64,000 nt of DNA from an uncultured Acidobacteriota bacterium (GTDB lineage: Bacteria; Acidobacteriota; Blastocatellia; RBC074): assembly GCA_963796275.1 (NCBI GenBank), contig CAWCKY010000003.1:448001-512000 (forward strand), given 5' to 3'. Numbering within the stretch: position 1 is the stretch's first letter; each line of letters starts with the position of its first letter. The notes beneath the pieces were generated by a model that saw only the letters and a list, made by a program, of their open reading frames with translations, was not told the origin of the DNA and searched no databases. The position numbers were made by a program, and so were the translations under genes. Below are positions 1-64,000 of the stretch, in pieces.

Positions 1-194
1 TCGGTTACCTGCTTGGCGGCCGTGATGTTCTCCTGCATGTACCCCATGAAAGCGCTTGTGCTGGGAGTGAATGCGCAGTAGAACAGGGTTAAAGACGCAC
101 AAAATAGGCTGACGATTTTAAGATCGGCGTTAATGCGTCTCTCGGTCTTTGGTGATATTTGAGGTATATCTTCCACGCCGGATTTATAAGCCAT
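1..194 (-). CDS. Partial CDS (5' end), probable membrane protein running off the left edge
   Basis: Manual translation from ATG at 194: MAYKSGVEDIPQISPKTERRINADLKIVSLFCASLTLFYCAFTPSTSAFMGYMQENITAAKQVT..., open to the edge, with one hydrophobic segment; 19 bp downstream of the GMC gene on the same strand. Confidence 0.5.
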   Translation of the reverse strand, partial: MAYKSGVEDIPQISPKTERRINADLKIVSLFCASLTLFYCAFTPSTSAFMGYMQENITAAKQVT

Positions 195-213
195 TTTATT
201 ATTTAATCAGTCA

Positions 214-1905
214 TTAAATATTCCCACTTCGAAATTCTTCTGCCAGATATTCACTTGCCCGCCAGGCGAGCCCTGCGATCGTCAATGTGCAATTCTTCTC
301 CGACAAAGAGACGAAGCTCGCGCCATCCACGACGAAGAGGTTCTTGATATCGTGAGATTGGTTGAACCGGTCGAGCACGGATTTTTTCGGATCGTCCCCC
401 ATTCGCGCGGTTCCGACCTCGTGAGTTGCATCGCCCGGCGGTGGCGGCAACTGGCGCTTATATGGAGAGATTTCAGCTCCTGCAGCACGCAGAATCTCTT
501 CAGCGCTGTCGTACATCGCGGCGGCCATCTTCAGGTCGTTCTCACCCCACCTGGCGTGGAAGCGCAATTGCGGAATGCCATAGCGATCCTTCAATCCGCC
601 CGGATCGATCTCGCAATAGTTGTTGTAGTCCGGAAGGCATTCGCCGAAACCCGCCATGCTGACCCGCGCCGGGTTCTGCCGGCGAACGCGCTCTTTGAAA
701 TCGCGGCCGAACCCGGAGATGCTGCGCGCGTATCCCGGAAACATACGCGAGCCGCTCCCTGGTTGAAATTGCCATCCGCGCATGAACGGTGATTTTCGGC
801 CATCAGGAACGTTTGTGTGGCGCGGAATATAGATGTGGCCCCCGCCGGCGCCATCGTCGTTGACTACGGGCGCGCCTTCGAGAGCCGGCAGGTAACCGCT
901 GACGAATCCGGACTTGATGTTGTCCATCAGGAAATGTCCGAGCACGCCGGATGAATTGCCGAGGCCGTTTGCGTGCTCGCGCGTCTTCGAGTTGAAGAGG
1001 ATGCGAGTCGACTCCATTGCGCCCGCGCCTAGCAGCACGACCTTTGCATAAGCTTCATACGTGAGTTTATTACGCGTGTCGATGAACTCGACTCCGTGGG
1101 CCTTGTTAGTCTTTGATTCCACCAGGACTCGATGAACGGCGGCGTGCGTGCGGAGAGTGAAGTTTTTTTGCCCGATCAGCGTGGGGATAATGGCATCGAG
1201 CGTATTGAACCGCGATGAAGTTGAACACCCGCGGTCGCACGCTCCGCAAAAGTGACAGGCGGCGCGGCCTTCGTAATTGCGCATGAGCATCGCCTTGCGC
1301 GTCGGGATTACCGGAATCCCGATTTTCTTTCCACCCTCAATCAGTCTCACTTCGCCGCAGCGTGCGGCGGGCGTGGGCGCGTGGTAGCTTCCATCGGGTA
1401 TAACATCCAGTCCTTCTTTGGTGCCGAAGACCCCCATCAGAGTTTCGGCCTTTTCGTAATAGGGCGCGAGGTCCTGATAGGATATGGGCCAGTCTTCCCC
1501 ATATCCGTCCTGCATAGATTTGCCTTTGAAGTCCCATTCAGACATGCGCAGGCTAACGCGCGCCCAGGTGTTGGTGCGCCCGCCCACTGCGTGCACGCGC
1601 GTCCAATGGAAATCGGTGCCGGGCGCGAGGGCGTAACGGTCTATTTTGGGATGGACGAACAGGTGTTCTGTGTATGCGTTGACCTTCCAGAGGCCATCGT
1701 ATTGCCCAGGTTTGCCCAGGCCGCGATAGGGCAATTCGTATGGCCATGTGTGTTCGGTGTGGAAGATTTCAGCCGGGATCCATTTCGGCCCGATTTCGAG
1801 CAGCAGGACGTTGAGGCCTTTGTTGACGAGAACATGAGCGGCGATGCCGCCGGCCGCGCCGGAGCCAACGATGATTGCGTCGTAGAGGGTTCTTTTCTGG
1901 GCCAT
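214..1905 (-). CDS. GMC family FAD-dependent oxidoreductase (glucoside 3-dehydrogenase-like large subunit)
   Basis: Rossmann motif [21 protein letters not shown], Fe-S motif [12 protein letters not shown]-terminal HEVGTARMG and [10 protein letters not shown]. Start set at MAQKR (1905) rather than ORF-track 1983. Confidence 0.9.
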
Positions 1906-1991
1906 TTTTTTGATGTTATGAAGTAAAAGGGACAGACAGGATAACATACCGCCTCCTGCCTGTCCGTCCACTGTCTCAGGCATGACAGTAT

Positions 1992-4900
1992 TCAGAATGT
2001 GAGTTTCAGGCCGACCTGCACGTTGCGAGCCGGGGCTGCTGCAGAGATCGTCCCATAAGCATTGTTGTTGGAATCAACGTTTGGGTTGTTTAAGTTGACA
2101 ATATTCCAGGCATTGAAGAAATCGGCCTGGAATTGCAGCTTGAATTTTTCGTTGAGCGAGAACCCTTTGCGGAGCGAAAGATCCCACAAGTGACGGCCAG
2201 GCCCCTCGATGACCCCTACTCCGGCCACTCCGCGACGGTCATCCGATGGGCGGCCGAAGGCTGCCGTGTTGAACCATTCATCGATCGTTCGCGGTCCGTC
2301 GACTGGCTCGCCGGTCGCATCTGCGCGCCGGCCTCCGATCGAGCTGTTGCCCGTCGGCGTAAGGTATTGCCCCGTCTGCCACCGCGTGATTCCGCTGACC
2401 TCCCAACCGCCGAGCGTGTTATTCAAAAACGCATTGGCTTTGCGGAAGAAAGGTAATCGATAGGTGTAGGTCGTGACGAAAATATGACGCCGGTCGAAGC
2501 TCGCCGGTCCATAGTTGAAGCTGCGGTTGAAAGGGTCTTCCAGATTATCACCGTTACCGCTGTTCTCGGCCAGCGCCTTAGACCAGGTATAGCTGACGGT
2601 CATCGTCAGGTCGCCTTTGCGTTTCGTCGCATAGAGCTGTAATGCGTTGTAGTTGGAATTCGAATCGCTCAACCGCTGCCGAATTTGAGCGAAGCCTTTG
2701 TAAGGACGCATAAAGTTGGTTGCTCCACGCTCAGCCGATGGCCGCAGCTGGTTCCCTACGAGGACGGCGAATGCCGGTTGGTTGATGTCTGGCTGGCGCA
2801 GCAGATGACGACCCTGGTTCCCGACATAAGCGATTTCGCCGAAGATCCCGCCCGGCAATTCGCGCTGGATGCTGAGACTGTAGTTCATCACGTATGGTGT
2901 GACGAGGTTGGGATCCACCGTGAAGATATCGCTGAATGGTGCCACCCCCCCAGCCAGGATGTCCGCCAGATTTCCATTTTCGAATTGAGCGCTGGGCATG
3001 TAGGGCGGCATATTGCCCGATGAATAGATGATATTTCCTTCGGGCCGATCGTAGAAGATTCCGAATCCCCCGCGGATCGCCATCTTGTTGTCGTTCGCGG
3101 GCGTATATGCGAATCCGAAACGCGGAGCAAACAGATGCTGCGGGTTATACAGACCGCGGTTGGCTCCGGTTGGGACGCCCAGCACTTCAGGCGAATTGGC
3201 GTTCGGTACACGGCCCAGCTCGCTATCAGGCACCCCGGAACCCGCGCGAATTAATCCATTGTGGCGGTTGCCGCCCTTGCTGACGTCGATCGTCCCGTTT
3301 CGGTTGAGCGTTACCGCCTGTGACGGGTCATACAAGGCCGGATCGAAGTTAACGATGTTATCCGCCTGTGCGAATGTCGGCACTCCATACTGGTAACGCA
3401 TTCCGAGTTCGAGACTCAGCTTGCGGTTGACACGCCAGTTGTCGCCGACGAAGGATTCTATCTGTGAGAAGCGGAAGAATGCGATCGGATCGATCGCAGC
3501 TTCGCTGTAGGTGCGGAAATTCCCGAGCAGCGCATCGGCGAAGGCGTTGCTGGTAGAATTCGGATTGCCGCTCGCATTGAAGTTTACGCTGCCGGTGTAA
3601 TTCGAGCGGCCGTTCTGATCTTTGCGGTTTCGGATGTAGAGCACTCCGGTCTTGAGCGTGTGAGCGCCGCGCACCCAGGAGATATTATCGCTGAGGGCGA
3701 TATCGGTCGTCGGTGAATTCAATGCTCCTGTCGGGCCATCGAAGGTGGCGAAGCCGTTGATGTTGGTATTCGGTATGCCATCGTCAAAGGGCCCGCCGCC
3801 ATTGAAGACCTGCTGATAGGTGAAATCATAGGTTGAGCGTTTCCACGCATCGCCGAATGGTGGAACGCGCTGGCCATTCCATGATGCGTTGACTTTCGCT
3901 TCGTTGATGATAGTGGGTGTGATCATCCAGGTATGACCCACCTGGTAACTAAAACCAGGCCGGCGCCGGTTGGTTGGGATCGTCGGCAATTGTGAATCGA
4001 TGAATGTCCCGTAGGGCGCGACCAGGTTGTAATCGTCGTGCAGATAGCGACCATAGATCGAGTGGCGCTCATTGAAGCGATAGTCGAGCCGCAGTATCTC
4101 CTGCCGGAAATCGAAGGGGTTCGGCTCCTGAAATAACACGTTGTTACTTGTAGCTGTGTCGGTATAAGAAACCGCTCGCGCTTCCATCGCCGAGATGACC
4201 GAATTGATGGCTCTCCCGTCGGCCGTAAATAAATTAACCGGGATAGTATTATTCGGGAAGCACCCGGTGCGTACCGCCGCCTTGGTAATGACTCCATTGG
4301 TGATCTCGGGAGCTAGGCAAGTCGTGCTGGCATTGGCGGGATTGCGCAGTGCGCCGTCATCCGCAGTCCCTACGATGCCATCGGGGCCGCGTAATCTGAA
4401 TGAGAAATCGCCGTTCCGTTCGGCTCGCGTCGGAATAGTGCGCAGCGGCGAAGTTTGAAACCGGCGTATGTATTTCCATTCCATTCCGCCGAAAAAGAAG
4501 AATTTGTCTTTAATGATCGGACCGCCGAAGCTGAACCCCATATTGTTATATCGCAACCCCGGCCGTTCCACATCACGCATATTGTTGAAGACATTGTTGG
4601 CATCCACCTTGTCGTTGCGTAGATATTCAAAAACGCTGCCATGAAATTGGTTACCGCCGCTTCGGGTCACGACATTGATCGAAGCGCCTGAATTCCGCCC
4701 ATACTCGGCTGAGAAGTTGGAAGTCCGGACGGCGAGTTCGCGGATAAAGTCGATGCCGACGTTATTTATCTGACTGCCATTACTCCCGGAATCGAGATTG
4801 AAGCCGCCGTCAACCGTCAACAGGTTGGAGTTGCCGCGATTCCCGTTGATCGGCTGGCTTACGCCCAGGTCCGTCATCATTGCGAGCTGATCATCATTGA

Positions 4901-5408
4901 GCAACGGCGCGCCCGGAATGAGCGTGGTCAGTTGCATATAATTGCGGCCATTGAGCGCGAGCTCCTGAACCTGCGCCTGGTCGATCACCCGAGCGAGCTC
5001 GCCCGAGGTCGAATTAACCGTCTCGCCGGCAGCTGCCGTGACTTCGATGACCTCCGTCACCTGGCCGGGTTCGAGCGCGAAATCGACCGTCAAACGGCCA
5101 TCGGCAACGAGCGCATATCCGGTTTTGCTCGCTTTCTTGAAATCCTTAGCTTCAACCGTCACGTTGTAGTCGCCCACGGGCAGATTGGTGACGACGTAGA
5201 AACCGTTCGGATCGCTCATCGCCGTGCGTTCGATGCGGGTGGCGATGTTAATAACTTTTATCACCACTCCAGGCAGCGATGCGCCATCAGTATCTGTCAC
5301 TGTTCCCGATATCCGGCCTGTAATTGTTTGCGCTGATCCGCTGCCGCTGAGCACTAGCGCCAGAAGCACATATAGCACATATATCAAGGGGGTAGCTTTG
5401 CGGTTCAT
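1992..5408 (-). CDS. TonB-dependent receptor with N-terminal carboxypeptidase-regulatory-like domain (Oar-like)
   Basis: Signal peptide, [18 protein letters not shown] domain, plug motifs [11 protein letters not shown] and [20 protein letters not shown]-terminal [17 protein letters not shown] precedes MNRKA at 5408. Confidence 0.92.
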
Positions 5409-5633
5409 AGGTTCTCCTCGTTGTTGGGTAAAGGAATTGAATAGAAATCTTCCCAGCAAAGCGATAGCAAAGCCTGATAAATATGTTTTTTTCAGGTATA
5501 TCAGATTGCAGACTTTACGAGTCCGAGTAAAAGCAGATAAGCTCGACTTGCAGTACAAAGACGCAAGTGCGTAGCCCAGATCGGGCCAATCTCGCAATCT
5601 TTGAAGGCTTCAAGGAGCAATTGACACAACGCG

Positions 5634-6572
5634 CTAAGCGGATGCCAATTGAGCTCTGGCCGCGCGCTTCAGTTTCAATTCTTTTGCCGCGTCAACCGTC
5701 ATTTCGGAGCGATAAGCGGCAGCGAGGGCAGCAATCCACGGCACTGCCTGCCATGCGAGATCGAAGAAAAGGAGAGGCATCCTGTCGATCCCGCTGAATT
5801 CCTGAATATCTAGTCTTTTCAGCGCCCCCGCCAACACAAGCACTCCGCGCAACATGGTATAAAGCGTCAGCAGACGCAGGGCCACTGCGAGCTTGCCGCC
5901 GTCCATCTGCGTCGCCATCCGGTGAAGTACCAGGCTGGCAGCGGCGCTGAGCGAGAGCAGACACAGGCCGATCAATTGAAGATATCGGCTGATCGGATAT
6001 GGCGATTGCGCCTGCGTCAGTCCATCCCGGAAAAAAAAGAGCAGAATGATCAGGATGAAGATGCCGCAGATAGCCGCATAATCGCGGATTTCAATCCGGA
6101 AGCCCAGGCCAACCCGATGATACGACCATCCCATCGCCAGCAGTCCTAACAGCAGACAAGCATTGGCAGGAACGATCGCTACGTGCTGGAGCAATCCGAA
6201 AATGATGCCGTTTCTATACCCCTCCCAGAAGAAATTAAAGACCCAGCTCTCGATAAATATTCTGATTACCGAGATGCCGGCATTAGCGGCAAGGGCCAGC
6301 CATGAGATGCGCAGCCATAGGGTATCTTTGTATTCACTGGCGATCTCGAGATTGAGCGCCATCGCGAAAAAATAGGCCCAAAACAAAGAAAACGTTGTGA
6401 TCGCTCCCTCGTATAGTCGCAACCGCGGCGTCCAGCCGAGAATGTACGGAAGATGCGCCATCAGCCAGAGGCTGAAATTAATCGCCAGTCCGTAGAGAAT
6501 GACTTTCGGTGTGATCCGCGAAGCAAACATATATGACCAGCAGAGTCGGACCCGGTCTATGGCGAGGGGCAT
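5634..6572 (-). CDS. Polytopic membrane protein of unknown function (about 7-8 TM helices)
   Basis: Multiple long hydrophobic stretches; directly downstream of the anti-sigma gene. Start MPLAIDR (6572) chosen to avoid overlap. Confidence 0.7.
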   Translation of the reverse strand: MPLAIDRVRLCWSYMFASRITPKVILYGLAINFSLWLMAHLPYILGWTPRLRLYEGAITTFSLFWAYFFAMALNLEIASEYKDTLWLRISWLALAANAGISVIRIFIESWVFNFFWEGYRNGIIFGLLQHVAIVPANACLLLGLLAMGWSYHRVGLGFRIEIRDYAAICGIFILIILLFFFRDGLTQAQSPYPISRYLQLIGLCLLSLSAAASLVLHRMATQMDGGKLAVALRLLTLYTMLRGVLVLAGALKRLDIQEFSGIDRMPLLFFDLAWQAVPWIAALAAAYRSEMTVDAAKELKLKRAARAQLASA

Positions 6573-6592
6573 TACCGATACCCCATTCACCT

Positions 6593-7111
6593 CTAACCTC
6601 CAAAATCTATGATCTGTCCGCTCTCCCAGACCAGGTGTGCGCCGGTCTCGCCGCACATCACGGCGGCGATCGATTTCAAACTAGTAAGAAACGGAGTCCA
6701 GTTCTCCAAGGTGACCTGTTCGAGCGATCGGGCGGGCGAGACTTGCGCGGCGGCGCTCAGGGCTTTGCGTGCCGTTTGCGATCCGCACATCGGCGCCATC
6801 ACCGCCGCCAGCGCATCCAGCCGCTGTTTGACGGAACTCTGTTTAGTGTAGACCGTCTCCAGCTCCGCGGTCCGGATGCGCGTAAAGACGCCATGCAACC
6901 CCTTTCTTAGTTGATGGTCTTGCAGGGTGAGGGTATCTCGTATCTCTTCGCCGGCTGAGCGCAGGGCTTGCGTTGTGAGGGCCATCTGTTCATGAAATTC
7001 CCAACAGGGCAGACAGCCGATTAGATGCGCTTCGATCCGATCGCGGGCCGCTTCATCGAGCTGCCCTTCCAGATAATCGTTCCACTCCTTCTCCGATATT
7101 CCGTGAATCAT
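6593..7111 (-). CDS. zf-HC2 (ZAS) zinc-finger anti-sigma factor
   Basis: YLEGQLDEAARDRIEAHLIGCLPC matches the HxxxCxxC motif; abuts the ECF sigma gene. Confidence 0.85.
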   Translation of the reverse strand: MIHGISEKEWNDYLEGQLDEAARDRIEAHLIGCLPCWEFHEQMALTTQALRSAGEEIRDTLTLQDHQLRKGLHGVFTRIRTAELETVYTKQSSVKQRLDALAAVMAPMCGSQTARKALSAAAQVSPARSLEQVTLENWTPFLTSLKSIAAVMCGETGAHLVWESGQIIDFGG

Positions 7112-7732
7112 TTAGTTTATCCTTTTTCTCGCATCCTTCTTCAACGATCCCCCGATGACCGATGCGAGTTTTTTCTTGGCATTGAAGAGCCGCCATTTAA
7201 CTGTGCCTATCGGGATGCCCAGGGCGACGGCCAACTCATCGTAACTTAATTCTTCGACGAAGCGCAGAATGACTAACTCGCGTTCGGCCGGTTCCAGATA
7301 GCTCATCCAATCCGAGAAATCCGAGTTGCGTGTCATCTCCACCTCGGTCGTCAACAATTCGCCGAGATATTCGCCCAGAGGCTCGAATTCTGCGATCTCG
7401 CTGCGCACTCGCTGCTGGCGCCAGTGCCGGAGCATCTCGTTCTTGGCGACCTTAAATAACCAGCCGTAAAATTGCTCCTTTTCACGCACATCGCCCGCGC
7501 GCTGGTAGGCGATGAACATTACGTTTTGAGCGAGCTCCTCAGCAATACTCGACTCCAGTCCCCTCAGCAGGAAATATCGGCGTATCCGGGCATAGAACGA
7601 CTCGAAGAGCGCGCAAAATGACTCCTCCGTTCGTGTCTCCAGAAACAGCTCGATAGCCTGTTTCTCTTCCAATTGCTTAACTCCTCTGATCAAAGGTTTC
7701 GGATAGATATCATCCGATGGCTGGTCATTCAT
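7112..7732 (-). CDS. ECF (sigma-70 family) RNA polymerase sigma factor
   Basis: Region 2 AEELAQNVMFIAY...FYGWLFKVAKNEM; region 4 LSYDELAVALGIPIGTVKWRLFNAKKKL. Confidence 0.93.
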   Translation of the reverse strand: MNDQPSDDIYPKPLIRGVKQLEEKQAIELFLETRTEESFCALFESFYARIRRYFLLRGLESSIAEELAQNVMFIAYQRAGDVREKEQFYGWLFKVAKNEMLRHWRQQRVRSEIAEFEPLGEYLGELLTTEVEMTRNSDFSDWMSYLEPAERELVILRFVEELSYDELAVALGIPIGTVKWRLFNAKKKLASVIGGSLKKDARKRIN

Positions 7733-7870
7733 CTTTCACTAATTAAAGATGCAGTGAACCGGTGATTTTGTTTGTGCACATCAAAAAAAACTCAAAATTT
7801 CATCTATTCTTTGTATACACGCGACTTATAAATGCAAGTGGGACCTTTTGCTGTGATTATTTGTAAGTAT

Positions 7871-8248
7871 TTAGGATGGCCTGAGTTCAATAGTATTTCC
7901 ATCCGGGTCGCGGACAAATAGCTGCGGATTGCCGGCACGCCCGCTCCCGTAGTTGATTGCGACGCCCAGCCGGCGCAGCGTATTTTCCGTCTCTTGAATG
8001 TTCGCGACACTCAATGCTATGTGGCGGTCGTGGCGCGGCGGATCAGCGTGTCCGGGCATCTGATTTACGCTCATTAAATGTAGCTGATGTCCGTTTCCCA
8101 GATCGTACCAGCGTCCGGGGAAACCCAGGTCCGGGCGCGGCAACAATGGCAGGCCGAGCACACTTTCGTAGAATTCGGCGGCTCGCTCGACATCGGTGAC
8201 GAGAAATCCGGCGTGATGAAATCCCGAGATTGTGATCGGCATCGGCAT
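7871..8248 (-). CDS. VOC/glyoxalase family protein
   Basis: [30 protein letters not shown] and [14 protein letters not shown] motifs. Confidence 0.9.
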
Positions 8249-8277
8249 CTCCTATTATTCGATTTATTCGGGTAGAG

Positions 8278-8322
8278 ATCGAAAAAGAATTAATCGAAAA
8301 AGAATTAATCGATAAAGAATTA
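8278..8322. repeat. Three tandem 15-bp repeats (ATCGAAAAAGAATTA) in a divergent intergenic region
   Basis: Copies at 8278, 8293 and 8308; the third has one mismatch. Confidence 0.85.
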
Positions 8323-8444
8323 TAAGACTAGCTCGCCTGATGATTGATGAGCAAGTGTAATTATCATGATCTGGGGTTTCATTGAGTAGTTCCGCGCGGT
8401 ATTTGCTTCTTATAATTTTCCTTTATCTCAGGAGATATTTACAT

Positions 8445-9491
8445 ATGAATACAGAGGTCGGGTTTGGACTGGTCGGATGCGGATTGATCGGCAAGGTCCA
8501 GGCTGAGGCGATCGAATCGATTGCCGGAGCGCGGCTGCTTGCCGTCTGCGGCCGTGATGAAAAGCGCTCGGTGGAATTTGCCGCTCGTTACAAAATTACG
8601 GCTTACACGGACTATGACAAATTCCTCGAACATCCCGGATTGCGGATCGTGACGATCTGCACGCCGAACGGGACGCACGCTCAGTTGGGAATAAAGGCAG
8701 CCCGAGCCGGAAAACACGTGCTTGTCGAAAAACCTATCGAGATCGATCTCGATCGCGCCGACCGGTTGATACAAGCGTGTGAAAATGAGGGGGTGAAGTT
8801 GGGCGTCATCTTCCAATCGCGATTTCTGGCCGAAGTGCAGAAGTTCAAGCGAGCGATCGATGACGGAAAACTGGGGCGGTTGATCATCGGAGATGCATAT
8901 GTGAAATGGTATCGCGCGCCGGAGTATTACGCTCCCGGTTCGTGGCACGGGACGCTCAGCCTTGACGGCGGCGGGGCATTGATCAACCAGGCGATCCACA
9001 CGGTCGATCTACTGCGCTGGATGATGGGTCCGGTTGACACCGTTTTTGCGATGAAATCCGCATTGCGCTATCCGCAGATCGAAGGCGAAGATACGCTGGT
9101 CGCCAGTCTGCGTTTCCGCAACGGCGCGCTCGGAGTAATCGAGGCGGCGACATCGGCCAAGCCAGGTTTCAAGCGAAGGCTGGAGATAAGCGGTGAACGC
9201 GGAACTATCATTCTTGATGGAGATGCGATCGGTTCCTGGGCTATTGATGGTGAGGTCGCGGAAGAGAGTGAGGCCGAACAGCTGACCGACGGATCGGCAA
9301 ATCCCGCCGCGATCTCGAACGAAGGACACCGGCGCCAGATCGAAGACATGATGAATGCGGTGATAGAAGACCGGTCTCCGATGATTGACGGGCGAGAGGG
9401 AAGGAAATCTCTGGAACTGGTCAGGGCGATCTACCAATCGGCCAGCAGCGGAGAGGTTGTCAGATCAACGACCGATCAGTCAGTTGTGTAG
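8445..9491 (+). CDS. Gfo/Idh/MocA family oxidoreductase
   Basis: [16 protein letters not shown] and [14 protein letters not shown] motifs; AGGAGA RBS before ATG 8445. Confidence 0.93.
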
Positions 9492-9619
9492 GAAATTAAA
9501 TGTCAATTGAATCAGCATTCCTAGCTCTCGCAGGTTGATACAAAAGGGGGTCAAAATCGAGCAGAGGAAATATCTTTCTTTTTTCCTTTTCATTCGCTGC
9601 ACCCGCTTCGAGCCGCGGG

Positions 9620-11713
9620 TCAGGTTGAGAGAGCAGGCTCCAGCAGGGTCTCTTGTGAATTGAAGGGCTTCTCATCTGAATTTCGTGACCTGATGTATGT
9701 GCCATCCATTTGCAGCCAGCGCATCTTCACGTTATCCGAAAATGCCGGTTCCAGGACTTCGCGCACGATCCGTTCTTTGATCCTTTCATCTTCGATCGGA
9801 AAGAGTACCTCTACGCGGCGATCGAGATTGCGGTTCATGAGGTCTGCGCTGCCGAGATATATCTCTTCGTTGCCGCCGTTTATGAAGCGATAGACGCGCG
9901 TGTGTTCGAGAAAACGCCCGACGATGCTCCCGACTCTGATCGTCTCGCTCTTGTCCGGCATACCCGGACGCAGGCATGAAATGCTGCGCACGATCAGGTC
10001 GATCGGCACGCCTTCCCGAGATGCCGCATACATCTCTTCGATCATGTTGGTGTCAGTTAGATTATTGAATTTGGCTATGATCCCCGCCGGCCGCCCGGCC
10101 TGCCGGTGTGCGATCTCACGCCGGATCAATTCGGTTATGGTCTTACGCAGGTTGACCGGCGCAACGAGAAGCTTGCGATAACGGGCCTGCCGCGAGTACC
10201 CGGTCAGGTAATTGAAGAGATCCGAAGCGTCGGCACCGATCTCGGGGTCGGCCGTGAAGAGGCCGACGTCGGTATATATGCGCGCGGTGACGGGGTTGTA
10301 GTTGCCCGTGCCCAGGTGCACATAGCGACGCAGCGTGTTCTTCTCCTGGCGCACGACGAGCGCGAGTTTCGCGTGTGTCTTCAGTCCGATCAAGCCGTAG
10401 ACCACGTGAGCGCCGACTTTTTCCAACCTCCTCGCCCACTGGATATTGTTCTCTTCATCGAAGCGAGCTTTCAATTCCACGAGCACCGCCACCTGTTTAC
10501 CCATCTCCGCGGCCCTGATCAGCCAATCGACTATCGGCGAGTCCTGTCCAACTCGGTAGAGCGTCTGCTTGATGGCCAGTACATTGGGGTCGACTGCCGC
10601 CTGGCGCAAAAATTCGATGGCCGGCGCAAATGATTCATAGGGGTGATGCAACAATATGTCCTGGTGGCGGATGGCGTCGAAGATCGATTCGCTCGAACGC
10701 AGAACCGCGGGCGTCGTCGGGTTGAATGGCTGATCCTTCAGTTCGGGCAGATCGAGTTTGTAAAATGCCATCAGGTCCGGGATATTGAGTGGGCCGTCGA
10801 TCGTGTAGACATCCTGCTCAACCAGTTCCAGCGCACTCCTCAACACCGTGACCATCTCCGGGCTCATTCCCGCAGAAACCTCGAGGCGCACACAGAAACC
10901 GAACCGTCGCTGCCGCAACTGTTGCTCGACTGTCTTCAATAAATCGGCCGCTTCTTCTTCTTCAATCTCGATATCAGCGTCACGGGTGATGCGAAATGGC
11001 CGGCATTCGCGGATTCGCATTCCGGGGAATAGCATATCGATGTGCGCGGTGATTACTTCCTCGAGCAGAACGAAGCAATAGCCTTCTCCGTTGACGGGGA
11101 TCAAGCGCGGCACATTAGGCGGAACCTTGACGCGCGCAAACCGCGGTTCTTCGTCGTCCTCGCGAACCTCCGGCTCGACCAGCGTCGCCAGATTCATACT
11201 GTTATTGGAGATGTGCGGGAAAGGATGGCTCAAATCGACTGACAGGGGCGTCAGTACGGGAAAGACGCGTTCGTTGAAAAAAAGGCGCAGTTCCTCGCGC
11301 TGTTCTTTGTTCAACTTGTTATATGCAATGATACGTATGCCGAATTGTTCCAGGCCCGGCAGAACCTGTTTGAGCAGACAACGCGTCTGCACTTCCAGCA
11401 GTGGACGCAGGCGTTCGGAAATCTGGCGCATCTGAGTCGCGGGGGTTAGCCCGTCGGGCGAAAGCAGCGTCTGGTTTCCTTCCAGCTGTTCCTGCAATCC
11501 CGAGATGCGCACCATAAAAAATTCGTCGAGATTGCTTGAGAAGATCGAAAGAAACTTCAGTCGCTCAAGGAGAGGTTGGGCCGGATCGAGCGCTTCATCA
11601 AGGACACGGCTATTGAACTCGATCCAACTCAGTTCGCGGTTGAGCAGCGAGTTTTCCGTGAGAATTCCAGCAGCTTTGCCTGTCTTCTCCAAAAAGGGCG
11701 CAGGAGTTTCCAT
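9620..11713 (-). CDS. ppk1: Polyphosphate kinase 1
   Basis: [73 protein letters not shown]. Confidence 0.97.
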
Positions 11714-11906
11714 ATATCCAGGTATTTTATGTGATATCTGTTTAAGACGTCAATTTTTGGAGGAGATTAGCGACCGGGAGGAAAGACGGAGGTGCGGGCA
11801 AGGTGCGGGCAAATAAATACAAATTTGAACTTTTTGCTTTTTGCATATTCTCCCTTCCCGCCTCCAGTACTTGCGCCTGTGCCGCCGACATGCTGATAAT
11901 GCCGGA

Positions 11907-12494
11907 ATGAATTCAGATCGGAAGGTGGATTTGGAGAAGATCGCAGCGGGTGCGCGCTTGATTCTCGAGGGCATTGGCGAAGACATAGCTCGTCCGGGCT
12001 TGATCGAAACGCCGCGTCGCATAGCCGAAATGTATGCCGAAATCTGCGGCGGACTGCACGAGGATCCGGCAACCGAGATAAAGGTCATAACGGCCGAGAC
12101 GCACGACAATATCGTCATGGTTAAAGACATTCCGCTGTATTCGCTCTGCGAACACCACCTCGCCCCGTTCACCGGGGTCGTGCATATAGCATATATTCCG
12201 AAGGACGGTCGCATCGTCGGACTATCGAAGATCGCCCGCATAGCCGACATCTTCGCGCGCCGCCTGCAGATTCAGGAACGCCTGACGACTCAGATCGCGG
12301 AGTTGCTTTATCATGGCGAGTTGCAGCCGAAGGGAGTGATGGTGGTTATCGAGGCGGTACATCTTTGCATGGTGATGCGCGGGATCAAAAAACATGGTGC
12401 CACATTTATCACCTCCGAAGTGCTGGGCGTTTTCAGAAAAGACGAGCGAACGAGGATTGAAGCGATGTCGTTCTTAACCGAGCACAGACGATAA
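11907..12494 (+). CDS. folE: GTP cyclohydrolase I
   Basis: [45 protein letters not shown]. Confidence 0.96.
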
Positions 12495-13267
12495 TGCAGG
12501 AAAGATTGCAAAAAATCATCGCCACAGCAGGTATCGCCTCGCGGCGCAAGGCCGAAGAGTTGATGCTCGCCGGTGAGGTCAGCGTCAACGGAAAAATAGT
12601 GACCGAACTCGGAACAAAGGCCGATCCCGACAGGGACCATATAAAAGTGCGCGGGAAATTGATAAACCCGAGGCTCGAGAAACAGGAGAATATCTATCTG
12701 TTGCTCAATAAACCGCCGGGATTTTTGACCAGCTGTTCCGATCCTAGTAATCGCCCGCTGGTCATCGATCTGCTCGGACCTTATCGCAATAAAGTTCATC
12801 CGGTAGGACGGCTCGATTTCAATACCGAAGGACTGCTGCTCTTGACCAACGATGGTGATTTCACGCATCTCATTTCTCACGCGGCCAAGGAAGTCCCGAA
12901 AATTTATGAGGCCAAAGTGAAAGGGAAGCCGGGGGCGCATCAGATCAAATTGCTCGAACGTGGGGTCGTAGTGGGAGGCGTGCGGACCGCCCCCGCGAGA
13001 ATTCGCTTGCTCGAGGAGAGCGCTACAAACGCCTGGTACGAAGTGACGCTTTATGAAGGGCGCAACCAGCAGATCAGAAAAATGTTCGATTCCATCGGCC
13101 ATTCCGTTATCAAGCTTCGACGCGTCGGCATCGGGTTTTTACGCAAAGAGCGCCTCAAGCCCGGCCAGTTCAGGTTGCTCGATAGGGTTGAGGTCAAAAG
13201 GTTTTTTGGAGGAAAGCGAGGAGTGAGAAAAAATAATCCGGGAAGGTCGAGTAAGAAGCCAGCGTGA
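12494..13267 (+). CDS. rluB: rRNA pseudouridine synthase, RsuA/RluB family
   Basis: S4 domain ERLQKIIATAGIASRRKAE, catalytic VGRLDFNTEGLLLLTNDG, EGRNQQIRKM. The family is secure; the exact ortholog less so. Confidence 0.85.
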   Translation: MQERLQKIIATAGIASRRKAEELMLAGEVSVNGKIVTELGTKADPDRDHIKVRGKLINPRLEKQENIYLLLNKPPGFLTSCSDPSNRPLVIDLLGPYRNKVHPVGRLDFNTEGLLLLTNDGDFTHLISHAAKEVPKIYEAKVKGKPGAHQIKLLERGVVVGGVRTAPARIRLLEESATNAWYEVTLYEGRNQQIRKMFDSIGHSVIKLRRVGIGFLRKERLKPGQFRLLDRVEVKRFFGGKRGVRKNNPGRSSKKPA

Positions 13268-13320
13268 TTTGCAAGGATTTATTCCGCTCCCAGCCTCCGA
13301 CTTTCGCCCGTTCCCCAAAC

Positions 13321-13349
13321 TTGACAAGGTATTAGCAAACCTATAGAGT
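13321..13349 (+). promoter_or_regulatory. Sigma-70-type promoter upstream of ispH-rpsA
   Basis: TTGACA, 17-nt spacer, TAGAGT. Confidence 0.6.
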
Positions 13350-13465
13350 CTAAACTTCTTATTTAAGGTGGATTTATCGGGTTATTAGTCTAAAAAATGC
13401 TACACGGGAGTCTGACTACCATCCCCTGCCATTATTTCTCCGAAGAGGAAAATCAAGGGTAACAA

Positions 13466-14306
13466 ATGGAGATCATCTTGGCTGAAAGTCTGGGTTTTTG
13501 TATGGGCGTCAAGCGTGCCGTAGATACTGGCTTACCGTGCGCTCGACAAAGCAGGCGATCAGCCGGTCGTGACGCTGGGGCCCTTGATCCACAATAGCCA
13601 GGAGATAGAACGGCTGGAGCGAGATGGCGTCAGAGAGATCGATGAGGATTCCATCCCATCTACCGGCACTATCATCATCCGGGCTCACGGCGTTCCTCCT
13701 CGGGCATATGAGGAATTGAAAGCCCGCGGATTGAAAGTAATGGATGGCACGTGCCCTTATGTGCATTACTCCCAGCGCAAGGGGATCGAGCTCAAAGATG
13801 AAGGGTATACGATAGTCATCGTCGGTGATAGGAATCATCCGGAGATCCGGGGTATCCTCGGTTACATCGATGACCAGGCTTATGTAGTCAAAACCGTCCA
13901 GGAAGCGAGGGCGCTCCCGAATTTCGACCGCATCGGAGCTCTCGCGCAGACGACGATCAACCCGGTAAAATATCGGGAAATCATCCAGGTCCTGCGTGAG
14001 AAAGCGAAAGAGGTGAAGGTCTGCGAGACGATTTGCGATGCTACGGAAGAGAATCAGCGAGCCATTCGCGAACTGTCGAGGGAAGTCGAGATGCTCTACG
14101 TCATTGGCGGCCGTCATAGCGCAAACAGCAACAAACTGGTCGAATCGGCGCGGGATGGGTGTCCGCGGTCTTTCCTGATTGAAACTCCGGATGAGATCAA
14201 CCCGGAAGACCTGCGTGGGGTGGATCGGGTGGGAGTCGGCGCCGGGGCTTCGACGCCCGATTGGATGATTCAACGAGTTGTCGAGAGGCTGAGAGACATT
14301 GCTTAA
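13466..14306 (+). CDS. ispH: 4-hydroxy-3-methylbut-2-enyl diphosphate reductase, with an apparent +1 frameshift near 13525
   Basis: ATG 13466 gives MEIILAESLGFCMGVKRAVD. One extra base later the frame continues LAYRALDKAGDQPVVTLGPLIHN...IIRAHGV...DGTCPYV...HPE...TICDAT...SANS...GAGASTP. Confidence 0.93.
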
Positions 14307-14443
14307 TGTTGGCAAAACAGCTTCAACGGTTTATTATTACAAACTCTTTCAACACGGCAAGGTATTTAGCATGCTGAAAGATTGCCATGAACCGGGCTGC
14401 ATGTGCTGCTCGGATAGTTTTCCCAGGAGGAAGTCCAGTTTCA

Positions 14444-16336
<1,893 letters not shown>

Positions 16337-16343
16337 AAGCTTT

Positions 16344-16412
16344 GACGCCAGGGCGAAAGACGCAAAGACGCAGTTGAGGCTAAACAGAAACTCATCGCGC
16401 CTTTGCGTTTTT
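16344..16412. repeat. Intergenic imperfect inverted repeat (GACGCAAAG...CTTTGCGT family)
   Basis: AAAGACGCAAAG pairs with CTTTGCGTTTTT; a related element lies at 30481-30540. Confidence 0.55.
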
Positions 16413-16437
16413 ACGTTCGGCGAGTTTCCCATATTTT

Positions 16438-17385
16438 ATGAATAGACGCACGCTAGCGTGGACCTTGATAGCAGGAGCAATCCTGTGTGGGCTGTTTTTT
16501 ATCGCGCTTTTCGCCGCGATGATGATGATGTCGGACGGCGACGGTTTCATCGGCGTGGGCGATCGCATAGCCGTGATCCCGGTCGAAGGCGTGATCGACG
16601 ACGAATTGGCGAAGAACGTCAACCGGCATCTCAAGCAATACGGCAATGACGCGCGCGTGAAGGCCATCATTCTACGCATCGACAGTCCGGGCGGAGGAGT
16701 TTCTGCCTCGCAGGAGATTTACCGCGAAGTGCGGCGGATCAAGGATGGTAATAAGAAGAAAGTGTTCGTATCAATGGCCAGTGTAGCAGCATCAGGCGGA
16801 TATTACATTGCCTGCCCCGCCGATAAAATTTACGCAAATCCCGGAACTATCACCGGGAGCATAGGCGTTATAGCAGAATGGTTTAACTTCAAAGAACTTG
16901 CTGACTGGGCGAAGGTCAAACCTGTTGTGTTTAAAAGCGGCGAGTTCAAGGATACGGGTTCTCCCACACGCGACCTCACCGATCGGGAGAAGAAGTATTT
17001 TCAGGGAATGATCAATGAGCTTTACCGGCAGTTTGTTGGTGCCGTAACGGAAGGACGCAAAGGCCGGGGCGGTGAAGCCGGGGAGCTCACTGAAGAGCAG
17101 ATCAAGAATTTGGCTGACGGGCGGATCTATACCGGCGAAGGAGCCAAGAGACTTGGCCTTATCGACGAGATCGGAAATTACGAAGATGCGGTGAAAGATG
17201 CTGCCAAACAGGTCGGCATCAAAGGAGAGCCGCAGATAATAACTCCACCCAAGCCGCGCGAAGGTATTACTATTCTAGACCTTCTGCTGGGGGCGGCTAG
17301 AATACCTGACATTTCGCCAAGCCAGTTGCCCGGTCAATTAGGCGATATGGATACGTCTGTCAAATTTAAGTATCAGTGGAAGTAA
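16438..17385 (+). CDS. sppA: Signal peptide peptidase SppA (S49)
   Basis: N-terminal TM, LRIDSPGGGV, VAASGGYYIA, GSIGVI, KSGEFKD. Confidence 0.94.
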   Translation: MNRRTLAWTLIAGAILCGLFFIALFAAMMMMSDGDGFIGVGDRIAVIPVEGVIDDELAKNVNRHLKQYGNDARVKAIILRIDSPGGGVSASQEIYREVRRIKDGNKKKVFVSMASVAASGGYYIACPADKIYANPGTITGSIGVIAEWFNFKELADWAKVKPVVFKSGEFKDTGSPTRDLTDREKKYFQGMINELYRQFVGAVTEGRKGRGGEAGELTEEQIKNLADGRIYTGEGAKRLGLIDEIGNYEDAVKDAAKQVGIKGEPQIITPPKPREGITILDLLLGAARIPDISPSQLPGQLGDMDTSVKFKYQWK

Positions 17386-17436
17386 CCAGCGATTCCCAAA
17401 AATATTTTATTCTATTCGTCGTCAAACGGAGGAGCG

Positions 17437-17799
17437 ATGACAAAAGCAGAATTGGTCGAAGAGGTTGCCCGTGCTGCCGAGTTGACCAAGAAGGACTCGG
17501 AAGTAGTAGTAGACGAGGTATTTAAAAATATCATCCAGGCTCTTAACCGGGGAGAGAAGATCGAACTACGGGGCTTCGGCTCGTTCCGAGTGCGACAGCG
17601 CGATGCGCGTCGTGGGCGTAATCCAAAGACCGGCGCGCCGGTCGATATCCCCGCTAAACGTGTACCGTATTTCAAACCGGGCAAAGAACTCAAAGAGCTG
17701 ATAAATGACAAAGCGATTGAAGGATCAATTGAAGGAGCGATCGACGATAATAACAGCGGTGAAAACGCCATGAGCGATGCCGCTGCTGCGGAACCATAA
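17437..17799 (+). CDS. ihfB: Integration host factor beta / HU family DNA-binding protein
   Basis: IELRGFGSFRVRQR..RGRNPKTG..FKPGKELKE; rpsA-sppA-ihfB gene order. Confidence 0.85.
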   Translation: MTKAELVEEVARAAELTKKDSEVVVDEVFKNIIQALNRGEKIELRGFGSFRVRQRDARRGRNPKTGAPVDIPAKRVPYFKPGKELKELINDKAIEGSIEGAIDDNNSGENAMSDAAAAEP

Positions 17800-17934
17800 A
17801 ATTATTTCCATATGTCGATTTCATTCGCCATCGATTCCGACAGCCCACAACCCGATGGTGAATGGCGGATCATAATCGACAAATGGAAGATACCAGCAAC
17901 CCTCCCTTTTACTCTCTCCTCCTCGGAGGTATGT

Positions 17935-19026
17935 ATGAAAAAGCGAGCCGCTGGAATCATCAAATCCGCAACTCATCTAATCATCCTTTATGCCGTGTCG
18001 GTAGGTTGTGCCGCAACCTCTTCAGCCCAGGGTAATCGAGGGAACCCGAGCAATCCACCGCCGTCCGGGCGTACCGGCGGTGTAGTATCTCATTCCATCC
18101 GCGGCAAAATCTATCTTCCATCCGGCACTTTGCCCGAGCAGCGCATTCGCGTGGTGCTCGAGCTCAATACCGGTGGGATAGCGGGAGAAACTTTCTCGGA
18201 CTCTGTCGGTAATTTTGAATTCCGTTCGCTGCCGGCCAATTCCTATCGGGTTGTCGTCTATCCGGACAACCAGAGCTTTGAAACCAGCCAGGAGAGTGTC
18301 GATCTTTACGGGAACATCCCGCGCACGTTCATGGTGCAGGTCTACCTGAAAGAAAAGAGCGATGGGCGGATTTTCAAACCTAAGGATAAGATACTCTCGG
18401 TCGCGGATTTTCAGGAAATTCCGAAGGCCGCCAAGAAGGCGTATGGGAAGGGGCTTAAGCTGGCCCAGGACAATAAGGCGGAAGCCGCGGCGGCACGATT
18501 CGAAGAGGCGATCATCGTATTCCCGGAGTATCTGCATGCCATCAACAAACTCGGCGAGCAGTATGTTGCAATGAATAAGCTCTCCGAGGCGCAAACGATG
18601 TTCGAACGGGCTATCGCTCTGAATGAGAAATTCGCGCTACCGCACATCAATCTGGGATTGCTCTACGTCAACCGGAAAAGTTATGAGCAGGCCATTAAAT
18701 CGTTCGAGGTCGCCAATGGACTGGATGAGACCTATCCGATGTCGCATTACTATCTGGGTGTTTCGTTGTTGAGCAGCAGCACGCCGGACCCGGAGCGCGC
18801 AGAAAAAGAGCTGGAGCGCTCGCTTGCGCTTGGCGGGAGGAATTTTGTAGCCGCGCGAAAGTATCTCTACAATTTGAGTCTGAGGCGCTCGGATTTGGTA
18901 AAAGCCGCGGAACACCTCGAGGCCTATCTGAAAGATGCGCCCGATGCTCCCGATGCTGAAGAAGTACGGCAGCGACTTTTATTTGTGAAGAAGGCGATCG
19001 AGGAAAAGGGTGCGGCGAAACAGTGA
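17935..19026 (+). CDS. Exported protein with carboxypeptidase-regulatory-like domain and TPR repeats
   Basis: Signal peptide, SIRGKIYLPSG...SDSVGNFEFRSL domain, then TPR helices; GGAGG RBS before ATG 17935. Confidence 0.8.
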   Translation: MKKRAAGIIKSATHLIILYAVSVGCAATSSAQGNRGNPSNPPPSGRTGGVVSHSIRGKIYLPSGTLPEQRIRVVLELNTGGIAGETFSDSVGNFEFRSLPANSYRVVVYPDNQSFETSQESVDLYGNIPRTFMVQVYLKEKSDGRIFKPKDKILSVADFQEIPKAAKKAYGKGLKLAQDNKAEAAAARFEEAIIVFPEYLHAINKLGEQYVAMNKLSEAQTMFERAIALNEKFALPHINLGLLYVNRKSYEQAIKSFEVANGLDETYPMSHYYLGVSLLSSSTPDPERAEKELERSLALGGRNFVAARKYLYNLSLRRSDLVKAAEHLEAYLKDAPDAPDAEEVRQRLLFVKKAIEEKGAAKQ

Positions 19027-19047
19027 CTAAGCCGAGAGATAAAAAGA

Positions 19048-19076
19048 GGGAGAATATGCTATTGGAATATTCTCCC
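19048..19076. terminator. Hairpin between convergent genes (probable bidirectional terminator)
   Basis: GGGAGAATAT-N9-ATATTCTCCC flanked by A-rich and T-rich tracts. Confidence 0.6.
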
Positions 19077-19093
19077 TTCTTCTTAATGCAAAT

Positions 19094-21559
19094 TCATCGT
19101 TTGCTCATCACATAAACTCCGCCTGAAGATGAGGCCGCATAGAGTCTGTTCGAGTCGAAGGGATATGCGGATAACGACCAGAGCCTGGGGCTGGGCAATT
19201 GGCTGATATCGAGCTTATACCAGGTCATCCCCCGATCCCGCGAGTGATAAAAACTGTTACGCATGTCATCAGAGGCGTAGAGTTCGTCCGGATTTGCCGT
19301 GTTTATGGCTATTGCTCCGACATCTGAAAGCAGGGCCATTCCTCCGCCGCGGTTCTCCCAGCTGCGCCCGCCATCGGTCGAACGGAAGAAACCCGTCGAG
19401 GTGCCGAGATAGATCGTCTCTGCCGTTCGCGGGTCGAAGATTACGGTATGGATGTGCCTCACCTCATTCTCGATCGGCAGATGGTTGAATGTCTCGCCGT
19501 TGTCAACCGATACATATAACCCAGCCACGGTGCCGACATAGATCACTCCGGGCGCGTGCGGAGATGTAGCGACGGCATTGACGCGCGTTTGTCTGGGAGA
19601 AGGTGCATTTTCGGCTACCGCGCGCAGACTTATACGCTTCCATCCTTTCTTCACATCATCGCTGCGATAGAGCCCATCCCAGGTCGATGCTATTAACCAA
19701 TTCGATTGAGCATTAGATCCGAGACTATCGACCGCGCCGCTTTCACTGATACTGGCGATTTCGACTTCCCGCCGCGGGATGAACGGCACGAGCGATAAGA
19801 CCTGGGTTTGCAGATCGACGGGATCGTTCGGATTCGGTTTTGGCTGCGGAGGAGGAGATGGCGGCCTCTTCGATTTTGTGATTGTGCCCGCGCTTTTTTT
19901 CGGAGAAGATTTGGATTTTCGCGGGCCATTCTTTGCGGCCTTTTGCGCGATCTGTCCGATTTGCTTCACTCTCCGGGGCCGAATTTCCTGCTCAGTCGGG
20001 CGGTTTTGCCCAGGCTCGCCGGTGACAGGGCCATGGTCTCCTCCCTCGCTTTTCTCCTTAATCTCTTCTTTGAGAATACTTCTTTTTTGACTGAAGTCCA
20101 ACTGCGACCCTGATCGTCAGAACGGAAGAGGCCGTGGTTGGTACCGGCAAAGATCGTCTCGGGATTTACCGGCGATTGATAGAGCGAATAGACATCGCGC
20201 ACGCCCATCCCGGTCATCGATTGCTGCCACGACAAGCCGCCGTCTTCACTGATAAAAAGGCCGCTGTTCGATCCATCGAAGATGATTCCGGCGTAAACTC
20301 GTCCGGGCACTTTCCGATCGGCGAGCACGGTGCGCACCTGACGATTGATGAATCCGGCATTGCTCCGGTCGTAGGTTTCTCCGCCATCATTGCTGACCAG
20401 TACGCCGTGATCTTCAGTTCCGAGAAAGACGCGATCAGGTCTATCCGGATGAACTGCGATGGCATTGATCACGAGACGGATCGAAGTCACCCGCACCCAA
20501 CTATCAGGCCCGCCGTGATTGGACGAGAGCCACAATCCTTCCGTTGTGCCGGCGAAGATCACATCAGGCCTGGTCGGATGCTGATAAATTACGTGCGTGC
20601 GGCGGCTGGTATAAGGAATGCCCTGAATCTTAGTCCATCGGAGGCTGTCATCGATAGCGCGGTAGATGCCGCTGCATGCGCTCATCAATACCGTCTCAGG
20701 GTTCGCTTCGTCGATATGGATCGCAAAGATATCGGAGTCGTCGATCATCCCCGTCTCTTTCGAGCCGGCCCGGTTCCATATGAGACCGCCGTCGATCGTT
20801 CTCCAGGGCAGATGATTGGTGCCTACGTAGATCGTATTGACATCGCGCGGATCTATCGCGACCGAATGAAAGCCTCTCAGCTCAGGATCGTTCTCGGGTG
20901 TTATGCGCTTCCAGGTTTGCCCCCGATCCATTGTGCGATAGACGCCATCGAGGGCCGCTGCTACGAGCACATTTGCGTCTTTGGTGGATTGCACGATCCC
21001 GCGCACCGCGCGTCCTCGCATACCCTCGAAATCACGCCAGGTCTCGCCATCGTCTTCGCTGATAAAAATATTGCCGCCCCTGGTTATTTCACCCTGCGGC
21101 GTCACGGCTTTGACCCCGGCAAAAATGATCTGGGGGCGTTCCCTGTCGAAGAGGATGATTGTCACCATAAACCCAGATGCTTTGATGCCCGGGCGTATGC
21201 GTTTCCAGATTTCGCCGCCATCAGCCGAGCGAAAAATTTGCCCATCGCTCGTGCCCAGCAAAATTCGGTCAGCATTGCGCGGATCGATCGCCAGGGCGGT
21301 TACATCGCCGCCGAATGGTCCGGTTATCTGCCATACACGTTCATTCAGGATCCGCCCCGGCGCGGAAATTGACGGTGTCGACCGCGTTCGGATTGGCGTT
21401 ATTACTTGGGGAACGGGAGGGGTCGCCTATCGATACGGCCTCCGACGAAACTTGCCCGTACGTGACAAGAGTGGCGGAAGCAATAATATAGAGGAGGAGG
21501 AACGAGAATAGGTTTTTCAATCTATCAAGCAAGGCACCAGGTGTCATCAATTTCTCCAT
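19094..21559 (-). CDS. Exported BNR/Asp-box (VPS10/YCF48-like) beta-propeller repeat protein, split by two apparent frameshifts
   Basis: Signal-peptide fragment 21341-21559 joins the frame ...RILNERVWQITGPFGGDVTALAIDP (shift near the G-run at ~21420); a second shift lies near 20085. Many SxDGGxxW Asp-boxes in both large fragments. Confidence 0.8.
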
Positions 21560-21788
21560 TGCCGAAATACCAGTCTAAGCCGGCAGGGAGTCCAGCAAAT
21601 AAAGGAGGAGGCTAGATTCTAAATCAAAATCGTCAAAAGGGGAAAACGGATGATGGGAAGATACCCAAGACATAATAAGAAAAAGATGATGGCAATCTGT
21701 TAATCCGGGAGGCTGTTGCGAATTGGCGCTTTTGGACATTGTATTTATCGCGCTGGAAATTCGTCTTCTGATAGCCGAAAATATTGCA

Positions 21789-22865
21789 ATGAAAATAACC
21801 CCCATCAGGTTAAATATATTCCGCGTAACATATGTTGCGCTTTTATCGATTCTTATTATTTCCCTCTCCAGCGTTTCAGCTCAGCAGCAGAAAGAGAATG
21901 AGCCGGTGACGTTGAGGGATCTCAATAAAATGCTGCGCGAGTCGGTAGGACGCAATATGACAGAAGCTGACCTCGCGGTTTATATCGAGCGATTTGGAAT
22001 CGCATTCGATCCGACGCCTGATGTGGTCAGCCGCCTGCGGGCGAACGGCGCGCATGCGCATTTGATCAATACGATCAAACGTGAGTCCGAAAAATTGTCG
22101 GCATCAGCCGGGAAGGTTGTTGCGATCGGCCCGCAAGCGCCTGATCCATTTATTGAGGAGACCCGAAAAGTCGTGCGTGATTATGTGGACGAACTTCCGG
22201 ACTTCATTTGCCGTCAGGTTGTCGAGCGTTATTACGATTTTGAGGGGCGCGGCGCATGGGATAAGGCTGATACGCTGACCTATGAGCTGACCTACAACAG
22301 AAAACGCGAGTCATACAGACCGCTGAACGCCATCGGCCGGCCGGTCACGCGCGCGATCGATCAGTCGGGGGGAGCTATTTCTACTGGCGATTTCGCATCC
22401 GGACTCGCCTCACTTTTTGATGCGGAGACCAAAACGATCTTCACCCCAGCGGGGAAGGAACGTCTGGGCTCCCGACAAACGCGCGTTTATGACTTTCGCG
22501 TGCAAAAAGAATCATCAAAACTGCAGGTGAAGGCGGAAGGCTCTCCGGCAATCATATCGGGCTACAGCGGCACGATCTGGATCGATGATGAGACGAAAAA
22601 CGTCCTGCGGATGGATCAAGCTGTCGACGACCTCCCTAAAGGGTATCCGGTCACCAATTCTGAAAGTTCGATCGATTACGATCTCAGCAAACTGCGCGGC
22701 ATAGAAGTCGATTTTCTTCTTCCGATTCGCGTTGAATTCATCATCGCCGACCGCCGGGAGAAGAAGTATTTCCGTAATTTGATCTATTTCAAGTTCTATC
22801 AGAAGTTCGAGACCGACATCAAGATCATCGATGATCCGGCGCCGGTTCCGCCTAATAAGCCGTAA
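21789..22865 (+). CDS. Exported conserved hypothetical protein
   Basis: Signal peptide ending VSAQQ; LPDFICRQ and [16 protein letters not shown] motifs resemble a common Acidobacteriota exported family (recognised by eye, not searched). Confidence 0.7.
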
Positions 22866-22912
22866 CGACAAATCTTGTGCCGGTGCCACAAGATACAACA
22901 ATTCAGTAATTT

Positions 22913-22990
22913 CATTTTACATTTGTCATTTAATGTTTGTCATTTGTCATTGAAGATAGGCAGCTTCTTCAATGACAAATGTAAAATGAT
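22913..22990. terminator. Long AT-rich inverted repeat between convergent genes
   Basis: CATTTTACATTTGTCATT...AATGACAAATGTAAAATG with an inner TCATTGAAGA/TCTTCAATGA stem. Confidence 0.65.
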
Positions 22991-23004
22991 AAATCGACCT
23001 GTTC

Positions 23005-23877
23005 CTATGCGTTTTTGGTAGCGACGATCGTACGTGGAATTCCGCGCAGGTCTTTCAGTATTCGTAGATCAGACCAGACCGCCGGATCTATCATCGCAGA
23101 AATTGCATCGGATTGTGTATACCCCATCTCGCAAATCAGATAACCGCCAGGTTTCAGCCGCGCCGGCGCATCGCTGAGAAGACGCCGATAAAATGTGAGC
23201 CCGTCATCGAAATCGGTCAGAGCAACCTTCGGCTCCCAATCGCGCACTTCGCGCTGCAGCATTGGCAGCTCATGCCGTGAAACATAGGGCGGATTTGATA
23301 TGATGATGTCGGCGAAAGGAATATCGGCGAAAGCATCGAACAGGTTTGCCACGATGAAGTCGATCCGCTCGGACATCACATTCCGTGCTGCATTGCGTTT
23401 TGCTACTGCAATCGCCGCGGTCGAAATATCGGTCGCGATCGCTCTCAACCCATCTATCTCTCTGGCCAGTGTTACTGCGATGCAGCCGGAGCCGGTGCCG
23501 GCATCGACTATCAATGGCCGGTTGAAACTAGCCTGCTGCACTATCCGAATCGTCTCTTCAACGATGAGCTCAGTCTCTGGCCGTGGGATCAAAACATCGG
23601 GGGTCACTTCGAACTCCAGTCCGAAAAATTCCTGGTGCCCGGTGATGTATTGCAGCGGTTCGCCCGCTGCCCGCCGCTCGATCAATGACTGATACTTGAT
23701 CCGTTCGCCATCCGAGAGAAGCCGATTGAAGTTGATGATGAGGTAGGTACGGTCTCGACCCAGCGCTTCCGCCAGTAGCGTCTGGGCATCCAGCAGGTCG
23801 TTGGGGACCGATGCTTCACGCAAGTATTCGCTGGCGCGTTTGAGTACCTCCGCGATGGTTGCAGATGAAGCGATCAC
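23005..23877 (-). CDS. prmC: Release factor glutamine methyltransferase
   Basis: [33 protein letters not shown]; downstream of prfA. Confidence 0.96.
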
Positions 23878-24032
23878 CCGAAATTCACCAAAAAATCACA
23901 AAAGGCACGAAATATAATATAGAAAGAGAAGGCGCGAGGATCGTGAGTCTATGCCGGCTATTCTTTGGGCAATTAATTTCCCCGGGCGATTCGGTAGATA
24001 TACTCTGGCGATTTAGGCAATTTCGCAACGTT

Positions 24033-25124
24033 TTAGCCGACGCTCGCAACCTGCTTTTCCGTCTCTTCCTTGAGTTTCTCTGCCTGAAAATGTGTGACGA
24101 CCGCGTCGATCAACTCATCTAGATAGCCTTCCATGATCATATCAAGTTGATGAATGGTGAGGCCGATGCGGTGATCGGTGACGCGGTTCTCTTTGAAATT
24201 GTAGGTTCGGATTTTTTCCGAGCGGTCACCCGAGCCAACCTGTGAACGCCGCTCGGCCGAGATGGCCTGCTGCTGCTTCTGTTGCTCCACTTCGAGAAGG
24301 CGCGAGCGCAATATTCTCATTGCCTTTTCGCGGTTCTTGATCTGCGATTTTTCATCCTGCATGGACACGACGAGTCCCGTCGGGGTGTGCGTGAGCCGGA
24401 CTGCGGAGTAGGTTGTGTTGACCGACTGACCGCCCGGCCCGGATGAACAGAAAGTGTCGATGCGGAGGTCTTTCGGATCGATCTTGATGTCTACCTCTTC
24501 GGCTTCGGGGAGGATTGCGACAGTTACAGCCGATGTGTGGATGCGCCCGCTCGCTTCCGTCTGTGGGACGCGCTGCACTCGGTGGACGCCCGATTCGTGT
24601 TTGAGTTTGGAGTAGACCCGGTCGCCTTCGATAATGGCTTCGCCCTTCTGAATGCCGCCCAACCCGGTCTCCGATGAATCGGTGACCTGCAACTTCCAAC
24701 CCTGTCTTTCGGCATAACGTGCGTACATCCGCAGAATTTCCGCGGCGAAGAGACAGGCTTCTTCACCGCCCGTTCCCGCGCGAACCTCGAGGATAACGTT
24801 CTTTTCGTCGTTCGGGTCTTTGGGAAGAAGCAGAATTTTCAGGTCGTCCTCGACCTGAGTGCGTTTCTCTTCGAGCTCGGGCAGTTCGAGGACCGCCAAT
24901 TGGCGCATCTCTTCGTCATCGACATCGCGCAGTATCTCGCGGGCGCCGGTGATGTCGGTATCGAGTTTCCTCAACTCACGATACTTCTCGACCACAGGTT
25001 CGAGCTCGCGATGGTGCCGCGCCGCTTTGGAGTAACGCGCCTGATCGCCGATCACGCGCGGGTCGATCATTTGCTGAGTCAACTCCTCGTAGGTCTTTTC
25101 AATTGCTTCGAGTTTTTCACGCAT
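24033..25124 (-). CDS. prfA: Peptide chain release factor 1
   Basis: [14 protein letters not shown] (PxT motif), [22 protein letters not shown]. Confidence 0.97.
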
Positions 25125-25180
25125 ATTTAGTCGGCAGTTGTCGGTTACGTGGATTGAGCGCTCTATGTCCCGACAACCGG

Positions 25181-26443
25181 CTACCGGTTGCCGACTACCG
25201 GTTGCGGTTCCAGCTTCAGTGATTCCTGGAGCGCGTATATCGCTACTTCCAACTGGTCGGCGGATGGCTCTTTCGTCGTCAGGTTCTGCAACCAGATGCC
25301 TGGTCGCGTAATGATGGAAAAAATCTTGCTCGTCTCTTTTCTGCCAGCCGCGCGGATGATCTCATAGGAGATGCCGGCGATCAGTGGGATCAGTGCGATG
25401 CGTATCAGCATATTGAAAGTGAGATAATCGAACTTAATCACGGAAAAGAGAATTATCGAGACCAGCATCACGACCATCAGGAAACTGGTCCCGCAGCGCG
25501 GATGCTGGCGCGGATAGCGCTGCGCATTCTCCACCGTCAGATCTTCACCAGCCTCCCAGGCATAGACCGTCTTATGTTCGGCGCCGTGATACTCGAATAT
25601 CCTTTTGATGTCATCGAGCCGCGAAAAACCGTAAATCATCAAAATGAAAAAGAGCATCCTGATCATTCCATCGACCAGATTGAATGAAATGGAGGGTCGC
25701 ACGGGCTTGAAATACGGCGCAACCCACATCCAGATCGCCTGATACCATGACGCATCTGCGGTAACTGTATGCTCCGGCGAAACCTGCGGCGCATAACCCC
25801 AGCCGAAATGGATGAATAATATGTTGGTCAGGAGAAACGGCACCACGATGAAGAGGATAACGTTGAAGAGTAGCATGAAGGCTATCGAGCCGGCGGCGAA
25901 TCCGGTTTCAGCCATTTTCCCGCTTCCCCCTTTCGCTTCAGTCGCTCCGGTCGCCCGGTCAGTACCGGTTTTTGCCCCATTTGCTCCGTTTGCCCCATTT
26001 GCTTCTGGTGTTTCGGCGTTCAAATAGGCAACGATCCTGCTGGAAATTTGATCGGGTGCTTCGATAGCGTGCGCGGCGGTGATGTATGCGCCGGTTGCGG
26101 CCGCCGCTTGCGCTGCCGGTTTAGGTTCGTTCTCCTTTTTGTCTTTCTTACTCAGCTCTTCGACAGTACTCTCTTCTGTAGCTATATCCTCAAGAGCTAC
26201 AGTTGCTGAGAAGTTGATCGCCTTGATGCCGAGCAGCATTGAGTGAATCAGCACCGCACCACCCCGGAGGATCGGTACTCGGAGAATTGGAAACTTTTCA
26301 CTTAGTTTCGGCAATCGCTCCGCTCTTGAGACGATGGTGCCGTCCTGCCGGCGCACAGCCACTGCGTAGGAATTGGGCGCGCGCATCATGACGCCCTCCA
26401 TCACCGCCTGCCCACCGACAATGATCTCTTTCTCTCGGCTCAT
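25181..26443 (-). CDS. DUF1385 (YqhQ-like) membrane protein
   Basis: [30 protein letters not shown]; conserved rpmE-DUF1385-prfA-prmC context. Confidence 0.9.
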
Positions 26444-26452
26444 ATAAATCTC

Positions 26453-26671
26453 TCAAGCCTTGGCCGGTTCTTTATATCTGCCATATTTCTTTTGGAATCG
26501 CTCGACGCGGCCGGCTGTGTCTACCAGCTTCTGTTTGCCGGTGAAGAACGGATGGCAATTCGAGCAAATCTCGACATGCAGCTCCTTCTTGGTTGATCGC
26601 GTCGTCCACGACGCCCCACACGCACAGACCACGCGGCAGTCTTGATATTCCGGATGGATACCTGGTTTCAC
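26453..26671 (-). CDS. rpmE: 50S ribosomal protein L31 (zinc-binding type)
   Basis: [38 protein letters not shown]. Confidence 0.97.
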
Positions 26672-26752
26672 TTCGAAATCTCCTTTCTCTAAAACAAAAT
26701 TTCCCCCACTGCATATTCAATACGCGTGTGGGCGAAAAAGCGACAACGTACA

Positions 26753-26782
26753 AAATTAGCCGATCAATAAACAATCTGTCAA
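26753..26782 (-). promoter_or_regulatory. Putative sigma-70 promoter of the rpmE operon
   Basis: Minus strand TTGACA, 18-nt spacer, TAATTT. Confidence 0.45.
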
Positions 26783-26809
26783 GGCAAGGTCGCTTGGTTA
26801 CAAAATAGA

Positions 26810-26855
26810 AAGAGAACACAAAACCACAAACCATTGTGCTTTTGTGTTCTCTTTA
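26810..26855 (-). terminator. Hairpin downstream of the nonaheme cytochrome gene
   Basis: AAAGAGAACACAAAA...TTTTGTGTTCTCTTT inverted repeat. Confidence 0.6.
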
Positions 26856-26871
26856 GGTTTCTTGCGATGAC

Positions 26872-27885
26872 TTAACCCGAGGTCGGGAAGACCTTAAAGT
26901 CGATACGCTTGTGGCATCTGTCGCAGGATCCCCCGCCGTTGTCTCCCGGCTCACCGCTGAATACCGTGCGACCGAAGTGCACGCGTCCGTCGTGGCAACT
27001 GAAACAACCACGCCCGCTGCGTTCTCCCGGATTGAGGTGCTGTTTGACCCTCACCGAAGTCGGAGTCGGCTGGTTAAATCCGCCTGAAATGGTATGACAC
27101 TCTTCACATCTGCCGGCTACGTACTCGACGTGCGCCTTGTGCGTAAACAGTGCGCCGAATGCGCGGCTGATGTACTTGAGGGAATATTCCTGAACGGTCT
27201 TCACGCTCTCCGTGTGGCAGCTCTTGCAATCGGATTTTTGACTGGCCTTCTGGTCGGGGCTCCCGGGAGAGTGGCAGATGAAGCATTCAGGATGCGATGG
27301 GATAGTCAGGAACGAAGGCTTCGCATCGTCTTTGTGGCAGAATCTGCAATCGGTCTTCGTGTTTGTATTGGGTAGATTGTAGGTGATGTGCAGCTCGTGT
27401 TGCTTGGCATCGAAGAAGGCATTGAAATCATACCGCCTCGGGAAGTCGCGCTGCGCGGGGCGCACCGGTAATCCGTTTAATAGTCCGCCCTCCGTCTGGT
27501 GACAGATCGTGCACGTCTGCTGGGGCGTCGCGGTGAATTGCGTAACGTGGCATTCGATGCAAGCTTTGTGACCGGGGAATTTCAGAAGGTATTTATTGTT
27601 GCGGTCGGTCGTCCCGACGATTACCTTGTCCAGTTCCGCCTTGGGAAGATTCTGATGGCACGAGTCGCATTTCAATATGCGAGCGGAGCTCGTTCCGGGC
27701 ACATTGATCGTCCCAAGGTGCGATTCGTGCGTGAAGCGTTCGTAATTTATCGGCTCTTTACGCGGTTGGGGATTCGGCTTCTGCTGGCCTTGCACTGAAA
27801 AAGTGCCGTACATAAAAGCCGAAAAAACCAGGCAACAGAGCACGAGAGCGATTTTGATTTTCTCGATCCACATCATATCGATCAC
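26872..27885 (-). CDS. Exported nonaheme cytochrome c (three tandem c7-like triheme modules)
   Basis: Signal peptide; nine CxxCH (CDSCH, CIECH, CTICH, CRFCH, CFICH, CKSCH, CEECH, CFSCH, CDRCH), each triad preceded by HxxH. Confidence 0.9.
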   Translation of the reverse strand: MIDMMWIEKIKIALVLCCLVFSAFMYGTFSVQGQQKPNPQPRKEPINYERFTHESHLGTINVPGTSSARILKCDSCHQNLPKAELDKVIVGTTDRNNKYLLKFPGHKACIECHVTQFTATPQQTCTICHQTEGGLLNGLPVRPAQRDFPRRYDFNAFFDAKQHELHITYNLPNTNTKTDCRFCHKDDAKPSFLTIPSHPECFICHSPGSPDQKASQKSDCKSCHTESVKTVQEYSLKYISRAFGALFTHKAHVEYVAGRCEECHTISGGFNQPTPTSVRVKQHLNPGERSGRGCFSCHDGRVHFGRTVFSGEPGDNGGGSCDRCHKRIDFKVFPTSG

Positions 27886-27999
27886 TATTTTCTGAAAAGC
27901 AAAAAAAGCAAAAACTACAAAAAAGGCAAAATTTCTTTGTCCTTTTTGCGAAATTTTGCCTTTTTTGTTTACTTCTATATTCGCGCGAAAGAGCTCACA

Positions 28000-30428
28000 T
28001 CAGCGGCGGGCCGCGATACGAACTTGATTTCGCTCATTCGATCCACGAATCATATCGAATAATTTGACCATTAGATCGAACCTGCGCGACGACGCAGGCC
28101 TTTGACGGTTATCTAATATCGCCATCTTTTCAACATGGCAACCGGCACATCTTGACGTGGGGGCCAGGCGGTCCGCATCCGGATTGGCATCGTAATAACG
28201 TTTATGACACTCGATGCAACCGGCAAGTGCGGCGGGGCCGTTGCCCGTGTTGTTCGGATTGCCATGATACCCCATCTCCACATCGATCTCTTCGCCCTCT
28301 GCATTCTTGGGATTTTCCGGATTGCCTTTCTCCATGATGGCAAAAAACGCAGTTGGGGACGTTCCCTGACGCCATATCTGCCTTCGTATCGTTATTCGAG
28401 TGATGGCAATCCTCGCAACTCTTGGAGTATTTAGGCTGGGTATGGTTCTGGTGATCGAAATTTTCGACCACCCCCCATTTTTCATCCAGTCCCCAATGAG
28501 GATTATCTTTCGAATCGCCCAAACGCGGCAACTTCGGCTCCATCTGCGCCATACCCTTGCTCGGGAATACCTTATAAACGATCCCGCGCACTGTCACCGT
28601 TCCACCTCCGCCAGTGGGAGCGGGAGCAGGCGCCGCTGACGGTAGGGGCGGGAGCAGGCGTCGGGGCCGGCTCCGGTTTTGGCGGCTCCGGCGGCGGGTC
28701 AGCCTTCGCTACCGTCTCTGTCGGGGCAGGTGCAGGTGCCGGCGCGGGAGTGACTGCCGGCTCCGGTTGCTTGGTCTCCGGAGCGGGTGTCGGCTCCGGT
28801 TGCTTGGTCTCCGGAGCGGGTGTCGGCTCCGGCTGCTTGGTCTCCGGAGCGGGTGTCGGTTCCGGGTCGTCGGAGCCGGTGTAGGCGCAGGTGTGGTATC
28901 CGGTTGCTTGGTCGTCGGCACGGGTGTAGGCGCGGGAGCCGGCTCCGGCTGCTTGGCTTCCGGTTCCGGCTCGGGATTCTTGGGCACCGGCACAACCGCG
29001 ACTACCGTCGGTTCGGGCGTTGGAACGGGCGCCGGGTCCTCCTTTTTAGGTTCCGGTTCTGGTTTCGTTTCGACTGCCGGAGTGGGCGCGGGCGCCGGAT
29101 CCGGCTTCTTAGGCGCCGGCGTCATATTCATCGCAAGCGTCGGCCCCGGCGTCGGTTTGGGCCCCGGTTTCTTATAGAAATGGTTGGCCGGCGGCAGCTC
29201 GACCACCCCTCTTGATTCGAATAACCTGATGGTCTGCAGCGAGTGGCAATAATTGCACTTCGCCGACTCGATCGTCACCGCGCCTCCGATCTTCTTCTCC
29301 ATCTCCTTCTGGTGACAAATGGCGCAGTTCTGAGCGGACGGCTGATTCTCCTTCGATTTGCGATCTTCAAGATAGAAATCCGAGAGCGTGACCGCCGTTT
29401 TACCCGTCACGTGACAGGCTATGCAGTAATTGTCCAGATTCTTGAAGGTCGGTTCCTCGTAGATGAGGTTTTTATCGTGCGTTTTATGACTATACGGCAG
29501 CGGCGCTTTCTCTCCCGGTTTAACCGGATCCAACTCATTGTTGGAGATCAGACGCGAAAACCAGAGAGGGGCAAATTCCGAGCCCTTCACCGGGCGCCCC
29601 AGTTTATTCAGGGGCATCCCCGTCGGCCGGTGGCAACCGGAACAGTTCGTCGCAAATGTATTCTTCAGGATCTGGTTTGTCTTTCTTCGGTGGTGGAACG
29701 ATCTTGGGATCGAAGTGACATATCCAGCATTCGGGATGAGAGGGAGCGCTCATCTTGACGCCGGGTTTAAATTCGATATTACCCACCGTTATCGGCGCCG
29801 GAGTCATTACGTGACAGGACATACACTCGAACTTACTTTTATCCAGACCCCTGTTCGCCTTCGCATCTTTCTTGGCGTCGTAAAACTTCATCTTGTCTTT
29901 CAAGGGCGTCGACGTGATGAATGAATCGTAATAACCCTCGTGCTCGCTGTGCGAGTAATAATCGTAGAACTGCGATATCCCACCGCCATCAGGATTGGTG
30001 AACCGGCGGAGGTTGGTCTTCATGTCCTGCTGATTGAAGGTGAGTGTGTCGTGGCAGATCGTGCACATCTTACGCTCAATCGCCGGACCCGTGAAGGCGT
30101 GACACTCAACGCATGCGGAATGGACTATTTCGGACTCCGATCCGTTCTTGTGGCTGGGATAGCCGATCGTTCCGATGTCGTGCCGGTCTTTCCCGAGTTT
30201 GTCCTTGACCGCGTCGCCGTGGCAATAAGCGCAGTCGAGATTATAGTTTTGATTTCTGATGATAAGGCTTTTGACCACACCCTCGTGCGATGAATGCTTG
30301 AACTTCGAATAGTCTACCTTGATAGCGCCGCGCTTCTTCTGCGCTACTACCTGGTTGACGAGCTCAGTACCACGCCAGAGAGCGAAAGCTAGAATAAGAA
30401 AAAAGAGTGTGATTATTCTTTTTGTCAT
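28000..30428 (-). CDS. Exported multiheme cytochrome c (13 CxxCH when reconstructed) with Pro-rich linker and four apparent frameshifts
   Basis: Fragments joined at ~29667, ~28866, ~28643 and ~28336. Motifs: CAYCH, CVECH, CTICH, CMSCH, CWICH, CSGCH, CIACH, CAICH, CNYCH, linker, CEDCHH, CVFCH, CIECH, CAGCH. Start MTKRIITLF at 30428. Confidence 0.75.
28758..28866 (-). repeat. About three copies of a 33-bp coding tandem repeat (PEPTPAPETKQ)
   Basis: CCGGAGCCGACACCCGCTCCGGAGACCAAGCAR repeated on the minus strand within the Pro-rich linker. Confidence 0.85.
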
Positions 30429-30564
30429 CGGCTGAATGGGGTGATAAACGGTTGAATTTAAGAATTTGAATTCAACACAAGACCGCAAAGACGCAAAGAG
30501 AGGTTTCTGAAATATCCCTGTACTCTTTGCGTCTTCACGTCTTGCTTTAGGTTCTTAATCGTTC

Positions 30565-30616
30565 ACTTTATCTTACTTTATCTTACTTTATCTAATCTTT
30601 ATCTTACCTTTATCTT
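30565..30616. repeat. 10-bp tandem repeat (ACTTTATCTT), about five copies, degenerating
   Basis: Seen directly between the heme-binding protein stop and the cytochrome start. Confidence 0.8.
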
Positions 30617-30634
30617 TTTGTGGCTGACTCGAAG

Positions 30635-33040
30635 TCAGGGCAGATTCGGTTGTGGCGGGAATCTGAGATAGGGCAATCGTACTGTCGCCCCACCCGGAAA
30701 AGTAATAACCACATTGTCCGATGTTATATTCGATGGCGCTTCGAATCCGCTGCTACCGCCTCTGCTGGTAAGGTCGTCCTGATCAATACCATCGCCGCTG
30801 ATACCGATCGCGCCTACCATCTGGCCACCTTTGAAGAGAACGGAGCTGCCCGCGAAGATCTGGATTCCATTAGCCGTTGTCGGGACGGCAGTACAGGGAA
30901 CCGAAGGATTGCCACCCAGCGCGTCTATCAAGTCCTGCGTCACCAGAGAAAGTTGCAAGCCATTGTTGAACGGGCTGAAGACATTGATCGGCCTCGAGAA
31001 CGGCCCCGGAGGAGCAGCGTCGATTCCGTCCGGGACGAATGGACGGGCCAGGAACCCCATTCCGCGTGAACTGAACATAATCGAACCATTGAGCGGGACA
31101 CCAAGCGCTAGTGCCGCATTGACGAATGGTGCGATGGGAATACCGGGGGTATCAGCCCCGAGCAATTGTTGTACCGCATTTGGGCTGCTGAACAAGACTG
31201 CTGTCCGCGCTTTCTGAGTGCTCACGTCGTCGCCGAACTCCGGCGCGTCAGAGGTCGCGGCTTTCCCGAGTATAGCGCCGTTATTATCGACAACCGTAAT
31301 ATTGATCTCAACGGCATCGACACCTACGCGGATGGCAGCGCGCATTCGACTGGCGGCCTGCGCGGCCTGCGCGAGCATGCGACTGACATCGCCCGCCGTC
31401 AATTGATTCGGCCCCGGCACGGTGCTGTTTATGGGCGGGAATCTGGGATCGAATTTCGCCGGCACGCCGCCGAGAATGATCGGTATATACCTTGAGGGCG
31501 GCGACGCGATCGGACCTATCAGGAACGTTCCATCCGCAGCGGTAACGGGCGGCGCCGGACTACCGCGCTGCGGAATGTTGGTGTATGGCAACAAGATTCC
31601 GTTAACTCTTACGTTATCGATGCGGAGAAATTGTGGCGTATCGAAACCTAATCCGGATGCGATCGCAACATCCTCCTCGAAAGGTTGATCGTTATCAGTA
31701 ACAACGGTATCGATGGTATAAAGCCCATTCGCTTCGAATGCGACACCACCCAGCGCCATACCATTCCTGAAAAGACCGACGCTTCCTGGATCACCCGAGA
31801 GACCTAACGGTAGAGTCCCACCGGCAGGCCTGGTATCCGAACACGGTAATTGTGAAAACTGGACGCCGAAGAGCGGCCCGCCTTCAAAATTAGGGATTCC
31901 GGGAGGAAAGTGCTCCTGGATGATCATACTGGCGGTTCTGGTGTTGATCGCGCTACCCGATGTGCTGAAGAAAGCGGCAGTGCCTGCTTTCGAGATCGCG
32001 GCCAGCATCGCGGGGACAGATAACCCCTCCAGGCCTCCTGCCGGCTTAAATGCGGTGATCGTTGTATTCGGGTTTGCGCCGTTCATCTGGAAAACGGCGA
32101 GCGTGACGCCTTCTCTGTTTACGACTGCGCATGTGCCAGGCGTACCCAGTTGCTTCCCTCTCTGCACGCACTGATTGATTATCGTTGTGACGTCATTGAG
32201 GCTGAGCAAGCTCGGGTTACCGGTGTTCTGACCGGCAATAAGTATCTGCGTGGTGTTGCTTATCTGTCCGTCGGCGACCACTGTGATGGTGGTCAACCCC
32301 GGCGACAGGGTATTGGGAATATTTACGTTGATCTGATCGTAAAAAGCCAGGCCCGTTGCACCAAACCAGGTTGCCGGAACCTCAACAGATCCGAACCTCA
32401 CGCTGACGCTCGCCGCGTTACGGAACCCTGTACCGTAAAGACCTAACATTAGCGGTCTCGACCACGGTGATCCCGGAACGATAGCTTTGGGCGAGCCGTC
32501 CGCATTCATGATGTCAGTGTAGAATCCGGCATCGAATGTGAAACCGAACGGTACTCCCTGCCCCATCGGATAGATGGCCGGCGCGGCCCGCACGATCTGC
32601 ACGCTCCCGGTCGATACAACTCCGTTTGCATTTGTAATGGTTATCTGTGCGGTTCCCAACGGGAGGTTGGATGGTATTATGAAATTGACTTGTGCCGGTG
32701 CGACGTAATAAATAGGCGCCAGCACATCGACGCCGCCGCTGGTCATCCGCAAGGTTGTTCCACCAAGCGTAGTGGGAAGTGGGTTAGTAGGCCCAACCAG
32801 GGTTTGCGTAGCAAGGTTCGTTCCGAAGGCTGCTGCATATGACCCGAGACCCACCGGAGCCGTATAGCTCACAGCATTGACTGCCACGACGTTGGTGCTT
32901 TGTACGGCGGCACTTACTGCTTTTTCGCCGATAATGACGTTCTTGCCTTTGAGTCGCGACACTACTATAAAAGTTATTAATAGGACTACTGCTATCGCAG
33001 TTATAGTTATGCGATTGATCAGCCTGTTTGGTGGACGCAT
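30635..33040 (-). CDS. Membrane-anchored protein: TIGR03437-like Ig domain plus two GlcG/HbpS-like (heme-binding family) domains
   Basis: N-terminal TM; VNAVSY..GTNLA..LPTTLGG..IYYVAPAQVNFIIP. GlcG-like motifs occur twice (AVVNREG..AISKAGTA..GSVGLFRNG; TVVDNNG..QKARTA..GSSVLFKGGQMVGAIGISGDGIDQDD). Confidence 0.78.
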   Translation of the reverse strand: MRPPNRLINRITITAIAVVLLITFIVVSRLKGKNVIIGEKAVSAAVQSTNVVAVNAVSYTAPVGLGSYAAAFGTNLATQTLVGPTNPLPTTLGGTTLRMTSGGVDVLAPIYYVAPAQVNFIIPSNLPLGTAQITITNANGVVSTGSVQIVRAAPAIYPMGQGVPFGFTFDAGFYTDIMNADGSPKAIVPGSPWSRPLMLGLYGTGFRNAASVSVRFGSVEVPATWFGATGLAFYDQINVNIPNTLSPGLTTITVVADGQISNTTQILIAGQNTGNPSLLSLNDVTTIINQCVQRGKQLGTPGTCAVVNREGVTLAVFQMNGANPNTTITAFKPAGGLEGLSVPAMLAAISKAGTAAFFSTSGSAINTRTASMIIQEHFPPGIPNFEGGPLFGVQFSQLPCSDTRPAGGTLPLGLSGDPGSVGLFRNGMALGGVAFEANGLYTIDTVVTDNDQPFEEDVAIASGLGFDTPQFLRIDNVRVNGILLPYTNIPQRGSPAPPVTAADGTFLIGPIASPPSRYIPIILGGVPAKFDPRFPPINSTVPGPNQLTAGDVSRMLAQAAQAASRMRAAIRVGVDAVEINITVVDNNGAILGKAATSDAPEFGDDVSTQKARTAVLFSSPNAVQQLLGADTPGIPIAPFVNAALALGVPLNGSIMFSSRGMGFLARPFVPDGIDAAPPGPFSRPINVFSPFNNGLQLSLVTQDLIDALGGNPSVPCTAVPTTANGIQIFAGSSVLFKGGQMVGAIGISGDGIDQDDLTSRGGSSGFEAPSNITSDNVVITFPGGATVRLPYLRFPPQPNLP

Positions 33041-33420
33041 CTTTTATATATCCTCTAGGAGTGTACGGGAGAAGATTGAAACTTCGGGGCTACAAATTCG
33101 GGGCTATTATGAAATTAAGGAAAACGATTGGCTTCCAGGGGAGAACGGCGGGACTATAGCCTTTTATTACGTATACCTGCAAGTGAAAAATCAGTAAACC
33201 TTTCTAATTAAAACTATAGGCAAACAAATATTGACTTCGTTTGTACAGCTATGTTATCAAGCCTATATCTTGAATGTGGGCCGCGGCATGTCTAGTGAAC
33301 ATGAATGCGGCTTAACGAGCCGATCTCATTCTAAACAGTTAAGTGCCCTCGAGATTGTCTTTGCTCACGTCACCGTCTGTCTATCGCCAGTTTCCCCTAG
33401 TTAGGCCCCCTATTTGAGGT

Positions 33421-33462
33421 CATTAATTGATGCTTCACTGTCAGAATGCCATTAATTGATGC
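33421..33462. promoter_or_regulatory. Two identical 13-bp near-palindromic sites (CATTAATTGATGC), candidate operator
   Basis: Copies at 33421 and 33450, just upstream of the GGAGG RBS of the barrel gene. Confidence 0.45.
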
Positions 33463-33482
33463 CAACTTTGTCGGAGGCGAAA

Positions 33483-35510
33483 GTGCGAAATTTCATTTTT
33501 TCTATAACTCTTTGTATGGTGCTTGGCGCGGCGAATGCCTTCGCGCAGCAGCAATTTACTAGTGATAAAGTAACCAGTGATAAAGTTACCAATGATAAGA
33601 AACGGATGCCGGATCAGTTGGCAGAGAAGATGGCGCAGCATTTGTCGGAGCAACTACCGCGACGACTGTCGGAACTTAAAATAAAGAAGATGCTCGGGGT
33701 GCTGGAAGCGGGGACGCAGTCTCCACAGCAGTCTCCGCAGCCTGTAGTGACGGGGACGGACGACAGGCGGCCCGTGTTGGTGTCCGAAGACGAACCGCTC
33801 GGAGCAGCGGGCAAGTCGAAGGATCGGCGTAAGCCCACACCGGAAGATGCCGACTTTATGGTGATCCAGGATCGCTGGCGCGTTGGAGTGCCGGAAGACC
33901 CGCGTTTTACTAATGGCAATATTTTTAATCCTTATCGTCAGAACGTGCTAAAGGGCGATTATCCGATCATCGGCAACAATATCTTCATGAACTTCGATCT
34001 GGTACTCGAGGGCGTTTTCAAGGCCGCCCAGCTACCGATCGGGCAGGCGGTCAGTTCAGCCAATCCGGGCAGTTTTGAATTCTTCGGGAGAGGGCGCAAT
34101 GATTCCATCGACGGGATAATGGTCTTCTCGTTCGACGTGTTTAAGGGAGATGCTTCGTTCAAGCCGGTCGATTGGAGATTTAAAGTAACTGGAATCGGAA
34201 ATTTCAATTTCGACAATTTCCGTGAAAACCAGGCCGCCAATATCGATGTGCGCGAAAGAATTTCGCGCCAGAAGAACTTCATTGCCGCCGAAGAGGCATT
34301 CGTTGAATATCGTCTCGGCGATACCACCAAGATATTCCCCTTCCTGCGCGGCAGAGGGAGTCAGGGCGGGCGCTCGCCGGAGTTCGATACGAGTTCGATT
34401 CGCCTCGGCGTCCAGCAATTCACGAGCGACTTCCGCGGATTCATCTTCAGCGATTCGAACCTCGGAGCGCGTATGTTCGGCAACATCGGATCGAACCGCT
34501 GGCAATACAACCTGGCTTACTTCAACCTGCTTGAAAAGGACACGAACAGCAAGTTGAATGCTCTCACGTTCAACGACACCGATTTTCGCAATCAGAACGT
34601 TTACATTGCGAACGTCTTCCGCCAGGACACTTTCGTGCTGGGATATACGACCCAGTTCAGTCTTCATTACAACGACGATCGTCCCAGCTTTAAGCTAGAT
34701 AATAACGGCTTCCAGGTACGGCCGGCGCCTCTCGGGTTGAACCCGCAGAATCGCGTGCGGGCCGGATATTTTGGATGGACGGGTGATGGACATTTCGGCC
34801 GGTACAATATTACGCATGCAATGTATCAGGCGATCGGGCGTGACACGTTCAACGGAGTTGCCAATCGCCCGGTTAGCATCAATGCCCAGATGGCGGCGGC
34901 GGAATTCTCGATCGATTTCGACTATATCCGCTACCGGGTCGCGGCTTTTTATGCATCCGGCGACCCGAACCCGACAGACGGCAGGGGCCGCGGCTTCGAT
35001 GCGATTCTCGACGCTCCGAATTTCGCGGGCGGCAAGTTCAGCTTCTTCAACCAGGAAGCCCTTCGTTTATTGCCGACTCCGCTTGCTATTAAAGACGAGC
35101 GAAGTCTGCTCCCGTCGCTGCGCACCAGCAAAATCCAGGGTCAATCGAATTTCGTCAATCCCGGTCTGACGCTTTACAACCTGGGAGTCGACGTAGATAT
35201 CACCCCGAAATTGCGAGGGTTCGCTAACTACAATTACATCCGTTTCAATGAGCCCGCGTCGCTTACGTCTTTACTCCAACGTGGCAATATCATCAGCAGA
35301 GATTTCGGCCACGATGTCGGTCTCGGGTTTATCTATCGACCGTTACTGAACGAAAACATCGTATTAACGGGTGGGGCCTCAACGCTGAGGGGCGGAAAAG
35401 GTTTCAACGCCCTCTTCACCTCGAATTGCGACGGTCCGCCGTTGCAATCTTGCGGTGCGTCGCAGCCGACGTTGTTCTCGACGTTTATGACAGCTCGATT
35501 CGTTTATTGA
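33483..35510 (+). CDS. Probable outer-membrane beta-barrel protein
   Basis: GGAGG then GTG 33483; Sec signal ending ANAFA-Q; many alternating aromatic beta-strand segments; C-terminus FSTFMTARFVY resembles a BamA beta-signal. Confidence 0.72.
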   Translation: MRNFIFSITLCMVLGAANAFAQQQFTSDKVTSDKVTNDKKRMPDQLAEKMAQHLSEQLPRRLSELKIKKMLGVLEAGTQSPQQSPQPVVTGTDDRRPVLVSEDEPLGAAGKSKDRRKPTPEDADFMVIQDRWRVGVPEDPRFTNGNIFNPYRQNVLKGDYPIIGNNIFMNFDLVLEGVFKAAQLPIGQAVSSANPGSFEFFGRGRNDSIDGIMVFSFDVFKGDASFKPVDWRFKVTGIGNFNFDNFRENQAANIDVRERISRQKNFIAAEEAFVEYRLGDTTKIFPFLRGRGSQGGRSPEFDTSSIRLGVQQFTSDFRGFIFSDSNLGARMFGNIGSNRWQYNLAYFNLLEKDTNSKLNALTFNDTDFRNQNVYIANVFRQDTFVLGYTTQFSLHYNDDRPSFKLDNNGFQVRPAPLGLNPQNRVRAGYFGWTGDGHFGRYNITHAMYQAIGRDTFNGVANRPVSINAQMAAAEFSIDFDYIRYRVAAFYASGDPNPTDGRGRGFDAILDAPNFAGGKFSFFNQEALRLLPTPLAIKDERSLLPSLRTSKIQGQSNFVNPGLTLYNLGVDVDITPKLRGFANYNYIRFNEPASLTSLLQRGNIISRDFGHDVGLGFIYRPLLNENIVLTGGASTLRGGKGFNALFTSNCDGPPLQSCGASQPTLFSTFMTARFVY

Positions 35511-35725
35511 TGCTGCTGATTTACAACCCATCTTGGGTTTAGTGGAGATCGAGTAACACGGGGAAAAATGGTGAGATCAGAGATACGCAAGAATAACGAT
35601 TGAATTTGTTTTTCTCCGTGTTCCCCGATGGGGGACTCCCCGGTTAAACGCTTTAGTTTACGAAATAAATTATAACAAACAAGCTCAGAGTATAAGAGCG
35701 ATAGCTCCTTATAAAGGTTGAAGCA

Positions 35726-39829
<4,104 letters not shown>

Positions 39830-39857
39830 TCCACCATAAAATAAAATAGGTACTCAG

Positions 39858-39918
39858 AGCGGTAGCGAGCGGGCCTCCGGAACTAGAAAAAGAAGGGGGC
39901 AAGTTCGCTACCGCTTTT
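39858..39918 (+). terminator. Inverted repeat followed by a T-tract downstream of the LVIVD cytochrome gene
   Basis: AGCGGTAGCGA...TCGCTACCGCT followed by TTTGTTTT. Confidence 0.6.
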
Positions 39919-39954
39919 GTTTTATTGACATTATGTTTGGTCGTTTAACGCCCA

Positions 39955-40360
39955 TGCCGAATCGCCGAGTAGCGGCAGGGTTGAGTTTAGGCTGGCGTTT
40001 CAGCCACGGCACCGGATCCATCGTCGCGTAACGACGGAGTGATTTTAGCTGCGGGTTTCAAGCGCATTGGAATCTAAACAAATTAGAACTCTCGCAAATC
40101 CACCAAACTACGGGAGGTTATACATAATAATTAGCCTTAGCTAGATTCATCGGGCTTTCCCGCAGGGCATATAGGCTAGTCCTTTGAGGACTGGTGGCTC
40201 AGGAGACCTAATCTCGAGGGCGCTTTAGTCATGGGTTTGTATATAAGTCGGTAGAGATGCCTTGCGTCCCGAATGGACGCTCGAATTTAGCCGGTGGTGG
40301 AGCGAAGTGTAACCACCGGTATAGATCAAATGAGAATTTGCGTCCCGGAGGGACGCCGGA
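39955..40360. repeat. Cluster of REP-like short palindromes
   Basis: GCGTCC-N5-GGACGC (40264), CCGGTGGT-N13-ACCACCGG (40291), GCGTCCC-N3-GGGACGC (40340), CGTCGCGTAACGACG (40022). Confidence 0.6.
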
Positions 40361-40493
40361 TCATCCGAATGCCTGAGGCTCAATAAATCTCACAATCTGC
40401 AACTGTATACTCGCCACCATTTGTCTGTGCGGCTATTTTCCGATCATTACCGCTCGCCGTACTGATCGTTCTCTGCTACTCTTTTCCATAGTT

Positions 40494-41495
40494 ATGAGCC
40501 TTCTCGAAGTACGTAACCTCAAGACATATTTCGCGACAAAACGGGGTGAGGCGCGCTCGGTTGATGACGTCTCATTCACGCTCGATCGTGGTGAGACGCT
40601 GAGCCTGGTAGGCGAATCTGGGTGCGGGAAATCGGTCACGGCGCTATCGATTATGCGGTTAGTCTCATCGCCCGGTCGCATAGTCGATGGTTCGGTGCTT
40701 TTCGAAGGGCGCGATCTGGTAAAACTCAGCGAAGACGAGATGCGCAGGATTCGGGGGGATGAGATCGCGATGATCTTTCAGGATCCCATGACGTCGCTCA
40801 ACCCGGTCTACACGGTCGGAGAGCAAATCGCCGAAGCGATACGCCTGCACCGCAGAGTTTCAAAGCGCGAGTCATGGAACCAGGCGATCGAGGGAATGCG
40901 GGATGTGGCAATTCCCGCGCCTGAGGTGCGCGCGAAAAACTATCCCCACGAGATGTCAGGTGGAATGCGCCAGCGGATAATGATCGCGATGGCGCTGGCA
41001 TGCGATCCGAAATTGTTGATAGCCGATGAACCGACGACTGCCCTCGATGTGACAATTCAGGCGCAGATTCTGGATTTACTGACCGAATTGCGCGAGAAGC
41101 GTAATCTGGCGCTACTGCTTATTACTCACGACCTGGGAATTGTCGCTGAAACTTCCGATCGTGTCGCTGTAATGTATGCGGGTAGGATCGTCGAATTGAC
41201 TCGGGTACGTGAACTGTTCAGGAATCCGCGCCATCCCTACACCGAAGGGTTGCTACGATCCGTTCCTCAGTTGGAGGAGCCGAATGGAGAGAAGAAACGG
41301 CGGCTGCATACGATCGAAGGCGTCGTGCCTAATCCTACGAACCTCCCCCCGGGATGCCGCTTCGCGCCGCGATGCGAGCATGCGCGGGAGAAGTGTAGGG
41401 AGGGTGAGATAAGATTGATTGAGATTGATTCGGGGCATTCAACGCGATGTATTCGAGTGAGTGAGATTTATCCTCAATTGCAAACCGCAAGTTAG
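40494..41495 (+). CDS. oppD: Oligopeptide/dipeptide ABC transporter ATP-binding subunit
   Basis: [39 protein letters not shown]-terminal GCRFAPRC. Confidence 0.92.
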
Positions 41496-41743
41496 TTCTC
41501 TCATGCTTCCTCCCCCACCTTGAAGCTGGCAACAGAGATACAGAGAAGAGAAGTGGGCGCGCGCTGTTGCCGCAAGCGCGATTTTTCGAATTTTAGCAGC
41601 ACGACTATTCATGAGTGGGAGGCGAAAATTGTTTCCTTTTTTCGATCGTTCTCCTACAATAAATGCTTGCCAACTCAAAATCTCTGTGGTCTCAATTAGG
41701 CCGTAAGCAGTTTCTATCCACCTCGCCACCGGAGGATGTACTC

Positions 41744-44700
41744 GTGCGATACCAAAAATATTCCGCTCGCATAGTCATTGGAGTGGTGTTACTCACCTGT
41801 TTTGTTTGTTACGACCGTAGCTTGAGCGCTTCCTCTCTGGCGCAAGCAAACGAGACCGAAGCAATTCGCAGTCTGGTCGGGAGATTCTTCGATTTATATC
41901 AACAGAAGGAATTCGATAAATTGATCGCTTTTTGGCACGAGAAATCTCCTTTTCTGGGTAGGAACAAAAAGGCCCTGGAAGAAGAATTTGCTGCATATGA
42001 AAAGATCGATGTGAAGGGCTTTGGCATCCGACTGATGAGGATCGATGGTGATAAGGCGACAGTTAGAGTGACGGTGAATTTAGTGCTGACCAAGGCTAAG
42101 CTCCAAAACATGACAGAAAAGATTTGGAGGGAGGGCATTCTAAAGCAAAACCGTACAATCGAACTAGTCAATCAGAGCGGAAACTGGAAGGTCTGGAAGT
42201 TTGTCATCAGCGAGGAGGAATTGGCAGCTGCAATCATAGCAGCACAGACAGAGGAGGAGCGGAAGGCGTTGATGGAGAAAGAGCCGGAGTTGATTACTTC
42301 CGACCTTGCTTCTGCGCTCTATTCTCAGATTTTATTTGCCTTCGTCAACAACGAAGTCGATTACAAACGCTCGATCACGATCAATGAGCTCGCCTACAAG
42401 CTCGCTGAGCGGATCGGTGATCGATTGGTAATGGCATATGTCCTCATATATACAGGGTACAGCTATGGTTGGATAGGTATGCCGGAAAAATCTCCGGACC
42501 AGGCATTGGAGTACTTTCGAAGTAGTCTTAAAATAGGAGAAGAGCATGGATTTAAGGATGTTGTTCTCAGATCAGTTATCAACTCAGCCATTCTCCATCA
42601 GGGTCTTGGTGAGCTTACGCACGCTGAAGAATATTATCAGAGAGGTCTGAAGCTGCTCGAAGAAGTGGGATCCCAAGATGGGATAATCCAAGTGTTGAGT
42701 AACTTAGGAACCATTCATCAGGTAAAGGGTAATTACGCCACTGCCTTCGAACTATTCTTGAAAAGCCTGAAGATGTCCGAAAGCCAGCTTAAGTCCGGAG
42801 TGAGTTGGGGTCGTCGGTCTAATGTCCTTATAAATATTGCAGGTATTTTCACTGCCCAAGCAAATTTCGAGCAGGCTTTGGCTTATTACCAGATGGCGCT
42901 TGAGGCAGCAGAAAAAGGAATTATGTTAGGAGATATTGAGGCGAAGTCTGAGAAGTTTCATGTGTTGATGGGGATTGGCAATATATATTTGCAACAGGGC
43001 AACCATTCTTTAGCGATGGATTATTTTAAGAAAAGCCAGAAGCTGATAGACGAGTTCGTAGATCAACTACCCGGTTCTAAAGATAGCTACACTTCGATGA
43101 TCAAAAAGGAGATGGCAGATGTATTGGCAGCAGAACATAATCTAGCTCAAGCAATCGCCAATTATAAGGAAGCCCTACAATTGGCAGACAAGGCAGAGGA
43201 TAAAGTCATTATGACATATCAATTGCTGGGTCTAGGCGAAATGTATTTTTTGACAGGGGATTTTCGCGAGGCATTGTCATATTCGGAAAGAGCAAGCGAA
43301 GCTGCCGAAAAACTTGGCCAATACCCTTATATGAATAGTGCTTTGGTAGTAGCCGCGAAAGCCTATCAGAAGCTTGGCCAACAAGAAAAATCTCGTCAGG
43401 CATTAATAAGAGCTATCTATATCACCGAGGAGTTACTGGAGCACTCGACAGGTGACGAATTAGACCTGCAACGCTCTTTTGAACGCGCTGTGGCGCCATA
43501 CCAGGCGATGATTGATTTCGAGGTTGATCAAAAACGATTCATTGAAGCCTTCTCTTACGCTCAACGGACGAAAGGTCGGACACTTCTTGAATTATTGCAA
43601 AATGGCCGAGTTGACATCAAAGCTGCAAATCTATTCGAGCGCGAAAAGGAGCAACAACTAAACCGCAAGATCGTTTCCCTCAACCGCGAAATCACAGCTG
43701 AGAAACTCAAATCTAATCCGAATGAAAAACGTCTGGTCGACGTCGAAGAACAGCTGAAAAAGGCCCGTCTGGAGTTCGAGCGATTCCATACCACTCTTTA
43801 CGCCGCCCATCCTGACCTCAAAGTCCAACGCGGCGAGATTCGACCGGTCACCTTTGACGACGCGGCAGGTCTGATTCCCGATTCCCAGACCGCCATGATG
43901 GATTTCATCGTCACCGACGAGAATGTCCACCTCTTCGTCCTGAGCAAAGACGGGGCCGGCAAGCCGATCTTGAACACATACACATTTAAGATCGAGCGCA
44001 AATCGCTGGCCGAGAAAGTAGAGCGCTATCGCCGCCGAATGGAGAACAGAGACTACGATTTTCAGGCGCTCTCCCAGGAACTCTATGGTTTGCTGATCAA
44101 ACCGGCACACAAGCAACTGCAGGGGAAAACCAATCTCATCATCTCTCCAGATAGCGTGCTGTGGGACTTGCCATTCCAGACTTTGATGTCACCGGAGCTG
44201 CGCTATCTGATCGAGGACGCCGCTATCTCATATACACCGTCACTTTCGGTGCTGAGAGAGATGCAACTGGCAGGCAACAAGAAACAGGCGCGGGCCAAAT
44301 CATCATTGCTGGCGCTGGGCAATCCGGCGCTGGGTAATCGGAGTAAGGAATTGGTTAAGTTTGTGAAGATGGATGCGGAGCTGCAGCCATTGCCGGAGGC
44401 GGCGGCACAGGTGCGCGCATTGGAGGGCCTGTACGGCAAGACGCGCAGCAGAGTGCTGACCGGTGCGGCGGCGCGCGAGGAACTGGTAAAGGAGCAATCG
44501 GGTCAATACCACATTGTGCACCTGGCGACGCACGGGATTCTGAACGACGTCAGCCCGATGTACTCGCACGTGATGTTGTCGCAGACGGCTGGGAAGAGCG
44601 AGGAAGACGGATTGCTGGAGGCCTGGGAGATGATGAATCTGGATTTGAACGCGGACCTGGTTGTGCTGGCAGGATGCGAGACGGCGCGCGGGCGAGTGGG

Positions 44701-44971
44701 AGCTGGGGAAGGGGTGATCGGGATGACGTGGGCGTTATTCGTGGCGGGATGCCCGAGGACGGTGGTCAGTCAATGGAAGGTGGAGGCATCGAGCACGACC
44801 GATTTGATGGTCGAGTTCCACAAGAAATTCAAGACGAGGTACGGCGATCCGCAACGGTCTGTCAGCACCGCGGAATCGATGAGACAGGCGGCATTGAGGG
44901 TAATGAGGAACCCGGAATATGTGCATCCATTCTATTGGGGCGGATTTGTCGTAATCGGGGATGGAAACTAA
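41744..44971 (+). CDS. Signal peptide - NTF2-like - TPR - CHAT (caspase-like protease) protein, copy 1
   Basis: GGAGG before GTG 41744; TPR array; CHAT motifs LIISPDSVLWDLPF, HLATHG, LAGCETARG, SQWKV, HPFYWGGF. Confidence 0.9.
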   Translation: MRYQKYSARIVIGVVLLTCFVCYDRSLSASSLAQANETEAIRSLVGRFFDLYQQKEFDKLIAFWHEKSPFLGRNKKALEEEFAAYEKIDVKGFGIRLMRIDGDKATVRVTVNLVLTKAKLQNMTEKIWREGILKQNRTIELVNQSGNWKVWKFVISEEELAAAIIAAQTEEERKALMEKEPELITSDLASALYSQILFAFVNNEVDYKRSITINELAYKLAERIGDRLVMAYVLIYTGYSYGWIGMPEKSPDQALEYFRSSLKIGEEHGFKDVVLRSVINSAILHQGLGELTHAEEYYQRGLKLLEEVGSQDGIIQVLSNLGTIHQVKGNYATAFELFLKSLKMSESQLKSGVSWGRRSNVLINIAGIFTAQANFEQALAYYQMALEAAEKGIMLGDIEAKSEKFHVLMGIGNIYLQQGNHSLAMDYFKKSQKLIDEFVDQLPGSKDSYTSMIKKEMADVLAAEHNLAQAIANYKEALQLADKAEDKVIMTYQLLGLGEMYFLTGDFREALSYSERASEAAEKLGQYPYMNSALVVAAKAYQKLGQQEKSRQALIRAIYITEELLEHSTGDELDLQRSFERAVAPYQAMIDFEVDQKRFIEAFSYAQRTKGRTLLELLQNGRVDIKAANLFEREKEQQLNRKIVSLNREITAEKLKSNPNEKRLVDVEEQLKKARLEFERFHTTLYAAHPDLKVQRGEIRPVTFDDAAGLIPDSQTAMMDFIVTDENVHLFVLSKDGAGKPILNTYTFKIERKSLAEKVERYRRRMENRDYDFQALSQELYGLLIKPAHKQLQGKTNLIISPDSVLWDLPFQTLMSPELRYLIEDAAISYTPSLSVLREMQLAGNKKQARAKSSLLALGNPALGNRSKELVKFVKMDAELQPLPEAAAQVRALEGLYGKTRSRVLTGAAAREELVKEQSGQYHIVHLATHGILNDVSPMYSHVMLSQTAGKSEEDGLLEAWEMMNLDLNADLVVLAGCETARGRVGAGEGVIGMTWALFVAGCPRTVVSQWKVEASSTTDLMVEFHKKFKTRYGDPQRSVSTAESMRQAALRVMRNPEYVHPFYWGGFVVIGDGN

Positions 44972-47900
44972 TCGATGAGAAAAGTAAGGCGAGAAAATCG
45001 TATGATTACACATTGCTTTACGATTGCATAAATTTTTACCATCGGTGATCACAATAGCAGTTCAGACCAGATTACGGTCAATGAAATTACGCTTGAAAAA
45101 GGCATAATTGTCAAAGCTATAAACGTCGCACTCTCGGGGGCCGCTCAGAGGCGATTGATAACATGCAACTCAGATAATTGAGCTTGCATAATCTTTGTTC
45201 ATTACAATCGAAAGAGGCTTTATGCGTTTCCTCAGATACCTTTCACCTCCTGCCTTCGGCATGCTGCCAATAATCTGCCTTGTATTGAACGGTTATGTCT
45301 TGGGTTTAACGCCGCTGACGCAATCGAGCGATTCCGATGCTATCCGAGTTTTAGTACAGCGACTCTTCGAATCTTATCAGCAGAAAGATCTCGAGAGATT
45401 GCTTTCCTTCTGGGGCGAGAAATCTCCATTTCTGGCCGAGAATAAAAAAGCCCTGCAAGGTGAACTCGCCGCGTATGAGAAGATTTCTGTGAAAGGTTTC
45501 GACATCCGCGACACGAAGATAGATGGCGAGAAGGCTACGCTGAGAGTGTTGGTTGAGGCCGCGGTCACCAGGGCTTACATGGTAAAACCCATTGAAAAGA
45601 TAGAGAAGAAGAGCAAGACGATCGATCTGGTCAAGGAGGGGGGAATCTGGAAGGTCTGGAGATTCACGGCAAGCGAAGAAGAATTGGCTGCTGTTATCGT
45701 TGCCACGAAGACAGAGGATGAACGAAAGGCCTCGATGGCCAAAGAACCGGAGTTGATGACGTCCGACCTTGCTAATGCACTCGCTCGTCAAAGTACATCC
45801 GACCCGGTCTATAAAATGGGCTATCAACATGCGCTTGCGATGAATCAGCTCGCATACGAAATCGCCAGGCAGGTCGGCGATCAATTTGCTATGGCAAACG
45901 CATTGTTGGGCGCTGGATACATTTATGGCTGGCTTGGGACACCGAAAAGATCGGCGGAATTGGCCCTGGAGAGTTTCCAAAAGAGTCTGAATATAGGAGA
46001 AGAGTATGGATTTAAGGAGATCATGGCCAAATCCCTGATCCGCTCTGGCGTTGTCTATACCGTCACAACAGGCGAGTATGCGAAAGCCGAAGAATGTTAT
46101 CAGAAAGGTCTCAAGCTGGCTGAGGAATTGAAAGATCAAGAGCTGTTATTCCTGGCCATGAATAACATGGGCGTCATCCATCGGGAACAAGGCAATTACG
46201 TGAAAGCGCTTGAGCTTTGGTTGAAATGCCTGAAGATGAGTGAAAACCAGCTTGACTCGGGAGTAGATTGGTATCGAATGGCGAGGGCCCTGCAAAATAT
46301 CGGCGGTACTTTCAAAGTCCAACGCAATCATGAACAGGCTTTGGCTTATAACCAACGTGCAATTGAAGCTGCCAACAAAGCAGATACGATGGGAGATCCT
46401 AACGCTAAATTGGTTATAGGGACTGCGCTGGCAAGCATTGGCGATGTATATTTGGAGCAAGATAAAGATTCTTTAGCGATGGATCATTATCAGAAAGGCC
46501 TCAAGCTTGCGGATGAGTTTGTGAATCCGATACTGGTTGCTAAACCCATGTACGTTTTCACAATCAAAGTGCGAATCGGAAATGCCTTGGTTGCAAAAAA
46601 AGATATGGTTCAGGCAATCACAACTTTCCAGGAAGCACTCGAGCTGGCAGAAAAATCAAATAATAAAACTCAGATAGCATATCCTTTATTGCGTCTAAGC
46701 GACGTATATCTATTGCAGGGAGATTATCGCAAGGCATTGGGTTTTGCTGAACGAACTATTAGTGAAGCTCAACAAATCGGTTTCAAAACAAATGTTTTTC
46801 GAGCTCTAGTGATAGCGGCTAAAGCACATCAGAAGCTCGGCCAGCTTGAAAAAGCGTATCTGTCATTGGACAGTGCCATCGACCTTATTGAAGAGTTACA
46901 CAAGCAGTCGGCTGGCGGCGCACTCGACCGCCAGCGTTCCTTCGAAGACTCTGCGGCTCCATATCAAGCGATGATCGATCTCCAGGTTGATCAAAAGAGG
47001 TTCACCGAAGCATTTTCATATGCTCAACGAGCAAAAGGACGAATCCTCTTGGAGCTCTTGCAAAATGGGCGGGTCAATATTGATAAATCAGCTTCTGAAA
47101 CGGAGCGCGAGCGAGAACAGCATCTAGGCAAAAAGATTATTTCACTAAACCGCGAAGTCACGGGTGAGAAACTCAAATCTCAACCTGATGAAAAGCGTTT
47201 GGCCGAGTTTGAAGAGCAGTTGAAAAAGGCGCGTCTGGAGTTCGAGGCTTTCCAAACCACTCTCTACGCCGCCCATCCTGAGCTCAAAGTGCAGCGCGGC
47301 GAGATTCGATCGGTCTCCTTTGACGATGCATCGGGCCTCATTCCCGATACGAAGACCGCACTCCTGGATTTCATCGTCACAGACGAGAATGTCCACCTCT
47401 TCGTCCTGACCAAAAATGCCTCCGCTCAACCGATCTTAAACAACTACATCATCAAGATCGAACGCAAATCGCTGGTTGAGAAAGTAGAGCGCTATCGCCG
47501 CCGAATGGAGAACAGAGACTACGACTTCCAGGCGCTCTCCCAGGAACTCTATGGTTTGCTGATCAAACCGGCACACAAGCAACTGCAGGGGAAAACCAAT
47601 CTCATCATCTCTCCAGATAGCGTGCTGTGGGACTTGCCATTCCAGACTTTGATGTCACCGGAGCTGCGCTATCTGATCGAGGACGCCGCTATCTCATATA
47701 CACCGTCACTTTCGGTGCTGAGAGAGATGCAACTGGCAGGCAACAAGAAACAGGCGCGGGCCAAATCATCATTGCTGGCGCTGGGCAATCCGGCGCTGGG
47801 TAATCGGAGTAAGGAATTGGTTAAGTTTGTGAAGATGGATGCGGAGCTGCAGCCATTGCCGGAGGCGGCGGCACAGGTGCGCGCATTGGAGGGCCTGTAC

Positions 47901-48437
47901 GGCAAGACGCGCAGCAGAGTGCTGACCGGTGCGGCGGCGCGCGAGGAACTGGTAAAGGAGCAATCTGGTCAATACCGCATAGTGCACCTGGCGACGCACG
48001 GGATTCTGAACGACGTCAGTCCGATGTACTCGCACGTGATGTTGTCGCAGACGGCTGGGAAGAGCGAGGAAGACGGATTGCTGGAGGCCTGGGAGATGAT
48101 GAATCTGGATTTGAACGCGGACCTGGTTGTGCTGGCAGGATGCGAGACGGCGCGCGGGCGAGTGGGAGCTGGGGAAGGGGTGATCGGGATGACGTGGGCG
48201 CTATTCGTGGCGGGATGCCCGAGGACGGTGGTCAGTCAATGGAAGGTGGAGGCGTCGAGCACTACCGACTTGATGGTGGAGTTCCACAAGAAATTCAAGA
48301 CCAGGTACGGCGATCCACAACGGTCTGTTACCACCGCGGAATCGATGAGACAGGCGGCATTGAGGGTAATGAGGAACCCGGAATATGTGCATCCATTCTA
48401 CTGGGGCGGATTTGTTGTAATCGGGGATGGAAATTAA
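43988..48437 (+). repeat. ~1 kb near-identical direct repeat (43988-44971 and 47454-48437) encoding the CHAT domains
   Basis: Offset of 3466 bp; only three amino-acid differences seen from IERKSL to the C-terminus. Confidence 0.88.
45222..48437 (+). CDS. Signal peptide - NTF2-like - TPR - CHAT protein, copy 2
   Basis: Same architecture; intact His (HLATHG) and Cys (AGCET) dyad; C-terminal ~325 aa nearly identical to copy 1. Confidence 0.9.
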   Translation: MRFLRYLSPPAFGMLPIICLVLNGYVLGLTPLTQSSDSDAIRVLVQRLFESYQQKDLERLLSFWGEKSPFLAENKKALQGELAAYEKISVKGFDIRDTKIDGEKATLRVLVEAAVTRAYMVKPIEKIEKKSKTIDLVKEGGIWKVWRFTASEEELAAVIVATKTEDERKASMAKEPELMTSDLANALARQSTSDPVYKMGYQHALAMNQLAYEIARQVGDQFAMANALLGAGYIYGWLGTPKRSAELALESFQKSLNIGEEYGFKEIMAKSLIRSGVVYTVTTGEYAKAEECYQKGLKLAEELKDQELLFLAMNNMGVIHREQGNYVKALELWLKCLKMSENQLDSGVDWYRMARALQNIGGTFKVQRNHEQALAYNQRAIEAANKADTMGDPNAKLVIGTALASIGDVYLEQDKDSLAMDHYQKGLKLADEFVNPILVAKPMYVFTIKVRIGNALVAKKDMVQAITTFQEALELAEKSNNKTQIAYPLLRLSDVYLLQGDYRKALGFAERTISEAQQIGFKTNVFRALVIAAKAHQKLGQLEKAYLSLDSAIDLIEELHKQSAGGALDRQRSFEDSAAPYQAMIDLQVDQKRFTEAFSYAQRAKGRILLELLQNGRVNIDKSASETEREREQHLGKKIISLNREVTGEKLKSQPDEKRLAEFEEQLKKARLEFEAFQTTLYAAHPELKVQRGEIRSVSFDDASGLIPDTKTALLDFIVTDENVHLFVLTKNASAQPILNNYIIKIERKSLVEKVERYRRRMENRDYDFQALSQELYGLLIKPAHKQLQGKTNLIISPDSVLWDLPFQTLMSPELRYLIEDAAISYTPSLSVLREMQLAGNKKQARAKSSLLALGNPALGNRSKELVKFVKMDAELQPLPEAAAQVRALEGLYGKTRSRVLTGAAAREELVKEQSGQYRIVHLATHGILNDVSPMYSHVMLSQTAGKSEEDGLLEAWEMMNLDLNADLVVLAGCETARGRVGAGEGVIGMTWALFVAGCPRTVVSQWKVEASSTTDLMVEFHKKFKTRYGDPQRSVTTAESMRQAALRVMRNPEYVHPFYWGGFVVIGDGN

Positions 48438-48506
48438 CAGCGGCTGAAAGGCGGGATGACTTTCACATTGCTCGGGCTTGTATGTTCGCCTATACGGCAA
48501 ATATTG

Positions 48507-49856
48507 TTACTTCAGCCGCCCACTGGTTACACTCGTCAGCAACTGTTTAACGGTCGTCGAGCCCGGATTGGCTTCGAGCAGTGCGCGAAATTCCGCAGCA
48601 GCTTCATCAAATAGACCCATTCGAGCATAAATCACACCGAGCGTAAGGTGGGATTTAGCATAAGCCTCTTTGATCTTTTCCAGAGCATCCACTTCTGATT
48701 GACCCAGCACCCTGAATCGGGCTTCCCGAGCGTCCGGTGAGGGCGATATCATCTCGCGATTATCTCTGATGGCTCTTATCTGCCAGGAATAGCTTCGATC
48801 GCGCGCCAGCGGCGGAGAGGTCCATTCGTTTCCCGTCAGTGTCTTACTCGAGACGATCTCACGCAGATTGTTCCTATAGATCGTAACGGTATAGGCGGTT
48901 GCCCCGCTCACCCGTTTCCAGCGAAAAGTCGGCTGAGTCGTCGCTACAACTGACCCTACCGGGCTGATCGGGATGAATGACCTTTGTCCCCCTCGTTGAC
49001 CCATCAACCGTTTCTGTTCTCCCAGGAGATATGAGAGCTCCGCACTGGCGTTGACGCGTCCATTACGCAGTGCGTCTATAACGGCTGCCTGATGTTCCGA
49101 GGAAACATATCGTATGCCTTCCAGTTCCCCTCGATCATCAAGCGCAACTCGACCGCCCACATCGTTAAGGGCGATCAGGGATTTAGGAGAAATATTCGTA
49201 GACTTTAGCCCTAGAGCGCGATCCTGCAGCTCTCTATTATCCTTACTCAGTTGCTCCAATTGTGCTCGAAGGTCTGTTATTGCCGAGGCGTTATTAGTGA
49301 GAGAATCATTCTGCAGTTGAAGCTTTTTCACCTCGTCCTGCAACCCGCTAATTTTCTCCTGTGATAATATGACAAACCAGATCAATAGTGCTGCGGCAGC
49401 GCCCGTCGCGCCCACTTGAAACGGCATTCGATAAGATCGCCAGAGCACAGATAACTTCTCCCAGAATTGAGGCTGTGGCTCAGAAGCATAAACTTTTCCA
49501 AACGCCATATCCGTCTTGAACTTTCGCAGATCTCGGCAAACATCATCGCACTCCGAGCAGAGTTCCAGATGAACTCCGGCAATCCCGCGTTCGAGCTCGT
49601 CCAGTTCACTGTCGACATATGCCAGAAGCTGATCGAATGATAAATGTTCAAGCTCTTCGTTTTCAGCATGCTTGAGATCGGTCCGCGCGAAGTTGTATGT
49701 CGATGTGAGCAATGTCTTAGAATGGAATTTCCCGTAACACTCTTCACAGGTGGCGAGGTGCTCGTTAAGTACCAGTATTTGCGCCGGCGGCATCGATCGC
49801 CTCCGGTAGCTCGCGATATCTTCTTCTGTGTAGTGTTTAGTCAAGGTATCCCCCAA
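48507..49856 (-). CDS. Membrane-spanning anti-sigma factor with two zf-HC2 motifs, coiled coil, DUF928-like domain and C-terminal TPR
   Basis: HLATCEEC and HLELCSEC; TM AAAALLIWFVIL; heptad segment; PVGSVVATTQPTFRW..YSWQIRA; HLTLGVIYARMGLFDEAAAEF. The start may be TTG at 49844. Confidence 0.8.
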   Translation of the reverse strand: MGDTLTKHYTEEDIASYRRRSMPPAQILVLNEHLATCEECYGKFHSKTLLTSTYNFARTDLKHAENEELEHLSFDQLLAYVDSELDELERGIAGVHLELCSECDDVCRDLRKFKTDMAFGKVYASEPQPQFWEKLSVLWRSYRMPFQVGATGAAAALLIWFVILSQEKISGLQDEVKKLQLQNDSLTNNASAITDLRAQLEQLSKDNRELQDRALGLKSTNISPKSLIALNDVGGRVALDDRGELEGIRYVSSEHQAAVIDALRNGRVNASAELSYLLGEQKRLMGQRGGQRSFIPISPVGSVVATTQPTFRWKRVSGATAYTVTIYRNNLREIVSSKTLTGNEWTSPPLARDRSYSWQIRAIRDNREMISPSPDAREARFRVLGQSEVDALEKIKEAYAKSHLTLGVIYARMGLFDEAAAEFRALLEANPGSTTVKQLLTSVTSGRLK

Positions 49857-50044
49857 TTCCTACAATGGAATTACATAAATCATATATATTAAAGAGAGGG
49901 GTGGTAATGGATGGAAGCTTGATGAGGTCGCGATTATATACAATATTACTGAGAATGTTAAGCAATTTGTCTCCTCGACTTCAAAAAATTTGGGCATCTT
50001 ATCAACAATCGGATCCTCAATGAGATTGGACTTAAATAGTCTTA

Positions 50045-51184
50045 TCAAAAAGATCTGCTCAATTCTTTCATACGTTTAGCCAGAAGTTTCCTGGCAGAAA
50101 GTCGTAATCGCATGACCTTTCGCTTCGTCGTCCCCAGATGCATCGCTATTTTCATATCGTCCCACGGAAGATCGACCCAGATGGCGGCAAACTCTTCCGG
50201 AGGCAAGTTAAGGCACGCGGCGATTTCCACGATCGTGGCAATCCTCAAATCCGCCAATGAAATGATGAGCCCGCGGTCACCGGAATCTCTGTCTATCAGG
50301 TTCAGCAGTAGAGCAGTCCGATGCGGAAGCGGCAGTTTGCATATCTCCCTCCACAGAGTTTGCAGGTAGAGTCGTTGTTCAACTTCTAATTCCATGCTCG
50401 CCTTCTCGGTGGGAGGGGGGGCTTCCTGCAAAACAGCTGGGTCCGTGGTTACTAGTCCATTGAAAGAGTTGCGAATATCGATACCGCTCAACTCGGCGAC
50501 TATATTGATCAGCTGTGTGAACAGCACAGGCCTTCCTGCGGCATTGAAGATCAGCGCGAGCTGCTCGGCCATACTCTCTCGGTGATTTTTACCTGCTTTT
50601 AAATAAGACCGGACAAACTTTTCCGAACTCTCGTTCGATGTCATTACCGATAATTTCGAAAGCTGATCGCGCCAGATCGAAAATCCCCCCACCCATCCGA
50701 TCTTATCATCCTGCCAGAGCGCAAACTCCGTCTGTGTGTTCAGGATATAACGGATATGATCCTTTAACCGGCTATGCTGAAAATTTTGACGGCGCGAGAT
50801 TTCAGAACAAGTGTTATGTGCGATTACCGCGGCATAACTCAGAAAATCTTTTATGGCATGATCGATGTTGCCGTTCTTCAAGTCTTGCAATTTGGTCAGC
50901 AAACGAACGACTACCTCGCTATGCAAATCGTTAATTTGTTGGTCAGGCTTTCCTCCGTTCATTTTCGCGGACTGGGAACTGAGTCTATAGCCGATAATAT
51001 GCCTGACAACCGGATCGATACGCTCAGCGAAGAGTTGAGCCAATATCTGGCGGGATCGCTCGTCGTTCTCCTCCAGTAAGTAGGGGTGCAAGAGAACATC
51101 TATATCTGTGATTCCGCTCTGTCTGTCATCAATGTTCAGAGACATGCTTTCGAGTTTGGACCGAGATTGAGGTATGAAAGACAA
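50045..51184 (-). CDS. Enlarged ECF-like sigma factor (regions 2 and 4 separated by a long insertion)
   Basis: DLHSEVVVRLL..FLSYAAVIAHNTC (region 2); LWREICKLPLPHRTALLL..IAMHLGTTKRKVMRLRLSARKLL (region 4); upstream of the anti-sigma gene. Confidence 0.75.
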   Translation of the reverse strand: MSFIPQSRSKLESMSLNIDDRQSGITDIDVLLHPYLLEENDERSRQILAQLFAERIDPVVRHIIGYRLSSQSAKMNGGKPDQQINDLHSEVVVRLLTKLQDLKNGNIDHAIKDFLSYAAVIAHNTCSEISRRQNFQHSRLKDHIRYILNTQTEFALWQDDKIGWVGGFSIWRDQLSKLSVMTSNESSEKFVRSYLKAGKNHRESMAEQLALIFNAAGRPVLFTQLINIVAELSGIDIRNSFNGLVTTDPAVLQEAPPPTEKASMELEVEQRLYLQTLWREICKLPLPHRTALLLNLIDRDSGDRGLIISLADLRIATIVEIAACLNLPPEEFAAIWVDLPWDDMKIAMHLGTTKRKVMRLRLSARKLLAKRMKELSRSF

Positions 51185-51446
51185 ACATCTGATTTGTAGT
51201 AGTCTGGAACATCCACCTTCGCAAGTTTAAAGATATGCTATTATTTGCTGCCTATTGTATAAGTTGCAGCAATCAGATTTTTATTTTGGGGAATATTCAA
51301 AACGAAGCAATTGTATATCTTTCAACTACTTTGATCAAAGGTGTAAGCAATAACAAAGGGTTTCGATCCGCTTTCGGAATAGATAAATATCCTACTGAAG
51401 GCGATTTCACACAGAAAATGAAGGAGTCGATACTCCGCAAATCCAA

Positions 51447-52445
51447 ATGACAAATCCGCCTCTCGTCGAAATCAAAGACCTCAAAAAATATTTCCCGGCC
51501 TCCCACAGACAACTGGTTCGTGCGGTCGATGGGGTGACGTTCTCGATCGAGCGCGGCGAGACGATGGGGCTGGTCGGTGAATCCGGATGTGGCAAGACCA
51601 CCGTCGGACGCTGCATCTTGAGGTTGATCGAACCAACCGGCGGCGAGATCCGATTTGATGGGCGGGAGCTGGTGCACCTCGGGCGCGGCGAGTTGCGTGC
51701 ACTGCGCCGCCGGATGCAGATAATCTTTCAAGACCCGTATTCGTCGCTCAACCCCCGATTGACGGTCGGCGCGATCATCGGCGAGCCGCTCGTGATTCAC
51801 GGCGTGCGCGTCAGAAAGGCACGGCGCGAACGGGTGGCGGAGCTTATGCATGTCGTTGGGTTGGATCCTGCATATGCCAATCGCTACCCTCATCAATTCA
51901 GCGGCGGGCAGCGACAGCGCATCGGTATTGCGCGCGCTCTCGCACTGAATCCCGATTTCATCGTGGCCGATGAGCCCGTCTCTGCGCTCGATGTCTCCGT
52001 GCAGGCGCAGGTGGTGAACCTGCTGCAGGATCTGCAGGGAAAATTCGGACTGACATATCTCTTCATCTCGCACGGCCTGGCAGTCGTTAAACACGTTTCG
52101 ACGCACGTCGGCGTTATGTATCTCGGCAAGCTGGTCGAACTCGCGCCAGCCGAGGAAATATACGAGAACCCATTGCATCCGTATACAAAGGCTCTGCTCG
52201 AAGCAATTCCTGTCCCGGACCCGGACCACCCAAGAAATGAAAGGGTGAGAGGCTTACCTGGTGATGTGCCGAGCCCACTTGCCCCACCTGCGGGCTGCCG
52301 TTTTCACACACGCTGCCCCAAGGTTATGGAGCGGTGCAGGGTCGAAGAACCACCATATCGCGAGATCGCTCCCGGGCACTGGGCTGCGTGTTTTCTGCAC
52401 GAATCGGATGTACAATCGCAATCAGCCGTTAAGTCAATTCGCTAG
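51447..52445 (+). CDS. oppF: Oligopeptide/dipeptide ABC transporter ATP-binding subunit
   Basis: [57 protein letters not shown]. Confidence 0.92.
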
Positions 52446-52504
52446 GCGCCATTTTTGCCTATGCATTGATTTCTCTCTCTATCTCTCACCAACCAGGAGG
52501 AACG

Positions 52505-53287
52505 ATGAATCCCGAACTGAGCTATGCTCCCCAAAGCGACAAAGTTGAACCCGAGCCAACTCCACAAGGGTTTTTCAAACGTTTAATCGGAGTCTACTTT
52601 TCACCCGGCGAGACATTTCTAGAGATCGGACGCGCGCCGCGTGTGGTCGTCCCCATAATCGCATTGGTAGTTTTGAGTCTGTTGGCCGGGTCTATTCTGT
52701 CCGCCAAGATGCCGATGGAGAGCTTAATGGAGCAACAGGTGCAGCGTCAGATCGATTCGGGCCGTCTCAGCCCCGAGCAGGGAGAACTGCAGAAGCAGCA
52801 GATGCGAGCGTTTGCCCCCATAATAAAAGGTGCGACGCCGATCTTCATAACGCTGTACAGCATAATTCTCGGGCTGATTATCGCGGGCGTGGCCAAGCTT
52901 GTGAGCATGATGCTCGGTTTCGAAAATTACTTTAAATCGCTTTTCAGTGTTTCAGTCTATGCAATTTTGGCTGTCTCCATCATCTCGTCGGTATTACTGA
53001 TAGCTCTCATCTTCATAAAGCCGCCGGATGAGGTCGATTGGGAGAATGCGCTCAGTTCTAATCTGGCGGCATTGCTCTCCTTGGCGGGAATGGAGAGTCT
53101 ACCCAAATTTTTGAAGACATTTTTCAGTTATATCGATGTCTTTTTTATCTGGAGACTAGGTCTGCTCGCCATCGGTTTTGCGGCGGTCTCGAAGAAGCTG
53201 AAGACCTCGACTGCTTTGACATGGCTGGTGGTCGTAGCACTTCTGATCGCTGTGATTCACTCATCCTGGGCATCCGCCTTCGGTTGA
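52505..53287 (+). CDS. Yip1 family membrane protein
   Basis: LIGVYFSPGETF motif and about five TM helices; AGGAGG RBS. Confidence 0.8.
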   Translation: MNPELSYAPQSDKVEPEPTPQGFFKRLIGVYFSPGETFLEIGRAPRVVVPIIALVVLSLLAGSILSAKMPMESLMEQQVQRQIDSGRLSPEQGELQKQQMRAFAPIIKGATPIFITLYSIILGLIIAGVAKLVSMMLGFENYFKSLFSVSVYAILAVSIISSVLLIALIFIKPPDEVDWENALSSNLAALLSLAGMESLPKFLKTFFSYIDVFFIWRLGLLAIGFAAVSKKLKTSTALTWLVVVALLIAVIHSSWASAFG

Positions 53288-53341
53288 AGCCGGCGAGGCA
53301 GATGAGTGGGATATCCGGCTCATCTGATTTAGAATTCGAGC

Positions 53342-53812
53342 ATGGCAATGACCAATCGAGAAATTGCCGATATATTTCGTAGACTCGCCGACCTGCTCGA
53401 GTTGCGTGACGAAAATCCCTTCAAGGTGCGGTCATATCGCACGGCCGCCGACACAATAGAAGATACGAAAACCCCGCTCGGCGAACTCATAGCCGCGGGC
53501 GGGGAGGGAAGGTTGCGGGAACTGCCCAGCATCGGCGAGGCGATCAGCAAAAAGATCATCGAATTGCTAGATACGGGAACCTTCAAGCTGTATGAGGAGG
53601 TGAAGGCTGAAATACCGGAGACGGTTCTCGATTTGCTTAAAGTCGAGGGCATAGGCATCAAGACGCTCCAACTTTTATTTCGGCAGTTTCACATTACGAA
53701 CCTCGACGATTTCGCGAAATTTGTAGAAGGGAACGGATTGAATAGCGTTCCGCGATTGAGCGAGAGGGCGAAGCTGCGAATCAGATCGTCCCTCAAGGCG
53801 CCGCGCTACTAG
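53342..53812 (+). CDS. Stand-alone DNA polymerase X N-terminal helix-hairpin-helix domain protein
   Basis: [55 protein letters not shown]; no palm or PHP domain. Confidence 0.8.
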
Positions 53813-53950
53813 GGGAGCCCCCGTTTTCTGAGGGCTCGATCGCAAATTTGGACTCTCAGATGTCTATAGACAACTATGACATACCCTCTTACAATGATCT
53901 TTGTAAACGCACTTTGCTTATAACCCATCATAAAATTCAATATCTGAAGG

Positions 53951-55642
53951 ATGATCTGTATGTGGACACAGAGGCGAACAGTAAGAAGAGAGCCTGTCTA
54001 TGATGTCGTGATTGTCGGGTCGGGTGCGGCAGGCGGAACAGCAGCGTGGGTGCTGGTTGAGGCGGGATTGCGAGTGGCTATGCTGGAAACGGGACCGCTT
54101 CGCAAGCACCTGGTCGATTTCCCTTATCATGAGGCGTCGCCGTTTCCTTACGAAGATCCGTACCGCGGATTAAAGACCGAGATCGAGCCGGGCGAAGAAT
54201 TCGCCCAGAAATATCGGATCCAGGGTTCATCTAAGGATGAGCCGTACACGACGCCTGAGAAGATGCCGTATGACTGGTTCCGCGCACGCAACGTCGGCGG
54301 GCGCACGATGTTTTGGGGGCGATTTGCCAACCGGTTCAACGAAGACGATTTCAAGGGATATTCGCGCGACGGTCACGGGAAGGATTGGCCGATCACCTAC
54401 AGTGAGATCGCTCCCTATTACGATACGGTGGAGAAGTTTATGGGCGTCTGTGGGGCGAAGGAGAATCACCCGGATTTGCCTGACAGCGATAACTTTCTGC
54501 CGCCGGTCGCCTACAAATGCTCGGACATTGCGATCAAGAACGCGGCCGAGAAGATCGGTATCCGGTCCATACGTGTGCGCCGCGCGATGTTGACCAGGCC
54601 GCACAACAACTATGCGCCATGCCATTATTGCAATGGGTGTGAAAATGGTTGCGAGACCCACTCATTCTATAACTCCGCCTTTCGCCAGGTTGTACCGCTG
54701 ATAGAGAAGCACCCTAAAACCTTCACGCTGATCACCAATGCTATGGCGCACAAGGTAAACCTCAATGCGAAGGGCTTGGCGAGCGGCGTCAGCTACATCG
54801 ATAAGGGGACCGGCAAAGCGCGCGAGGTCAAGGCGAATATCGTCGTCGTGGCATGCGGTACTCTGGAGAGCACGCGCCTGCTTCTGCTCTCAGGCATAGC
54901 AAATTCGAGCGGTTTAGTGGGCAAGAATTTCATCGAGCACCTGGATTATTCTGGAGCGAGAGCCTATTTCCCCGAATTGTTCTCGATCAACCGTGAAGCT
55001 GGAGATGGGATAGGAGGCTCGCACATTGTCATACCCTGGTTCGGTTATTTCCGACAGGATGAAAAGCGCGATTTTCTCCGCGGCTTTCAGATCGAACCTT
55101 CTTCAAAGATCCGCATGGGCCCGGACAATTCTCCCAAGAGAATCCCCGGGTTCGGCAGCGAATTCAAACGCGAGGTGCGCAAATACACAGGCGCACGCGT
55201 CGTGCTCAACTCACACGGCGAAATGCTTCCATCCTCGAAAAAATTCGTCGAACTCGATGCCTCCCTGAAAGACAAATGGGGTATTCCGGTCCTCAAGATT
55301 CATCATCCTTGGGAAGAGAACGACTACGCGATGTATAAGTACATCCGGCGGACTTACGAAGAGATTTTCGCCGCGGCGAAGGCGGTCGATATCCGGTTGC
55401 CCGATGGTCCCGACAAACCGGGCCATTCGATCCACGAGATGGGCACGATCCATATGGGCGGCGATCAGAAGACATCGGTGCTCAACAAGTTCAACCAGTC
55501 ATGGGATGTCAAAAATCTCTTCGTCGTTGACGCGGCGGCATTCACTTCCGGCACGCACAAAAATCCGACGCTTACGATCATGGCTCTCAGCTGGAGGGCG
55601 TCCGAACATATGCTTGAAGAGAAGAAGAAAGGGAATCTGTAA
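53951..55642 (+). CDS. GMC family FAD-dependent oxidoreductase
   Basis: [50 protein letters not shown]. Confidence 0.92.
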
Positions 55643-55789
55643 AAGGCAAAAGGCAAAAGGCAAAAGGGAGAAGACAGGAGAGACAGAGGATAGAATGGTG
55701 GGATGAATCCCCTGTCATTGAATTCTGCCTTCAACCTTATGGCTTCTTTCTCGCGATTCCTGTCTTCTGCCACTTTTGTCTCTTGATTT

Positions 55790-57340
55790 ATGAGACGTTG
55801 GTTCCCCCTATCGATAAGTTTTCTACAACTATTCACGTTGATTTATCTCGCGTGGCAGCATCCATTCGGTAATTTCGCAACAGAAACTGATTTCTATCAT
55901 TTCTATGCGCCGGACGCCGAACGCATCGCTGCGGGGCAATTTCCGAACAACACATATCAAGGCCCTGGATACCCGGCAATGCTGGCATTTCTTGACTGGA
56001 TGACCGGCGGGGATCTTTTCGCGATCGGGAAATGGCTGTCGGTCATCTGCGCGGTCCTGGTCGGGCTTCTGACATTCAAACTATTCGCGCGTCTTTTCGA
56101 TTACTGGACCGGCATCGGCGCGCAATTAATTGCGATTGTCAGCGGCGAATTTCCTCAGTTTTCGATCAATGCGACGACCGATCTCTTCTTTCTGATGATC
56201 TGCCTGCTGGTACTGGTGGTCTTCACCAGTGATTCAATTTCCGCGGGCTGGCGGTCCGTCTCAGCCGGCGCGCTCACCGGCCTCGTCTACATAACCCGGT
56301 ATAACGGGCTATTTTTGCTAGCGACATGTCTGGCCGGCGTTGTCCTGCTGAATATCTTTGAAAGGAGATTGCCCGAGCGATGGTTATTGGCCGGATTCCT
56401 CCTGGCGGCGTTTTTCGCTGTTTCATCGCCGTGGCTTTTGGCGAATTACAAACATCACGGCACTCCCTTCTACAATACCAATTACCTGAACATCGCAACT
56501 GAATTCTATCCGGAACTGGTTGCCGGCAAGACTAATCAGGACGGCACCCGCGCGTTTGAACAGAAGTTTCATTCATTTGGCGATGTGCTCGGTTACGATC
56601 CCAGGCGCATCGTCACGCATTATCCGGTGAATCTTTACGAGAGCCTGCGTCTTAGCATCAAGGACAACCTTGTCAATGAAATGGTCGGATGGTTAGCCAT
56701 CCCCGGCATCCTTCTGGCATTGATGAGAAGTAGGTCAAAAAATGTGATGGTTGTCTTGTTGGGTGGTGCGGTCTATGTGTCTTTGACGGCGCTCACACAC
56801 TGGGAGACGAGGTATTTCTTCTTCCTGATGATACTTTACGCGGGGTTTTCGAGTTACGCCATAACCTCTCTCTCTGAGCTGGCGCAGACGCGCCATTGGA
56901 TCAGGCGGCCGGCTGTCGCTACGGGTTTATCCGTCACCCTGATTGCTATCATGTGCGCGCTGTCAACTGTTCAATCGCACAAGGATGTAAAAAGCTTTCT
57001 GGCCAGTCAGCCATGGGAAATTATCGCTGCCCGGGATTATCTCAACAGCGTCAATCCCGATGGCGTCAGGTTTAAAATAGTCGCGCGCAAACCGCATCTG
57101 CCATACCTTGCACGCAGCGAATGGATCTTTTTTCCACAGGTAAAATCGATCGAAGAATTTCGAGATTGGGTCGACGCTCATCACGCCGATTACATCGCCA
57201 TCGGCAAGCGGGAGTTGCGAGAGCGCAAAGAGCTAGCGCCCCTCGGCGATCCGAAAAACGCTCCGCCATGGTTGAAAGCCGTGTGGGTGAACAAATATCC
57301 CATGTTCATTCTGTACAAACCGGAAGCGAAATCCGAGTGA
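55790..57340 (+). CDS. GT-C fold (ArnT/PMT, GT39-like) membrane glycosyltransferase
   Basis: ETDFYHFY..GPGYP motif, many TM helices, ITRYNG, SPWLLANY, ETRYFF. Confidence 0.75.
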   Translation: MRRWFPLSISFLQLFTLIYLAWQHPFGNFATETDFYHFYAPDAERIAAGQFPNNTYQGPGYPAMLAFLDWMTGGDLFAIGKWLSVICAVLVGLLTFKLFARLFDYWTGIGAQLIAIVSGEFPQFSINATTDLFFLMICLLVLVVFTSDSISAGWRSVSAGALTGLVYITRYNGLFLLATCLAGVVLLNIFERRLPERWLLAGFLLAAFFAVSSPWLLANYKHHGTPFYNTNYLNIATEFYPELVAGKTNQDGTRAFEQKFHSFGDVLGYDPRRIVTHYPVNLYESLRLSIKDNLVNEMVGWLAIPGILLALMRSRSKNVMVVLLGGAVYVSLTALTHWETRYFFFLMILYAGFSSYAITSLSELAQTRHWIRRPAVATGLSVTLIAIMCALSTVQSHKDVKSFLASQPWEIIAARDYLNSVNPDGVRFKIVARKPHLPYLARSEWIFFPQVKSIEEFRDWVDAHHADYIAIGKRELRERKELAPLGDPKNAPPWLKAVWVNKYPMFILYKPEAKSE

Positions 57341-57393
57341 TTCACCACGTGAAAACGCCATGATGTCTTTGTCCATTCGCGTTATTTGATGAA

Positions 57394-59076
57394 TCACCTC
57401 TCGATTGCGTATTCTCGTTCGAACTCTTCGGTGAACTGTGCGATCTGTCTTTTCACTTCCTCGTCGCTCCAAGCCAACTCTTTCGCCATCAGGCCAGCCA
57501 CTGCCACCGAGCATTTCAATGAATCCTCTCCGGCCAGTATCGCAAGTCGGGTGCGTCGCACAAGCACATCGGCAAGCGTAATTGCCATCTCAGTCCGCGC
57601 CGCATAAACGACTTCAGCTTTTATGTGCGGCAACCCCTCGATCACCGGCGTGCGCAATAGCTCGCTCTCTCTTATCAACTTGAGTATTTGATAGTAGTTC
57701 GAGCCGTAGGTGAAGACGAGATGATGCGCGGTCTCACCGCTCAGTTTTTCATTCACTACAATCCTGCGCGCCTCTCTCGCCAGCTCTCCGCGTGTCATCG
57801 ATCCACCTGATATGGGTAACTCGGTTGTGCCGGTATCGCCGGAGATAATGGCGTGGCGGTCGTTCAGCCGCCGCGCGGCCAGTGAGACCGTTCGTTCAGC
57901 CATCAATCGATAGGTAGTCAGCTTACCCCCGGAGATCGAAATCAGCCCGTCTTCCGTCTCGAACAACTCTTCTTTGCGAGATATATCGGTCGTTTTCTTC
58001 GCATTTTTATCGCCGATTAACGGCCGCAATCCTGCCCAGCTCGAAATGACATCCGATGGTTCGAGCTGCGTGGCGGGAAAATATGCATTGACCGCATCGA
58101 GGATTTCACCGACTTCGTCGTTTTCCGCGTGCGGCGAATCTTTATCGCCCGCATAATCATTGTCTGTCGTCCCGATATTTACGCGGCCGTGCCAGGGGAC
58201 GACGAAATAGAACCTGTGCCCTCCGAGCGAGGGTATCAGCCAGGCCGAACCGATTTGCAATCTCCCGGCGGGAATCGTCAGGTGAACTCCCTTAGATGGA
58301 CGTAGGAATTTTGACGGTTCTGCCTCCGAATGAGAGTCGAGTCCGGCGACCTCATTCATCCACACGCCGGTTGCATTGACGACTATTCGTGAACGCGCAA
58401 TGAGCTCATCTCCAGTCAGTTCGTCGCGCAGGCGTGCGCCGGTGATTTTACTCGTTTCGTCTCTGATGAAACCGGTGGCGCGTGTGTAATTGGCGATTCT
58501 CGAACCCTGTTCGTGGGCAGCCTTGATAACCTCGATGACGAGACGCGCGTCATCGGTCAGCGCGTCATAGTAGAGTAAGGCGCCTTTTAATCCCTGGGGA
58601 TCGAGTTGTGGAGCGAGTTTCAGAGCCTCATAAGGTGAGAGATGTCTGTGACTGCCGATGGCGTAACGTCCGGCGAGCAGATCATAGAGGATGAGGCCCG
58701 CGCGCATCTTCAACGGATGATCATAGTTGCGTTTATTATTCCGGTAAATCGGTATAACGAAAGGAAATGGTTCCACCAGATGCGGGGCGATCCTGGCCAG
58801 GACCGCTCGTTCCTTCAGCCCTTCGCGCACGAGAGAGAAGTCGAGGTGCTCGAGATATCGCAGACCGCCGTGAATCAGCTTGGTCGAACGGCTTGAAGTG
58901 CCTGCGGCGAAGTCACGCTTCTCGATAAGTGCCACGCGCAAATCGCGCGTAGCCGCATCGAGGGCGACCCCGGCTCCGGTGATGCCGCCGCCGATGACCA
59001 AAACATCGAATATCTCTTCTTTGATTTTGTCTAGCGACTCGCGCCGTGTGCGCCAGGATAATTCAGACATGTCCAT
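57394..59076 (-). CDS. glpD: FAD-dependent glycerol-3-phosphate dehydrogenase
   Basis: [54 protein letters not shown]. Confidence 0.92.
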
Positions 59077-59304
59077 ATAATAAGGTGATTCACCGCAAAA
59101 AACATGAAAAGACAAAAAGCATAAATATAAAAATGCCTTGATTTTATCGTCCACTCAGGTAGACCATGAACCGGTACTTTTTGTGTGAACTCTAGCGGGT
59201 CTCTCATGCTCGGCGGTCATGAAATTTATCAGCTATACCAATAACTGTTTAAGGATTTTATCGCCATTCACAAAATCCGGTTCTCCCTTCCCCTGTGGAG
59301 CGAT

Positions 59305-61177
59305 ATGAAAAATCATCACTGCAAATCTCGTCCGATCGTTTTTTCACTATGTCTGATACTTCAGCCCGCTATCGTGCAAAACGCGTCAATTGATGCAGAG
59401 GCGGAAGAAACCAGATATACACCGGCAATCGAGTTGCAGCAGAAACGCCCGGTTCGTAGCGGCAAATCAAAGAGAAAAAGCGAGCGCCCGGCCTCAGAAT
59501 CTAAGGATGGTTCGCATCCCGTTACAACTCCATCCCTGGACAAGGTTATTTCGAATAACCGTGCGCTGGTAAATGAGGTAGGCGATGCGGACCCATCCGG
59601 GGCGAAATCTGCGGGGGCAAAGATCGATGAGAATCTCCTCCGCGCACATGTCAAATTTTTAGCCGACGATCTGCTCGAAGGCAGAAGTCCGGGAGGCAGA
59701 GGCGGACTGCTCGCCGCGAAATATATCGCCGCACAATTCGAATCGCTCGGACTCGAACCCGCTGCGGCCAACCGCGGTTATTTCCAGCAGGTGCATATGA
59801 TCGGTACCAGACCTGATGCGGCGAACAAACTGGTGGTCAAGAGCGGGACCGAGGCATCCGAGAGCAAAGTCGAGTTCAAGATGGGCGATGAGTTTACTGC
59901 CGGAACTGACCTCGAACAGAATGAAGTTTCAATCACCGGAGAGGTCGTCTTCGTCGGGTACGGTATCCTCTCGCCAGAAAATAAATGGGATGATTACAAA
60001 GGCCTCGATGTGCGCGACAAGGTCCTTATGATTATGGTTAACGACCCGCCGCCGCCAGCTGCAGACCCGGGCCTGTTCGGCGGGCGCGGTCTAACTTACT
60101 ACGGGCGGTGGACCTATAAGTATGAAGAGGCGGCCAGGCGCGGGGCAGCGGGGGTGATACTCATCCATACAAACGAATCTGCGGGATATGGTTGGAGCGT
60201 AGTCCGCAACTCGTGGAGCGGTGATAGATTTGGATTGCTGCCTGATAGCAAAACCCCTACTTTGAAGATGAAATCGTGGGTGACCGATGAGGTTGCGCGG
60301 AAGATCGTGCAGATGAGCGGCCAAAACCTTGATCAACTTCGGCAATCGGCGGAAACGCGCGAGTTCCGTCCCGTCGTATTGAACGCTAGAGTCGAGACCA
60401 CGCTGCGTTTTCAGGCCCAGCGCATGTCGTCTCCCAACGTTGTCGGGATATTTCGCGGGAATGATCCGGTCCTTAAGAACGAATATATCGTTTACTCCGC
60501 TCACTGGGATCACCTCGGTATCAGGCAGGATCAACCCGGCGATAATATATACAATGGCGCAGTCGATAATGCGACAGGGATCGCCGGGATTCTGGGGATT
60601 GCCAGGGCCTTCTCAGCTCTCGACGTTAAGCCGCGAAGGTCGATTCTCTTCATCGCTACGACGGCTGAAGAACAGGGATTGCTCGGCGCTGAGTATTACA
60701 TCCGCTATCCGCTCGTGCCACTTGCGCAGACCAAAGCTAACATCAATCTCGATTCGATGAACGTGCTTGGGCAAACTACGGATATGACTCCGCTCGGCGC
60801 GGATCGTTCTACGCTTGGGATAATCGTCGAGGAGGTGGCGAAGGAGAATAACCTCACTATATCTCCCGACGCTCACCCGGAGCAGGGATACTTTTTACCG
60901 CTCGGATCACTTCCCGTTTGCGAAGGCGGGTATCCCGGCAGTCAATTTCGGATCGGGGAAGAAATTTGTCGGACATTCCGATAAATGGGTGGAAGAGCAG
61001 GTGCAGGACTACCGGCAGAATCGTTACCACCAGCCGTCCGATGAATATAGCCCGAACTGGAATTTCATGGGAATGGTGCAGCAAGCGCGCCTTGCCTTCT
61101 GGATAGGGGTGCGTGCGGCGAACGCGAACGCGGCGCCTCAGTGGAATAAGGGGGATGAGTTTGAGCGCGCGCGCTAA
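59305..61177 (+). CDS. M28 family peptidase with PA domain, with an apparent frameshift in a T-run at ~60895
   Basis: SAHWDHLG, YNGAVDNATG, TAEEQGLLG, NLDS. Removing one T restores YFYRSDHFPFAKAGIP...YHQPSDE, ending at 61177. Confidence 0.9.
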
Positions 61178-61350
61178 CGGCAATGTGATGGATTATTCAT
61201 CACAAAAAAACACGAAACAGACCGCAGGCGAACTGCAAGAAAATAAGCAGCAGCAGCTTCCCTGATGTAATGCTTCCGAGGTGTGTGCGGATCCGGCGAT
61301 CTCCTTTCTATCCTTTGTGTTGAATCGCTCGGTTTGGTACCTTAGCCTAT

Positions 61351-61572
61351 ATGCCAGAGCCATCGCGATATTTATTTGTATTCGGAACGTTTCAGCTAGA
61401 CCCCGTCGAGAAGGTTTTGCTGCGTGGAGAGCGGGTGCTACCGCTCACGCCGAAGGCGCTCGATACCCTTTTCGTGATGGTAGAGAATAGCGGAAATGGA
61501 CGTTGTTTGTCGTCGATCGATGAGAATGGGGAACGCAGTCCAAGGCAGATTATGCGAGACGGAGACTTATGA
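61351..61572 (+). pseudogene. Truncated winged-helix (CadC/OmpR C-terminal type) regulator fragment
   Basis: FGTFQLDPVEKVLLRGERVLPLTPKALDTLFVMVENSG matches the start of Trans_reg_C proteins, then similarity is lost. Confidence 0.6.
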
Positions 61573-61677
61573 TTACGTTAAACACCAGGGTATACTTATA
61601 GCAATTTCGCAGGCGGGAGGGGTTGGTAAAATCTCTTATTGGAATCTTACCGGCGATCCGCCCGCTAAATCGCACGC

Positions 61678-62739
61678 ATGACTACAGATTCCGAAATAAT
61701 CGATCGTAAACGCAGTCACTTCGATCTCTGCGCTCATCAAGACATTGAATTCCGCAATAAGACAACCTGGTTCGAGTATGTCGAGCTCGTTCATCGACCT
61801 CTCATTGAAACCAATCTCGAAGGGATCGATTTAAGCATAACGATGCTGGGCAAACGCTTGAACTATCCCATCGTTATTACCGGGATGACGGGCGGCACGG
61901 AAGAGGTCGGCCGGTTTAATCGAGATATTGCTGCGCTCGCCGATCGGATCGGCATAGGTTTCGGCGTGGGCTCTCAACGCGTTATGCTGCGATATCCCGA
62001 GCTCAAAAAGACTTTCGAGGTGCGCGATGTGGCTCCGAATGTGCTGCTCTTCGGCAATATCGGTATAGGACAGGCGCGTGAACTCGAGGCGCACGAGTTG
62101 CGCCGGCTCACCGAAGATATAGGCGCCGATGCGCTGTGCATTCACCTCAATGCGGCGATGGAGATCATTCAAGAGAAGGGCGATCACGATTTTCGCGGGT
62201 CGCTCGATGCTTTGAAGCGATCAATCGGTCAGCTGGGAGTCGAACTCATCGTCAAAGAGACCGGGTGCGGATTCGACAGGGAGTCGGGCGAACGGCTGGC
62301 GGAGATTGGAGTGAAATGGATCGATGTCGCGGGTGCGGGCGGAACTTCGTGGATAGGCGTTGAGACGCTTCGTAATAGGGCCTTGCGTCATCTGGGCGAA
62401 GCGTTCTGGGATTGGGGGATTCCGACCGCAGCGAGTCTCTGCGAGCTTCGCACATCGAATTTGAACCTGATCGCTTCCGGCGGAATAAGGACAGGAGTGC
62501 AGGCGGCCAAAGCAATAGCCTTGGGCGCAAAAGCGGTCGGAGTTGCCCTGCCGGTTTTACGTTCTTATGTCGCGGGTGGTGTGGATGGTGTAGAGACCTT
62601 CCTCACCTCATTTTGCGATGAACTGAGAGCAGCCCTGATGCTGGTCGGCTGCGCTCGCATCGATGACTTGACTTCCGATCGGGCAGTCATCAGCGGGCGA
62701 CTTCTCGAATGGATCGAACAAAGGGAGTTATGGGATTAA
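61678..62739 (+). CDS. fni: Type 2 isopentenyl-diphosphate delta-isomerase
   Basis: RKRSH, ITGMTGG, GVGSQR, IHLN, IVKETGCG, DVAGAGGTSW, WGIPT, ASGGIRTG. Confidence 0.95.
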   Translation: MTTDSEIIDRKRSHFDLCAHQDIEFRNKTTWFEYVELVHRPLIETNLEGIDLSITMLGKRLNYPIVITGMTGGTEEVGRFNRDIAALADRIGIGFGVGSQRVMLRYPELKKTFEVRDVAPNVLLFGNIGIGQARELEAHELRRLTEDIGADALCIHLNAAMEIIQEKGDHDFRGSLDALKRSIGQLGVELIVKETGCGFDRESGERLAEIGVKWIDVAGAGGTSWIGVETLRNRALRHLGEAFWDWGIPTAASLCELRTSNLNLIASGGIRTGVQAAKAIALGAKAVGVALPVLRSYVAGGVDGVETFLTSFCDELRAALMLVGCARIDDLTSDRAVISGRLLEWIEQRELWD

Positions 62740-62898
62740 AGACAATCGGTAAGGATAAGTACTCTGGAAATTATGTTTTATATTGCTGCTAGCCCACTTC
62801 GCGGGCTAGCACAATACTAAAAACTTATAAGTAAGGTACGAAAATTATGGTAGGTAAGAATAATAAGTGATAAGTGATAAACAAGTGAATGCATCAGA

Positions 62899-63702
62899 GT
62901 GTCGCCCATGATCTTTAAAAGTATTTGTATCGTGACAGCTCATGATACTGAATTTAAGATTGCTACAGGATTGCTAAGTCAACGCGCGTATTACAACGAA
63001 GGGCGGATGGAGGTTTGTCGCGGTATATTCGGCGAGCGGCAGCTGACGATCCTGAAATCGGGGGTCGGCGCTTTTGGATTTGCGCAACGTCTTTTTGATC
63101 ATCTCCAACATAATCAATACGAGGCATTGATGGTCGCGGGGGTAGCGGGTGCGCTCGATCCGCAAATCAAGACGGGCGATGTTGTGGTCTTCGGTAGTTG
63201 CTACAACGCGCGAGCTGACCGGAATGGATCGAATCCCGGAGAGGTTCAACTGGAAAGTGGGAATAAAAGGGTGATTTACTGTGACGATATGCTATCGCGC
63301 TTCATCGCTGAAACTCTATATGAGTCGGGAGTTTCATGCATTCTGGGAGCCGGAGTAACAGTGGACCGAATCATCACCAGCGCAAAGGAGAAAATCGCTC
63401 TGGGTCTTCAATATAAGGCCGCCGCGGTCGATATGGAGACTTACGACTGTTTATCCGTCTGTGCCCATTTCGGCCTGAGGGCATCCGCTCTCCGCGTCGT
63501 GTCGGATGATGCAGAGAATGATCTGCCGGACTTTAACCGCGCGCTTGAGCGCGATGGGCGGATGAGCAATTGGCGCATGGCGACAACTTTAATGACAAAT
63601 CCCATCAACTCGCTCCGCTTTCTGCTTAACATGAGGAGTGTTCTGGATTCGTTGCGCGTTAATCTGAACGCGATCTATCGCGCTGAATGGCGTGAGCTAT
63701 AA
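62899..63702 (+). CDS. Nucleoside phosphorylase family protein (MtnN/HpnG-like)
   Basis: SGVG, AGVAGALDP..GDVV, AVDMET, LRVVSDDAENDLPDF. Confidence 0.8.
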   Translation: MSPMIFKSICIVTAHDTEFKIATGLLSQRAYYNEGRMEVCRGIFGERQLTILKSGVGAFGFAQRLFDHLQHNQYEALMVAGVAGALDPQIKTGDVVVFGSCYNARADRNGSNPGEVQLESGNKRVIYCDDMLSRFIAETLYESGVSCILGAGVTVDRIITSAKEKIALGLQYKAAAVDMETYDCLSVCAHFGLRASALRVVSDDAENDLPDFNRALERDGRMSNWRMATTLMTNPINSLRFLLNMRSVLDSLRVNLNAIYRAEWREL

Positions 63703-63738
63703 TATTTAATGCTGATTAAAGGCTGATATGACGAGAGG

Positions 63739-63767
63739 TTGACAAGGAGGGTAGCTCTGGCTAGAGT
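63739..63767 (+). promoter_or_regulatory. Sigma-70-type promoter
   Basis: TTGACA, 17-nt spacer, TAGAGT; same hexamers as the 13321 promoter. Confidence 0.6.
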
Positions 63768-63856
63768 TTCACCCTTGCTCTCGATTGTGGCGCCGTACTG
63801 ACAATGAAACGTTGCCGCAAGTAAGCCTTTCGATACAGAAATAAGGAGAAAAGGAA

Positions 63857-64000
63857 ATGAGTAATTTGGCGCTCTCAGCGGTAGAGGTACAGCCAAAAGT
63901 TGAAATAAAGGAAGGAACCTATAAAGTCGCATCTTCTATACTGGTATTCAATACGACCGAACGCGTCGAATTGAAGAGCATAACCAGAGAGATTGCGGCC
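63857..64000 (+). CDS. Partial CDS (5' end), possibly YjbQ/UPF0047 family
   Basis: AAGGAG upstream; MSNLALSAVEVQPKVEIKEGTYKVASSILVFNTTERVELKSITREIAA, open to the edge. Confidence 0.55.
   Translation, partial: MSNLALSAVEVQPKVEIKEGTYKVASSILVFNTTERVELKSITREIAA

Follow-up and report, generated by a model that had tools for sequence, protein, structure and literature searches.

The window, the whole 64,000-nucleotide stretch of acidobacterial DNA that was analysed, contains two genes for peptide ABC-transporter ATPases, an oppD-like gene (40494..41495, + strand) and an oppF-like gene (51447..52445, + strand), both with the Pfam domains ABC_tran and oligo_HPY, which form the left and right borders of an insertion of about 10 kb (41496-51446). 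Within it lie genes for an atypical sigma factor, a predicted membrane anti-sigma factor and two TPR-CHAT proteases, with the two protease genes and the sigma/anti-sigma pair pointing toward each other. An earlier note on this DNA had described AT-rich DNA of this size splitting oppD from oppF, with two CHAT proteases facing a sigma/anti-sigma pair, and its observation as a whole was confirmed by open reading frames, Pfam, structure, GC content and comparison with relatives. At 0.490, the GC content of the insertion is below the genome average of 0.543 (sd 0.021), and only 0.85% of genome windows of its size reach so low a value. Contiguity of oppDF in relatives, a comparison the note had suggested, was found in 13 of the 16 same-family relatives with an oppD match (oppF within 1.5 kb of oppD); the other three comprise a contig end, a gap of about 2 kb and one genome without oppF inside 1.5 kb. 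The 13 include G001, a genome of the same genus. One DNA sequencing run aligned to this region gives only short patches of coverage, which do not bear on the insertion or on transcription. The site is thus empty in most relatives and its GC is deviant (lowest 1%), as expected of an island, but neither a mobility gene, flanking repeats nor foreign nearest relatives accompany it: no integrase or transposase was found among the ORFs around the insertion, the longest word shared by its flanks is 8 nt, the nearest relatives of its genes are in the same genome and the same genus, and its low GC is common to the dispersed CHAT paralogues of that genome. These results rule out a foreign island with mobility genes and, since the absence of such genes makes relocation within the lineage the likelier event, the module probably arrived between oppD and oppF by a move inside its own lineage. 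The "island" of the earlier note therefore stands as an insertion that relatives lack, but not as a foreign mobile element.

The protease genes, CHAT-1 (41663..44971, + strand) and CHAT-2 (45195..48437, + strand), both have Pfam TPR and CHAT domains, the latter (PF12770) at 217 and 218 bits, where the cut-off is 24. Alignment shows the His/Cys dyads to be intact, as previously claimed, at H957/C1005 in CHAT-1 (His codon 44531-44533, Cys codon 44675-44677) and H935/C983 in CHAT-2 (His codon 47997-47999, Cys codon 48141-48143). The signal-like N-termini claimed for both proteins were also recovered: from the likely starts, GTG 41744 for CHAT-1, where the signal-like peptide ends in S-L-A-Q, and ATG 45222 for CHAT-2, the peak 19-residue hydropathy is 1.74 and 1.99, respectively, so that export is a prediction made from hydropathy alone and dependent on the chosen start codons. 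A near-identical tract in CHAT-1 (44000..44970, + strand) matches CHAT-2 at an offset of +3466 nt, with 94-100% identity per 100-nt bin up to 44900, while the TPR regions of the two proteins are about 60-65% identical. The catalytic-domain tract has likely been homogenised by gene conversion between the two genes.

The anti-sigma gene (48507..49856, - strand) encodes a predicted single-pass protein with zf-HC2 above and TPR_14 just below the Pfam cut-off. Its layout comprises two HxxxCxxC zinc motifs, a membrane helix at about residues 146-166, a coiled stalk, a small beta hairpin domain, an exposed loop, an Fn3/Ig-like domain and a short TPR (MtxA-C / DUF928-like). The extracytoplasmic domain proposed in the note agrees with this arrangement, in that hydropathy gives a single hydrophobic segment, from about residue 146, and the Fn3/TPR part is predicted to lie outside. 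As in ZAS membrane anti-sigma factors, HxxxCxxC has an upstream His and is followed by one membrane helix; H7, H70, H95, C99 and C102 are invariant in 60 sequences of the family, zf-HC2 is found in 53 of the 60, and profile matches include ChrR, DdvA and RsiW as well as the DdvS/DdvA structures PDB 8rot and 8rlz. The top Foldseek match of the outer domain is the C-terminal domain of MtxA (PDB 4z29, E 6e-5). Like MtxA-C and DUF928, the outer domain has an Ig/Fn3-like part and then a short TPR (Atlas scores for MtxA-C / DUF928 likeness 0.90 and 0.88); the likeness is one of fold only, at 15% identity, and no function is transferable. Membership of DUF928 was dropped, as only one of the 60 family members matches. 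The anti-sigma gene adjoins the sigma gene in 79 of 80 related loci (78 by a stricter script), from which we infer that the protein binds and inhibits its neighbour.

That neighbour (50045..51184, - strand) is a group-4-like sigma factor with no Pfam match and a TIGR02937 score of 24.3 bits, below the cut-off of 42.9. Its domains are recognised by structure: the model superposes on SigW at residues 28-133 (Z 8.8, rmsd 2.3, 84 aligned) and on region 4 of sigmaE at residues 267-376 (Z 8.4, rmsd 2.1, 69 aligned), giving a layout of sigma2 (~28-133), an inserted domain plus linker (~134-260) and sigma4 (~267-376). Sigma factors fill the top rows of a Foldseek search, none with E <0.001. Canonical ECF (group 4) sigma factors have a short linker between sigma2 and sigma4. 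The protein in the window has both of these domains but departs from the canonical form in its model score and in the roughly 130 residues, including a folded insert, that separate them. The likeness of the insert to the RNA polymerase delta subunit reaches only E 0.08, and no relationship is claimed. The main text of the ECF reclassification (PMC7826278) does not mention CHAT.

The sigma/anti-sigma/CHAT trio is conserved across the phylum, a soil acidobacterial group. A CHAT gene lies near the sigma gene in 55 of the 80 loci, 54 times within 1 kb. Where at least 4 kb of downstream sequence is available, the count is 46 of 52 loci, and the other six have no nearby CHAT. By comparison, 6.5% of 21-kb windows drawn at random from this genome contain a CHAT gene, as do the surroundings of 5 of its 45 ordinary sigma genes. 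The neighbourhood statistics for CHAT, zf-HC2 and sigma that the note had called for thus bear out the association. The features of the two proteases in the window extend to the family, with a hydrophobic N-terminal segment in 58 of 62 full-length linked CHATs and the His/Cys pair kept in 72 of 73 that could be aligned, the exception being a fragment, with nearly invariant dyad surroundings. Pairwise distances of anti-sigma and CHAT are correlated (rho 0.80, 70 trios), although shared ancestry alone predicts such a correlation and related genomes are not independent samples. Our literature search, whose coverage stopped short of subscription journals and bioRxiv supplements, found no description of this trio.

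The earlier note took as its precedent the type III-E Craspase (Csx29, Csx30, CASP-sigma), in which the TPR-CHAT protease Csx29, under allosteric control of its TPR, is reported to cleave the separate sigma inhibitor Csx30 (PMC10028731). The parallel of a TPR-CHAT protein with a separately encoded sigma inhibitor holds, with cleavage predicted in our case, but Craspase as reported is cytoplasmic and triggered by Cas7-11 on target RNA, whereas signal-like N-termini, which Csx29 lacks, are present in both proteases and in 58/62 relatives, and the inhibitor is predicted to span the membrane. Closer is DdvA/DdvS of Myxococcus xanthus, where one chain carries a periplasmic TPR-CHAT and a zinc anti-sigma; RseP acts on DdvA truncated of its TPR-CHAT, CHAT has been proposed as the site-1 protease, and DdvA-like proteins are found in Myxococcota and one Comamonas (PMC11506125). 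Both systems combine an ECF-type sigma, a zinc anti-sigma domain with one membrane helix, a (here predicted) periplasmic TPR-CHAT with a His/Cys dyad, and an available RseP, the gene for which is present in this genome. They differ in that the protease is here a separate predicted exported protein, encoded in the window on the strand opposite to the anti-sigma, and no fused anti-sigma/CHAT match was found at any locus of the family. Furthermore, its two zinc motifs and Fn3/TPR outer domain set the anti-sigma apart from DdvA, and a large insert sets the sigma apart from DdvS; no linked CRISPR or CBASS locus was seen, and the family is acidobacterial. The module is best read, by analogy, as a split, CRISPR-free counterpart of DdvA/DdvS. 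Two-step proteolysis of a single-pass anti-sigma, as proposed here, is also the scheme of DegS/RseA/RseP and PrsW/RsiW. The site-1 enzymes of those pathways are a PDZ serine protease (DegS) and a membrane metalloprotease (PrsW), unlike the soluble caspase-fold cysteine protease with TPR sensors that we propose.

We put forward, with a probability of about one half, a trans-envelope switch in which the exported CHAT would act as a site-1 protease, cutting the outer loop of the anti-sigma and freeing the sigma. In this mechanism the anti-sigma, expressed from its own housekeeping-type promoter, would tether the sigma at the inner membrane via its zinc domains. The variable N-terminal and TPR regions of the proteases would detect a ligand in the envelope or outside the cell and bring the His/Cys dyad into alignment, and the tandem CHAT copies may represent two sensors that share one homogenised catalytic domain. 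A cut after Met285 would then strip off the Fn3/TPR cap, RseP would cut in the membrane, and the freed sigma would drive transcription of CHAT and envelope genes. A brake may operate in most relatives, with the sigma firing an antisense promoter into its own gene.

The candidate cut site, Leu284-Met285-Gly286 (48999..49007, - strand), lies in a predicted periplasmic coil loop (pLDDT 69) and belongs to a conserved motif L-[M/L/R]-[G/S/D], with L in 54/60, M/L/R in 60/60 and G in 48/60 sequences and variable flanking residues. A CHAT protease of Runella is reported to require Leu-Gly at P1-P1' in an exposed loop (10.1101/2021.06.07.447441), and cleavage by Craspase is reported to occur after Leu, Met or Ala (PMC11106740) at sites that are not conserved in sequence. 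The proposed P1 residue is M in 40, L in 16 and R in 15 across 71 pairs plus the window, and in this set it does not covary with the positions next to the catalytic His or Cys; the top covarying protease columns are away from the dyad and look phylogenetic. Both this lack of covariation and the unconserved Craspase sites make the resemblance of the L-[M/L/R]-G loop to a known CHAT cut site weak evidence, and the site is a candidate only. Anti-sigmas at loci without a nearby CHAT also keep the loop motif.

RseB shields RseA from proteases, and CHAT might in the same manner be a co-receptor that binds the anti-sigma and keeps other proteases away until it is itself drawn off by a ligand, with proteolysis secondary. 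The TPR-CHAT of DdvA does block RseP cleavage, with its active site in a resting state, and a large periplasmic TPR protein could shield in trans; against this, the near-invariant dyad and surroundings (72/73) argue for selected catalysis, and we regard a purely protective role as improbable.

A stronger challenge to the proposed switch is that the proteases are its outputs, the sigma inducing exported CHATs that process other envelope or secreted proteins. On the anti-sigma side, the Fn3/TPR part would then sense the signal itself or bind the protease as an inhibitor, with the L-x-G loop as a pseudo-substrate. A bipartite promoter-like motif of the form AAG..G/TATTAC indeed precedes 36 of the 55 linked CHAT genes in a leave-one-out analysis (0.5% in shuffles), and these genes are separately transcribed and convergent in 46 of the 55 loci. 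The genes preceded by the same motif encode mostly envelope proteins, including an outer-membrane beta-barrel and other exported proteins. Seven of the nine closest CHAT loci in the genome by BLAST (six of the seven at 60-68% identity) have no sigma of this family nearby, which leaves room for other substrates of the proteases, and the scattered close paralogues sit among genes for secreted proteins. However, a member of a regulon need not keep within 1 kb of the anti-sigma (54/80) while other neighbours vary, and DdvA fuses the same two parts in one chain (PMC11506125); on balance we judge the output reading to be unlikely, albeit a serious competitor.

The bipartite motif also occurs in antisense at 37 of 79 sigma/anti-sigma junctions and in none in sense, and precedes only 5 of 95 sigma genes; motif discovery upstream of those 95 genes gave nothing above shuffles (IC 11.2 vs 9.6). 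In the window itself the family TATTAC motif is absent before either CHAT gene and at the junction. CHAT-1 is preceded by a different candidate promoter (41626..41664, + strand; TTTC(C/T)TTTT, fixed spacing, TA(C/A)AAT), overlapped by a weak terminator-like hairpin (41617-41637) and shared with four dispersed CHAT paralogues; five of its six strict genome-wide matches precede these paralogues, from which the pattern was derived. Neither motif was found upstream of the close CHAT homologues of G001, where contig ends truncate two of the five upstream regions. In the sigma/anti-sigma gap, directed toward the anti-sigma, lies a sigma-70-type match (49933..49961, - strand; TTAACA-17-TATAAT, 11/12), the best of 14 sites where 11.3 scoring at least 9 are expected by chance.

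The earlier interpretation, a CRISPR-independent periplasmic sensor-protease module for signalling or defence, gains from linkage far above chance, family-wide export signals and dyads and a candidate cut site, but its defence part is unsupported. Such an anti-phage alarm would have the TPR regions detect a periplasmic phage protein and the sigma induce defence genes, as in DdvS, which controls a CBASS-CRISPR island (PMC11506125). The combination of diversifying sensors with a homogenised catalytic domain is a pattern known from conflict systems, and a few flanks do carry conflict-type genes (EAD5-trypsin, caspase with DACNV). On the other hand, PADLOC returned only generic TPR matches and no catalytic or system-specific match. 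The genes flanking 20 loci vary widely; many encode envelope or secreted proteins, few are of the conflict type, and no defence system recurs among them. The flanks scanned at these loci and the window locus hold no CRISPR-Cas or CBASS genes, nor do the 11 ORFs scanned in 35.7-57.3 kb include Cas7-11 or a CRISPR array. The motif-preceded genes being mostly of the envelope also tells against an alarm, to which we give little credence.

For DdvA, a site-1 role for CHAT could not be put to the test, since enzyme and substrate form a single polypeptide whose signal has yet to be found (PMC11506125). The trio described here separates enzyme from substrate and offers a predicted cut site, so that an assay of wild-type versus Cys-to-Ala protease can decide. 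The family also brings a sigma of unclassified architecture, together with a predicted promoter and a second, conserved one in antisense, and it belongs to a major soil phylum in which signalling has received little attention. Exported proteases that are gated by TPRs and linked to a sigma could serve as engineered sensors. Whether it amounts to a new class of trans-envelope switch, in which sensor-diversified, freely exported proteases cut a double-zinc anti-sigma at an L-x-G loop and so release a long-insert sigma of a kind not described before, which would induce its own protease and turn itself down through the conserved antisense promoter at the junction, with the recognition helix of the sigma and the promoter of eight dispersed proteases co-rewired in the lineage, is a tentative extension that we consider rather doubtful. 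The window sigma is divergent, and its recognition helix departs from the family consensus. Further members of its subclade with genomic context were limited to G001, the single case in 86 other genomes of the order, and a locus from a metagenome scan (L146) with a 59% identical sigma, an anti-sigma and no CHAT within 11.5 kb. The two CHATs of the window branch within the clade formed by sigma-linked CHATs, and most of the genome's remaining CHATs lie elsewhere in the tree (FastTree support 0.97). As a lead only, the N-terminal domain of the proteases has NTF2/SnoaL-like Atlas matches, with scores <0.9.

On contig C3 of the 9.46 Mb host genome, ORF listing and Pfam give the gene map that the earlier note had drawn, in which an oppD-like ATPase on the left and an oppF-like ATPase on the right border two plus-strand TPR-CHAT genes, CHAT-1 (41663-44971) and CHAT-2 (45195-48437), and a convergent minus-strand pair consisting of a zinc anti-sigma gene (48507-49856) and a sigma-like gene (50045-51184). 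The 9.95 kb between the two ATPases has a GC content of 0.490 versus 0.543, and the suspected AT-richness is real in that only 0.85% of same-size windows are equally low. The view that oppD and oppF are normally adjacent was checked in same-family relatives and held: 16 of 18 have an oppD match, and in 13 of these 16 oppF follows within 1.5 kb (about 200 nt or less in 10), the other three comprising a contig end, a gap of about 2 kb and one case with no oppF within 1.5 kb. In the same-genus relative G001 the cytochrome-oppD-oppF-Yip1-GMC order is kept without the insert, and the sigma orthologue (61% identity) lies on a different contig amid genes labeled formate dehydrogenase-like from their translations. 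Low GC characterizes the CHAT gene family as such: the dispersed paralogues of the host genome also have GC values of 0.49-0.52. The "island" proposed earlier thus stands as an insertion between oppD and oppF; as to its origin, a move within the lineage is a better fit than recent acquisition from a foreign source, and neither mobility genes nor flanking repeats longer than 8 nt were found at the insertion by ORF listing and repeat comparison. Upstream of oppD is a multiheme cytochrome c gene (35726-39829; 1367 residues, LVIVD repeats), with a neighbourhood kept in several relatives, and past it lies a terminator- or REP-like inverted repeat of 21 nt (39858-39915). A stand-alone helix-hairpin-helix protein of 156 residues (53342-53812; HHH_8, HHH_5) resembles the N-terminus of family X polymerases and was not seen at the matching G001 position among ORFs of at least 150 residues.

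The window sigma has no Pfam match and scores below the cut-off of a TIGR-type ECF model, and its AlphaFold model (mean pLDDT 84.6) contains ECF-like sigma2 and sigma4 separated by about 130 residues that include a folded insert. A protein search gave 196 family matches, the named ones from Blastocatellia and other Acidobacteriota; six copies are present in the host genome, and of 150 further genomes drawn from across Acidobacteriota, 11 were found to carry the family. The recognition helix reads TKRKVMRLRL in the window subclade versus TRQQVINLRK in the family. A genome scan found 341 sigma relatives, of which the best 80 were analyzed: an anti-sigma match lies next to sigma in 79 and a CHAT gene is present at 55, or at 46 of 52 when loci with less than 4 kb of downstream sequence are set aside, counts that overstate independence because the genomes sampled are kin. 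The suspected linkage is nevertheless borne out, as CHAT genes occur in 6.5% of random windows and near 5 of 45 ordinary sigma genes. The arrangement is convergent, as in the window, at 46 of the 55 CHAT-bearing loci, and 19 of the 25 CHAT-less loci end less than 4 kb beyond the anti-sigma or sigma. On the other hand, CHAT is absent at six well-flanked loci and at locus L146, and only three of the six host sigma copies adjoin a long CHAT gene, all of which weakens the trio model. Other host CHATs adjoin short sigma-like genes that belong to different families and have putative anti-sigmas of their own (C7:970572-975803, C4:984931-989827, C3:643823-648765, C1:1217798-1223098, C4:623409-629048 and C3:1538866-1547215): of 12 weakly scoring sigma matches checked, 5 lie no more than 10 kb from a CHAT.

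CHAT-1 and CHAT-2 each score about 218 bits for CHAT in Pfam. As the earlier note had it, both have intact His and Cys residues (alignment) and, read from starts 41744 and 45222, signal-like peptides that end in a small residue and then Gln (hydropathy and family pattern), and we predict that both are exported. The dyad is kept in 72 of 73 linked CHATs and a hydrophobic N-terminus in 58 of 62, counts that take in loci L111-L145, some entered twice; that CHAT serves as a non-catalytic shield seems improbable. In a CHAT-domain tree with 65 entries, drawn from one in two of the linked proteins and from the long host CHATs, the eight close host paralogues nest inside the sigma-linked clade. The two window proteases share 67% overall identity with two differences in the final 320 residues, and the DNA of this region is 94-100% identical; another tandem pair of the genome is 96% identical across its final 300 nt, whereas the same catalytic region is about 80% identical in dispersed paralogues. 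The near-identical tandem ends therefore point to gene conversion, which would have homogenised the catalytic domain and left the sensor region free; alternatively, the CHAT-1/CHAT-2 tracts may be an assembly artefact. In all, 36 ORFs or fragments of the host genome carry a CHAT domain, and eight loci, both window genes counted, form the close clade. Two members of this clade, one frameshifted (C3:865399-868615) and one a 115-codon fragment (C3:676411-676758), show turnover of the family. At C6:1725357-1743608 a tandem array of four CHAT genes, two apparently broken, diverges from a same-family sigma/anti-sigma pair; the locus also holds a Ser/Thr kinase gene and another anti-sigma, which is split. 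Members of one family of secreted proteins, about 330 residues long and with similar N-termini, adjoin dispersed CHAT genes (C4:428210-430820, C6:1311093-1313749, C3:869064-870047 and C3:1537034-1538062) and are possible substrates or partners.

The anti-sigma, whose profile matches ChrR, DdvA and RsiW in their zinc domains, begins with two zinc motifs and a single membrane helix, and a coiled stalk leads to an outer domain of the Fn3/Ig plus short TPR type. Ahead of the Fn3 domain, a loop in 60 anti-sigma sequences has Leu in 54, Met/Leu/Arg in all 60 and Gly in 48, with variable neighbours. A Runella CHAT requires Leu-Gly within an exposed loop, according to the part consulted of 10.1101/2021.06.07.447441. 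We regard the loop as a candidate cut site and no more, because Craspases, the type III-E CRISPR proteases, cut at L|D, M|K or A|S, and where a site lies may count for more than its sequence (PMC11106740, portions consulted). A covariation analysis linked the proposed P1 residue to no position flanking the catalytic His or Cys; its highest-ranking columns lay elsewhere and looked phylogenetic. We propose, at a probability of about 0.5, that the exported CHAT protease is the site-1 enzyme acting on the anti-sigma. A signal would bind the TPR region and align the His/Cys dyad, the aligned protease would cut the anti-sigma loop, RseP, whose gene is present in the genome, would complete the cleavage, and the freed sigma would induce protease and envelope genes. 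This proposed working principle resembles that described, in the parts consulted, for Myxococcus xanthus DdvS/DdvA, a sigma and an anti-sigma fused to TPR-CHAT (PMC11506125), and for Craspase (PMC10028731). The separate-gene trio is distinct in being unfused, unlike DdvA, and, unlike Craspase, in having proteases predicted to be exported and no cas neighbour among the nearby ORFs scanned. No description of it was found in the literature searched, and the part seen of a preprint on protease-effector modules (PMC12642450) does not mention CHAT. That the trio is a phage alarm is as improbable as a shield, since PADLOC gave only generic TPR matches and the flanks of 20 loci held no recurring defence system; the "defence" role suggested earlier likewise lacks support.

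When the regions 5' of the 55 linked CHAT genes were searched without bias, a bipartite motif emerged, AAG..G and then TATTAC 21 nt past the first A, which precedes 36 of the 55 (leave-one-out) versus 0.5% in shuffles. It also lies before four sigma genes and before genes for exported or outer-membrane proteins. The motif is absent from the window. We infer that it is a promoter read by the linked sigma. Such promoter-like motifs before CHAT genes speak for the alternative that the proteases are regulon output, or inhibitor-bound partners, which is possible but doubtful. The model, built only from CHAT upstream regions, also finds the motif antisense to sigma at 37 of 79 sigma/anti-sigma junctions, just past the sigma stop codon (for example at L032, L033, L036, L048, L070 and L076), versus 0 of 79 in sense and none in shuffles. 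The whole bipartite element is conserved at junctions, because 24 of the 48 sites with a TATTA core also have the upstream AAG at its proper distance. Most simply, the motif would be an antisense promoter that depends on sigma and acts as its brake; in SigH/RshA the brake works otherwise, through a sigma-dependent promoter that reads the anti-sigma in sense (PMC3489674, in the part consulted). A strong, putative sigma-70-type promoter match is aimed at the anti-sigma gene. Upstream of CHAT-1 and of four dispersed paralogues is another element, with fixed spacing and TACAAT at its end, which a rewired sigma may recognize or which may be a housekeeping promoter that was copied along with the genes. 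Weaker copies of the bipartite motif lie at two host junctions (C1 near 1296013 and C2 near 445101). At L044:15890-16010, and also at L059, L083, L084 and L102, the motif is a near-perfect inverted repeat that serves two genes on opposite strands, CHAT and the gene of a small exported protein, probably of the outer membrane. A short TCGGCC leader element, spotted by eye, is shared by three close CHAT homologues of G001 (L182, L183 and L185), and a similar TCGG element is found in leaders of the host CHAT paralogues.
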